A DNA stretch of 64,000 nt from Blepharisma stoltei ATCC 30299 (GCA_965603825.1 CBFDEM010000055.1:310001-374000), one strand, 5' to 3'. Counted from the stretch's first letter, positions 1 through 64,000 are shown. The notes: a model not told the origin generated them from the sequence alone. Numbers and translations are program-made.

Positions 1-1424
1 TTGTTCTGTATATCGGTTTTTAGCCTCACTACAGCTTGTTCATAGTCAAATTCTATTTCGTCTAATAGTTCTTGTCTAAACTGGTCTTCTTTTCTCAGCT
101 TTACTTCCATTTCGATCCTCCCTTCTAGCTCATGTCTGATTTCTTTTTCCAATCTTTCTCTTAATTTAGCTGTAAGTGCTTCTTTTAAGCGAAAATCTTG
201 TTCTTTTCTCAGCTCTTCTTGTGCTTCTACTTGTAAATTCTCAATATAATCAATTTCTCGCTGCTTTTCATCGTCGTCTATTTTTTTGATTCTCAATAAA
301 ACTACATTTTCTGACTCTTTTTTTACTTCTTCTATAAGCTCTTCCATCTCAAATTTTGCTTCTTCCCTCAATTTAATTTCTTCTTCATATAGACTGCTTT
401 CTATGTCTAATTTTGCTTTATTTCTGCACTCATCAATCATTAATGGCATTAGTTCTCTTTTCCATAGTTCTTTTTCACTGTAAAGTTTTACTTCAAATTC
501 GATTTCTAATTGCTCTTTAAATTTATCAATGTCTGACTGCTTTAGCTTAGAAGATGTTCTTTTATGGGTTTGGCTGACTCTTTTTTTAAATAGATTGTCA
601 TATTCAACTTTGAGTGTTTTGTCAATTTCACGATGAAGCCTGTCCACTTCTTCTTCAATTTTATCCTTCAACTGCTGATCATAAAACTCTTGTATGCTTT
701 CTTCATCAGCTGCTGGGTTGATAAAAAACTTGGACTCAGTCGCTTGAAGCTCTCTTTCAAGATCCTGCATCCTTTTTTTTCAAAACTGGTCTAATGCGTT
801 TTTGGTGTCTTTAATCGCTCTCTCAGTTTGAGCTTGATACCTAGCAATCATATCATTTTTTTCTTGGAAAAACTCTTCTTCTATCTCTTCTCTCAGCTCA
901 ATTTCTGCTTCTTTTATCTTCGTTTTTAAGCTTTCTTCTTCCATTTTCAGCCTTTGTCCTCCGAAATCTTCATATTGATTCCGTCTTATAGGAGTCCTTT
1001 CAGACTCAAAAGGATCTGGAGCATAAATTGGTGACGGCCCAATTAATCTTAAATTTTCTATTCTCACCGATTTTTCTTCCAGTTCTTTTTCTTTCTCATA
1101 AAAAGATCTTTTTAATAGCTCAATTTCTCTTATACTCTGATCGCGCAATTCTTCGAGCTGCTCTTTTATCTTTTGGTCTTTGCTGGGGCTTTCTTGTTCT
1201 TTCTGCTTTTTAGCTTGCACTTTTTCAGCGTCTCGGCTTGGGATGATTGATTCTGTATGCTTATCAAACGACGAAAGATAAGAATAATAATCAACTGCCT
1301 CATCTGAAGATTGCCCATTAAAAGTAATAGACTTTTTCTCTGGAGAACTGAACTGTGGGGTAATTTCACTTGCAAATTCGTAAGGCTGCTCGGAATTTTC
1401 AGAAGAAGTCTCGTTTTTCATCAT
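1..1424 (-). CDS. Long coiled-coil protein, runs off the left edge of the window
   Basis: ORF 780..1424 ends at TGA (780-782); read as Trp, the frame continues (W-KKRMQDLERELQ...) as E/K-rich heptads towards position 1. Confidence 0.75.
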
Positions 1425-1446
1425 GAAATTTTATTTATTCAAATAA

Positions 1447-2469
1447 ATGAACATATTAGATGACTGTGTAAGGTCGCTTCAAGCTAGGCCATCCCCACAT
1501 GTACTGCGTTGTATTTTAAACTTTATTAAAGAAAAACGCCACACAGCTGAAGACGCACTTAAAGCTCTTGGTAGCTCTGGGATTTCTCAGCTGTTTGAAT
1601 GACTGTATTCAGATGATGTTGAACTTAGAAAAGTTTCTGCGCTTTTTATATGTGAGCTTGCCTATGATAACCATCAAGCCCAAATAATGATTTGTCAAGC
1701 AATGAACTATACACCTTTGCAAGGGAAAGTTTGTATCAATAAACTTCCTAAGCGAATTGAAACTTTGATTAAAGAAAGACCTGAGCTGCTAAAACTGCTT
1801 AAAAAAGTGGAAAGTGATAAGGTTAAATATTGGTCCTTTCCTCCTTTGGACCAAATGACATACAAATCATCGTTGGAAAATTTATTTTTCTTCCCAGACC
1901 CTATGGAGTATATGCTTGGTTTTTTAGCAGTTCCAGCACCAACAAGACCAAAGTTTTTAAATACAACAACGAGTTATTTTTCTGATGATTTTGAATCAAC
2001 TGATAATTCTGAAGACATAAAAGATAGAAGCAATACAATGGTGAGGAAAAACTTAGAAGCGTTAAAAGAGCCTGCTTCCTATTCGCCAAAAATGTATAAT
2101 TATGATAACCAAGAAATGATAGCAGGACCTGTAGAGGTAAATTCACCTAGAGCACCGATGTTTAAGCCTTTGACACCAAAAATGGCCAGTCATCAAAATA
2201 ATTTCGATGGGATTGAAGCTAGCATAAATAGAATAAAAGGAGCGCTAAAAGAGCTGGCCCAGCCTACTTCAACTAGGGCATACTCGCCAAACAGAAACTA
2301 TTTAAGCCCTACAAGAGCTTCAGCGTTGAAAACAAGAGACAGATCAAACCCAAAGCCGTCACAAAGCCCTGATATAGTATTGCTGTCAACGAAAAGGAAA
2401 GAACTGACTAGTAAGCTGGAGAAATTAATCAGGAGTCCTTTGCATTCTCCAAATCGAAGAATTCATTAA
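1447..2469 (+). CDS. Hypothetical protein with ARM-like N-terminal helices and low-complexity C-terminus
   Basis: ATG at 1447 is in frame with ORF 1687..2469; one internal TGA at 1600 (LFE-W-LYSDDVELRKVSALFICELAYDN); ends TAA. Confidence 0.7.
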
Positions 2470-2576
2470 TATATTTTATTTATATTGATAATTCATTGAA
2501 TAATATTAATCTACGGTGAGCTTAAAATTTAGACTGTGGGTTTATTTTTTTATTATCGTTATTATCCTACATTTTT

Positions 2577-3002
2577 CTAGTGAATTTGCATCATCTGAAA
2601 TTGGCTGCCAGTTTTCGAAAACTTGCTTTGATTGTTAATTAGATATTTTTCCATTTGGTTTATACTAACAGTCTTTGGCTGAGAAAGCTTGAAAGATCAG
2701 TCATGAAGTCTAGGCTTGATAGAAGGTTTTCATGTTGACTTGATAACATGGGTCAGCTCTTCTGAAGAGTAGAGACTTAGCGGGTTTCTGTGGATGCTGA
2801 TTGCTGGAAGAGTAAATTTGGAGACTGTGTTCTGTTTTGAGAGGCTTGTCTTTTTTGGGCTTGGAGTTGCGAATTTTTTGGAAAGAATTGAAGATGGCGT
2901 TGATGCTATAGTGTCTGATCGAGATTTTGTATGTCTTCTTATCGGAATTAGGCTGCTTTGAGAAAAGGATTTTGATAGATCAGCTTTCTTAGATTTATTC
3001 AT
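2577..3002 (-). CDS. Small basic Ser/Lys-rich hypothetical protein
   Basis: ORF 2730..3002 extended through two TGA codons to TAG at 2577-2579; 3' end uncertain. Confidence 0.45.
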
Positions 3003-3492
3003 TTAAAATAATAAATAAAAAAAATTGATGATTCTATTTCTTACTGAAGCAAACTAGCATGTATCAGTATTTAAAATTTGGAAGTATCTATCCTCTATAA
3101 TAATCAACCAAAAGAAAAATTTCAATAGAAATTTTCTCTGTAAATAAATTTTTTTATTTAAAATTGGTTTATTTTGAAATAAGAATTACTTTTAACTTTC
3201 AAATTCAATCTATTTTTATAAGCTATACATAATTTGCAGATCCTTTCTGATCCTCCTTTTTTTCTATTTGTGAAATTTTTAGCTCCACGTTGCAATTGAG
3301 CAAGAATGCATCAAATTTAGAAACTTTTAGAAAAATCATTGAAAATCTTTCTAATTTATAATAAATCTCTAAATTTATTTTAACTAAAAAATGTAACAAC
3401 CAAATTATTATGATTCTACCAAATTTATTTTTATCAAAACTAAAAATATATGTGCGATAGTTCGCATTTTATTTATAAAATTAACTTGAGAT

Positions 3493-4482
3493 TTATTTCT
3501 TAGGTCCTGTTGATCCAGTTGGCTTAAGTCCCCACCAAGTCTTCCAAGTATCATAAAGCCACCATTGAAAACCTGTAAGTGTTCCAATCATAACAATTCT
3601 CGGAGCAAGTCCCTTCCAAAGACCTCCAGCTGGCATTTCATGATATATCTTCTTAATTTCTTCCATAAATGCACCTTGAGTTTGCTTCTTATTATATGCT
3701 GTAAATAGTGTATCCGCAGGATGACTTACCAATGCACAAATAACACCAGCAATATAGCCAGACAAAAATGTAATTCCTAAGTTGAATTTTTTGCCATAGT
3801 CATCTCTAGTTGCATGCAAAATATTTTTGAAAATAAATTCTACAGTTCTCTCAAATACTACAAATTTCATGATAGTGTATGGAATTTGTCTACACCAAAG
3901 TGGAGTAATACCTTTATAAAAGCCTTTAAACCCTTCATTTGCTGAAATTTTGCTCCAAGCAGGGCCAAAAGTGGTCGGGAATGCTCCTTCTGGGCTTGTT
4001 TGGATTCTTACTTTTACTGCTTCGAATGGGCATAACAGAATATCAGCGAAAAATTCAGCAGAAGCAGATGAAAGGGCATAAAGCAAAGTTCTTAATGAAT
4101 AAGCCTTTTCAGGTCCTAAAAACGATTCTGCAACTCCTCCATATAAATCTTTAAAAACTTCATAAAAACCGTATTTGGCCATACCTTGAAAAGAGTATCC
4201 AATAAATGTCGGGAGCCAGCCAAGGGTCATTCAAGACTTTCCATTTGCGTTGAGCGCTCTATAAGCGTCTCCCATACCTTTCAGTTTTGTGGGGTCAGCT
4301 TGTAGCCTGCATTTAACAATATCAATAGGGACAACCGCAGTATGTGTGAGACCACATGCAAATACCCCTCCGACCATGCATTTTAAATAGTAGCTAATAT
4401 CATGAACTTCTCCATGGACTTCGGCTCCGTGTGATGGACCTGAACAATGAGCAGGATTTGATCCGAACAGTTTTGGAATCAT
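3493..4482 (-). CDS. SLC25A3: Mitochondrial phosphate carrier (SLC25A3/MIR1 family)
   Basis: ORFs 4231..4482 and 3493..4230 join in frame through one TGA; carrier motifs PIDIVKCRLQ, PFEAVKVRIQ, HPADTL and phosphate-carrier signatures CGLTHTAVVP, GWLPTFIGYS, LWCRQIPYT. Confidence 0.95.
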
Positions 4483-4968
4483 TTAATTTTTATTATTAAA
4501 ATTAATGGAAATAAATAGTTAAATATTAAAATTAAGTTTTAATATTTGATAATTACAGAATTAAATATGCTCGTTTTCTAGAGTTAAATTTTTAGGGATG
4601 CAAAGGGCAAGCATCCTGATAAGAGAAAATTTAAGCTATGTCTTATTATATAATGCTTCTCGAAAACATGAATTTTTGTATTCGGTTAGACTGAGAGCTA
4701 AAAGGCTAGAAGCAAAATATTGATAAAGTTTTTGAAATTGAAAGAATAGTGCTTTTTAGTGATGATTTCTATTTGATAAGCCGCTAATAAAGAAATCAAC
4801 GAACAACAAGATTTGAAGTAAAATATAGCTGAATTTGCAAGACCTCAATAACTTAAACATTGATAATCCTTGTTGGCAATCTAAGCATTAATTTTTTTTA
4901 TAGTTAAAGCCCAACCGAAAATTCTGATTTTTGTGTTTAAATATTTGCAAATAATATTTTATAAAACC

Positions 4969-5613
4969 ATGGCACAATACGGCAAAGCTGAGTATTGGGA
5001 GGAACGTTATACAAGGGACGCAGAGCCATTTGACTGGTACCAGCGTTGGAGTGGCATTAAAGACGTGCTAACCCAATATGTATTCCCAACTCATCAAATT
5101 CTTCACTTAGGATGCGGAAACTCCCGGCTAAGTGAAGAAATGTACGATGAAGGCTTCATTAACTCTATCAACATTGACATCAGCCAAGTTGTCATCAAAG
5201 CAATGCAAGAAAAATACCGAGACAAGCAAACCATGAGGTTCCTTCATATGGATGGCAGGAATATGGAATTTGATGATGCTACCTTTGATGCTGTGATTGA
5301 CAAAGGAACACTAGACGCCATCCTTTGTGGAGAAAATTCCACAGCTCACGCAAATAAGATGATATCAGAAGTTTACAGAGTTCTTTCGCCTACAGGAGTC
5401 TATGTCGTGATATCATATGGACAGCCTCCACATAGATATCCTTATTTAGACAAGCCAGAGCTTAATTGGGAAATAACAGTCCACCAAGTTCAAAAACCAA
5501 CTATTGCAAGCACCGCTGCTTTGGCTACAGATGATAGAGACCAACCTAACGTTCATTATATTTATGTCTGCAAGAAACGTGGAGGAAGAGAAGCACCTAG
5601 ACAAGAAGCTTAA
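4969..5613 (+). CDS. SAM-dependent lysine methyltransferase (EEF1AKMT4/METTL13-N family)
   Basis: YWEERY...FDWY, LHLGCGNS, NIDIS and FDAVIDKGTLDAI motifs; ATG at 4969. Confidence 0.9.
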   Translation: MAQYGKAEYWEERYTRDAEPFDWYQRWSGIKDVLTQYVFPTHQILHLGCGNSRLSEEMYDEGFINSINIDISQVVIKAMQEKYRDKQTMRFLHMDGRNMEFDDATFDAVIDKGTLDAILCGENSTAHANKMISEVYRVLSPTGVYVVISYGQPPHRYPYLDKPELNWEITVHQVQKPTIASTAALATDDRDQPNVHYIYVCKKRGGREAPRQEA

Positions 5614-5746
5614 ATAGATAATTTAATTTATTAAAATCAATATTATTATTTCACAAACATAATATATATAATAAGCAAGAATAGCAAATATTTTTAATAG
5701 AAAACAATTAATTAGCCTTTTTTCATATAAAAATTCTTTTCTTAAT

Positions 5747-8700
5747 ATGAGCGAAAGTACTAGGAAGAAAGGATTTTTTAAAAATTCAGCCAGAAGTAAC
5801 TTTTTTGCAACACATGTGCTCAAAAACGAAACAAAAAAGCCGCAGAAAATAACAAAACCAAAAAAAGAACTAACAGGACCTCAAGCGAAATTAAATGAAA
5901 TTATAGCAGAAGCTACTGATTTTATCTTTAAAAGTGCTGAAACGACTGTATCGACTCCGTTTGAAATTAACTGTGTAGCTTTTTCTGAAGACAACCAAAC
6001 GATTTTTTTTGGAAGCAGCAATGGAAATCTTACTCGATTTGACAAAAAGGATGGAAAAATCTGTGATGATGTCCCGCTAGGAAGGTATCCAATTTTTGGA
6101 ATTTGCTTGGACGAAGCCAATTCTAAAGTATTTGTATGTGGGGCATCAAATAATATATCTGTTCATAAGCTTCCTAGACTTGAACCTCTTCATGAGTTTC
6201 GAGGCCACAATGACCAAGTAAACCAAATGTCTCTATCATCAAACAAAGAATTTCTTTATTCAGCAAGCGAAGATTTTACAGTTAGACAATGAAGCACCAA
6301 ACTAAAGGGCAAAAGTGAAGTTATTTTGACCCATGAAGGTCCAGCAAGATGTTTATGTGTAACTCGTGATAATAAGTATGTTTTTAGTGGAGGCGACGAT
6401 ATGGCTATAAAAATCTACGACATTGAGTTCAAAGAAGAAATGCTGAGTTTGCAATCTCAAGCTAAAAGTATATGAAGTTTAGCTTGCAATTATTCTTCCA
6501 CAATGCTTGCTTCTGGAACAGATGATGGTACAATTGTTATTTGGAATATCCTGGACTTTACCCCAATTACACTGTTTACTGACCACTTAGCAGGAATTAG
6601 GTCTCTTGTTTTTAGCCCTGATGACTGTTTTTTAGCTTCTGGCAGTGGAGATTCTAAAATTAAAGTCTGGGATCTCGATAAAGAAAGAAGAGAAGTCACT
6701 CTAACAGCTCACACAGGCTCGATTACTGAAATAGTCATATCCCCACAACAAGATATCATAATTTCAGCCTCAATTGACAAAAATATCAAAATCTGAGGGT
6801 TTCCTCGCTTTCTTGAAGAAGAAGGCTTCAAACTGTTAGGAAACGACTTTTCAAGCATCAGTTTTACCCCAAAATCAGACTGTGTCATTTCTTGTGGAAC
6901 TGATAAAGGCATAAGATTTTGGGACCCGAAAAATGATGAAGCTACAATTTTGCATAAATCTTATGGGGCTGGGCTTTCAAGCGCAGTATCTTGGGACGAA
7001 AAATACGCAGCAGTTGGGGATAATTTTGGAAATTTATACATTTTTGATTTAAAGAAAAAATCATTAAAGCACCATATATTGCCTAAAGATGGCCACATGG
7101 GACCGATAAGAGACATGTGTTTTTCTTTTGATTCTGATTATTTGGTTACCGGTGGAGGAGACTCAAAAATTATGGTCTGGCATGTAAGAGAGATGGAAAA
7201 TAATATACTGTGGGGGCATCAGCAAAGCATTTGGTGCGTTTGTATTAGTCATGATGGAGAAACGGTGGCTTCTGGAAGTGCTGATAAGACACTCAGAGTT
7301 TGAAATTTGAAAACGACTGACCAAAGATACTGCATTCAAGCGCAAGAAGCTATAACTGCTATAAAAATAGACAAAACTGACATGTTTCTTATAACTGGAG
7401 GGCTTACAGGGACTGTAAAAATATGAAACATCGCTGAAAGAAATCAAGAGTCAGTATTTGATAAACATACTGGGCCAGTGACAGGAATTCATATATTAAA
7501 TGATAATGAGACCTTCTTTAGTTCTTCTCAAGATAAAACTATTTATATTTACTCATTGAAATACAGGATCCCGCTTACTTTCCTTACAAGGAAACAGCCA
7601 ATTTTTTCAATTTCAGTGTCTACTGATGAAAAATATTTGATTACTGGGGAGCATGAAATTATTTATATGCAGGAAAATCCATTGAATTCTAAGGCTGCAA
7701 GAATATTAGGCCCTGAAGAAAATGTCCAGAAATTCCTGACCTATATGAAGTCGCTTCTTAGTGACCTTCATCCTAAGCACGACCCTTCTATGGACGATTT
7801 CATAATCCTGCCTCAGTTCTTAAACACTCTCCATTTTTATACAAGTGGGAACCACAAAGACCACTTAAAAATTTCTCTTTCTCAAAACACAGCTGCAATA
7901 ATCCCATCAAGAGATGGCTTCCACCCTCTTTCTATATGTCTAATGAAAGAGCTTAAAACTGCTCGTGACGAAGTCGTAAATGCTTTTTGTGCAATTGGCA
8001 AAAAAAATCCTTTTATTTTACAAATGCTGGAAGATGACTTAATAGAAATGAATAAAAAAAGTTTCGGGAATTTAAATGAGCTTTATAATGTTTTATACCA
8101 AGAATCAGCCAGAAGGACTTTGCCTAAATTCTGCGATAAAAGTGTGGATCTGCCAATTGTTCATATTTCTGACCATTGCAGAGTCAAGCCTGAAGATTTT
8201 TTAAATGAAACACAGCTGTCTTCTCAAGGGATGGGAATTTCTTGAAATGAAAGCTATGTTAGAATTCCGCTTATTATGGGAAGCGCTGACAGTATTGATT
8301 TTCTTGAATCTTTAGCTGACTGTACAAATTTAGATGTGCTTAGATGTGAATTTGTGCAAGAAATAATTAGATATAAATGGGAAACAGCGAAATATACAAT
8401 GATGTATCAGGGATTAATGTTTAGCTCTTATATGATTTTGCTGTGTGTTTATACTGCGTATTATATGGAAAATGTGTATTTCCAGACAGGGATGTTTATA
8501 ACAAACATTTGTTTGCTTTGTTATGAGTGCTATCAGCTGATGGTCAGTGGGGCAAGCTATTTTACAGACTATTGGAATTATGTGGACTGAGCAAGAGGCT
8601 CTATGATGTTTTCTTATATCATTATTGAATGGTTCGATGTGTGGGTAGACCTTAATGCTTCAGTTTTTGCAATGGTCACTATTCTAAGCTGGCTTCGTGG

Positions 8701-9337
8701 GATCACATATTTCCGCTTATTAACTACAACTCGTTACCTAATTAACTTGATTTTCCAAGTGGTTCATGATATTTCTGGTTTTCTCATAGTTCTAGCATAC
8801 AGTACTCTTGCATTTACATTTATTTTCATTGTGCTTGAGCGAAAAATGGAAATCCCTGTCATGCTGGACTATTTAAGTTCGTCATATTTATTAGTGTTTG
8901 GGAATTTTGAAGGAGAAGACTACAATATAATTGAATGGACTTGCCTTACCATGGCGCTTATAATACAGCCAGTTATCATGCTAAACTTATTAATTGCGAT
9001 CATCAGTGACACTTATGATAGAATTCAAAGCGACTGTGTTGCTGCTGACGCAAAAGAATTAATAGATTTAATTATAGAAGTAGAAGGACTGATGTTTACC
9101 AGACGAGAAGTTAAGGCAAAACATTATTTTCAAGTGTGCAAGGAGCATGAAAAAGAAACTGAAGACGGAGGCTGGGAAGGACAAATTAGGATGCTTCAAG
9201 CTTCAATTGATAAAATTAATGCAGCGACTCAGTCAAACGGAGAGCTAGCAATGAATAAATTAAGACAGCAAGATAAAAACTTGATTGATCAAAATATTAA
9301 GCTGGATCAAGTTTTAAAATCGATGAAGAAATCATAA
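5747..9337 (+). CDS. WD40-repeat protein fused to a 6-TM TRP-like cation channel (about 1196 aa)
   Basis: Six track ORFs share one frame, separated only by TGA (6290, 6473, 6794, 7301, 7424, 8243, 8588), several at the W of WD motifs. C-terminus has IRYKW, TM helices, a pore segment (LVFGNFE), MLNLLIAIISDTYDRI and a coiled coil. Confidence 0.88.
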
Positions 9338-9354
9338 TTTAAATTGATAAAAAG

Positions 9355-9810
9355 TTATATAATCTTCTCTAAGAGCATCTCTGAGAACTCTTTATAGTCA
9401 ATATACCCATTGAGGTCTTTGTCTGCTTCTGAAATAATAAAATCAATTTCGTCATTTGTCAACGGCTCTCCCATTGTTGTCATGATTTGCTTGAATTCCT
9501 TTGGGTCGATTCTCCCATCTCCGTTCCTATCAAACATCTGGAAATACCTTACAACGTCGTCTTTTGTGATAGGCTCTCTTATTTTTTCAGCGTACATATG
9601 CAAAAACTCATTGAATTCAATTCTTCCAGTGCCCCGAGTATCTGCTCTGCGGATCATGGCTTCAACTTCAGCGTTTGAAGGGTTTAAGTTCAGAGACCTC
9701 ATGACTTTGCCCACTTCTTTTGCGGAAATGCTTCTGTCTTTATTGATGTCGAAAATATCGAAGAGCCTCCTGCATTGATCGATTTGGTCTGGAGTTAGTT
9801 TGTCAACCAT
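9355..9810 (-). CDS. Calmodulin-like EF-hand protein
   Basis: Four EF-hand loops (DINKDRSIS, DTRGTGRIE, DRNGDGRID, DKDLNGYID); 151 aa. Confidence 0.92.
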   Translation of the reverse strand: MVDKLTPDQIDQCRRLFDIFDINKDRSISAKEVGKVMRSLNLNPSNAEVEAMIRRADTRGTGRIEFNEFLHMYAEKIREPITKDDVVRYFQMFDRNGDGRIDPKEFKQIMTTMGEPLTNDEIDFIISEADKDLNGYIDYKEFSEMLLEKII

Positions 9811-10086
9811 TTTATTATTGAAAGCTAGATTTGGTTTAGTTATACGAAGGCTGCTTATAAAATATATTCTTCTATAAGAGAACTTTTAAAGGATTTTTCA
9901 ACAGAAGGAATGTCTGCTTGCATTTTTAAATTAAAATTACTTTCTGATAATCTGAAGTTTAAAATTTTTTTTAATTCCCTAGCCAGAGTATTGTAATTGA
10001 TTTGAATCTCCGTAACTCTTGCAATTTTTGCTGAATAGTTATGCTTTATTATTCCCTCTTATTAAAAGATATTTATTAACTATATA

Positions 10087-12660
10087 TTATTTTTTTCCAC
10101 TTTTTTTCTTTTTCATTTTCCTTTCCTCAGCCAACTTTTGAATTTCAGTCACTGTGAATCCCAACATCTTCATAAGCATAGCTACAATTTTTTCAGGCTC
10201 AGTATCAAGTTCAGGAATATGCCTTATTAAATTATTAAACAGCGATTTTATATACCCAAAATCCAATGCTGAAGCAATTTTGATTTTTTCTTCTGCTTCT
10301 CTTAGTTGCTGTTTTAATAAGCTAATTTGCTCTTTATGCAGCTTTATAATTGACTTTTTCTCAGCCAATTTTTCTTCATTTTCTTCAAAAAACTTTTTAG
10401 AGTCCAAAGAATACCTCGAATACGAGCTTTCATTTGACCTATTTTCCAGTGTTTCAATATTCGGATACGGTGATTCTGATTTTCTACGTTCACTTAAAAT
10501 TTCACTATCAATTACATGCAAAGAATTCCTAGATACCAATGAGTCTCTTCTTGATAAAGAAGTCTCAATCGGCAATTGAAATTCAGATGTGCTATGTTTA
10601 TGCTCTCTAGAAGTATTGTCTGTGACAATGATATTTAAAGAATTTCGATATTCAGTATCTTTGAGTGAAGGAATCGATTTTGAATGGCTGATAACTGAAA
10701 GGTCTACTAATGTAGCTTTAAGCTCATCGAAATCGATAAGTTCATCTTTTCAGGATTTTGATATAGAAACCTCGTCACCAACTTTCCATTCGTATGATTT
10801 ATCGTGATATTTTAGTAGCACCCAATTGACGTTATCGGCTTTTAAGCTTAAAAGCATAGTACAAGCTTCTGAAATTGGTGAACCAATTTGAGAAAATGCT
10901 TGCTGCCTTACAACGACCATTGAATTTGTGTCTGCTGCTTGAAGTTTTTGCTTCAGTGTGGCGATTTTTGACTTTTCTTTTCTGTAATTTGCCTCTGCTC
11001 TTTCTTTTTCTATTTTTAGATTAATTATTATTTGGGTTTTTTCATGGTTTTCAGCTGTAAGCTGGCCTAAAAGGTCTTTTAAAATTTTAGTGTTTTCTTT
11101 TGAATCTTCAGCTTCATTGAGAGAAAAAGCATGGTCTTCGTGGGTTGCTGGGCCTTTTTTTAATTGAGAAAGCTCTAAGTCAAGATTTGAGTTTTTTTCT
11201 CTGAGAGAGGAAATTTCTTCTTCTGTGACTTTGAGCAGGAGCTTATATCGCGTTAATTGATCTTGATTGATAGTAGCTGAATCTCCTGTGCTTCTATCAG
11301 ATTTAGATCCATTTTCTAGAGTGTCTCTTAATGAATTTTCAAGCTCATGCATAAGTTCGTGGTTTTTCTTTTCAAGAACTTCTTTATCTTTTTCTAAATT
11401 TTGATATTTTTCTAAGAAAATTTTTGATTTTCGGTCAAGTATTTTTAGACGAGCTATTTCATCTTCTAATAACATTTTATCTCCTTTAAGCCCTGTATTT
11501 TGTTGAAGGAGGTGCTCAACTAATTCCTCTTGTTTTTTATACTTATTATCAGGATTTACATAAAATGGTGATAAAGACAAGTAGCCTTCTAGCTCAGTTG
11601 ACTTCTGAGATAGCTCTTGAGTAAGTTTCGATATCTTGTCAACTAAATCTTGATTATCAATTGTTTTTGGGACACTTAATTCTAGATTTTTCTCAATTGC
11701 CAATTTTAAATTCAATCTTTTATTATTCCCTCTGATTGTGCAGAGCTCTTTATATAAATTTTCACAAAATTGATTCCTTCGTGCTAACTCAGCCTTGACT
11801 CCTGAAATATCTTCTTGATATTTTGAATCTTTGATGAAAGTTCCTCGCTTCTCTATTGCAATCTCATTTTTTAAATTTAAAATTTCTCTTAGATAGGCCT
11901 CTTCTTTTGCTTTCACAAGCTGATTTTCTTTTTGTAAATTTCTAATCAAGTCTTTTAATACTAAAATTTCTTCATTATTTTTAATATTTTGCTCTTTATT
12001 TTCATTTTCTATGTTTCATTTCGCTACTTCATTAATTATGAAATCCTCTCCTCGATTTGAATTACAATCGAAATTTTCAACAATCTCATCATTTTTATTT
12101 TCTAATTCAAGCTCAAACCTAGGAGAAGCCACAATTATCTCATTTAATTCTTTGATTTTTTTATTTATCTCATGGAGCTCAAAATTTATTTTTTTGATTT
12201 CTAAAGCAAGTTGTGAAGGCTGAGATGCAGAAATTGTCAAAAAAGAATTTAATAGCTCTAGCTCTGATTCAAATAAGTAGATTTTCTCTTCAATATTCAC
12301 TTCTGGTTTTGCTTTGTTTATTTCAGTAATTTGATTGGTTTCAATTATTTCTGCTTGGTTTAAAGAAATATCCTGTTCAAGTTTTTGAATTCTTTTACTC
12401 ATTTCAGCATTAATAATTTCTAATTTTTCAAGTTTTAAAGTTGATATTGCTAAGCTGTCACTAATTTTTTTATTTTCAAGTTTGAGACTTTCAATTTCAA
12501 TTTTTTTTAGGGTTCTGTCTTGAAGTAGTAATTTACATTTTTTTTGGAGATTTTTTAAGTAGATTTTTAACGCTGGCATCTCTTCTAATTGCTCTTTTAG
12601 GTTCTTAGATTTTATACTTGATTCTGAAGTAGATGAATCAGGTGATTTAGTTTCTTCCAT
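10087..12660 (-). CDS. Golgin-like coiled-coil protein with C-terminal GRIP-like domain (about 857 aa)
   Basis: Three ORFs join in frame through TGA at 12016 and 10750; C-terminal DFGYIKSLFNNLI...IVAMLMKMLGFTVTE resembles GRIP. Confidence 0.75.
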
Positions 12661-12912
12661 TTTTCTTATTTATGCTTGATCACCAATATTTTTTTGATAG
12701 CATCCTACTCTGAGATGTTGATTCAATACAAGCAATTCATTATTGAATTCAAAGATTCAAAAATTGAAAATTGAAAATGATTTAATATACAAGAAAAAAA
12801 TTGTTTTTAAATATTGTAAGACTCAAAATCTAATTTAATCTCCTCTTTAATGCTATCATAATAATTTCCGAAGAAATCAGCATAGCCAAGAATTCCAAAA
12901 TCTCATACTAAT

Positions 12913-14502
12913 ATGGAACCAATAAATTGCCCAATTTGCTTTCATGAATTTAACACAGAATCCTGCATCCCCCTCGTTCTCTATTGTGGTCATTCATTTT
13001 GCCAAAAATGCACCTCAACAATTGACCGAAGAATGGGTGCTCTCTACTGTCCTCTCTGCAGAAGTAAGGACTACCGAGAAGTATCTCAAATAAATAAAAA
13101 TTATGCATTATCTAAGCTTCAGCCAGACACCAAATATTATTGTTCTACACATCCAGACAGAGACGCTCTATATTTTTGTCTCACTGATGATTCAATTTTA
13201 TGCTGTCGATGTGTGACTTTGCATAAAATGCATGATTTTTATGATATAAATGACCCAATAATTATTAATCAAGCTGATGAAAATTTTAAATTAATAAGAA
13301 AAAGAGCTGAAAATGAGCTTAACCAGGCCCAAACAGAAAGACAAGAATCAGTCAGGATTTTTGATGACTTAAAAAAGAAAAAAGATATTGCATTGGATGA
13401 AATCCATTATTATTTTGACACTATAGTAGACGCATTAAATCATAAAAAGCAGGATTTTGAAAAGAGTCTTAATGGCCCTTATAATAAGATTTTGAAAAGA
13501 ATTCAGAAAAAAATAGAAGAGTGTGATGACATGATAAGTGCAAAATTTAATATTTTGAGAGATATTGAACAATTAAATAAAAAAAGAAAATATTGAAATG
13601 GGATTAAAATGTTAAATGAGACAAAAAATTTTAATTTAGATAATACTGAGCTTTCAGTGGTAGAAAATATTAAAAATATTGAAGAAGATTATGTGAAATT
13701 GAGCTATCAAACAGAAATTGATATAAATTGTATATTAGAGTCTATCAAAAATATAAATCCTAACGAAAAAGAGTCAGAAGAATTAATCAATTGATCTCCA
13801 GCACCAGTGAAGAAAATAGAAGAAGTAATCAGCAGTTCTGGACAAGCAAAATTAATTGATAAATTATCAGGTCAAGGCTTTATAAAAAGCAGCAAAGTAA
13901 AATCAATTTTAAAAGCAGTTGATAGAAAAGACTTTATCCCATCAGAAAATCCAGCTTATGATGACCATCCTCAGAAAATAGGTTTTAATACCACAATTTC
14001 AGCTCCGCATATTCATGCAATATCATTAGAGCTCCTTGAAAAATGGCTGATACCAGGGGCAAGTGTTCTAGATATAGGCTGCGGTAGTGGTTATTTGACT
14101 ATATGCTTCGCAAAAATGATTGAAAAAGGGAAAGTATTTGGCATAGATCATATTGAAGAAATTTTAAATCAAGCCGTTGAGAATTCTAATAAATCGAATT
14201 ATTATTTAAATCAATCACCTGAGCTAGAGGTGAAATTTGCGAAAAGAGATGGAAAATCAGGCTTAATAGAGTTTGCGCCATATAACGTAATTCATATTGG
14301 GGCTGCTACAACTGAAATTCCTGAAGAATTAATTAGGCAGCTTGCTCCAGGAGGGGCTTTACTAGCTCCTGTTGGCCCATTAACCGGTGCTCAGCGTATT
14401 ACTTTATTAACTAAAAGCCTAGATTCAAGTTTAGACATCAAATCATTAACAACTGTGAATTACGCCCCGCTTACAGATCGAGAAAAGCAATGTCCACTTT
14501 AG
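12913..14502 (+). CDS. RING-B-box-coiled-coil (TRIM-like) protein fused to protein-L-isoaspartate O-methyltransferase (529 aa)
   Basis: ORFs 12913, 13609 and 13807 share one frame, separated only by TGA (13594, 13792). RING CPIC...CGHSFCQKC...CPLCR; B-box CSTH...FCLTD...CCRC...HKMH; PIMT TISAPHIH, LDIGCGSG, GIDH, APYNVIHIGAA, LAPGG, YAPLTDREKQ. Confidence 0.88.
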
Positions 14503-14572
14503 CAGTTTAAAGTTAAAACTTGCTTCATTTACTTATAATTAATTTTAAAGACTAAGTTTTTAAAGTCAAGGC

Positions 14573-15037
14573 TTAAAATAATTTCTTTGGCTGTCTAGGA
14601 ATTTTGTCAAGACTTTCCTTGATTTTTTGCATTCTTGCCGCAAACTCATAGTCCTTGAACGATTCATCAGTGACATGCATATCTGAAACTCTTCCTGCCT
14701 TGAAGAACAACTCTCTGAAGCACTCTTCGTCACTGATTTTATGTGAATATCCTCTTATAATTTCATTAATCGAATAAGGCTGTCTGCAGCTCTTAACCAA
14801 ATCATAGTGAGCATGCGGAGGACCATCATAAATAATCTGAATATATCGGCCAATCTGATGTCTAGTTTCATTCTTTTTAAGAGTTTTCCCCATAATTCGA
14901 TCACCTAAGTTTTGAACGTCACGAAACTTCATGTGAGGATACTTTTCAAGCATATTTTCTATGATGGTCTTGATTGCGACAACTGTATTTTGTGCTGGAC
15001 CTGCTCTTGCTATTAAAATTGCCTGATAGATTGGCAT
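14573..15037 (-). CDS. Mitochondrial ribosomal protein bS6m-like
   Basis: MPIYQAILIAR...NLGDRIMGKTLKK...GRY pattern of the S6 family. Confidence 0.7.
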   Translation of the reverse strand: MPIYQAILIARAGPAQNTVVAIKTIIENMLEKYPHMKFRDVQNLGDRIMGKTLKKNETRHQIGRYIQIIYDGPPHAHYDLVKSCRQPYSINEIIRGYSHKISDEECFRELFFKAGRVSDMHVTDESFKDYEFAARMQKIKESLDKIPRQPKKLF

Positions 15038-15144
15038 TTTTATAATGTTAAAATTGTGATATTTATTCAGAGATTTTAATTATTCGCAAAAAAATCAAGA
15101 AATCCGAAGAAATTTCCTAAAAATAAATTATTACGAAATTAAAT

Positions 15145-16803
15145 ATGCTGTGACGGATTTTGAGTAGATCGTTTAGCAAATTTGAAAAGTGAAAAAAAGC
15201 AGCTGATGCTGAATTGAAACTAAAAGACTCTTGAAAGAAATTTTTATGAAATACTAATGAAGGAATTGCAATACGTCCAGTTTATTTTGCTGAGGATGCC
15301 ATCAAAATTCCAGATGTCCCAGGAGAATTTCCATTCATGCGAGGCCCATCTAGTACTATGTACACTCATAAGCCTTGAACAATTCGCCAGCCTTCAGTTT
15401 TTAATACAATAGAAGAAAGCAACGCATTTTACAAAGCAAGTATAGCTGCTGGCCAACAAGTTTTGAATGTTTACTTTGATTTAGCAACTAATAGAGGCTA
15501 TGATTCAGATAATCCTATAGTAAAATATGACGTTGGGAGAAATGGTGTGCCTATTGACACAGTAGATGACATGAGAGAACTTTTCAATGGAATTCCTCTC
15601 GCTAATATTAATGTCAATATAGCCATTAATGGTGCTGCTCTCCCTATTATGGCAATGTTTATTGTGACTGCAGGAGAACAGTGCGCACTTTTAAAAAGAC
15701 TTCAAGGTACCATAGAAAATGATATTCTTAAAGAATTTTTAGGAAAAAATAGCTTTATTTATCCACCTGGGTCTTCCATGAAAATTGTTTCTGATATTAT
15801 TAGTTATATAGCTCAGCATTTACCTAAATATAACCCAATTTCTATATCCGGGTATCATATGAAAGAAGCAGGGGCTGGCAATAAATTGGAGCTAGCTTTT
15901 ACATTAGCAAATGGCTTGGAATATATTAGGTATGCATGCAATGCAGGCCTGACTGTTGATCAAATAGCCCCTCGCTTAAATTTTTTCTTTGGAGTTGGTA
16001 TGGACTTTTATATGGAAATTGCTAAACTTAGAGCAGCCAGATTTTTATGGGCGGAATTATTAAAAGAAAAATTTGACCCAAAAAATACAAAATCTCTAGC
16101 TTTAAGAGCCAATTGCCAGACTTCTATGTCGAGCATTACAGCGCATGATCCTTTAAATAATATTGTAAGAACTGCTATTGAAGCTACAGCATCAGTGCTT
16201 GGTGGCACACAATCATTATATACTCATGGATATGATGAAGCTGTTGGAGGTCCAACAGAAAATTCAGCAAGAATTGCGAAAAATACACAAAGTATTCTGC
16301 AGGAGGAAACTGGGATAACAAAAGTGGCTGACCCCTGGGGAGGATCTTATTTTATGGAAAATTTAACAAAGGAGTTAGCAGATGCTGCTTTAGGAGTGAT
16401 TAATGAGATTGAAAGCTTAGGAGGCATGACAAAAGCTATTGAAAGCGGTATAGCAAGAAAAATGATTTTGGAAGATGCTGCAAGAAGAAGGGCAAAAATT
16501 GACTCTGGGGAAGAAACCATAGTAGGAGTTAACAAATATAAAGTCAAGGATGAAGAGAAAATGGAAGCTCAAAATATTGATTATACACATATAAGAGAAG
16601 AGCAAATACGTAAAATAAATCAATTGAAAGCTACTAGAGACAATTCTAAAGTGGCTGATGCTTTAGATAATCTAAGAATCGCAGCGAAGACAGGTCAAGG
16701 AAATTTATTAGAGCTTGCAATTGAAGCAGCTAGAGCTCGAGCTACCCTTGGAGAAGTATCAAAAGCTTTAGAAGATGTTTATGGAAGATATTCATTAGAA
16801 TAG
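15145..16803 (+). CDS. Methylmalonyl-CoA mutase-like protein, substrate barrel only, no cobalamin-binding domain (552 aa)
   Basis: ATG 15145 in frame, followed by a mitochondrial-type leader; TGA codons read as W including KP-W-TIRQ; FDLATNRGYDSD, NDILKE, ISISGYHM, ADPWGGSY; TAG at 16801 with no DxHxxG domain. Confidence 0.9.
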
Positions 16804-16840
16804 CACACATTGAAAAATAAATTATAATCTATATACTCAT

Positions 16841-18508
16841 TTATTTATTACGCGTTAACTCAAACAATTGAAATTTCTCGTTCTTTAATCGATCATTTTC
16901 AAGTTTAAGCTCAATAACTTGTCGCTTTAAGATGCCTTCTGTTGCGCTATCAGTTTCATGTTTTCCTTGGATTAAATCAATGCTTTCTTTCATAATTCTG
17001 CACTGATTAGAAAGCTCTATGTTATCTTTATACGATTTTTGTTGAGTTTCCTTTAAAATGTGTTTTAAATGCGCCACTTCTAAGTCTCTCTGCTCGATTT
17101 CTTTTATTAACCCTGCTTCTTTGGATTCATGCTGCTCTATAATACTTTCTAGCTCTGTCAGAATATCTACATCTTCTTGTGGTAGTCCTTTTTTGCTTAT
17201 ATGGGCACAATCAGTATAAAATCCTATAGACGGTTTCGAGCTCCCAAATAAATTGAATTTATGATTAGCAGGGTCTTTCAGCTCTTTTATTGAATTTATG
17301 CCTTTTCTTAATAAATCTCATTGCTGCTCTGTTTTTAATGAATGCTCTTTCATCTGTGTTTTAGCGTAATCCAATTTTTCAATATATTCAAATACATAAT
17401 TCACGGTTTCTGAATATTTGTCTTTTATTTTTGCAATGACTTCAGCTTTTGGGTTTAATTCTTCTCGGAATTTCGACTCAAGCTCTTCGAGAATTCCTCC
17501 AATTAATTCCAGTTTTGGGCGTAATAAGCATTCGACGATTTCTGTTTCATAATTTTTGAAAGCTTTTTCTATAGAAGTCTGCATGTTGCCTTCATATTTA
17601 TTGTATGATTTTTCTTCAAGTGAGCTTAAATAGATTTGGATGTTTTCTATGCAGGCGTCTAGCCCAGGTTTTAATTCGTCAGAAAAGCTATCTTCTGTTT
17701 GTGTTGGATAAGACTCTTTTTTCTTGATATTTCCATATTTGTCTTGTGTAGTTTTTAGTTTGTGAAAAAATTCTTTAAGCACGGGGGATGCTTGTCGGGG
17801 TTTTAAAGTTTCTCTGGTTTCTTCAGCTGTGGGGAGAGATAATAAATTATCTTTTCTAGATGTCTTTGTAACTCTAGAAATGGTATTTTTCCTGAGTGTG
17901 CTTATTGTCTCATGAACTTCTCCTAAAGAGTTTTTTTCCATTTTCTGGTCATTGATTTTAAACATAGGATGGGAATACCCAGAAAATCTTTTAAAAAGTC
18001 TTTGTTTGCCTTGTTTAGGAGTTAAGCTATTCTTTGGAGAAGATTCATAAGATCCATAACTTGTATATGTTTTCAATGGGTCTCTCGAAATATCTTTAAG
18101 TCTCTTTTGTGAACTTGAATGTGAAGAGCAGCCTAATTCACTCCTGTTTCATTCAAGCTCAAAAACTGTATAAAGCGAGGGATGCTTAGACCAATTCGGA
18201 AAAATATTTGTCAGAAATTCTAAAAATTTTCTCATACAAATTATCCTAGGCATATTGCCAAGCTTTTTTCATTCTTCTTCTCATTTTCTCTTACTTGATG
18301 TATTATAACCTTGCAAATCAGGTAAAAGGACACCTGGGATCCAAGGACCATAAGTTGCCTGCATGTGAAAAGCTCCAAGGATCATTCTTTGAGTTTCATT
18401 AATTGATAGAGATTTTTCTTGAGATAAAAAAAATTGAGCTGCCATAAATTGTTTTGTGATATCCCAATTTCCAAATGTGGGAGAACTTGATATCATGGAA
18501 AGTAGCAT
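16841..18508 (-). CDS. ACBP-like N-terminal domain plus coiled-coil protein
   Basis: Three ORFs join in frame through TGA; N-terminus FMAAQFF...MQATYGPW...KRK-W-RRMKKLGNM...MRKFLEFL...PNW resembles acyl-CoA-binding domains. Confidence 0.65.
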
Positions 18509-18944
18509 TGAAATGGTAAAATTATAATTTAAAATGGTAAAGGGTCGATGATTTTCCACATCAAAAAAATTGATAATAATTTATATTTCAATAAAATAAA
18601 TTAATAGGCCGAATGCACTTTATAAAATGAATTACATAAAAAATAACTTTGAGATCCACCATTGTTGAAAATTTATAAATAAGCTTTCTTCTCAGAAACC
18701 TTTCATTAAAGAGATCAGCTATTTCCTAAAAATCAAAAATTTATAGTGATAGAAGCAAAAAAAACTTTATTTAATAAATTGCCAACATTCTGAAAATTTA
18801 AATGCATTAATATTGCATTTACTTCATCTTAGTTGTCACTTAAACATTTTACCTCAAAATTCATTACGATTCATAATTAATCATCCTTTTATCTTTTTAA
18901 TCTTGACTATACGTTTTGCAAAACTTGTTATATAAATAATTTAA

Positions 18945-19325
18945 ATGCCCACTGGCAAATCTACCAGCAAACCACCCAAGAAAGCAGACGATTCAACATA
19001 TATTGATAGAGATAAAAACTATCGTTTAAGAACCCCTAACTCAGACCTCAGCATCGTCACAGTGCAAGCTGCTAATGATGATATTGAGAAAGATGAATTA
19101 AAACAAACTGTTCTCGAACTAAAAGAACAGGTCAGCCGTTTACAGCAAGAATGTCAAATATATAAAGCCAAAGCACAAGCTGCAAGGCCTGAATTAAAGA
19201 AGTTGAATATATATAAAACTGTTTGTGATTTCAAGACAGGATCTTTTTTGAGAATCAATAATGGGGAGAGAAACTCCAGAAGAACAAGGAGCACATGCAC
19301 TTCTCCTAAGATGGTTTATACTTAA
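18945..19325 (+). CDS. Small coiled-coil hypothetical protein
   Basis: 126-aa ORF after an AT-rich spacer, with a heptad segment LKQTVLELKEQVSRLQQE; 3' end uncertain. Confidence 0.55.
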   Translation: MPTGKSTSKPPKKADDSTYIDRDKNYRLRTPNSDLSIVTVQAANDDIEKDELKQTVLELKEQVSRLQQECQIYKAKAQAARPELKKLNIYKTVCDFKTGSFLRINNGERNSRRTRSTCTSPKMVYT

Positions 19326-19564
19326 TTTATGCAAGCAATTTAATTTAATTATATAGAAACCTTCTAAATTCAATGATAAAATTTATATTGAAACAGAATG
19401 GTGTTAGGCTGCATATTAAAAAAATGAGTTATGATAATTATTTATTGAGATTAAAAATGATTTAGAATGTAAAGAGTGTTTGGGATGCTTATTAGAATGA
19501 ATTAATTATAAATATTCAGCAATAAATTGTGTAATATTTTATTTGCATTAAAATGATAACAAAC

Positions 19565-20323
19565 TTAGCGATGAGTTTTGGGTTTGACAAGATTTTGATT
19601 TGTTTTCAATTTCGCAACTTGAACTGCTAGCTCTTTTTGTCTAAATCTTGGTATTCTTGAGATTTTAATCTGATTTTCGCTAACACAGCTGGAAGTAGAG
19701 CACATTGACCCTCTTCTGGAATTTGAAGTTCTAATAGATGGTTGCACAAATACATTTAATCCTATTGGAACATATGAAAACAGCTCTTTGGATTTTTCTA
19801 TATTTCCTTTTTCGCTCAGCTTGAATTCGCTTTCTGTTTGGCAAGATACGCTAGCTTCATTTTTATTTTCTTTTAGATTTTCTATTTGTTGAAAAGCTGC
19901 TTTTAATTGTGATTTTAATTCATCAATTTCTTTTGCTCGTTTTTCGTTTCACTTTTTTAATAGTTCATAATGCACTAACTGGGATCTTGATATAAAATTT
20001 TGGAAATGAGAATTTGAGATTCCTGTTGAAATTTCACAGAGAAGCTTAAATAGCATTTCTCTTAATTTGATTCTGTCTTCATTTACAAAATAAAGTAAAT
20101 GAAGCATTTCATTGTAATCATCTACAAGCTTTTTGTCAGTCTCTAAAGAGAGCTTAACGTTTAATTTTGTGTCAGTGTTATTGTGTGGAATTAAAGGGCA
20201 AGGGATTAAATGAGAGAGTTCAGAAAAATTCTCTTCAATGGAGCAGTTGTTTAGCAGGCAGCCAAGACGTCTGACTATTGTTTCATCTATCTGCAGTGAC
20301 TCTTTATAAATAATTTCCATCAT
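19565..20323 (-). CDS. Hypothetical coiled-coil protein
   Basis: ORFs 19949..20323 and 19565..19747 join in frame through TGA at 19949. Confidence 0.65.
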
Positions 20324-20846
20324 TTTTTATGATAGATGCAATCAGAATGTTCTTGCCAGTAAAAAAAGAAGATTAGAAAAATTAATTTAATATATAAACA
20401 TCAAAATATGACTTTTTAATTGCTTGCCAGCTGCTAATTTGAGTCCTAATTTCATCAATTAATTTTACTAGCTTTATTTAGAAAAATGCTTAAAATTCTT
20501 TAAATAAATAGCATTATAATAAATGTATTCTAATGAAGTTTTTACACTAAAAATACAGTAGATATAATAATAATTCATTGCAGCATTAGTCTTTTCGATT
20601 CATATTAGTCTCATTTTATATAATTTGCAATCAATACCGATTTTTTCAGTTTTACACAAATCAGCAGGATTTATTACTTTTAAGAAATAAGTTAGTTATA
20701 AGCAAGTTGATGTAAAGTCTAAACATCCAACAACCAAGAAAACTCTAGAATAAAGTTATTGCTGCACCAAGCAGCTCTCCTGAGCATGAGTCTTCATATT
20801 ATAGCATATAAAATGTCAATATGTAAAAGGTATATAAAAAAAAATT

Positions 20847-21953
20847 ATGGATAACTTAAGGTCTGATTTAATAAGAGAAATTTTAGAATATCTTGATCCC
20901 CATTCCATGATGCAGGTTGCTTGGACCTGCAGTAGACTACACCAAATGGTATGATTACAGACTCCAAAACCTTATCCCCGATGTCATTCAGGCCCCTATT
21001 ACTTTTTCAATATTCCTGAACTTTGTGCAAAACTCTATACAAAAATGAATTTCGCTGGGAAAAGAAACCAATTTTATTCGGACTGTGTTCATGCTTTAAA
21101 CAATTTGAGACCAATTATAAAGAAAGGTATAATTAGTTCAAGCCAAGGCCAAGACGACCAAGGAATTGAAAATACTTTGAATTACGAAGAAGACAGAAAT
21201 ATGCGCTTCTGAAGTTCAGCAGGATCAGAAACAACTGATGCTAATGAATTTTTAATTTATGAGCTTATAGACACCTCTATTGTAGCTTCAGTTCATTTTA
21301 TGTTCAATTTTGAAGCATTACAATATTCGTTATATGATGAGGCTGTTCAATATCCGCCTCAAAAAATTCAGATAAAGATAGGAAATAGTGATAGTAATTA
21401 TCATTATTCATCAGAAATATATGATGTAAAACCGAAATCTTCATATTTAACTGTGTTGGTTTTGCCTGAACTTGTAATTGGTAAATATATTAAGTTGGAG
21501 TTAATTGGAAAGGTAGGCTGTCTATTTAAAGCTCAAAAATATTTTACAGTGTTAAGCTATGTTCTATGTATTGGGTATCCCTTGAAGAGTTTTCCTGAGG
21601 AAAGCCCATTAAAAGCTTTAAGCACTACAAGTGAAGAAATAGCAGATATCAGCAAAATCGATTCTGAATATATAAGCACTTATGCAATGCGAAAGCCTGC
21701 AGATCCTTTTATTGCTTATAAGCTTATGGAAAAGAACTTACTTTATCAGTTTATTGATGAAGCAATAAAAGGAAGAATATTAAATACAGTTGAAAGCTAC
21801 TTTTATGTTAAAAAAGCTATAGAAAATAAAGCAAAATTTGATATCGATAAAATAAACCCCAATACACTTACAGCATATTTATTAGATGAAAATGGCTTTT
21901 CTCAAGAAGCTTACTCTCTATGGTTCAAAATAATGTTGTGGTGCTATCCTTAA
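20847..21953 (+). CDS. F-box protein with galactose-binding-like beta-sandwich (At4g00755-like), copy 1, C-terminally shortened
   Basis: ATG 20847; F-box LRSDLIREILEYLDPHSMMQVAWTC; F-W-SSAGS, LPELVIG, LELIGKV; paralog of 26390..27667. Confidence 0.75.
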
Positions 21954-22042
21954 TAAGACTTTAAGATTGTAAATTAGTTTTTAAAAAGAATTATTAACGT
22001 AGTTATTAATATTATAATCTTAAATAGCACTTTGAGTTATTT

Positions 22043-22062
22043 GGTGAATTAATTAAATAAAA
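22043..22062 (+). promoter_or_regulatory. Conserved 20-nt pre-ATG element of the cathepsin-like genes (also 23878-23897 and 25058-25077)
   Basis: GGTGAATTAATTAAATAAAA is identical immediately before the ATG in all three copies, while sequence further upstream is more diverged. Confidence 0.55.
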
Positions 22063-23127
22063 ATGTTCGAAGAGATATCTCCGAAAACTAATAAAAGCCT
22101 CCTGAAAAACTCTTTTATCGCCCTTTCAGTCATCGGCTCATTATGCTTTGCAGCTTATTTTATCTCATCTGCAAACAGCTCAGCAACTCCAGTAGATTTC
22201 CAATACAATCTCGAGCTTGAAGAATTCAGATCCTTTGTCTCAAGATACAACAAAAATTATAAGACTGAAGAGGAGTATTACCAAAGACTCAGAATTTTCA
22301 GAGATAATCTCAGCTACATTCGCGTTTTTAACTCTCAAGGCCAAACTTGGTATATGGGGATTAATCAATTTTCAGATTTGACTCATGAAGAATTCAGCAC
22401 AGCCCATAAGAAAAAAGTGTCAGTACCAGAACGCTCAATGTCTAATGAAAAACCTGTTGCTGCCGCTTCAAATCTTCAAATTCCAAGTCAAGTAGATTGG
22501 ACTACTAAAGGTTGTGTAACTCCAGTTCAAAATGAAGGAGATTGTGGAAGTCCATATGCATTTTCTGCTGTAGGTGCTATAGAAAGCGCTTGGTGTATTG
22601 CTGGACATCAGCTTGTCCAGTTGTCTGTGCAAGAAATTATCGACTGCTCAGGACCGTTTGGGAACGATGGCTGCAATGGAGGGTGGATGACAAATACTTA
22701 CAATTTTGTGATAAAGAATGGAATCACTAGCCAACAAATTTATCCAACAACTGGAAATCAAGGAAAATGCAACACAGCAAAAGAAAAGCAAGTTGTCGCG
22801 ACTATTTCAGGATATGCAAACGTAACTGCAAATAATGCTACAGCGTTAGAGACTGCTATTGCTATAGGTCCAGTTGCAGTGGCTGTTGATGCAATTGAAG
22901 CGGGTTGGAGGAATTACAAAGGAGGGATTATTAGCAGCAACTGTGGACATAGTATTGATCATGCAGTACTTGCTGTGGGATACAACTTGAATAATTCACC
23001 ACCTTATTACAAGTGCAAAAATTCATGGGGTGCTGATTGGGGAGAAGCTGGATATGTTAGAATTTCGATTGCTGCTGGAGCTGGAACGTGTGGAATTCAA
23101 ATAGATTCGTCATATCCAATAGTTTAA
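22063..23127 (+). CDS. Papain/cathepsin L-like (C1A) protein, catalytic Cys replaced by Pro, copy 1
   Basis: N-terminal hydrophobic segment, I29 prodomain (ERFNIN-like, GINQFSDLT), VDW, NEGDCGSPYAFS, GCNGG, DHAVLAVGY, KNSWG. Confidence 0.92.
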   Translation: MFEEISPKTNKSLLKNSFIALSVIGSLCFAAYFISSANSSATPVDFQYNLELEEFRSFVSRYNKNYKTEEEYYQRLRIFRDNLSYIRVFNSQGQTWYMGINQFSDLTHEEFSTAHKKKVSVPERSMSNEKPVAAASNLQIPSQVDWTTKGCVTPVQNEGDCGSPYAFSAVGAIESAWCIAGHQLVQLSVQEIIDCSGPFGNDGCNGGWMTNTYNFVIKNGITSQQIYPTTGNQGKCNTAKEKQVVATISGYANVTANNATALETAIAIGPVAVAVDAIEAGWRNYKGGIISSNCGHSIDHAVLAVGYNLNNSPPYYKCKNSWGADWGEAGYVRISIAAGAGTCGIQIDSSYPIV

Positions 23128-23897
23128 TCTTTATCTAACGATTAACTTATTTAAATTGTCCTATTGATAAATTAAAATTAATAATCATTTTTTATTTGAA
23201 TATTTAATATGTTCTCTTCAGAAGTAAATTAAGAAATCGATTATATGCAAACATATGTTTTATATTTTAGCTGTTTACAAAGCTTAAATCTTAAGAAATA
23301 TGTCATGCATCTCAACATTATTAGAAGTGTAACATAAAATAATCTAGAATTGATAAATTTGTTAATTCGAGGAGTTTATTATAATAAATGGCTCAAGATT
23401 AACTAGAGTAGCAGACGCGATAAAAATTGAATACAGTTTTTTTATTATTGGCAATGTGCTAAGAATTATTTTCAGATTGAAACATAATAATTTTTCATTT
23501 ACACATTAACTTATTTTATGCTTTAAAAAATAATATATAAATGATGGGCAAACGTCCAAGCTCTCATCATAAACAACAGCACAGGAATATTCAATATCTG
23601 TCCAGGCGGTGAGCATGTACCATAGCTCACTTCCCTTGCATAATCGTCCGTTCAAGAATAATCATCAAAGGATAGAACATAAAAAATTCTATATTAGAGA
23701 AATTTAAAGAAGAGGTCTATTTCAAAACTCTATATAAAATTTTTGAATATATTAGCCCATTTATGATTAAAGCTATAAAATTTGTTTGCTAATCTGATAA
23801 AGATCAAGAGATGCTTAAGATTGAAAATTAGCTTGATAAATAGCGTAATAATTCTTATTTAAGCAGCTTACTCATCTGGTGAATTAATTAAATAAAA

Positions 23898-24962
23898 ATG
23901 TTCGAAGAGGTATCTCCGAAACCTAATAAAAACCTTCTGAAATCCTCTTTTATAGCATTATCAATTATCGGCTCTTTTTATTTTGCGGCTTACTTCATTT
24001 CTTCAGCCAACAGCTCACTAATTCCATTTGATTTTAAATACAACCTTGAGATTGAAGAATTTAGGTCTTTTATCTCAAGGTATAACAAAGACTATAAGAC
24101 TGAAGAGGAGTTTTATCATAGACTAAAAGTTTTCATTGATAATCTCAGCTACATTAGATTTTTTAACTCTCAAGGCCAAACTTGGTACATGGGAATTAAC
24201 CAATTTTCAGATCTGACTCACGAAGAATTCAGCAGAGCTCATAAGAATAAAATTATAATTCCTGATCAATCGGTTTCAGATATCACTGAAGAGTTTGTTG
24301 CTCCAAATCTTCAAATCCCAAGAAGCTTTGATCAGCGTAGCTACGGCTGTGTATCTCCAATACGAAACGAAGGCTCTTGTTCGGCTCCTTGGGCATATGC
24401 AGCTGTTGGTACTATAGAAGGCACTTGGTGTGATGTCGGCCATGGTCTTACCGATTTGTCTGTGCAACAACTTATTGATTGTTCTGACTTATATGGCAAT
24501 AAAGGCTGCAATGGAGGATCGATAATAAATGCTTATAATTATGTCATGAAAAAAGGAATTACCAGTGAGCAAATTTATCCAACAACTGGAACACAAGGAG
24601 TTTGCAACACAGCAAAAGAAAAACAAGTTCTTGTTAGTCTTGCATCATTTGCAAGAATTTTAGCAAATAACTCTTATGCTTTTGAAGTTGGCATTCTTAG
24701 CGCACCAGTAGCGGCTTATGTTGAAGCAATTGGAGCGGGCTGGCAAAATTATAAAGGAGGGATCATTAGCAGCAATTGTGGGACTGACCTTGATTGGGCT
24801 GTTCTTGCTGTGGGATATAACTTGGCTAATTCGCTGCCTTATTATACATGTCAAAATTCATGGGGCACTGACTGGGGAGAAGCGGGATATGTAAGAATTT
24901 CTATTGTAGATGGGGCAGGAACTTGCGGAATCCAAATGTCTGCATCATTCGGAGTATATTAA
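23898..24962 (+). CDS. Papain/cathepsin L-like protein, Cys->Pro and His->Trp, copy 2
   Basis: 354-aa paralog; NEGSCSAPWAY, LDWAVLAVGY, QNSWG. Confidence 0.92.
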   Translation: MFEEVSPKPNKNLLKSSFIALSIIGSFYFAAYFISSANSSLIPFDFKYNLEIEEFRSFISRYNKDYKTEEEFYHRLKVFIDNLSYIRFFNSQGQTWYMGINQFSDLTHEEFSRAHKNKIIIPDQSVSDITEEFVAPNLQIPRSFDQRSYGCVSPIRNEGSCSAPWAYAAVGTIEGTWCDVGHGLTDLSVQQLIDCSDLYGNKGCNGGSIINAYNYVMKKGITSEQIYPTTGTQGVCNTAKEKQVLVSLASFARILANNSYAFEVGILSAPVAAYVEAIGAGWQNYKGGIISSNCGTDLDWAVLAVGYNLANSLPYYTCQNSWGTDWGEAGYVRISIVDGAGTCGIQMSASFGVY

Positions 24963-25077
24963 TTCTTATTTAAAGGCTAGCTTATTTTAAATCTGTTTAG
25001 AGATAATAAAAAAAATTTGAAACATAATAATTTTAATATTAAGCATTTTACTTATATGGTGAATTAATTAAATAAAA

Positions 25078-26142
25078 ATGTTCGAAGGTTTATCTCAAAG
25101 GACTAATAAAAATCATCTGAAAAACTCTATTATCACCTTCTTAGCCATTAGCTCTTTATGCTTTTTAGCTTATTTTGTTTCTTCAGATAATAGTTTTAAA
25201 ACTCCGGTTGATTTCCAATACAATCTTGAACTTGAAGAATTCAGATCGTTTATTTCAAAATATAGCAAAGATTATAAGACTGAGGAAGAATTTTATCATA
25301 GATTAAGAATTTTCAGGGATAACCTCAGCTACATTCGAGTTTTTAACTCTCAAGGCCAAACTTGGTATATGGGAATCAACCAATTCTCAGACCTGACTCA
25401 CGAAGAATTCAACTTAGCTCATAAGAATAAAATCATAGTCCCTGAACTGCCTATTTCAGATACCACTGAAAAACTGGCTCATCCAAATCTTAAAATGAAA
25501 CGAAAATGGGATTGGCGCCAAGAAGGGTGTGTAACCCAAGTCCTAAACGAAGGCAATTGTGATGCTCCTTGGGCATATACAGCTGTAGATGCGATAGCAA
25601 GTCAGTATTGCGTTTCAGGTCATAACCTTGTCCAATTGTCTGTACAAGAAGTTATTGATTGCTCAGGGTCCTATGGAAATAATGGCTGCAATGGAGGAAC
25701 AATAACAAATGTTTATAAATTTGCTATGAAAAATGGACTTACAACTGAAGAGATTTATCCAAATACTGGAAAACAAGGAGTATGCAAAACAGCAAAAGAA
25801 AAAGAAACTATTGCTACTATTTCAAAATATGCAAATGTAACTCCAAATAATGCTACAGCATTGGAATCTGTCATTCTTCAAACGCCAGTATCGGTGACTG
25901 TTGAAGCAATTGGAGCAGGCTGGCAAAATTATAAAGGAGGGGTTATTAGCAGCAATTGTGGAACTAGCCTGGATTGGGCTGTTCTTGCTATAGGATATAA
26001 CTTAGATAACTCACCACCTTATTATATATGTAAGAATTCATGGGGTGATGACTGGGGAGAAGCGGGATATGTGAGAGTTTCTATTGTAGATGGGGCAGGA
26101 ACGTGTGGAATTCAAATGTCGCCATCATACCCAATATTTTAA
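25078..26142 (+). CDS. Papain/cathepsin L-like protein, Cys->Pro and His->Trp, copy 3
   Basis: 354-aa paralog; NEGNCDAPWAY, LDWAVLAIGY, KNSWG. Confidence 0.92.
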   Translation: MFEGLSQRTNKNHLKNSIITFLAISSLCFLAYFVSSDNSFKTPVDFQYNLELEEFRSFISKYSKDYKTEEEFYHRLRIFRDNLSYIRVFNSQGQTWYMGINQFSDLTHEEFNLAHKNKIIVPELPISDTTEKLAHPNLKMKRKWDWRQEGCVTQVLNEGNCDAPWAYTAVDAIASQYCVSGHNLVQLSVQEVIDCSGSYGNNGCNGGTITNVYKFAMKNGLTTEEIYPNTGKQGVCKTAKEKETIATISKYANVTPNNATALESVILQTPVSVTVEAIGAGWQNYKGGVISSNCGTSLDWAVLAIGYNLDNSPPYYICKNSWGDDWGEAGYVRVSIVDGAGTCGIQMSPSYPIF

Positions 26143-26389
26143 TATTCAATTAATAATAGAATATTCTAAATATTGCTTAAAAATAACTGGATTAAATAAG
26201 TAGAATTTATTAGCTTGTCATCCACTTTTAAGAAGTAAGTTGGGTATAAACAATTTGATGTAAAGGCTAAACATCCAACAATCAAGAAAACTCTAGGCTA
26301 AGGCTATTGTTGCGCCAGGCAGCTCTCTTGAGCATGAGTCTTCATATTATAGCCTATAAAATAACCATAAGTAAAAGGTATATAAAATT

Positions 26390-27667
26390 ATGGAGAGCTT
26401 AAGGTCTGATTTGATAAGAGAAATTTTAGAATATCTTGATTCCCATTCCATAATGCAGGTTGCTTGCACATGTAAGAGGCTAAATCAAATTGCATGAAAT
26501 GACAATTTCTGAGCAGTCTACTTACAGATCCCAAAGCCTTATCCCCGATATCATTCAGGTCCCTATTACTTTTACAATATTTCTGAACTTCGTGCAAAAT
26601 TCTACACAAAGATGAATTTGGCTGGGAAAAACAAGCAATTTTATTGGGACTGTGCTCATGCCTTAAACAATTTGAGGCCAATTATAAAGAAAGGAATAAG
26701 GAGTTCAAGCCAAGATTATGATCAAGGAATTGAAAATACTTTGAAGTACGAAGATAGCTTATATGGGCATTACTGAAGTTCAACAGGATCAGTAACAACT
26801 GATGCTAATGAATATTTGATTTATGAGCTTATAGACACCTCTATTGTGGCCTCAGTTCATTTTATGTGCTATAGAGCAGGCTTTCAAGGAGGTGTGATTT
26901 ATCCACCTCAAAAAATTCAGATAAAGATAGGAAATAGTGATAATGATAGTGATTATCATTATTCATCAGAAATATATGATGTAGAAGTGAGAAATAAATA
27001 TTTTACTGTGTTGGTTTTGCCTGAACTTGTAATTGGTAAATATATTAAGTTGAAGCTAATTGGAAAGGTAAGTCCTCAACCTGGAGATGAAAAATATTAT
27101 ACAGTATTAAGTTATGTGCAATGCATTGGATATCCCTTGAAGAGTTTTTATGAAGAAAGCCCATTGAAAGCTCTAAGCTCTACAAGTGAAGAAATAGAAG
27201 AAATCAGCAAAATCGATTCTGAATATATAAGCACTCAGGCAAAGCAAGAACCTGCAGATCCTTTTATTATTTATCAGCTTATGGCAAAAAATTTACTTAA
27301 TGAGTTTATTGATGAAGCATTAAAAGGAAGAAGTTTAAATCCATTTGAAAGCTACTTTTATGTTGAAAGAGCTTTACAAAATGACACAGAAATTGATTTT
27401 GGTAAAGTAAGCTGCTATGAATTAATAGGAGATTTATTATTTGAAAAAGGCCGTTTTGATGAAGCTCTAGGGATATATCAAGATTCTAGAGATTTTTGAA
27501 AATGGACTATGGTACTAGTTAGGTTGGATAACTATCAGAGTGTAAGAAGAGTTGTTATGATGAACGACCCAAGATTGCCTAAAATAGCAGATGTCATCAA
27601 AATGGCTAAAGAATTAGGTGAAATCTATTATCAAAACGCTAAGAATTACTTTAAGATTGAAAATTAA
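26390..27667 (+). CDS. F-box protein with galactose-binding-like domain and helical C-terminus, copy 2 (425 aa)
   Basis: ATG 26390 is in frame with ORF 26816..27499; reads through TGA codons to TAA at 27665. Confidence 0.78.
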
Positions 27668-28068
27668 TTTTAAAAGAAATTATTATTGACCTACTTATTA
27701 ATATTATAATCTTAATTTAGCTATTTTAAAAAGCTGGAACGCTGTTTAAAATGCTTTATTTAAAAATAATTTATATAAAATACAAATATTAGTTATAATG
27801 CTCTTCATATTTGCAGTAAAAATGGATATTTAATTTTAATTTAGAGTAATAAATGCTATTAGCAAAAATCTTTTCGACAATAACTAATTTATCATTTTTT
27901 TGAAGTTTCTTCATCTCTAATTTCTTCAAGTTTGCGGACTAATTACAGTTGTGTATTAAAATTTAAAAATTTAAATCCACAAGACTCAGAGGGAGAATTT
28001 TTAGCTTGCAAATAACAAGAAAAGCAAAAAAAATTGTAGAGCTTTGCATGAATGTAATCTCAGTCTTT

Positions 28069-28203
28069 TAGCCGTTTTTATAAAGGTTAGCTCGTGGATC
28101 CGAACTTGACAAGCGGAGCCATATGTGGAGCCTAATGTTTTCATATCTAAGGGTAATTTAAACCTCAAGCTCGATCCACGAATGAGCCCTTTTAAAAGGG
28201 CTA
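28069..28203. mobile_element. TA-bounded MITE-like element with about 40-bp imperfect terminal inverted repeats
   Basis: Left arm TAGCCGTTTTTATAAAGGTTAGCTCGTGGATCCGAACTTGA matches the reverse complement of the right arm, TAGCCCTTTTAAAAGGGCTCATTCGTGGATCGAGCTTGA. Confidence 0.55.
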
Positions 28204-28583
28204 GTAGCTATAAAATCTTAAATTTCAGCATTATTTTCTTTAAAATTTTTGATGAAATATATGATAGTTTTTAAGAGATAAATTTTTTTAGAATTTGTCC
28301 AAAAGATATTAATATAATGCATCCAAACTTAAATATGGTAAATTGGATAAGAATCTAATGAAAATGTTATGGTTTTTAATAAAATTCTGGATAAGGGCAA
28401 TCATACCTTTTATTTCTCCAAATTGATAAATCCAAGTATAGTTTTACTGCATTATCTCTTGTTGATTTTCCGAAGCCTTTAATAATATGAATTTAAGGGT
28501 GCCAAAATACTTCTTTTATGTAGCTTAACTAATTTTTCTTTAAGTGTTTTTTGAATGCATCAAAGCCCCATTTTAAACGAAAA

Positions 28584-29478
28584 ATGGAGTCAACAATATA
28601 CCAAGAATTTGTAGCTCTATGCCAATATCATGAAATTGTTAATAACTTTATCTCAGAAACCATCAAACAAGAAAGTGAAAAAGATTCCAACTATTCCCAC
28701 TGCTGTGAAGATATCAGAGAGCTGAGAAATAGATTTTCAAGTCTTTTAGAAATGGATCAATCAGACCTCTTACAAAATGGCATTTTATCTTGTAGAAACC
28801 CTTTTCAGCTACTTTTATACTTAGCTTTGAATTCTCAATGAAATTTACTTGAGAACGTAAATACAGATGATCTTATTGATGGAGTTTTTCAATCAAATAT
28901 CGAGTTCTTCTCCAGCCAAAAGTTCTATGAGATAATGACCAATTTAGAATTAAACGAAGAAATTAGATCGTTAATAAGAACATTAGCAATATATTTCTAT
29001 ATCCGCGTTCCTGATGCATGCATTTGGTATAAATTTTTAAAAAAACAAATTAAGCCCCTTTGCGAGCAAAATTTATCGTTCTCTCACAGGAGGAAGGAGA
29101 GTTAGTGTGGCAGCAACCTTAATAACCCTTTTGCATGAATCAGCTCACTTGATACGTAGATATAGAAGAGATCAAAATAGTTGCTTAATGCTCTCTCCTA
29201 AAAGCTGCAAACAAACAGGGATCGAGTATGATTCAGAAATGGATGATTTTGTTGAAAATTTGATTTTTGGCGAGAGAATGGAATTAATAAATATCTCATC
29301 AGCAGCTTTTCTATTAACTCGAAATAACTGGAATTTAAGCAAACAAGAATTCCATACGGGACTTAAACAACAATATCAAGAAGGAAAAAAGCAAGGCCAG
29401 GCAGATACAAAGGTTGGCAAAGGCAATTCAAGCTCATATATTCATCGTGGACGATGTGGAATGGCGGTATATGTTTAG
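28584..29478 (+). pseudogene. HExxH (zincin-like) protein gene with an apparent frameshift
   Basis: The 5' frame (ATG 28584, through a TGA) and the 3' frame carrying ITLLHESAHLIRR...ENLIFG differ by +1; the switch lies near the A-run at 29039-29045, with no GT-AG tiny intron visible. Confidence 0.5.
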
Positions 29479-30003
29479 AATAATTAATCAAAATTTAAAA
29501 ATATATATTATACTTATACTTCTCTATTAAGCTTGCTAAATCTGCTCTTATTTTTGGAATTTGCTTGAGATGTTGGCATTTTCTTATTCTTTTTGAGTGC
29601 TGAAGAATTAAAAGATTTTGGAAAAAGAAAAAAGGCATTTATTATATGCTAATGCTAGATAATGAATAAGCTAACTCCAAAAACTTTAAAGAACTGCATA
29701 AATTTAAATTAAGCAGCACCGAATTCCAAAATATCGCACATATTTCTTTATACTTGATGAAGATTTTAAATTTGAAATGATGTAAAATATAAAAAAAAAT
29801 TTGCAGGAATCTATTATCACTAGCATTATCCAATTTCAGGCTATAGTTTTTGCCTTTAAGTTATTTTAAGAGTAATATACTTTTAAGAAATTGTTTAAAA
29901 TAGATTGATTTTGCTTATTTCAACTAAAATCTGCTTTTATGTGCCTTAGATTTGGCTTAACTAAGTAAAAATTAGCTTATAAGTTCAAAATGTTGATTTA
30001 TTC

Positions 30004-30657
30004 CTAATCTTGATAATTTTCTATAATCTCCGTCTCATAATTATCTTTCCAGCCTTCCACCACTCTTTCGCTCAATCCTAGTAGCAATGCAATAGGTCTT
30101 GGATGTCCTGCTTTTAAAACAAGCTTTACAATATCTTTCTTCAGTCCATAGTTTAATCCTCTTCCAGCACTTATATCTCCGCTTGAATCCATTCTTGATT
30201 TAATTTCTTCGCATTTATTTTGTATATCCACAGTCATCATATTTTTAATTTCACAGATATCCTCTGTGCCTTTGTATTTTTTCCTATTTGTTTTTCGTGA
30301 TGTCACTTTACAAGAATTGAATTTTTCCAATGGTCCGATCTCGTTTATATTTACAGGAGCTTCTTTCAATTTTTTTTTCCTTAATTTTTGGCTTTCAACT
30401 GTTTCGTAACATCGAGGATTTTCTTTTCATTGCTTGTACCAGCATTTTATTTGAGTGTCTGATATATTGCAAACTCGCTTTAGAATTCCTTTACCGCCAT
30501 GCTCATCAAAAAGACGGCAGACCTCTTCTTTGATGTAATCTGGGACTTCATTTGTTCTGAAAAGCTTTCCTTTATAGATGGGCCGAAGCTCGTCACGAAG
30601 AAATTTGAGTCGGACAGCAAGGTCTTTGACTCGCTCTTCATCTGGTGTTTTCAACAT
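30004..30657 (-). CDS. Protein with two transposase-type helix-turn-helix repeats (217 aa)
   Basis: Two ORFs join through TGA at 30427; repeats IKEEVCRL...CNISDTQIKCWYKQW and LKKDIVKL...LGLSERVVEGWKD. Confidence 0.65.
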
Positions 30658-31159
30658 TTTTATAAGCCCCCATAATTAATTAAAATTTAATACTCTGGTC
30701 ATAGGCGAAAAGATATATTTTATAGAGCCAAAAATTATGATTAGGTAATAAAAACACATAAAGTTAATTGATCTTAATATATTTTTGATCTATTATAAAT
30801 TGAAGAGATTGGTCATTTATAACATAAATTTATTTTCATCTTCACAAAGAAGCATTAATATATTTAGAATCCTTAAACAAAAAAAGAAATTATAGAGACA
30901 TATCTCAATATTTTAACATGATATCGAAATCTTGATTAATCAAAAAGTTAGACAAAATATTTTTCAATTAAATAAATTTTGATAAATTGATATAATGCCA
31001 ACACATTATATCATACAAAAATAAATTCTCAAAAAAGACAGGATATATCTACAAAAAGCCTCAGAATCTAGATTTAAATTTGATTTTCGTAATTCAGATC
31101 CAACCGCAGACCAGACTGACAAAAATATATCCAACCAAGATTAAAATGTTTATTGCAAG

Positions 31160-32629
31160 CTAAGTATCTTGAGACTTGCTTGGATTAGATTGTATCGCCA
31201 TTGATTTTTGCAATGTCATCCTTAAAACTCCTTTCTTTTGAACTTTTCTTGTTTCTTTTAGCAGGCAAGCAAACATTCCTGCTAAGAAGAAGCAGATTGC
31301 AAAAATTGTGACAGATATAGTATCACCATTAGAAGTATCTAATAATCTTCCAATAATCATCGGAGATACAATCCCTCCCAGCCTACCAAAAGCAGTGTGC
31401 CAACCACTAGCACAGCTTCTTATCTCAGTATCATATGACTCTGCAGTAATAGTAGTCAAAGCTCCAACTGAAATCAAAATTAAAGCATTGATTATTGCAA
31501 TACAACCGATTGTCTAAATTAATATTACGACTGCGTCGCCTACATCGATAAAGAATAATATGCATAAAGTTCCTGAAATTCCTAGACCCATCGCAAGAGT
31601 ATTTCTTCTTCCAAATTTTGACCTCACAAGGAAAGATCCAAAAATATTTCCAGGAAGCGCGATTACTGTTTGCATAAGAATGATTAAGTAAATCTGTAGC
31701 TGTGAAAAATCGTTTAAAAAGGTGGGCATAAATATTAAGAGGCTTATATAGCCAGAAAATGTTAAAAAATTGACTAGCGTGATACAAATAGTCGTTTTTC
31801 TATTTTTTTTGGAAAATAAGGATTTTATGCGATCAAATCCTTCGAGTTTTTCTTTTTTGGAAGCTAGTTCTTCTCTGCGAACAATAGAAAGCATAGCTTG
31901 GTGATAGGATGTGAAGCTTTTAAATTGGCCATTTTCTTTCGCAATTCTTTTTAAAGTCTCTTCAGCATCAGATTCTTGCCCAATCATAATATAATAAGCA
32001 GGTGTTTCATACAATTTTAATCTTCATAATGCAAGGCATAGCTCAATTATAAAAAATGCTCCAACAATATACCGCCAATCATGGTCTTCATCACCAATAA
32101 CTCCATATACAAATAAGTTTATTCCTGAAGCTATCATTCCACCAATTGGGTAAAAGCATGACAATCCAGCTAAAAGCCATCTCTTTTCAGGTGGACAAAA
32201 TTCGCTGAAGGTCGTCCCGGCAAGTGTTAAGTCTCCTCCAACTCCAATCCCAAGTAGTAAATAAAATAACATCATCATTGAGTAGTGAAATGAAAAAATT
32301 AGACAAAAGCAAGCCGCTACATTGACCCAGACACACTTCTTAAACGAATAAATCCTCCCATGCTTATCGCCTAAAGTTCCAAAGACTAAAGAGCCGATTA
32401 ACATTCCTATCTGAAGACAACTCCCAATTAATCCTTTTATGGTTGAGCTTAAATCCCATAAATGCCCAGCGCCGATCAGAACAAAGCTCTGTGAAAGCAT
32501 TCAAGCCTGAGCTGCAGAAAGAGCCTAAATAAATTTTACTAATCCACACTGAATGAAAACTAAAGATTGGCAATTTCCCCAGCCTAATTTATCTAAGTAA
32601 ACTCCAACTAGAACCATGGCTTCATCCAT
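31160..32629 (-). CDS. MFS transporter (SV2/SVOP-like), two 15-nt introns
   Basis: GTLGDKHGR, SEFCPPEKR, WRY, ETP, FGRR, AESYDTEIRS and GRLGGIVSP motifs; introns 32525-32539 and 31514-31528; internal TGA=W. Confidence 0.9.
31514..31528 (-). other. 15-nt spliceosomal intron
   Basis: GTAATATTAATTTAG, phase 0, A at position 10; removal restores the MFS frame. Confidence 0.85.
32525..32539 (-). other. 15-nt spliceosomal intron
   Basis: GTAAAATTTATTTAG, phase 0, A at position 10. Confidence 0.85.
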
Positions 32630-32745
32630 TTTAAGATCTTAATTTATAGTAACTTTAAGATTATGAAATTTTCATAACAGTTCATGCTATAATTAAATAG
32701 TTTGGCGATTAGAGATCTGGAAGCTAAAGAAAATATTAATTATAG

Positions 32746-34398
32746 CTAATTTTTAGCAATCAATAAATTAGTTCTCTTTTTCAAGTCCAAATAAAAATAA
32801 TAATGATTTTCTTTTTTATTAGCTTCAATAAAAAAGCAAGAATTCTTCCCATAAACTCTATAAGCCTTATATAAGCAAGGCCATAGCAGTATCCCTATTT
32901 TATTCCATTTAAATTCATTTCCAATTTCGCTTTCCAACGCAACTCCATTATCAACAAATGCATAAACTGTCATATTCCAAGTAACCAACATTTTATGTAA
33001 AACTCTCCCTAAATCGATAGGCAGTTCTGAATAGCTTTCTAAATCAGTATTATATGCATAAATTTTCCTATGAAATCTTCCACTGATTAAAATATTTTCT
33101 TTAAATAGCACACATGAGCAGCAATCTGAAGCACTTGGCAATGGAATTAATTTTTTTCATTTTTTATCAATTAAATCGTATTTTTCTGCTAAAGGCATAA
33201 TATAGTCGTTAAAACCTCCAAAAATATAAATGCTGTTTTTATAATAAATTGGTGATGCTGAGTAGCAGGGCGTTGATAAAGGAATTTTTTTTGAAGAAAA
33301 ATCAATGGTGCTGATTATATATGAATTGCTTGAATAAGTAGCGCTCCCAAAGCAAAATAGTTCATTATTTGGGAGCGGCGCTATGCAGGTGCATCAGCTT
33401 AAAGTCTCAGAAGTTTCAATTGATACGATTTCTTGCTCCTTGGTTTCTGTATTAAAAATTAGCAGTGATGGCTTATTTTCGCTTCTATTAATGCTGTAAA
33501 GATAAGGAGAGTTATAAAATGAATATTCTTGTTTATTTTGGATAATGCTATGTATAGAGTTTTCATAAGCCTTCACAAAATTTTGATATGATGCTTTATA
33601 AAGATAATAGTGCTTATTTATAGAAGGATTTGAGTTATAAAGAAACTGGTATTTTCCATCCTTTTCATATAGGTTCGAAAATAATTCAAACTCATTTTTT
33701 AAATTTCTCTTTAAGTTTTCTAATTCTTCTATTAGTATTGGCTCATCTTCTGATATAGACATAGAGTTTGAGCATTTTCCTATATTTTCTATCTGATTTT
33801 TATAGCTAATTATCTCATTTGCTTTATGTTGCAATATCTTATATTGATCTTCTTCAAATTGTGGATACAGCGCTTTGTATTTTTTATTTAATTTTTCTTT
33901 GGATTTTAAAGGTAAAATTTCATAAGCTTGATTTAAATAGTTTTTACTTATCCAAAAAATAGCTTCTTCTTTACTTTTTTCCATAATTGAATGCAAAAAA
34001 CTCTTTGAATTTCCATATGAATTAATTTCATTTATTAAAATTTGACAAATTTTGATTTGGTTGTTGATTTCTTGGAAAATTAAAGAGATATTGTTGAAGA
34101 TTTCGTTGATTTCAGAGTATGCACGAATGAGCTCGGAGGATTTGTAGGAAAAGAGCTCAGAAAGAACTGATGCAATAAAATCGGCTGTTGTCAAATTTGT
34201 GGGGAAATCGATGGAAGATTTATTTTTAATATCGATAAGAGTTTGTTTTCCTGATAAATTAATGGGATTAGTTTCAGTTTTGAACCAAATATCGTTGCAG
34301 GCTGATAAATTGGAGGGTAAAAAGGTTGGAGGGAAGCTACTATTTGTTAAAAATGACATTTTATTATACTTTGCATTTGGGGGGTCATATAAACACAT
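32746..34398 (-). CDS. Coiled-coil plus Kelch-like beta-propeller protein
   Basis: ORFs join in frame through TGA; Kelch blade YYKNSIYIFGGFND...AEKYDLIDKK-W-KKLIPLP; alternative start at 34359. Confidence 0.75.
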
Positions 34399-34512
34399 CT
34401 ATTTATTGAAATGAGTCCTAAAGAATGGAGGATCTTTTGGTTATTAAATTATTCTTTGTTATTGAAAAACCTTAAATTATAGATAGCTATTAGTTAACAA
34501 ATAAATTGAAAA

Positions 34513-34677
34513 TTACAGCATGAAATAGCAATCAATGAATTCAAGAAATGCTTCTTTTGTCCCTTCATAAGGCTGCATAAAAATTGAGTCAAGATTATGA
34601 GCTCGGTTAGGCAAGTTTGCATGAGCATGCCCAACCTCATTCATACACCCTGGCTCGAAACAGTTCTTCGCCATCAT
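34513..34677 (-). pseudogene. Short gene-like remnant (MMAKNCFEPGC...)
   Basis: GC-richer island in an AT-rich spacer encoding a Cys/His-containing peptide of about 54 aa that resembles a truncated N-terminus. Confidence 0.3.
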
Positions 34678-34973
34678 ATTAATAATTCCGGACTGGCAAG
34701 AAGCGATTCAATGATATGGAGATGAGTAGCCCTTGGGCTTATCAGGAGCTTTTCTTAAATTAATGCTAATGCTAATCAAGAGTCGGGCATTATGGTATGC
34801 AAGGTCACATCTTAGACCAAATCTCAAATAATGAAAAGATAGCATATGCTGGAAAGATAAAATAAGTATAGCCTCAAACTTTGTCTTGTTATAAGAATAA
34901 TATATAGAAGAAGGTGGCATCGAAAGAGAGTGCGATTTTATAGAAGTCTTAGGAAATTGTACTTAATAGTAAA

Positions 34974-35663
34974 ATGATAATTATTTTAATTTGCATTATG
35001 ATTTTTTCATATCTTATAAAGAATATTGAAGAAAATATCTCTGTGAATCAAGCTCTTCAAGAAACGATATCCAAAATCAATCATAAAATTCAAATTGCAA
35101 ATGCTGAAGCATATTTAATGGAAAATTTTCTGGAATCATTGCAAAATTCGATATCATACATTTCTAAAACAGATGATTTAGATGGCAAGTATTTAGATTT
35201 CAATCATAATTATTATTTTTATAGAAAAGTCAGTCCCACAACTGTTTTAAGAAGAATGAATCCAAGCATAAAAGCTCAAAAACTTATAGAGTGCTTATAT
35301 ATTTTTATGAATAAAAATTATAAAGATTGAGATCATTTTTTAAATGACTATAATAGGAATTTGCTCTGGGATTTAACGAATAAGCTTAATGATATTGCTA
35401 TGAAATTGAAAGATGAGCAGTTAATGAAAATTTCTCAAACTATTGAAGAACTGGATAAATGAAGCTCCAAAGCAAATTATGAGCTAACGAATATTTATTT
35501 TTGAATCAAAAGGACTCACTTAAAAATTTTAAAATTCAAAGCTCAATCTCCAATAGAAAAGGCTATAGAAGAAATATCAAAACAACTAATTTTAAAGAAA
35601 GAAGAATTAGCGTGGCTAGATAGAGAGTTGCAAGATGCTATAAGTTTTCAATCTAAAATATAA
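34974..35663 (+). CDS. Orphan helical protein with signal-peptide-like N-terminus, copy 1 (229 aa)
   Basis: Reads through three TGA codons to TAA; MIIILICIMIFSYLI leader; paralogs follow downstream. Confidence 0.7.
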
Positions 35664-36083
35664 TAATTTTTAGCTTTTAGTTTAAAAATTACTATTCATT
35701 CAAATTTCTCTTTATAAACCTTTGTCCATATCTAATAAGAAAAATCAAATATTTTTCTTCAAATTCATAATAATGGAGTTGACATTTTAACCCTTAGCAG
35801 GGTATATGCTTTATAAAAGAAAATTTTATTAAGTCAGCAAAAAAGAAGGTGAGAAACTGAATAATGGTTAACTGAGCATTTTCTGGGTATAGAATAGCTT
35901 CAAAACGAAACCCAATTAAAGAATGAAAAGACAGCATATACTGAAAATATAGAAATTTTTCACAAAGATAAAATTAGTGCAGCCTCAAACTTTCTTTTGC
36001 TATAAGAATAATATATAGAAGAATGTGGCTTCGAAAGCGATTGTGATATTACAGGGTCTTAGGAAACTGTATTTCATAGTAAA

Positions 36084-36758
36084 ATGATGATTATTTTAAT
36101 TTGCATTATGATTTATTCATACCTTATAAAGAATATTGAAGAAAATATCTCCACGAATCAAGCTCTTCAAGAAATAATATCCAAAATCAATCATAAAATT
36201 CAAATTGCAAATGCTGAAGTATATTCAATGCAAAATTTCCTGGAATTATTGCATAATTCGATATCATTCAATGAAGAAGATGACTTAGATGATAGGTATT
36301 TAAATTTCAATTATAGCTATTATTTTTATAGAAAAGTCAGTGATTCAATGGTTGTAACTGTCCCAAAAAAAGTCATAAAACTTATAGAGTGCTTATATAT
36401 TTTTATGAATAAAAACTATAAAGATTGAGCACATTTTGAAAATGACTATGATAGTTTGATCTGGGAATTAACGAATAAGCTTCATGATATTGCTATGAGA
36501 ATGAAAGATGAGCAGCTTATGAAAATTTCTCAAATTATTGAAGAGCTAGATAATTGAAGCTCCAAACCACATAATAAGCTGAGGGATATTTATTTTTGAA
36601 TTAAAAGGACTCACTTAAAAATTTTAAAATTCAAAGCTCAATTTCAAATAGAAAAGGCTATAATAGAAATACCAAAAAAAATAATTTTAAAGAAAGATGA
36701 ATTAGTGTTGCTGCATAGAGAGTTACAAGATGCTATAAGTATCCAATCTAAAATATAG
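36084..36758 (+). CDS. Orphan helical protein, copy 2 (224 aa)
   Basis: Collinear with copy 1, same TGA positions, ends TAG. Confidence 0.7.
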
Positions 36759-37601
36759 TTTATAGTTTCCAATCTAAAAATATTATTCATTCAAATTTTT
36801 CTTTATAAACCATTTCTACATATTCATAAATAGCACCATAATTTCATGATTTTACCCACTAGGTTATTTTTGGCCAGACCAAAAGTTATCACTTAGTCCG
36901 ATCAAATTAAGCCCATTAGGTAAATCATGGGTTTATGGGAATGTTTGTGAGAAAATCTATATATTGAGAGAATTTATTTAAAAACTATGATATTTTAACA
37001 TACTTTTTTTATAATTTCTATCTTATAATGCAGTAATCTACAGCAGAAACAATGGGAAAGATCTATTAGACTTAGAAACACAACCAACAAAGTGGGATGA
37101 TGAGAGAGAGTAATATATATCAATTATAGTGGAACAAGCTATAATATAATGTCTAAAAACAAAACTAGTTCCAAATAACTCTAAGACAGCTATATGAAAA
37201 ATTAAGAAAAACCATACTTCAAAAAGCTAAAGCAATAAAAACGATTGTTATACAATAAGATCCTAAGAAATTATATTTAATCTAAATTAAAATGCTTGGA
37301 AAATATGATTTATTCACATCTATTATGAGCTTTACAATACTTAATTTAAAAATACTACGAATTATTACAAAAAATATATCATTCATTTCTGAAAAGGCTT
37401 ATGAATATTACAAGCTATACGATTTCAGCTTTAATAATTAATACACAAGTAATGGAAATAATATAGCAAGGCCTAGAGAACAATATTTATAGTTGAAAAA
37501 TAATTATTTTGATCTATATTAAAGTGCTTGGAAAAATATGATCTATTCACATCTATTATAATCTCAAGACTTAGTTATAATATTTTAGATAAAAGTTGAT
37601 T

Positions 37602-38246
37602 ATGCAGTGTGAAAATGCTGACGAAAATCTCTCCACCAATCAAGGATTTCAACAATGCATACCCAAAATCAATCATAAAATCCAAATTATAAGCGCTGAA
37701 ATACATTTAATACAAAATTTCCGTGGTTTACTGCAAAATTCTATATCATTCATTTCTGAAAGGTCTGATGAATATTACAAGGAATATAATTTCAGCTATC
37801 ACTATTGATATTTTAGAAAATGCGATCCCACGACTACCCTAGACGGAATAAAATTTTGCCAAAACGACATAAAACTTATAGAATGCCTAAATAAGTTTTG
37901 CAATAGCCCATATAATAATGCAGATCATTTTTTGGCTTCTTATAATGTTACTGTGCTATGTATGCTGGATAGGAGATTCAATTATTTTGCTATGCTAATG
38001 ACTGATGAGCAACTGATGAAAATTTCTGAAGTTATTGAAGAATTGGGTATTTGAAGCTCTGAAGCAAATTATGATATGAAGATTATTTATCAATGAATTA
38101 AAGGGACATACTTAAAGATTTTAGCATTCAGAGCAAAATCTCAATCTGAAAATACTATAGAAGAAATAGACAAAAAAATAGTTTTAAAACAAGAAGAAGA
38201 GGCACATCTGCAAAGAGAGTTGCAGAATGTTATAAACTTCAATTAA
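37602..38246 (+). CDS. Orphan helical protein, copy 3 (diverged, no clear signal peptide)
   Basis: KINHKIQII, KLIECL, DEQLMKIS and W-IKGTYLKIL match copies 1 and 2; a degenerate partial copy lies at about 37290-37440. Confidence 0.55.
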
Positions 38247-38352
38247 AAATATAATTTTTCTTCAATTTTATTTTAAAATTTATTATTTCTTCTTTAAGTC
38301 GTTTTGATAAAAAGCATATCCACATTTAATAACAAATCCAATAACTTTATAT

Positions 38353-40506
38353 ATGAAATCTGGCAAAAACAAAGACTTAAAAATTAACCATGAAACAGAA
38401 GCTCTCGATGACCCTAAAATTTTCACCCTAACGAACAGCACAGAATCAACTGGCAACAAAGACCTTGAAGAATCCCTCCCAAACACTTCCAAATTCTCAA
38501 AATGTGTCCAAAAAATTTCCGACTCTTATATTTGAATTACTATCAGTGGCCTAGCCTTATTTTACTCTCTAATTGGAGATGAAGTCAGAAGGGCTGCATA
38601 TGATAAAGACAATGACGACACATTTTTTATTTTTGCATGCGTGATTTTATGCATTTTTGTATTAGAGTTGCCTATAAACTGAATAGCTCACCACAATTAC
38701 AGATGGTCGTATTGGTGCTTTATTGATATATTAGGGGTAGTTTCCATAATTCCTGATATCGGGTATATATGAAACCCTATAGTCGGGTCATATTGTCTTA
38801 GTTATTCAGGAAAAGAAATAGAAACAGGCTACCCGAATTTGTCATTAAAATTCGTAAGGATCGCCAGGTTATTTAGGATTTTGAAGCTTTATAAGCTGAT
38901 AATGCTGACGGTTTCCAAAAAGAAAAATAAGGCAGAAGATGTTTATGATGGCTCAAAGGTCGGAGTGATCCTTGCGGACTCTATGAATAAAAGTGTGATT
39001 ACTTTAATTATATTTTTATTAGCGATTTTGCCTTTCTTTGAGTATGATTATTATGAAAATACCTCTGAAAGCTGAAATTATGGGCTGATACTTTTGACGA
39101 ATTTTGCGAAGCAAAGAGATTTTGAAATGATGTATCAAAAATATTTAGATGTGGATTATTTAGATTATTTTACAGTACTTTATATAGATTTTGAATATGA
39201 AGATGGCAATTTTAAAGTAAGCAGAAATTGGGCTAGGAAGGATTTTGATATGGACGAAATAAGAGAGTCTGAGATGATGTGCATAAATTATAAAAACAGC
39301 ACAGTAATTTTAGATATGAGATACCATACACAGTTAGAAGCTTATTTAAGCTTGTCTAAGACACTAACTATGTGCTTTATAATGATTATAAGTGCTATGT
39401 TTCTAAATAAAGACGTCAGAGATTTTGTGATAACTCCTGCTGAAAAAGCAATTTTATGAATTAAATCTATTTCAAATACCCCACTTAGCTTGCGAAACGC
39501 AAAATCAATGCCAAAATCAGAAACTGAAGATGAAACTTTGAATAAATGCTGCATAAAGGTAAAAATCGCCCCAAATTACGAAGTCCAAATACTAGAAAAT
39601 ACTCTATTAAAAATGAGCAAACTAACATCTCTATGTTTTGGTGAAGACGAAGCCAAAGTAATTGAAACAGGGATGAATGAAAAATGACGCCTCAGCCCAT
39701 CAGCCAAAGGAAGAAAATTTTACGCAATTTTTGGGATTTGCAGTGTTGAAAGCATGGCTGAATTTCAGCCTGATTTATTTATTTTCATAAATAAAATTGC
39801 AAGTATTGTTCATCACGTTGCTGACCAATATATGTGTGATGCAATTTTAAACCTTGGCTGAAATTTTATACTTATATGGAAAATTGATGATAGTGAAATA
39901 AAAGAAAAAGAAGGAAAACTTAAATTTATGCCGTCCTCAGCTAAGTCGACATTTCTGGCAGATTTAGCCTTTATTAGTTTAATGAAAATTTCAGCAAAAA
40001 TTATCACTGATAAAAATATTGAGAGATTTACTAAAGATAGCAGAGTTTTGAAAGGGAAAACGAAATATAATAGAAAGCTAGGATTTTCATTGCATGTAGG
40101 GTCAGGAATTGAAGGGTGTATTGGAAGTGATTATAAAATTGATACGGGGTATATATCAAATGATTTAAATGCGTGCTTAGAGTTAGCTAAATTTTCAAGA
40201 CAAAATGAAAATAAAATAGTTGTTAGTGATTCTTTGTATGATATGCTGAGTCCTGAAGGAAAAGGGGTGCTGAAATTGATTGATACAGAAGAAAAGGACA
40301 ATGAAGAATATATGAGAATTTATAAAGCAAATTTAAATTGTTCAGTGCCTCCTTTGAAGATGAAAAAAAGAGAGTTTGAAAAATGCTATCTTGATAAAAA
40401 ATCAGAACTAATGCAAAAGCTTGATGGTGGGGAAGTTACAGGTAAATATTTATATGAGATGAGCAAATGTGTAAGACTTATGAAAAGGATTCCAGAACAT
40501 ATTTAA
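38353..40506 (+). CDS. Ion-channel/voltage-sensor-type adenylyl cyclase-like protein with degenerate catalytic site (717 aa)
   Basis: Five ORFs share one frame joined by TGA; TM helices, S4 FVRIARLFRILKLYK, and class III cyclase motifs AIFGIC, FINKIASIVH, LADLAF, GFSLHVG.GIEGCIGS.YKID. Confidence 0.85.
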
Positions 40507-40819
40507 TTAGTTGCTTTATATTACAGAAGTAGAAACTTTATTGAGTAATTTATTGTCAGCATTTATATAATAATTTTATAAAAATAAAGATGAGTTGCCT
40601 TAGATAACCTCTGCAAATATATTAAATAAACTTTTATATTAAAGCAAATATTAATTATAAAAATACTTTAGCAATGCAATAGAAAAGTCCAAAATTATCC
40701 CTCATCATTTTATCTTCATTTATTTTTTCTTCTTACTTTCTAAATCTTTAATATAACTCAAAATTCCTTCTAATATTTTATGGATAAATATGCAGACCTT
40801 TAATTCCTTATAAAAACAA

Positions 40820-42886
40820 ATGGACATTCCAGTGCTTCTAGAGCATCTAAACGATTTCCAACAAAACGCGACTGACCTTCACGAAATCCATCACTTTACA
40901 CAGAACTTAAAGACACTAATCGAAGAATCATCTACCAATCTCCGAATTGCAACCTCAGACAACACCATGATAAACCGTGTAAACAATCTGCTGCCTAAGT
41001 CAATGCAGCGCCAAGAAATTAAAATTTTTAATTTGATTGCAAAATATGCTGGCTTATCTAAAGTTTTTATAAGGATCCCAACAACTTTAATTAGACTAGA
41101 AAACAGCCTATATTTAATTCAAAATAGAAAAGAAGATAGCTTGATTACCTGCAAGGAATGCACAGAGATTGAATTTTTTAATTTGCCAAACGCAGCAAAT
41201 GATCAAACTTCACCTGTATTTGTATACAAAAGTCAACCAAAAGGGGTTGTGGTACTGTTTTCTTATGAAAGTGCCTCGAGGCTTTGGAGCACGCTAGAAG
41301 TTAATGCAATGATACAGCAGTTTATACAAAGCAAAGCTGACCCAGCTACAATTACAAGAGTGCTGTGAAGAAGTGGCATGAAAAATAAATATTATACGAT
41401 AACAAATAGAAAAAGTGCAGGCAGAAGGCTTAGCAAATCATTGAGCCAAAATACAAGCATAACTGCAGCTTACAAAAGAACGAAATCTACTATAGGCTCT
41501 GATATTAAAGTTCGGCGGGCATCAGATTTTCGATATACACATTTAATGCTGCCAACATCTCAATCAATAAACAACCCATTTAGAATCAGCAACAACAGGA
41601 CGCCCATTCCTCGCAAAACAAGCTCAATTGACGATATCCCCGATATTAATCGTATCCAAATGGAAGAAGAAAAAGGTTTCATACACAAATCTCCTACTAT
41701 AATTTTAAGTAAAGCTGATTTTGATGTCCAAAGCTTCAAAAAAGAACTACCGAATTCAAGAGACAATAAAGAATATTTAGTAATGACAAAAGACGCTGAC
41801 AGTTGCTATGCTAGCGAAACTTGTTCAAAAATCCCTGAAATTGAAAATATGGTCGACCAAATTGTGGAATTTTTAAATCTTCATGTTTTCAAAAAAAATG
41901 GGCTGAAAGGGATTGTGCTTGATTTTGTAAAGGATAAAAATAATGTTTGGTATTTATTAGAATGCAAAGAATTTAACGTAGATTTTGTAGTTCCGTTAGA
42001 AATAGAAAAAAATAGAAAACATAAAACAAGGATTGGTGATGAAATTGTAAAGCGAAGAAGCCAAAGCAGAGCAGATACACAAGCTGACACATTTGAACCT
42101 AAACTCCCTGAAATAAGCAAGGATATAATTGATGAAAATGAAGAATTTTTGTCTCTTGGCTGCCCATTCAAAATTCGGACAAAGCCTCAGAGATTTTGCC
42201 ATACTCCTGTTAGCGAAGAAGAATTTTTAAACCGCCTTGACAGAGTTACTGAAAAAATTGATAAAATCAGCAATTCTCATATACCGTCATCTAAGCTGTT
42301 TCCTCAAGATAAAAATGAACAAGTCCAAGGATACTTAAATAGTCATGATTATTATAGTTCCCAATCAAATCTCCCAACTCATAGCTATACTTTATCTGAT
42401 AGCTCAGGAAAAGGGAGCCTTGATGCAGAAAATGTTGGCAAAAATTACCCAAAAAAAATCCTATCAGAAGGTGTCACAAGTTTAGATGACATGAACATGA
42501 AAATTAAAATTGCGAAACTAAGAAGCACAAATTTATTCGCAAAATACGGAGGAGAGTCTTTTTGGAGCAAGTTTATTTTGTCGTTTTATAATAAAGTCCT
42601 GTCCAATGAAATGCTATGCAAGTTTTTTAAAAATTCGAAGCTTCAGAGCTTTGAGTTTATTGTTGCAGGGTATTTTAAACTATTTAATGGAAGTTTGAAT
42701 TTAGAATTGAGAAAAAGGCTTAAGGCTTCCCATTATTATAGAGGAATTACTGAAAGAGATTTTGATTGCTATATTGATTTATTCAGCCATACAATGGCTG
42801 AGTTTAATATAGAAGAAGAGGATAGGATTGGAATGATTTCAGAGTTAAGATCAGTAAAAAATATTATATGCAGAGAACTTATGTAG
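40820..42886 (+). CDS. ATP-grasp-like N-terminal region plus C-terminal group-1 truncated hemoglobin, paralog A
   Basis: Two ORFs join through TGA at 41366; C-terminus LFAKYGG...FYNKVL...FF...LKASH..RGITERDF matches trHbN; IQQFI...RV and VLDFVKD...YLLE resemble ATP-grasp. Confidence 0.8.
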
Positions 42887-42955
42887 AATGGCAAATTAAT
42901 AGTACTTTAGAAATAATTTTTTTTTAAAATAATGGATGAATATTAAACTAATACT

Positions 42956-45040
42956 TTACGACGGCTTTCTACATATAAGGCTCTTCATTAGTTTGACTTC
43001 TGACATAATTCCAGCTTTATCTTCTTCATCGACATTAAACTCAGTCAAAGTGAGCTCAAATAGGTCAGTATAGCAATTAAATTCTTCATATGTGATTCCT
43101 TTCACATGGTGGGACTGCTTTAATTTTCTTCTTAATTCCAAATTAATTTTAGCTGAAACTATCTTGAACATCCCTTCTACAATTTTTTCAAAACTTTCAA
43201 TAGTGGATGATGCAAAGTGCCTATTTAGTAAAGGTGTAGCAAGAATTTTATTGTAAAGAGACACGATAAATTTGCTCCAAAAATCTTTTCCGCCGTATTT
43301 CTTTACAATATCTTGCTGCTTGATTTTAGAAATTTTTATATTCATGGCCATTTCGTCATAATTATCAACTCCAGCCATTACAACATTTCTGGTATAAATG
43401 AGATCTTTATCTTCGCTTGAAGAAGTATCTGGCTCGCTATTCCCAAAGTTCATTGGGCATTTTAGCTTAGGTGAATTAGCATTTGAGCCATTTAATTCAG
43501 TGAAAGTATAGTGAAAAGATTTGCAGTATTCTTTAATACTTTCTTCTTTGCTTACAGGCGTTATACACGTAGGTGTTTTCAGTTGATTAATTCTGTCTAT
43601 TTTTTCATTGACTTTATTCAGTCTTTCTATAAACTGTTTTTCTGTGACAGCATTAAAGTCTATTTTTTTAGGTTTTGACCTAATTTTAAAAGGGCAGGCC
43701 GTAATTTCGCTCGTAGGGTCATAGTCTTCTACTTCTGCTTCTCCTTCTGACTCAGCTTTCACATCTTCAGTTGAAGGTGTAGGAAGATCTAGATCTTGCT
43801 GAGACAAACTCGGCGAGTCTACAATATCACTTGCAGTTGCAAGGGTTTTTTCTTTTTCTAATTTTCCTCTAATTTTCTTTGAAGTGTCGCATTCCAAGTT
43901 CATATGACACTCTGTGCAATAATCTTTGCAGTCTAACAAAAACCAGTTATTGCTTTTATCTTTGATAAAATCAAGCACAATCCCTTTAATTGCTCTATAC
44001 TTAAAAGCTTCAGAATTTAAAAATTCTATCAGCTGCTCCACCATGTACTCGATTTCAAAAATCTTCATATAGCTTTCACTAGCATAGCAGCTCTCAATAT
44101 CTTTGGTCAAAACCAAATAATCTTTATTCCTTTCTTTTGCATTGAATTCTGATGCCATTGTTAAAGGACTATCAATTTCATCTTTTACCTTAGGCAATAA
44201 TGTGGTTGAATAAGTCTTGAAAATTTTATTTTCATCATCTTTGGGGTCTTCCTTTATGGTTGTTAATGTTTTTAACTTAGTCACCATTCGCCCTTTAAAA
44301 GGGTTATTTACAGATTGTGAAGTAGGTAGAATCATATTGGAATATTTAAAATCGGAGGAAATATTATTCATCATTTTACACCTTTTGGCTGAAAGAGATG
44401 AAACAAGGGTGGAAGATTTTTTATTTGACCTCACAAAAGCTTTTTTTCGATTTGTGATGGTAAAATATTTAGTTTTCATGCCGAGCCTCCAGAGAACTCT
44501 TGTAATTGTAGCTGGATTTGTTTTGCTTTGTACGAAGTGCTGGATTTGGGCATCTTCTTCTGAGAGATTTCAAGTTTTGATAGCGCTATCTGTGGTAAAT
44601 AAGACGAATTTATTTTTCTCTGGGACTTTGTAGATGAAGCTTGGGAATCCTGGATCATTTTTGGTGGTAGTCAGGTTGAAAAATTCATCTTTGGTGCATT
44701 CCCTGACTTGGACTGATTTTTTGTCTTTTTTATACTGAATAAAATATAAATTATGGTCAGTCCTCAGCATGGTTGTTGGGATATTCACATTTAGCTTGAC
44801 TGAATTCATATTCTTTACAAGCATGCTGAATAGGTCCAGTTCTTGGTGGCATCCTTGTTTCTGAAGCAAATTATTGACTCTGCTGATCATGTTGTTTTCT
44901 GGGTTTATTGAATAGAAGCTTTTTGAGGATTCTGTGATTAAGCTCCTTAAATCTTCACCAAAATGTACAATTTCGTCACGCTCGTATTCGTTTTGGTGTA
45001 TGTCATTAAGATGCTCCAAAATCTTTGGAATGTCGTCCAT
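42956..45040 (-). CDS. ATP-grasp-like plus truncated hemoglobin protein, paralog B
   Basis: Joins through TGA at 44570; collinear with paralog A; KYGG...LYNKIL...HF...LKQSHHVKGITYEEF. Confidence 0.8.
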
Positions 45041-45795
45041 TAGTTTTTATAATTATATCTTATGGAGTCAGTAGAGTTTAAGTTAAGCATAAATGCAAGG
45101 AATGTTAAGATATGGAGGATTGATAGATTAACGCATTTATTTTATTAAGAGGGAAATGGCTGAATACGCTCTAAGGGTTTTAAGTTTGAATTTAGAGTTT
45201 GATAGAGGAAAGAAAAGAGTAAAAAAATTGTTAGAGAATGAAGAGAAGTGGCAATAATATAAAACACCGGTTGGTATAGTGATGGCAGATGTGAAAGCAA
45301 TGAAAAATTGTCTTGGGTATCGAGGAAAATAGATATCAGCCTTGAAGGTTTACAACCTCTAATATCATCGATTTTAAGAAAATGAAATGGCTTCTGAGTC
45401 CCAATAAAGTTAGATAATTAATTATTTCTTTTAGGACCTAAAATTTTAATATAAACACTATTTTGGCACACTTCATGCTAAGAATTTACAATACGTAACC
45501 TTCCATATTATAAAATTTGCATTAGCTAATTACGTATTAAAATAAAAGCAATTATTACTTCTATTAGAAATGCAGAAAGTTTAATAATGTAATCACACTA
45601 GCGGCTATCTTTAAATAAAATTATATTTCATCTAATATAATTACATTCATAAAAACATACCTATTGGTAATCCCAATCCTAGTTTTATATATAAAATACG
45701 ATAATGGCTACTCAGTATGAGCACCTTTGATAATTAATCATAATTAGGTATATCAACTCAATGCTTATCAATTACTTAAATTCAAAACCAAGCCC

Positions 45796-46788
45796 CTAGC
45801 ATAGATTTTCTGTAAATGCATTTATTGTTGGAGCCACTTTTCCTTCCTTTTCCAAAAGCACCTTAAGTACATCCTTTTCCCTTACATACTTTCCAGCTAC
45901 TTTTCTGCACTGCGCAACTAATCTAATAAAATAAGCAGGAATATCCCTCTCCATGCACTCCTGTCTCAGATCCCCACTGCTTTCAGATCTATTTTCTTCA
46001 ATAGCCATATCAGATCTCGAATTTTCATCAGTTTGCTCTAATAGAATTACACTCCCATTGCTTGAATCTTGGGCAGGAGACGATTTTATCCTTTTTGAGT
46101 TTATTTGGAAAAAGATATCATCAAGCTTTCTTTTGAAGCATCCTTCTTGAGGCTTATCTGGGCTATTTTCTTGCATTTTTTCGTTATCAATTTTAGAGGC
46201 AGATAAATTAGCTTTTGTGGGGTTATTTTCTTTAGAAACATAACTTTTCCCTTTTACGTTATTTTGTAAAACCATTGTGTTTATTTTGGGTATTGGCTTA
46301 ACTGGCTTTGTTGATATTGATTTTCAGTGAAATTTTAAGCTTTCAGCACTGTGGTCGACTTGCAGCCCATTTTTTAAGGCTTGCTCCCAATAGCTTCTGG
46401 CTTTGTCACAGCCGGGGTTGTTTTTTACATATAAAATCATCATATTGTCTTCTAATGAAGTATATGCTTTCCTTCCTTGTGATTTATTAGCAGTTGGTTG
46501 AGTGTTTTTACTTACTGATTGAATTAAATAGTCTTTTAAGTTCTGAATTTCTCCTAATGCGTCTGAATCAATAACAAATTTGTAAGAATAAATTGGATGA
46601 TCTTTAGGAGATTTTAATTTCAGCTTAAAGTTTTGCTCATATGGGACAAGCTCAATAGCCCCTTCTTGGTATTCGTCAAGCATAATGCCACCGTTTGCTT
46701 CAACTAAGCTTGATACTTGGGATTTTTCGTGACAATTTTCGATAAAAAATTTCATGCTTTCGTTCCCGCTCATAAAGATCATGCTCAT
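45796..46788 (-). CDS. RAP1/TERF2IP-like protein: BRCT + Myb + short C-terminal helical domain (330 aa)
   Basis: Joins through TGA at 46324; BRCT MKFFI...LVEANGG...YSYKFVIDS...LKDYLI; Myb GRKAYTSLED...YVKNN...YWEQ...HSAESLKFH-W. Confidence 0.72.
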
Positions 46789-47308
46789 TTTAGTCTGAAT
46801 TTCGTGATAAATATTATAAAGAGAACTGGAATATATGATTTATAATTTTAGGATTTGACTTTATAAATAAAGGAATTAAATTAAAGCATAATGAAATTGA
46901 AGTTCATTGAAGAATTTATATATTTGATTAATGGGCAGTATAATAATAAATTTTCATAAGCAATACAAATTAATAGCATTTAGAGAGTCCAGAACTAAAA
47001 AGTCTTATAAATAGAAGTCCTTTCTGGATCTGAATTAAGCATTAACCTTAATATATATCATTAATTCAATAATTTGGATGTTATAATTATTTCTTGTAGA
47101 GGAATTTGTATTTCAGTTTAACCTGAAAAAGGCACATTCTCATTTTTCAATTTTAAGATTTCAAATATCTGAGTCTAGAAAAAATAAGATTAAAAACCAC
47201 AATGGTATATGAAATTCTTGAAAGTATAACACAAAGACATTTTTAGAATGGCAGCATCTAAAATATATTAAAAATATATACTTATAAGCAATAAATTCGG
47301 ATAGTTAT

Positions 47309-48229
47309 TTAAACTTGCCTTCTCGCATTTTCCTGAATTGCAATTTCCACTAAACAGTTTTCTGTTGAAAAATCTGTAAAAACCACATTTGCTCTAAGGA
47401 AAAGATCAGTTGAAAATCATTCTCTTATATTTTCATTTAGCTTCTCAGCTAGGTATTCACACCCATGAAACATCTTTCCTCATTTAAATTTCGGAGTCAG
47501 TTGGCACTGGAGCAGCCAAAGGTCATTAAAAGAAGCTTTTTCATTCAATCTTGCTTCTAAAAAATTTCTCAGCTCTGCAGGATCTCTTTCATTAGCCCAT
47601 TCTTTATGTGCATTTATGCTTTCTTTAAACCTCCCATTCCCGAATATTTGTGGCTTACTAGTCAATATCATAATTCTTTTCCTTTCATTTATCAGCTGGC
47701 CAACAGTTTTTTCCGCATCTTCCTTTTCAATCACAAGCCCTTCTTTTAGTCAAGGCTCAAAATAAGCTGAAAAGTCAATCCAATCTTTAGGGTCATCACG
47801 ATAATTTTTAAACTTTTTAAAGTGGCTTATATCTAGTATAATGATTTCTCTTTGGTGAGCATTAATAAAAGTATTGACGTTGTCTATTAATTCTTGGAGA
47901 GGAATCTCATTCATGCAGACGTCATGGGCAAAATAAAATCTGTCATCCTTAAACGGTAAATCTGGCCCACAGTTTATCCTGCAGTCTAAGTAGCGAATTC
48001 CTGCTTCTAATTGTTCGAGGAAATTTTTGTCTTGACATTGAATTCATGTTCTAGCTAGCCTGAATACTATGGCAGTTCTGTAAGTTCCTGAATCATGGGA
48101 TCCAGGAATAAAAAGCTGACTGAGCTTTTTGGAAGAAATTGAGGTGAAAATTTCGCCCATTCAGTCAGAGTAATTTCGCCTTCTTGAAGCTCCTAATAAC
48201 GGTTGTTCATTATCGCTAGTTGGCTCCAT
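47309..48229 (-). CDS. PI-PLC X-domain-containing protein (PLCXD-like)
   Basis: D-W-MG...LSQLFIPGSHDSGTY...QLEAGIRYLDCR...FAHD; several TGA=W; ends TAA. Confidence 0.85.
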
Positions 48230-48287
48230 AATTATTCTTTAATTGAGAAATTATATATAAAATAGTCAAACATTAGAGAAATCAATG

Positions 48288-49697
48288 CTATTTATGCTTT
48301 AATATAAGAAAACTTACATTTGATTCATATGCAATAGGGCTTTCTGTATAATGTGAATGGAAAATCTTCTCTAAAATTTCATATTCTTTCAAGCTTTCTT
48401 TAAGTGTTTCGTATAGGCTTTCCCAGAGCACTATATGAGAGTAATTATTTTTCAGCATCTTATCAGCATAATATTTCGGATTTTTAAAGAATTCATCAAC
48501 CTCTTTTATATCTGAAAAAGGTTCACAATGTAAGAAATCCATAGGAATATTTTGATGGATATGAGAGTAAAATGGGGTTCCGTGGCAGTTTATCCAAAAT
48601 GCTACACTTTTTAGGTTTTCATTTCTCAAAGTATCAGTTGTTGCTAAAGGAGCTGATTGATGTCAAATGCTTAGATAAAACGCTATAGGGATTTGCAATA
48701 AAATAATAATTCATATTAAAAATTTGTACTTGATAAATTGCATTCCATATCCTGATATAATCAAAAAATACGGAAAATAAGGCAAAAGAAATCTAAATTC
48801 TTTGTGAGGGGATAACGATAAAAAGACCAAAGAAAATAATAGAGAAACAGCAAGAATAGGAAAATTTTTAGTCTGCAATGAATGAGATATATAGAAATAT
48901 ATTCCTAATAAAAATGGTAGCAGATAAGAAATCAAAACTGTAGGTATACCATTTGAAATATATCAGTGCCAAGGATGCACTCCGTAAAATGACGACTTTC
49001 CTTGCAATAAATTAAACTCTAAAAAATTATAAGCAGTAACAGTAAATTTTCCAAAATATAAAGAATCCAATAATATCTGAAAAGAAAAGCATGTGATCCT
49101 AAATATAGTTTACCCAATTCAAAAAGTCTGGAATAACTTTTTATATTCTTTCCTATAAAAATTAAATAAATATACAGGGATTCACGTCATTATTGAAGTT
49201 GGTCTACACATACAGCATAGTCCTACAATTATATTTCAATATATATCTTTTCCTATAGTCAAAAAATACAATCCTACAGCAGTAAGAGCCATTTCAAATG
49301 AATTATTATAAGTCCTAATCCCTCCATAAAATAAAAACCAACTAGCTATCTGCAAAACAAAAGTCCATTTCGCTGCATTTTTTCCAAAAATATGCTGAGC
49401 TATTTTATAGACGTATATATCACAAATATAGAGTAAAAATCCTTGAATAATTCTAGGTAAATATGCTACAATAATAGGATAGTCTAGACTTGTGATTTTT
49501 AGAAAATAATAAAAAATTGCAAAGATTCCTGGATGAATAATGGAGCGAAGTTCACTTGTTTTTCATTCCCATGTCAGTTCTCCATACCCAAATACAAGCT
49601 TATGAGCTACTTCTAAAGATTGCCAATATTCGTCAGGGCTGAAATAGCTTCTAACTATAAGACTGTCAAAAAGTCTGAAGAGCAAATGCAATATCAT
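48288..49697 (-). CDS. PIGB: GPI mannosyltransferase 3 (PIG-B/Gpi10), one 15-nt intron
   Basis: PDEYWQSLEVAH...GYGELTWE-W, HKEFRFLLP, CHGTPFYSH; intron 49099-49113. Confidence 0.9.
49099..49113 (-). other. 15-nt spliceosomal intron
   Basis: GTAAACTATATTTAG, phase 2, A at position 10. Confidence 0.85.
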
Positions 49698-49731
49698 ATA
49701 TTTTAAATAAAATGAGAAAATTAGGGATTTA

Positions 49732-50592
49732 TTATGAAGGCTGAATGGTTTCCTCTTTAGGGATCTGCTCATTGATTTGATTATGTATAGGAAGGGGCAC
49801 GTTTTCAACTATGATATTTTCATCTTTAAAATCCTCTTTACTTTCTAATTCTTCTTTTGGTTCGTTTTGGCTAATTATAACATTTTGCTCTTTTTCAAGA
49901 TCAACACTTTCCCCTTTATCTCCCTTCATCTCACCAATTTCTTTACTAATCTCAACTTCTTTCCCAAAAGTAAAATCTTTCCTAATCACTTCTTTTTCTT
50001 CTTTTTTCCCCAAGCTAATTGTATCATTCAAATTCACAATTTTTTGCGAATGCGAAAAAGATTTTTCTTGCCTTTTATCTTCTTCTAAAGGCGGCAAATG
50101 CCCAATTCTCCCTTCAAATTTCGCGAATTTTTTTAACTTAAATAGCTTTTCTTTAGAAATCATTTTCTTTAACTGCATTATTTGGCTATATTCATCTACA
50201 GACTGTTTATAAGATATAAACGGGCTTTTTTCAGTGATTCTTTTTAGCAGCATTAAATTTTCAGCAAGTATTTTATCATTATTTTGCTTTTTCAGCTTAT
50301 AATTCAGGCTTTTTAGATGTGGAGGACTAACAGTTTGTGTCCCAACTCGTTTTTTGTGAGAAATTTCTGCAAGTCTCTCATAGAGAATTTGATTTTGGCG
50401 AAGAATGTCGCGGTTTCTAGCAATTGCCATATATGGGACTGCTTTGGCTTTTGGGGAAGGTGATGAGGATTTTTGAATTACCATTGATAAGTTGTTGCTT
50501 TTTTGGATTTTTTTTAGGCGCTGCTGGTGTAAGCATAGAGAATGCTCCATATCCCATCTCAAGCTTTGAGGCTCATTTAAGTTGATGAACAT
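49732..50592 (-). CDS. CFAP97/Hemingway-domain-like ciliary protein
   Basis: RDILRQNQILYERLAEI and KSLN...ILAENLMLLKRI repeats. Confidence 0.65.
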   Translation of the reverse strand: MFINLNEPQSLRWDMEHSLCLHQQRLKKIQKSNNLSMVIQKSSSPSPKAKAVPYMAIARNRDILRQNQILYERLAEISHKKRVGTQTVSPPHLKSLNYKLKKQNNDKILAENLMLLKRITEKSPFISYKQSVDEYSQIMQLKKMISKEKLFKLKKFAKFEGRIGHLPPLEEDKRQEKSFSHSQKIVNLNDTISLGKKEEKEVIRKDFTFGKEVEISKEIGEMKGDKGESVDLEKEQNVIISQNEPKEELESKEDFKDENIIVENVPLPIHNQINEQIPKEETIQPS

Positions 50593-50674
50593 ATCTGCAA
50601 GCTAATTTATACAAAGCCATTAAATAATTCCTCTAATGCATATAGAAAATTTCTTATAATAACTTAAGACTTAT

Positions 50675-53278
50675 TTAATAAGAAGACTTGGTTTTCTTAA
50701 CTTGAGGAGACTGTATCGAAGAACTAATAATCTCAGCAGTCGCTGGCTCTTGGTTCTCATAATACCCCTTCTCAATCAGCAGCTCTTCAATGGTAAAATT
50801 CAAAGTTTCATACGTCACCCTTTCTTTATGAAGTATCGGGACCTCATCTTTCGAACAATTATGCAGCTTCCCCAGCTCTTCTTTCAAAGTATTTGCAAAG
50901 CTTGGCTCACTAAATAGCCAATGCTTAAAAGACTCCAACATAGACCTTCTAGGATCTCTCTGCAGCCCTGGAGGTAGCTGAGTTATATAAATTAACTTAT
51001 GCAGAGTCTGAAACAAGGGCTGGACTGGGTCTTTTACTTTTTTTAAATTTGCTGACTTTATATGGACAACTGGGATGTCTGCTGATGACTTTGGCGCAGA
51101 ATTTTTTATGGTTTCCCTCAGCTGCATTTCAGTGGTTTTAAGCTCATCTACTTGTAACATCAGGACTGGGCCGATAATTTGTGATATGTGTAAGATATCA
51201 GGACGCTGGTCAGGGTTTACAGTCATGCATTTTTTAATGACATTTATCAGAAGTGGGGATAGGTCTTTCGCTGTAATCGGGGTATAGTCTTCTTCTACTA
51301 TTTTTCTAGCTATTGCTAATGGGTTTTCTCCTGAAAAAGGCTGAGATAACGTAGCAAGCTCATATAAAATGACTCCTAAAGACCAAATATCAGCCTTTTC
51401 TGTATATGGCTGCGACCTGACAATTTCAGGACATGAGTATTGGATTGTCCCAACAAAAGCATTCATATGGCCACTTGAATGTCCTCCCCTCTGTTTCGCA
51501 AGCCCAAAATCTGCAATTTTCACATGATTATCTCTTGTTATCATAATATTGGCTGGTGTAAAATCCCTATGAACCACTCTTTTATCTAAATGCAAATACC
51601 TGAGCCCTGCACACATTTCAATAAAAATCCTTCAAATTTGTCCTTCTACCAGCCTTTGTCCTTTTTCTTTTACACTTGTAATAAAATCTGACAAGGGCTG
51701 GCCTTCAATTAGTTCCATAACAATATACAAGTTTTCATTGGCTACAAAAGATGTGAAATATTGTATAATATTTGGATGGTTCAAGTTCTTATAAATTGCG
51801 ACTTCTTTGCTGAGTTTTTCTGCAAGTTTATCGATGCTTTCTTCTTCAAAATCGTTTTCAAAGTCCTGGAGAGGGATTTCTTTGAGGGCATAGCGATTGC
51901 CGCCTTTGGTTGCTTCAAAAACGGTACCAAAAGCGCCTTTTCCGATTAATTCGCCTATGACATAGCCTCCGATTTCTCGCCCTTGGGCTGGGTCTTGGGT
52001 TTCTTTCATTTCTTGGATGCCTTTTTCAATGGTTTCTAGCTCACTTTGGGAGATTGAGTTTATGATTTTTAATGTCCCTTGATAGGCGGTGATGTCTTTT
52101 ATATAATTCCCTACATCAATAAAGCTGGCAAAAATGTGAGGCGGGAAAATTCTTCTAAAATATTTGCGGTTTCTTTCAATTGAGTAGAGGAACCTTATGC
52201 ATTGTAAAGCATTTAGCTGGATTTCGTATAAGCCAGGCTTGATTTCGTCAGATAGACCTTCAGGGTAATTAAGAGGATGATACTGTATTAAGCAGTAAGA
52301 AATCAAATGGGCGCCTTGTGTTCTGATATAGACCGCAGTTTCATCGTCAAGAGTCATTTCGGTGATTAATTTTAAGGCATTTATAACCTCTAAAGGGTGC
52401 TCAGAGCTCCCTATAACTTTAAGCAGCAAACTTATAAGCCCAAGATTTTTATATTCTCTGACATTTTCAGTGTCCATACAAAGTGTTAAAATAACTCTTG
52501 ATAAATACAGTTTTGATGCTAAATCTTTACTTTTTTGAAAAGCACTATATAACTGTTACTTCATCATTATTAGATTTCCTCGCTGCAAACGGACTTGGCG
52601 TGACATTTCTTCTTTATGGCACATAACATTAAGCAAATTGGAGGCTAATTGGATAAATTCTCCTTCGTATTCGCTGATTATTCTTAATAGGAGCTCGACG
52701 ATTGAGGTTTTTTCTAAAACTTCTCGCATCTCTTGGCCTACTTAATTTTACTCTTTGGAAAGCGCAATTAAGGCTTCAAGTGTCCCTCTTGCTACAATTG
52801 CATGTGAGCTGCCTAGCATTAAAGTCAAAACTTCTGGGATTTCAAATTTTAATAACTGTTTGATTAATTGATCATTTTCGGCCATCCTTCTAATAATAGT
52901 GGCTAGTTCGACTAGCATTTCACTAAGATGCTTTGCGTGGAGGTTTGAAAAATGTTGAGTTGCGTAATTTTTCAGCATTCGGCCAAGAATTTCAGTCCCT
53001 TGTATTTCAAAAATGACTGGAAGGAGAGAAGGGTCTCGAGTTAGAATGCGGAGAGTCTGCAAAATTTTAAGCACATAGGAATAAAAATCATTATTTAGCA
53101 CGAATTGCTCAATTGATAGCCGGGCTGTAAAAATTTTAGCTAATAGTCCAGCGTATACAGGAGGAAAGGTGTATTTATCAGTGTGAGTATTGATGAATGA
53201 GTCTAAAATATCTCTTTCTTCCATAGAAGGGTTGTCATCTAACGATGAAAGTAAAGGACTGATTAAATTGTCTTTCAT
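50675..53278 (-). CDS. NEK10: NEK10-like kinase (ARM region + kinase), two 15-nt introns
   Basis: LRYLH.DKRVVHRDFTPANIM, DFGLAKQ, GTIQYSCPE and C-terminal LHKLIYITQLPP match NEK10; TGA at 51632 read as W; introns 52545-52559 and 52737-52751. Confidence 0.88.
52545..52559 (-). other. 15-nt spliceosomal intron
   Basis: GTAACAGTTATATAG, phase 2, A at position 10. Confidence 0.85.
52737..52751 (-). other. Probable 15-nt GT-GG intron
   Basis: GTAAAATTAAGTAGG; only a 3n excision restores the frame. Confidence 0.6.
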
Positions 53279-53458
53279 ATAGATATTTATAAGAAAATTT
53301 TCGAATAATTTTGCTTTAAATTTCTCTTAAAATTGATTAAAAAGACTATTATAAGCAGCCTGAGTAACTGCTAGGCTAATTCATAGAAAATTCGCCCATT
53401 TTATAGTATTTTCAATGCTTACATATGATAACCACAATAATTTTGTAGTCTAATAAAT

Positions 53459-54412
53459 ATGTTGAAAAGAGCATTTTCTTCACTTATTTTAGCTGAGCAC
53501 AACAACACTAAGCTTGCAGGAAGTGTTTATAGTGCTGTAAATGCAGCTGATTATTTCAACGAAGAAACAACAGTTTTAGTTGCAGGTGAAAATTGTTCGT
53601 CAGCAGCTCAAGAGGCTTCGAAAATAAAAGGAGTCACAAAAGTGCTGCATTATGATAACCCAGTTTTAAAAGACCATATGGCAGATGTTATGACTCAGAC
53701 TCTTCAAGCTGCCCAATCGCAATACAGATATAAACGAATTATAGGAGCCACTAGCCAATTTTCAAGAGACATCATTCCAAGGCTTGGAGGTGTTTTAAAC
53801 GTCCAGCCCATCACTGATATCACCCGCATCATGAACGAAAAATGCTTCAAAAGGCCAGGATATGCTGGAAACGCTATTTATACTGTGACAACCCATCAGA
53901 ATTTCAATCTTTTAACAATCAGAGCGACTTCATTTGATAGAAACCCATCAATAAAAAATCCTTGCACAATTGAAAGAATTGATTTAAATGTCCAATTCCG
54001 TCCTGTTATGACGTGGGTTTCTCAAAATTTAGAAGTTAATGAAAGACCTGAGCTTGGGACTGCCAAAATTATTGTGACAGGAGGAAGAGGCCTAAAAAGT
54101 AAAGAAAACTGGCATGTTGTAGAAGAATTGGCTGCAAAACTAGGAGCTGGGGTAGGAGCTTCAAGAGCTGCAGTTGACGCTGGGTTCTGTTCTAATGATT
54201 TGCAGATTGGGCAGACTGGAAAAATAGTCGCCCCTAGTCTTTATATCGCTTGTGGAGTTTCAGGAGCTATCCAACATATTGCAGGTATGAAAGATTCTAA
54301 AGTAATTGTGGCTATAAATACAGACCCAGAAGCTCCAATTTTCAGCGTTGCTGATTATGGGCTTGTTGGTGATTTATTCAAGGCAGTTCCTGAAATGATA
54401 CAAAAACTTTAA
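53459..54412 (+). CDS. ETFA: Electron transfer flavoprotein alpha subunit
   Basis: GGRGLKS, GASRAAVDAG, QIGQTGKIVAP.LYIACGVSGAIQH.AGMKDS. Confidence 0.97.
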   Translation: MLKRAFSSLILAEHNNTKLAGSVYSAVNAADYFNEETTVLVAGENCSSAAQEASKIKGVTKVLHYDNPVLKDHMADVMTQTLQAAQSQYRYKRIIGATSQFSRDIIPRLGGVLNVQPITDITRIMNEKCFKRPGYAGNAIYTVTTHQNFNLLTIRATSFDRNPSIKNPCTIERIDLNVQFRPVMTWVSQNLEVNERPELGTAKIIVTGGRGLKSKENWHVVEELAAKLGAGVGASRAAVDAGFCSNDLQIGQTGKIVAPSLYIACGVSGAIQHIAGMKDSKVIVAINTDPEAPIFSVADYGLVGDLFKAVPEMIQKL

Positions 54413-54446
54413 TAGTTTATAAGAATTTATATAGAAAAATTATTAA

Positions 54447-55487
54447 TTATTCGTCCTCTTCAAGTGGTGGTGCAGATGGTGCATAAGCTTCTGCATAGGC
54501 ATAAGAAAGTCTCTGCATGTCATAAGTCACTGGGTGCCATTCTGGAGGAGCTTCAGGAGCTGGCTTTGGGACTTCCATTATATGTGGACAGATTATTATT
54601 GGTATTTCGCAATATCCAATATTTTTTACACAGGCGTCATGGGAAGTGAAGTCAAGATTCAGCTTATAAATGCACTCAATTTTCCCTGTTTTTATAGTTG
54701 GGGCGTTATGTAAGGTTTTTTGGGTTTTTTCTAAATTTAAAAATGTGATTAAAGCTGACTCTTTTTCACAGATTTTTCCTTTTCCACATCCTTTGACCTT
54801 ATGAGATGCAATGGGTTCGTTGAAAAATGTATGGTGCTTTTTATTGCTATGCAAAATTATCTGCCTTGTCAAAGATAAAGTAATCCAATCCAAATTTGCA
54901 CCAGACTCTGAATTGTTAATCTCCATAGAAACTTGTGGCTTTTCTAATGGAGAATATGCAGTTTTATCTAATTGTGCGTTTATCCTGAATCTTCTAGTAG
55001 AACAACAGTGCCCTACTGGAATATTGCTGGATATTGCGATTCCTTCTTTGGCTTGCACTGGGTTATAGATTTCGACAGTCACTGAATTTTTTATTTTTTT
55101 ATGTTTTTCAGGCTCAATTTCAACTTTAAGTTTATAGGTGATGTCGGCTGAATAATGAGGATTTTCAAGATGGAAGGAGTTTAAAAGGTTTTCAGGTAAA
55201 GTGTAGGCATAAGGGATTTCATAGTCTCCACTCGGGATTTCTCCATTTTCCCATATCATCACGGCAGCTTTTAAGTTGATTAAATTTGTGAGCCCTTTTG
55301 CTTTTGCTGACATTGAGCCTGCACTCCAATATACGAGTTCTTTGCCTTTGAACTTCAATCAAAGGGTTGAAGCACGGACTGGCTTTTCGAACTTCATATA
55401 AATTTTCCCAGTAATGTTTGAGCCAGGAGCTGAAGAAGCTTGGTCTGCTGTAATTAAAATGCTCCTTACACTGTGTTTTCCTCCCAT
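54447..55487 (-). CDS. Alpha-arrestin-like protein
   Basis: Joins through TGA at 55359; arrestin-N/C motifs PGSNITGKI, GDYEIPYAYTLPENLLNSF, ITYKLKV, LDKTAYSP, IECIYKL; Pro-rich tail. Confidence 0.8.
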
Positions 55488-55693
55488 TTTATTAATACAA
55501 ACCCTTTTCTCTTGCGTTATAAAATGATAAGAATTTGTCAAATACTCTAAATATTTTAAAACTTAAATTGTGCATTGCTCCTGATGTGATTACCTTATTA
55601 TAAACAAATCTCATTCAATTTTTTTAAAAAAATACCTTTATTTATATAACCCTTATAAATCCATTAATAAAACCCCACAGTAATCATAATCCT

Positions 55694-56458
55694 TTACTGA
55701 TTCAATATCCTTGTAATATCCTCTCTCACAAACTCAATAATATTTTTTACTTCCCAAACACTACTTTCCTTACATTTATCAGCCAAATGATGTATTTCAT
55801 ATTGAGTTCTTTCTTCCCTGACCCTATCAAACGAGTTTCTCAAGCTTACAGTCCAATCCCTTACATTCCTCAATATTTCATGAAATAAATCAGCAGCCTC
55901 TACCAAGACTCTTAAATTCTCACTGACACTTCCTTCTATTTTCCTAAAGTCCACAATTCGTCATTCCTCCCTTGTCGCCCTGCTTAATCTTTCATCAGTA
56001 AGTGCATAATATAAATTTCCACATTGAATTATTATAGTCTCTATTGCTCTTATTGTAGGCAATGATTGCTCTATTTCTAAGCTGAATTCGCACCACATTT
56101 GGTAAGCCTGCTGAAAATTCAGCATATGGTGAGTATGATGAGGAATTAATTCAAGGGCATCTTGGGAAAATAAAATTCCTGGGAGTTTGTTGGATAAATG
56201 CAAATTTATGCCTAAAAAGTCTTGGCATGAAAGAATGGATAGAGAAATTAGTAAGCCAATGTGAACTTGCTCAGGGCGAAGATTTTTGATAGATAAATGA
56301 GCTGATAAACGATCCCAAGAACACAGTAAATCGCGACGAAGAATGTTGAGTCGCTTTAAAGCTTCTTCACCTTTACTGCAAAGTTCGTCAAAATCAGGGC
56401 GAGTTCAAGTTAGCTTTTCAGGCAGCTCTTTTGTGTGAAGACTTTCGCTGCAGCCCAT
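55694..56458 (-). CDS. Hypothetical protein with MGC (probably acylated) N-terminus
   Basis: ATG at 56458 is in frame with ORFs 55961 and 55694 through TGA codons. Confidence 0.6.
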
Positions 56459-56780
56459 TTTAAATATATGAATTATTGATGTTCTTGATATTGGAATTAT
56501 TATTTGTTAACTATATTAACTTATAGAATTGTAGAATTGCTAAATAAATGATGGTGTAAATGTTGTGCTCAATAATAACTAGAATTATAAATTTTAACAT
56601 AAATCTGATGTATAATATTATTCATTTCCTTTAAGCTGAATAGAAAAGTGTAAGCAAGCCTATTCAAAAGATTTCAAACCTAGATCATTTTTCAACTTAC
56701 AATATGAATAAATGATCACTCATTAAATAAAATTTTGATATAATTTGATAGAATAGTTTATTACTAGTATAAATAAATTA

Positions 56781-58728
56781 ATGATAGAAGAGCTGTGCTT
56801 ACTTGCAGACTCAGCTAGAGACTACGCGCTTTTAGGCTTTTACCCAGAGTCTATAGCTTTATATGAACAAGCTATTGCTTCTATAAATTTAATATCAGAG
56901 ACTTTAGCTGAAAATCTTCAAATTATAGAACGAGATATCATAAAATAGCGGTAAAATTTGGAAAGACAGCATTAATGAAGCAATCAAAAAACGTAATATG
57001 CCGGATGTCATGCAGAGACTGGAAGACGAAACTGAAAAAACGACTAGGCTTTGCAGGCTTTTATCAGAGGGAAAACAAATTACAAGAAACCTACATTTAT
57101 AAAGATGAATGCACATAACGATGAGGTAATAGGTGAAATACCCAGACTTAGGATTAGTTTCAACTAATGCACAGATGAGAAATCTAGTGCAGGACGGACT
57201 ATAGCACTGTGCAACCTATTAGAGACATAGAAACATGTACTAACAGAATGCTCAAGATATTGTCAGTTTAGAATAGGTCTACAGGAGCAGCTTGAAAATT
57301 GTACATAGACTGAAGAAGAATAGGTATGCTACAAGTTGTGCTATATAGTGAAAAATATGATGATTATGTGAAGATGATGTTGGAGAATGGAAGGGATGAA
57401 GTGGCATGTAGAGCAGATGAATAATTGAGTGGTATCACTGAGATTGCTCAAAGGAAAGAGCCAATAAATCTCGGGAGCATAAGGTGGTACAATTGAAGAT
57501 AACGAACTGATTAATAAAAAGCACATAAGAGTTGCGTTAGGCTAGGCCTAATAAAGGTAGGAATGAGATATCATAAAATATAATTTATTAAAAGAGTGCG
57601 ATACAGTCAAGTGAGCTCAGCTATCACTACGAAGATTTAAACAATTAACCAAAGTCTCTGAACCCCAAGACTTCCCTATATTTGTAGATACTTTAGAGGC
57701 AAATCATTATGAGAAAAAAATGCTGAAAAAATACAAAGGAATTTAAATAAGCAAGAAGATCTAATCTTTAACAATTATTTGGATTCAATATTGCCACTCA
57801 AGAAAAGAATTTCCTATCGAGAAAGTATTCCTTATATTTCGAGCTCAGAAGAAAGATTAATTAGCCAAATAGAAGAATGCATAATTGATTCATCTCAAAA
57901 TTTTTACTTAGAAGATATAGTAGGTCTCGATGATGCACAAGAATTTCTCTATGAAATAATAGTGCTCCCTTCACTTATGCCACAATTACGCACCTTAAGA
58001 CCACATAAAGGAATTTTACTATATGGCCCACCTGGATGTGGAAAATCAATGCTTATTTCAGAAGCATCAAAAATGGGTGGTGGAACTTATTTTAACGTTC
58101 AATCATCAGTTTTAATATCTAAATGACAAGGAGAAAGCGAAAAACTTGTTAAATTATTGTTTGATATAGCTCGATTTTATGCTCCTTCTACAATATGCTT
58201 TGATAATTGTGATGATCTTATTGGACTAACAAATCTGAGATTCGAGCTTCATAAGCAGCTTCAAATGGCAATTTTAAAACAAATTTATGATGTTTTTGAA
58301 TCGGAAAATTCTTCTAGAATAAATATAATTTTTATAACAAGCATCCCTTGAGAAATCAATTAACATTTTATTCGTCTAATTGAAAAAAAAATTATGTGCC
58401 TTTGCCTAATGAGGAAAATAGAAGGAAGCTTTTTGAGGTTTTTTTAAGAAATAGCCCGCTTGAAACGGATATTGATTGGGATTATTTGGTTTATCAAAGT
58501 CAAAATTTTTTAGCATCAGATATATCAGCTGTGTGTAGAGATGCAATTATGGTTTCTATAAGGAGACTAGGTAATGCATCTGAGAAAGAAGGAAAATCAA
58601 TTGAGAAGATAAAAGAGATTGATTTAAGAATAAGCATGGAGGATTTTAGAATAGCATTTTCTGCATTTAGATATGCTGGAGAAAGCGAAATAGATATCAA
58701 AAAATACGAAAATTGGAATTCAATATAA
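56781..58728 (+). pseudogene. Katanin p60-like AAA ATPase pseudogene
   Basis: MIT-like ARDYALLGFY at the 5' end followed by TAG/TAA stops; AAA part GPPGCGKS, SK-W-QGESEKLV, ARFYAPSTI; Walker B DE->DN; in-frame TAA near 58361 and a frameshift near 58395. Confidence 0.75.
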
Positions 58729-58831
58729 TTTATCGTCCTGTTTATTTTATTTTAGATTTAAATCAAATTTCTGAGAAAATTAATCATAAAGGTAATATTG
58801 TAATAAATCTAGTAAACATATTAGGAGCTAA

Positions 58832-59281
<450 letters not shown>

Positions 59282-59707
59282 TTATTTTTATCTATAATTC
59301 TTAATTAATTGATAAATTTAAATTTATTTAGTTAAAAAGACTTAGAAATTTTTTAATTCTTTACCCTAAGAAAACCTTAAATTGTTGATTAAAAATAAAG
59401 TAATAAGAAAAATGAGAAAAATGCAAATATAGCTATAAAAGTATTGATAAGTCTGAGAATAATGACTATAAAGAGGACAAAAGCAAAAATATGCCCCAAA
59501 GAAAACATATTTTTTTCTCAATTGCTTTATTTTAAAATAGAAAATGACTCTAACTACAGCTATAATTATTTTATTTTTTAATCAAATCTTTCATACAATT
59601 TATATTTTGAAAATTAAATGCTTCTATTGAAATTAATTCTAATTTATCATGCACCATTGACTCAGAATCCATTTAAAATAATTTGTATAATAATTATTCA
59701 AATTTAT

Positions 59708-60166
59708 TTACATAGCAAAAAGCTCTGTTCATTCCTTTGCAATGCAATCATATTTTTTTCTATCTAATCTATATTGGCGTCCAATATCTGGAACAAGTGG
59801 CCAATCTGCTTCAAAGCCTGTCAATAAAAAATTTCTAATAACTAATAAAACTTTATGCGCTGTAAGAGCAGGACTTCATTGATCCTCCAATATATCTATA
59901 GCTATTCTCCCTTTGGAATTGATGCAAGGATGATAAATTTTCGTTATGAATGAAACCTTTGGAGGCTTAAAAGGATAGTCACTCGGAAATTTAACGTCTA
60001 AGAAAAACATTCCATTTTCATAAGGAGACTGCTTAGGACCTATAAACACTCCAGTGCAATTATAAAGATCACGTTCATCATTCGGCCAAAAGCGAACATC
60101 GTCTCCGTTAAAGTTCTTTTGCTCATCCTTAATTTCTTTTATGATCCTTCTAATTGACGCTGACAT
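59708..60166 (-). CDS. Ubc4/5-like E2-fold protein lacking the catalytic Cys, copy 2 (152 aa)
   Basis: [39 protein letters not shown]. Confidence 0.85.
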
Positions 60167-60319
60167 ATTTATAATGAAGGATCTAATTAATTTGCAATAG
60201 AATTTAGTCTTTAAATAATTTTTTAAATAATTTCAAACCTTTATTAGCCAAGGCATTTTGATAATAGTTTTTTTTAAGCTTAATTATGATTAAAGCTTAA
60301 AATTTTTAAGAAAAGGAGC

Positions 60320-61669
60320 CTAAGAATCAAGCTTTATGACTCCAGAAATAGAAAGCTCGTCCTTCACCGTTGTAACAGTCGTTGGAGAAGACATCACTTC
60401 TTTTTCCATTGTAAGATCAATGGATTCTTCAGGGGATGCTCTACAGTCTTGTTTACATATATAACAAAGCTAAATAGAAATTACTTTGCTCGACTTGAGC
60501 CAATGCTTGATGCAGTCATCATGAAAAATGTGATCACAATTTAGCCTTCTGACAAGAGAATTTTCTTGAAATTCTTCCATGCAGATAGCACAGCTTTTAT
60601 CTGAAAGTTTGCCTGAAACTTTAGAATAATGAACGACTGGGAATTTTCTATTGATTATAGCTAAAGACAGTCCATAAAATCGTCTTTTATGTCTTCAGTA
60701 TCTATAATACATAACTCCCACTATTACACAAATTATAAATAATATCACTCCTAGCGTTGGCCATACATAAATTGCAATATCAGTATCTTCATTGCTCCCT
60801 CCAGCTAATTTCACATACAAATTAAAATTCTCACTTGTACAATTCAGATCATTATAAAGTGCTATATAAATCAGATCTGACATCTTTTTTACATCAAAAT
60901 CAACTTTTAATTTATAGTCATAAGCTGGAAGTAAAATCTGATAAAAAAAGCTTCTAGGCGATGGCAATTCTGCAATGCCTCTTCCCTTATAGTCAAAAAA
61001 TATCCTGCTTGAAGATTTAGTTCAGCCAAAATTAAATTTTAATGCATCATTTGATACCTTCTGACGGTTAATATAAGCATAATTCACACCTTGGCAAGGA
61101 GCATTTAAGGAATACAAATTATTTTGAGTAATTTCTATAGCTTCACTTTCACAGCCAACTCCAATGTAGCCATTCTTGCAATCACATACCCCAAGTGATA
61201 CACAAACACCTCTGGAATTGCAATCTTGAGGACAAATAATACCATCATCTTCATCTACGGAGACAACATATGTAATTTGTCCATTTAAATAATTGAAATT
61301 TCCGAATGCTATATACGTTTTGGGATAACTTGATATTGAGGAACTTTGGAATATTAAGGAATGATAGCCACATTGGGAAAATCATCCGTCATAATCCACC
61401 ATTTGGGCAGTCACTGATGACCCGTCTGAGGAAAAAGAAGGGTCTTCTTGGCCCAAAGTTAAGACTGGCTGAGATTTATCAGGCTTTTGAAGAACTTGGA
61501 CTGAAACTCGAATATATTGTTTGGATGGGGAATTCAAAACAAGCTGGAAACTGTTTCATTCTGTGGATTGTGCAATAGAAAGACTGTGACCAGGTTGTAA
61601 AATAGGAATTGAGTCGCCTAGAACTCGCGTAAGGGAAGGCAAAAAAAGTAAGGTTAGTCAAATATACAT
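60320..61669 (-). CDS. Type I membrane protein: signal peptide, EGF-like domain, TM helix, cytosolic RING-H2 E3
   Basis: ATG 61669; EGF CPQDCNSRGVC...CDCKNGYIGVGC; TM VWPTLGVILFIICVIVGVMY; RING-H2 CAIC...CDHIFHDDC..W...CYIC split by intron 60470-60484. Confidence 0.82.
60470..60484 (-). other. 15-nt spliceosomal intron
   Basis: GTAATTTCTATTTAG, phase 0, A at position 10; removal completes the RING-H2. Confidence 0.85.
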
Positions 61670-62017
61670 TATCAAGTATTTAATCTCCAATCAAAATAGA
61701 TTTTTTAATGTTGGAAATTTATTAAAGATCGTTTGGTTAGGTTGCTATAGATAATTTATAATATTAAAAGAATTATTATTGTAGGCTTTCTTGATATAAT
61801 TCTTATTATAGCTTGCAGGTGAATAAATTCCGCATACACTAAAAGTCTATTTTTACTTATTTAATAAATAAATTATATTAGAAATATCTTTTAATGGATT
61901 TTATAATATTGAAATAATTATAATTCGCATTCGAAAGACAATTAATTGAGCGAATTTTATTATTATAAATATCTTAATAATGATTTCTGCTAACGGTTTT
62001 ATAGATATTAATTTCAA

Positions 62018-63841
62018 TTATTTTTTACTTGCAGAAGTAAAATTTTCTCGCATATCGCTTATTCAGCTTCTATGTTTTCCTAAAATGCTATTAAAAGAAT
62101 CGTTGCTCTTAAGTACATCATCTGAGCTTTCATATCTTCTATGCATGTTTCCTGTTTTTTTCGGCATATTTCAGCTGTCACATCTCTGATTAATTTTTCT
62201 TTGGCTTTCAACAATGCTTTCCTCATCTCTGTAAGTTGACAATTTACTGAGATTAGTCCTTATATCAGAACTAATCGGAGAAATTGACCGGCTAATTATT
62301 TTTAAATCCTCTATATCTTTTTCAAGCCTGCTAATTTTCTTTGGGCTTTCTGCTAAAAAACTTTGAATATCGTTTAATTTTATTTTGAAATTTTCTTTTA
62401 ATTGACTGATTTGGGAGTTTACATAATTTTTGTTGGCTTTTGATTTTAATTCTTCTTTATAGTGATTAATTTCAGCTGTGATGTAAGAAATTTCACTATC
62501 TTTTAATGAAGATTTGTTATAGAGCTCTGAAATATCAGACTCAAGCTTGAGGATTTTTCCAAATATGGATTTGTTAGAGTAAGAATTAAGCACAGATTTT
62601 GTTTTTAAGCCATATTCTGATTCAAGCTTTTCTTTTTCAGTTAAAAGCTTCTGTTCATATTCGTCATCTAGTAGCTTAATATTCTTATTTAGCTCAATTT
62701 CATATCTTTTAGATAACTCATCAATAGCTCATAGCTTTTCCGTTTCAAGAATTGATGAATTTTCTTGAATCTCCAGATTTTTATTAAATTCATAATTTAT
62801 TTCTTCGATTTTTTCGTTGTTTTCTGTCCGCAGTCTTTTTAGCTCTTTTTCTAAACTTGTTGCATATTTTTCTCTTAATTCATTAAGCTTTTCCATAAAA
62901 ATATTCTGCTTTTCTTTTGAGTTTCTTAAACAGTCTATTTGGTATTCAAAGTCTTTTAGCTTTTCTGCTATTTTTTCACCATAAAGATTTTTCAAAATTT
63001 TTTGTGTCCGCTCAGCCTCTTCATTGCATTCCGCTTCCAAATCTTCCAAAATCTTTTTGTTTGTTTCATAAACAAATTTCTGATCTTCTAAAATTTTTTC
63101 CTTTTCTAATTTTAATTTTTCTGCTGCTTCTAGTTCATTTTCAATAATTATTGAAAATTTTGCTTCTTCTTCGTTACAAAATTGCTGCATCTCTTTTTGC
63201 CCTTGGATAATTAATTGTGATTTTTCTTCTTCAATTAATTTTTTATTTTTCTCTTTAGTTTCTCTAAAAATATTTTCAGAATGTTTATCATGAATCTCTT
63301 TATTTAAATTTTTCGTTCTTATTAATTCTTTTTGACGTTTTGTTGCATTGATTTCTGATTCATTTTCAAGCTCGAGCCTTAATTTTCAAATTTCTTCATT
63401 TTTATATTCCTGCAATTCTTGGGTTTGTTCTAATAGCCAATTTTTGTATTTTTCTTTGATATTTTTGATATCGTCCTTGTATCGATTTTCTATATTTTGC
63501 TCACTTGATAGTAAATCGAAATTCGTTGGCGTGATTGGCTCATGAATTTTTAATTTTTTTGATTTTTCTGAAAGAAAAAGCTCTTTGTAATGAAAATAAG
63601 CAGGGTTGTCTCAGGTGCTTTCATTGGTTTCTGGGTTAAAAAAATAAATTTGCTGATTTGGAGATTGGCATAATATTCATGGTTTTGGTGTGGGAGATTT
63701 CAATCCTTCTTTGGCAATGTAAATAAAATCAGAATCTTCTGGGAAAATCATGCCTAGCGATTTAGCATATTCGATTATTTCTTCTTCACTGGGCTCATAG
63801 TTGGGGTCTAAAACCTCTTCTAAAATTATGGGTAGGGACAT
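62018..63841 (-). CDS. CEP164: CEP164-like basal-body protein (N-terminal WW domain + coiled coil)
   Basis: LEEVLDPNYEPSEEEIIEYAKSLGM...IAKEGLKSP...W...IYFFNPETNEST-W-DNP; both WW tryptophans are TGA; single frame to TAA at 62018. Confidence 0.8.
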
Positions 63842-64000
63842 TTAAATATCGAATTATCATTATCAAAAATTTGAATTAATTTTTATTTAACAGAAACTAC
63901 TTGCTTACTTGGGTTTAGCACACTTTTAGACTTCAATTTTATTTAAGTATTTTCAAGCCAAATCTATTTCTTCAATTTTTTATTAAATTCTGTTATTCGT

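What the first reader, a model, noticed from the sequence alone, without database searches (positions are those of the whole stretch)
12913..14502. TRIM-like E3 ligase fused to an intact L-isoaspartyl methyltransferase: candidate repair-or-destroy system for age-damaged proteins
Seen: with UGA=Trp, three track ORFs form one 529-aa frame comprising RING, B-box, coiled coil and a complete PIMT domain. The PIMT part has no ATG of its own (the track start is GTG) and there is no intergenic spacer. It keeps the isoAsp-binding TISAPH motif, the SAM motifs (LDIGCGSG, GIDH) and the C-terminal Y.PLTD motif. Known: in TRIM/RBCC proteins the domain after the coiled coil usually selects substrates, and PIMT recognises isoAsp residues. 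Animal PCMTD1 links a PIMT-like domain to a Cullin5 ligase via a SOCS box. Inference: this is an independently evolved single-chain ligase that could methylate and/or ubiquitinate isoAsp-damaged proteins. I do not know of a described RBCC-PIMT fusion.
Basis: partly seen in the sequence, partly recalled or inferred. Interest (0 to 1): 0.85.

Follow-up and report, generated by a model that had tools for sequence, protein, structure and literature searches.

The report
Ciliate TRIM-like ligase fused to PIMT
A ciliate (Blepharisma stoltei) gene encodes one 529-residue protein that joins a TRIM-type ubiquitin-ligase module to an apparently active repair enzyme for age-damaged (isoaspartyl) proteins; it belongs to a conserved, undescribed protein family and is a single-chain counterpart of the animal PCMTD1-Cullin5 ligase.

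Summary
Window 12913-14502 (+) is one 529-codon gene with in-frame TGA at codons 228 and 294. The genome is the Blepharisma stoltei ATCC 30299 macronucleus, where UGA encodes Trp.

Pfam finds RING, B-box and a full PCMT domain. A predicted 113-residue helix lies between them. A profile of the N-terminal part matches solved TRIM28, TRIM72 and TRIM21 tripartite motifs.

A paralog on another contig (47% identical) has the same layout in one ORF without any TGA, and has TGG-Trp where the window has TGA-294. Stentor and Fabrea, which use the standard code, and more than 40 unnamed public proteins share the architecture. One of these lies on a contig with a trichostome-type telomere.

All RING and B-box zinc ligands and the PIMT catalytic and AdoMet motifs are invariant or nearly so down to 25% identity. 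The Thr that inactive PCMTD1 replaced by His is probably retained (position inferred). Assembled contigs of four runs, probably RNA, cross both TGA codons without joints.

The ubiquitin-ligase activity on isoAsp-damaged proteins is inferred, not shown. I found no paper describing the fusion, but it is neither unique to this genome nor absent from databases. I class it as a new variant of a known kind.

The scan's index holds only this same first-stage note for this stretch, none on other DNA.

The parts
12869..14531 (+). Extent of assembled contigs (probably RNA) over the gene; about 32-44 nt before the ATG and 12-29 nt after the stop
   Evidence: contigs of four runs begin at 12869-12881 and end at 14514-14531. 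Depth is zero or near zero in the flanking intergenic bins. No joints.
12913..14502 (+). Coding sequence: 529 codons plus TAG stop (UGA read as Trp)
   Evidence: Identical to the public protein P0010.
12928..13059 (+). C3HC4 RING finger, residues 6-49 (C6 C9 C25 H27 C30 C33 C46 C49)
   Evidence: four RING models at or above cut-off. Ligands invariant in 26 relatives. I8, P47 and a basic residue at 50 conserved.
13141..13233 (+). B-box (type-2-like) zinc finger, residues 77-107 (C77 H80 C89 C97 C100 H104 H107)
   Evidence: PF00643, 25.1 bits, cut-off 24.1. Ligands invariant. Aligned with the TRIM28 B-box2.
13255..13593 (+). Long coiled-coil helix, residues 115-227
   Evidence: AlphaFold2 models, helices 115-185 and 187-227, pLDDT about 85-95. 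The profile alignment to the TRIM28 RBCC runs to position 221.
13594..13596 (+). In-frame TGA, codon 228 (Trp). Relatives of the heterotrich type have I/V/M/L/T here
   Evidence: Unchanged in contigs that cross it.
13600..13749 (+). Three shorter helices (residues 230-279) after the long helix, followed by a linker to the PIMT domain
13792..13794 (+). In-frame TGA, codon 294 (Trp). The own paralog and three close homologs have Trp at this column
13846..14487 (+). Protein-L-isoaspartyl O-methyltransferase (PCMT) domain, residues 312-525
   Evidence: 3e-64. (human PCMT1 5.5e-53). (TM 0.93 and rmsd 2.0 A to 1i1n).
13990..14010 (+). Pre-motif I TTISAPH (isoAsp pocket), with T361 and S363
   Evidence: T361 in 30 of 30, S363 in 29 of 30.
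14068..14091 (+). AdoMet motif I, LDIGCGSG
   Evidence: D387, G389, G391, G393 invariant.
14140..14151 (+). GIDH, with the acidic residue that binds the AdoMet ribose
   Evidence: D412 and H413 in 30 of 30.
14461..14478 (+). Post-motif III, YAPLTD
   Evidence: Y517 in 29 of 30; the following residues vary in the distant subclade.

Best explanation
Shown: the locus is one expressed gene of Blepharisma stoltei. It encodes a 529-residue protein in which a TRIM-type tripartite motif (C3HC4 RING, type-2-like B-box, a helix of about 110 residues plus shorter helices) is followed by a complete protein-L-isoaspartyl O-methyltransferase domain. It is a member of a conserved ciliate family.

Inferred mechanism:
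- As in TRIM ligases, the RING recruits a ubiquitin-charged E2.
- The B-box and coiled coil make an elongated dimer that presents the C-terminal domains.
- The C-terminal domain chooses the substrate. Here it is a PIMT domain, which binds polypeptides with L-isoaspartyl residues in an AdoMet-dependent way.
- The protein would therefore ubiquitinate age-damaged proteins.
- Because the catalytic pocket is kept (it is like PCMT1, not like inactive PCMTD1), it probably also methylates them. Repair and disposal would then be coupled in one chain.

It works like animal PCMTD1-CRL5 but is built differently and is not its homolog.
For: Gene model:
- One frame with only two TGA codons.
- The genome is B. 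stoltei: 41.46 Mb in 64 contigs, with CCCTAACA telomeres. Its UGA is read as Trp (PMC9942806; preprint 10.1101/2023.10.09.561518).
- The paralog at L002 1483-3087(-) is an uninterrupted 534-aa ORF with the same layout, 47% identical, with Trp at the column of TGA-294.
- Contigs 12879-14069 and 12881-13817 cross both TGA codons, with no joint and no base change there.
- There is no in-frame ATG ahead of the PIMT core.

Family:
- The Stentor protein OMJ77209.1, a Fabrea transcript and more than 40 unnamed proteins have RING/B-box plus PCMT.
- Their PIMT domains lie on one side of a branch, apart from ordinary PIMTs and from this genome's own stand-alone PIMT (SH-aLRT 88).

Modules kept:
- All 8 RING ligands, 7 B-box ligands, T361/S363/A364/P365, DxGxGxG and D412/H413 are invariant or nearly so over 26-30 sequences at 25-59% identity.
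- RING residues I8 and P47 and a Lys/Arg after the last Cys are conserved. By general knowledge of RING E3s, these are the E2-contact and 'linchpin' positions.

TRIM likeness:
- The RBCC profile hits the TRIM28 RBCC at 8.6e-22 over positions 10-221, and also TRIM72, TRIM3 and TRIM21.
- The ten Foldseek hits at E <= 0.001, and most further hits, are TRIM structures.

PIMT likeness: 5.5e-53 and 45% identity to human PCMT1, TM 0.93.

Substrate-selector logic within this genome: at least 40 RBCC-like loci, some with a Kelch propeller in the C-terminal position.

Precedent: PCMTD1 binds isoAsp proteins and feeds a Cullin5 ligase (PMC12590147).
Against: - No biochemical or genetic datum exists for any member.
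- E3 activity, dimerisation, isoAsp binding and methylation are all inferred from sequence and predicted structure.
- The sequencing runs are only guessed to be RNA, and a contig does not prove a single transcript.
- The AlphaFold models are monomers with low pTM (0.43-0.48), so the geometry between RING and PIMT is unknown.
- An intact active site could equally mean that the protein is simply a repair enzyme with an added scaffold.
- Which Thr of PCMT1 is replaced by His in PCMTD1 is not numbered in the text I read. Equating it with T361 is my inference.
Confidence: 0.6

Rival explanations
1. It is mainly a repair methyltransferase. The RBCC part serves only to oligomerise, localise or regulate the enzyme, for example by self-ubiquitination that controls its level or by anchoring it to a cortical or ciliary structure. 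It does not ubiquitinate the damaged substrates.
For: The PIMT active site is fully conserved and PCMT1-like. Some RBCC-like proteins of alveolates are structural: Toxoplasma pre-conoid ring proteins appear among the fold hits. The genome also keeps a separate stand-alone PIMT, so the fused copies could be a localised isoform.
Against: The RING zinc ligands and the E2-contact and linchpin positions are conserved over the whole family. That is not expected if the RING were only a structural spacer. RBCC paralogs with a Kelch domain in the same position fit a substrate-receptor role.
Confidence: 0.22
2. The PIMT domain has been re-used for something other than damaged-protein recognition. It might methylate a specific partner (for example a component of the ubiquitin machinery), or act as an AdoMet sensor that gates the ligase.
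For: PCMTD1 needs AdoMet to engage substrate, so cofactor gating has a precedent. Post-motif III varies in the distant subclade (P519 and T521 are not conserved).
Against: The isoAsp pocket residues of pre-motif I are invariant or nearly so (T361 in all 30 sequences; S363/A364 in at least 90%), and the domain is 45% identical to human PCMT1 with TM 0.93. Nothing points to a changed specificity.
Confidence: 0.1
3. Two or three separate genes or products: TGA-228 ends a RING/B-box protein and the PIMT part is made on its own. Alternatively the locus is a decaying pseudogene.
For: Under the standard code the frame is cut into three ORFs. In vitro, a Blepharisma eRF1 can weakly recognise UGA.
Against: UGA is read as Trp in this species. 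Both TGA codons lie 235 codons or more before the stop, far outside the zone near stops where UGA is depleted. There is no ATG ahead of the PIMT core. The paralog and the standard-code relatives are uninterrupted. TGA-294 aligns with Trp. Contigs cross both codons. Functional residues are intact.
Confidence: 0.02

Closest known systems
Human PCMTD1 (and PCMTD2), substrate receptor of a Cullin5-RING ligase (PMC12590147)
   Same: A PIMT-fold domain that recognises L-isoaspartyl proteins is physically coupled to ubiquitin-ligase machinery, giving a disposal route beside repair.
   Different: PCMTD1 uses a C-terminal SOCS box to recruit ElonginBC-CUL5-RBX2, and it is catalytically dead (Thr to His in the AdoMet-substrate channel). 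[quoted passage not shown] It keeps what I take to be the corresponding Thr (position inferred). It is much closer to PCMT1 (45% identity, TM 0.93) than to PCMTD1 (25%, TM 0.65).
Metazoan TRIM/RBCC E3 ligases (TRIM28, TRIM72, TRIM21, TRIM32)
   Same: The order RING, B-box2, long coiled coil, then a variable C-terminal domain. Profile and fold searches return TRIMs as the best matches.
   Different: It comes from a ciliate. An enzyme of the PIMT family as C-terminal domain is not among the described TRIM classes. Sardiello et al. 2008 (PMC2533329) held the tripartite motif to be exclusive to metazoans. Common descent versus convergent assembly was not resolved here.
TRIMCyp (TRIM5-cyclophilin A fusions of owl monkey and macaques)
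   Same: An RBCC module with an enzyme domain recruited as the target-binding C-terminal domain. A TRIM5/CypA chimera appeared among the PDB hits. The biology is from my own knowledge.
   Different: TRIMCyp is a recent retrotransposition in primates aimed at viral capsids. The ciliate family is old and aimed, by inference, at damaged cellular proteins.
Canonical PCMT1/PIMT repair methyltransferase
   Same: Full-length PF01135 domain with all AdoMet and isoAsp motifs and the same fold.
   Different: PCMT1 is a stand-alone enzyme of about 230 residues. B. stoltei has one of those as well (L001, 236 aa), which sits elsewhere in the tree.
Stentor coeruleus OMJ77209.1 (SteCoe_23244), 'hypothetical protein'
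   Same: An ortholog-level relative, 535 aa, with RING + B-box + PCMT.
   Different: It is encoded with the standard code in one ORF. It is annotated only automatically and has no published study that I could find.

Membership tests
TRIM / RBCC (tripartite motif) E3 ligases | N-terminal C3HC4 RING with eight zinc ligands | tested here: met
   (zf-RING_UBOX 34 bits, zf-C3HC4 27.3 bits, both over cut-off). C6 C9 C25 H27 C30 C33 C46 C49 are invariant.
TRIM / RBCC (tripartite motif) E3 ligases | B-box zinc finger directly after the RING | tested here: met
   PF00643 at 25.1 bits, cut-off 24.1. Seven ligands are invariant. Aligned with the TRIM28 B-box2.
TRIM / RBCC (tripartite motif) E3 ligases | Long coiled coil after the B-box, in the order R-B-CC | tested here: met
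   Predicted helix 115-227 plus three short helices. The profile match to the TRIM28 RBCC spans positions 10-221 at 8.6e-22. Fold hits are to the KAP1 tripartite motif, TRIM72 and the TRIM5 B-box/coiled coil.
TRIM / RBCC (tripartite motif) E3 ligases | Antiparallel coiled-coil dimer | not testable with these tools
   Only monomer predictions were available (pTM 0.43-0.48).
TRIM / RBCC (tripartite motif) E3 ligases | E2-dependent ubiquitin-ligase activity | not testable with these tools
   Only indirect support: I8, P47 and K/R50 are conserved in 26-27 of 30 sequences.
TRIM / RBCC (tripartite motif) E3 ligases | Common descent with the metazoan TRIM family | not tested
   No RBCC phylogeny was made. 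The literature (PMC2533329) treats the motif as metazoan-specific.
Protein-L-isoaspartyl O-methyltransferase (PCMT, PF01135) | Full-length match to the family model above its cut-off | tested here: met
   217.1 bits against a cut-off of 20.3, profile positions 4-210 of 210.
Protein-L-isoaspartyl O-methyltransferase (PCMT, PF01135) | AdoMet motifs (DxGxGxG and the acidic residue after strand 2) and pre-motif I TISAPH with its Ser | tested here: met
   Aligned residue by residue with human PCMT1. Invariant or near-invariant in the family.
Protein-L-isoaspartyl O-methyltransferase (PCMT, PF01135) | PIMT fold | tested here: met
   Model against 1i1n: TM 0.93 (normalised by target), rmsd 2.0 A, 45% identity.
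Protein-L-isoaspartyl O-methyltransferase (PCMT, PF01135) | Methyl transfer to isoAsp substrates | not testable with these tools
   Needs an enzyme assay.
PCMTD1/PCMTD2 (PIMT-domain CRL5 receptors) | C-terminal SOCS box (BC box and Cul5 box) | tested here: not met
   No SOCS-box hit in Pfam. The protein ends four residues after the PCMT match.
PCMTD1/PCMTD2 (PIMT-domain CRL5 receptors) | Inactivating Thr-to-His change in the AdoMet-substrate channel | tested here: not met
   T361 of TISAP is kept in 30 of 30 family members. The paper is PMC12590147. That this is the residue meant is my inference.

The most novel reading that the evidence does not exclude
Ciliates have an old, self-contained 'repair-or-destroy' enzyme: an active isoaspartyl methyltransferase that is itself the substrate receptor of a TRIM-type ligase. 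A spontaneous chemical lesion would then serve directly as a degron, and methylation and ubiquitination would compete on the same bound substrate. If true, three things follow.
- It is a convergent counterpart of animal PCMTD1-CRL5.
- It shows that the tripartite motif with exchangeable C-terminal receptors (PIMT, Kelch) is not a metazoan invention.
- With the other RING-, B-box- and BTB/Kelch-PIMT architectures seen in public proteins, it suggests that linking isoAsp recognition to ubiquitination is a recurrent solution in eukaryotes.
Probability: 0.4. Interest if true: 0.8.

Novelty: new variant of a known kind. Interest (0 to 1): 0.62.

Why it matters
IsoAsp formation is a major spontaneous form of protein ageing. 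Until the recent PCMTD1 work, the only known answer to it was repair by PIMT.

A single polypeptide that carries both an apparently active PIMT and its own RING ligase would be a compact system of about 61 kDa, easy to handle in the laboratory. It could be used to ask how a cell decides between repairing and degrading a damaged protein, without having to rebuild a five-subunit Cullin complex.

Stentor and Blepharisma are giant, long-lived single cells in which RNAi by feeding is said to be available (from memory, not checked here), so the question may be testable in vivo.

The finding also bears on the origin of TRIM ligases. The same genome holds dozens of RBCC genes with different C-terminal domains.

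Tried and rejected
- Separate genes, a TGA stop, or a pseudogene: rejected (see rival 3).
- Introns that would remove the TGA codons: none. The contigs show no joints and the paralog alignment has no gap at those codons.
- Membership in PCMTD1/2: rejected. There is no SOCS box, the Thr is kept, and similarity is low.
- Independent origins of the various E3-PIMT architectures: I could not show this. An AU test does not reject one clade for all of them (p 0.30).
- The 'careful' tree did not finish in 477 s. The quick PMSF tree was used, and the RBCC-PIMT split has only SH-aLRT 88.
- Taxon names for most relatives could not be obtained. The look-up of encoding contigs gave no DNA for P0047 and P0273. 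An assembly accession (GCA_041447055.1) is cited in no held paper.
- No named Tetrahymena, Paramecium or Oxytricha member appeared in three word-indexed searches. This is weak evidence of absence only.
- The ESM Atlas gave one lead: a cluster of 145 members with PCMT and B-box, taxa not recorded.
- The runs found are only guessed to be RNA. The laid stretch holds no intron that could settle it.
- Two literature searches for RBCC/B-box plus isoaspartyl found nothing relevant. One search call failed on a term that was too short.
- Whole-length work used the public protein P0010, the uninterrupted paralog, and in-script translation with the organism's own code.

Full report
**1. What is in the sequence**

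Window 12913-14502 (+) is one reading frame of 529 sense codons ending in TAG. It is broken under the standard code only by TGA at 13594-13596 (codon 228) and 13792-13794 (codon 294).

- Piece 1 gives a C3HC4 RING (residues 6-50) and a B-box (76-109), both over Pfam's cut-offs.
- Piece 2 gives nothing significant.
- Piece 3 gives a PCMT domain covering profile positions 4-210 of 210 (3e-64).

After TGA-294 the first Met is residue 402, behind pre-motif I and motif I. The methyltransferase core therefore has no ATG start of its own.

**2. The genetic code and the organism**

Reading TGA as sense raises the summed length of ORFs of 150 aa or more in the window from 10,759 to 18,544 residues.

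The assembly has 41.46 Mb in 64 contigs, and its contig ends carry CCCTAACA repeats. This matches the published Blepharisma stoltei ATCC 30299 macronuclear genome: 41 Mbp, 64 telomere-to-telomere sequences, CCCTAACA telomeres, and UGA reassigned to tryptophan (PMC9942806).

A later preprint states that Blepharisma reads UGA unambiguously as Trp. It also reports that UGA is depleted only in the last 25-30 codons before real stops (10.1101/2023.10.09.561518). The two TGA codons here lie 301 and 235 codons before the stop.

There is also internal evidence for the code. The genome's stand-alone PIMT (L001) 'ends' at a TGA that falls on the conserved Trp of the C-terminal KQW motif of PIMTs. The human motif is from my own knowledge, because the chain alignment stops at KQ. 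With TGA read as Trp the frame runs on for five more codons.

**3. The fusion is real**

A search of the same genome with the PCMT model found a second locus on another contig (L002 1483-3087, minus strand). It is one uninterrupted 534-codon ORF without any TGA, and it has the same RING, B-box, helical region and PIMT domain. It is 47% identical over the full length.
- At the column of TGA-294, this paralog and three close homologs have Trp.
- At the column of TGA-228, relatives of the heterotrich type have I/V/M/L or T.

The public protein collection already holds the identical 529-residue product with Trp at both places (P0010).

Contigs of four public runs from one study cover 12869-14531.
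- Single contigs span 12879-14069 and 12881-13817.
- These run from before the ATG, across both TGA codons, into the PIMT domain, with no joints and no base differences at the TGA codons.
- The runs are only guessed to be RNA. Three things point to RNA: the contigs stop at the gene's ends in all four runs, the intergenic bins are empty, and the neighbouring gene has about ten times the depth.
- This is supporting evidence, not proof of a single transcript.

**4. A conserved family**

Word-indexed and exhaustive searches with the paralog, with a distant member and with a family profile found more than 40 proteins of about 500-720 residues carrying RING and/or B-box plus PCMT. Only two have names:
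- Stentor coeruleus OMJ77209.1, annotated 'hypothetical protein SteCoe_23244'. Pfam confirms RING + B-box + PCMT.
- A Fabrea salina transcript.

Both species use the standard code, so in them the fusion is a plain ORF.

A 666-residue member lies on a metagenome contig that ends in (GGGGATT)n. This is the CCCCAAT telomere reported for rumen ciliates. The family therefore reaches beyond heterotrichs. The ESM Atlas has a 145-member cluster with PCMT and B-box.

In a quick maximum-likelihood tree of PIMT domains (LG+C20 PMSF), all RBCC-linked domains lie on one side of a branch.
- They are joined there by four short rows that are probably fragments.
- On the other side are ordinary PIMTs and this genome's own stand-alone enzyme.
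- Support is moderate (SH-aLRT 88). The heterotrich-type subclade has 100 and the core of the distant subclade 96.
- The careful search did not finish.

**5. Both halves are under constraint**

I compared 26-30 full-length members at 25-59% identity. These residues are invariant or nearly so:
- the eight RING ligands;
- seven B-box ligands;
- T360/T361/S363/A364/P365 of pre-motif I;
- D387/G389/G391/G393 of motif I;
- D412/H413, and H461/G463.

In the RING, Ile/Val at position 8, Pro47 and Lys/Arg at position 50 are kept in 26-27 of 30 sequences. By general knowledge of RING E3s, these are the E2-contact and 'linchpin' positions.

The PIMT domain matches human PCMT1 at 5.5e-53. The AlphaFold2 model has mean pLDDT 84. 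It superposes on 1i1n with TM 0.93, rmsd 2.0 A and 45% identity, against TM 0.65 and 25% for PCMTD1 (9oma).

**6. The N-terminal half is TRIM-like**

A profile of the family's first 300 or so residues hits the solved TRIM28/KAP1 RBCC at 8.6e-22 over positions 10-221. It also hits TRIM72, TRIM3, TRIM21, TRIM32 and TRIM2.

The model shows a 113-residue helix (115-227) followed by three short helices. Its best fold matches are the KAP1 tripartite motif, TRIM21, TRIM72 and the TRIM5 B-box/coiled coil. TM scores are low, as expected for elongated flexible models.

[quoted passage not shown] At least two of them carry a Kelch propeller in the C-terminal position. In this organism, then, the RBCC is a reusable module with exchangeable C-terminal domains. 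That is the logic on which the functional inference rests.

**7. How it most likely works**

Shown: one gene, one frame, a conserved family, and intact functional residues in all modules.

Inferred:
- The RING recruits E2~Ub.
- The B-box and coiled coil form a TRIM-like dimer.
- The PIMT domain binds isoAsp-bearing polypeptides with AdoMet.
- Bound substrates are ubiquitinated. Because the active site is PCMT1-like, they can also be methylated.

The precedent is human PCMTD1. It binds isoAsp proteins in an AdoMet-dependent way and is the receptor of a Cullin5 ligase. It has lost methyl transfer through a Thr-to-His change, among other differences (PMC12590147). The ciliate family keeps what I take to be the corresponding Thr; the position is my inference.

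I give this reading 0.6. The main rival (0.22) is a repair enzyme whose RBCC only scaffolds, localises or regulates it.

**8. Comparison and novelty**

- It is not a PCMTD homolog: no SOCS box, and a different position in the PIMT tree.
- It meets the sequence-level definition of an RBCC protein. Dimer geometry, activity and descent were not testable here.
- Sardiello et al. 2008 concluded that the tripartite motif is exclusive to metazoans. These ciliate genes do not fit that statement, but I did not test common descent.
- Full-text searches found no paper that links B-box or RBCC with isoaspartyl methyltransferase.
- The proteins are already in public databases under automatic names, so the novelty lies in recognising and interpreting the architecture.
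- Class: new variant of a known kind, namely an E3 ligase with a PIMT-type receptor.

**9. Limits**

- Most relatives are unnamed metagenome or Logan proteins.
- Absence from Tetrahymena, Paramecium and Oxytricha is only suggested.
- The RNA status of the runs is a guess.
- The tree is a quick one.
- An AU test does not reject a single clade for all E3-linked PIMT domains (p 0.30). The other architectures (RING-coiled coil-PCMT, RING-Sina finger-PCMT, B-box-PCMT) therefore cannot be claimed as independent inventions on this evidence.

Noticed in passing
L002 1483-3087 (-) = G000 contig C60, about 546.5-548.1 kb: A second RING/B-box/coiled-coil/PIMT gene in the same genome: 534 aa, no TGA codon, 47% identical to the window's gene. 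A 97%-identical protein (P0001) exists in a JGI data set.
   Followed up: yes
L001 1492-2187 (-) = G000 contig C33: The stand-alone canonical PIMT of this genome. Its apparent TGA stop falls on the conserved Trp of the C-terminal KQW motif, and with UGA=Trp the product is 236 aa. In the tree it sits with ordinary PIMTs, away from the fused copies.
   Followed up: yes
G000, about 40 loci listed (e.g. L011-L020): A large expansion of TRIM-like RING/B-box/coiled-coil genes in B. stoltei. L011 and L013 carry a Kelch propeller after the RBCC (Pfam Kelch_1 7e-32 on L013 2242-3279). Others seem to have no further domain.
   Followed up: partly
Proteins P0175, P0080, P0104; P0114, P0074; P0040, P0095; P0026; P0313: Other ligase-type modules joined to a PCMT domain in public proteins:
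- RING-coiled coil-PCMT.
- RING-Sina-type finger-PCMT.
- B-box-PCMT.
- A RING-less B-box-like finger (motif seen by eye; no Pfam hit) plus coiled coil with EEKKR repeats, then PCMT.
- A BTB + Kelch + PCMT protein named from the fungus Podila verticillata (possible CUL3-adaptor link; a gene-model merge is not excluded).
A single origin of these was not rejected (AU p 0.30).
   Followed up: partly
L007 11100-11180: The metagenome contig that encodes the 666-aa family member P0073 ends in (GGGGATT)n followed by an Illumina adapter. This is the CCCCAAT telomere reported for rumen (trichostome) ciliates.
   Followed up: partly
window 14040-14115: Contigs of all four runs break or branch in the motif-I region. 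Three variants appear (14050 A>G, 14070 A>T, 14085 T>G), and there is one loose end at 14040. This is probably an allele or cross-assembly with another PIMT copy.
   Followed up: no
window 14573-15037 (-): The small downstream gene (154 aa) has about ten times the contig depth of its neighbours (86-115 against about 10). I did not identify it.
   Followed up: no
L004 1498-1866 (-) = G000 contig C44: A short, divergent PCMT-like ORF (73 bits to PF01135; open frame about 180 aa). It has a GxGxG motif but lacks the TISAPH motif in the listed ORF. It may be a degenerate or different methyltransferase.
   Followed up: no
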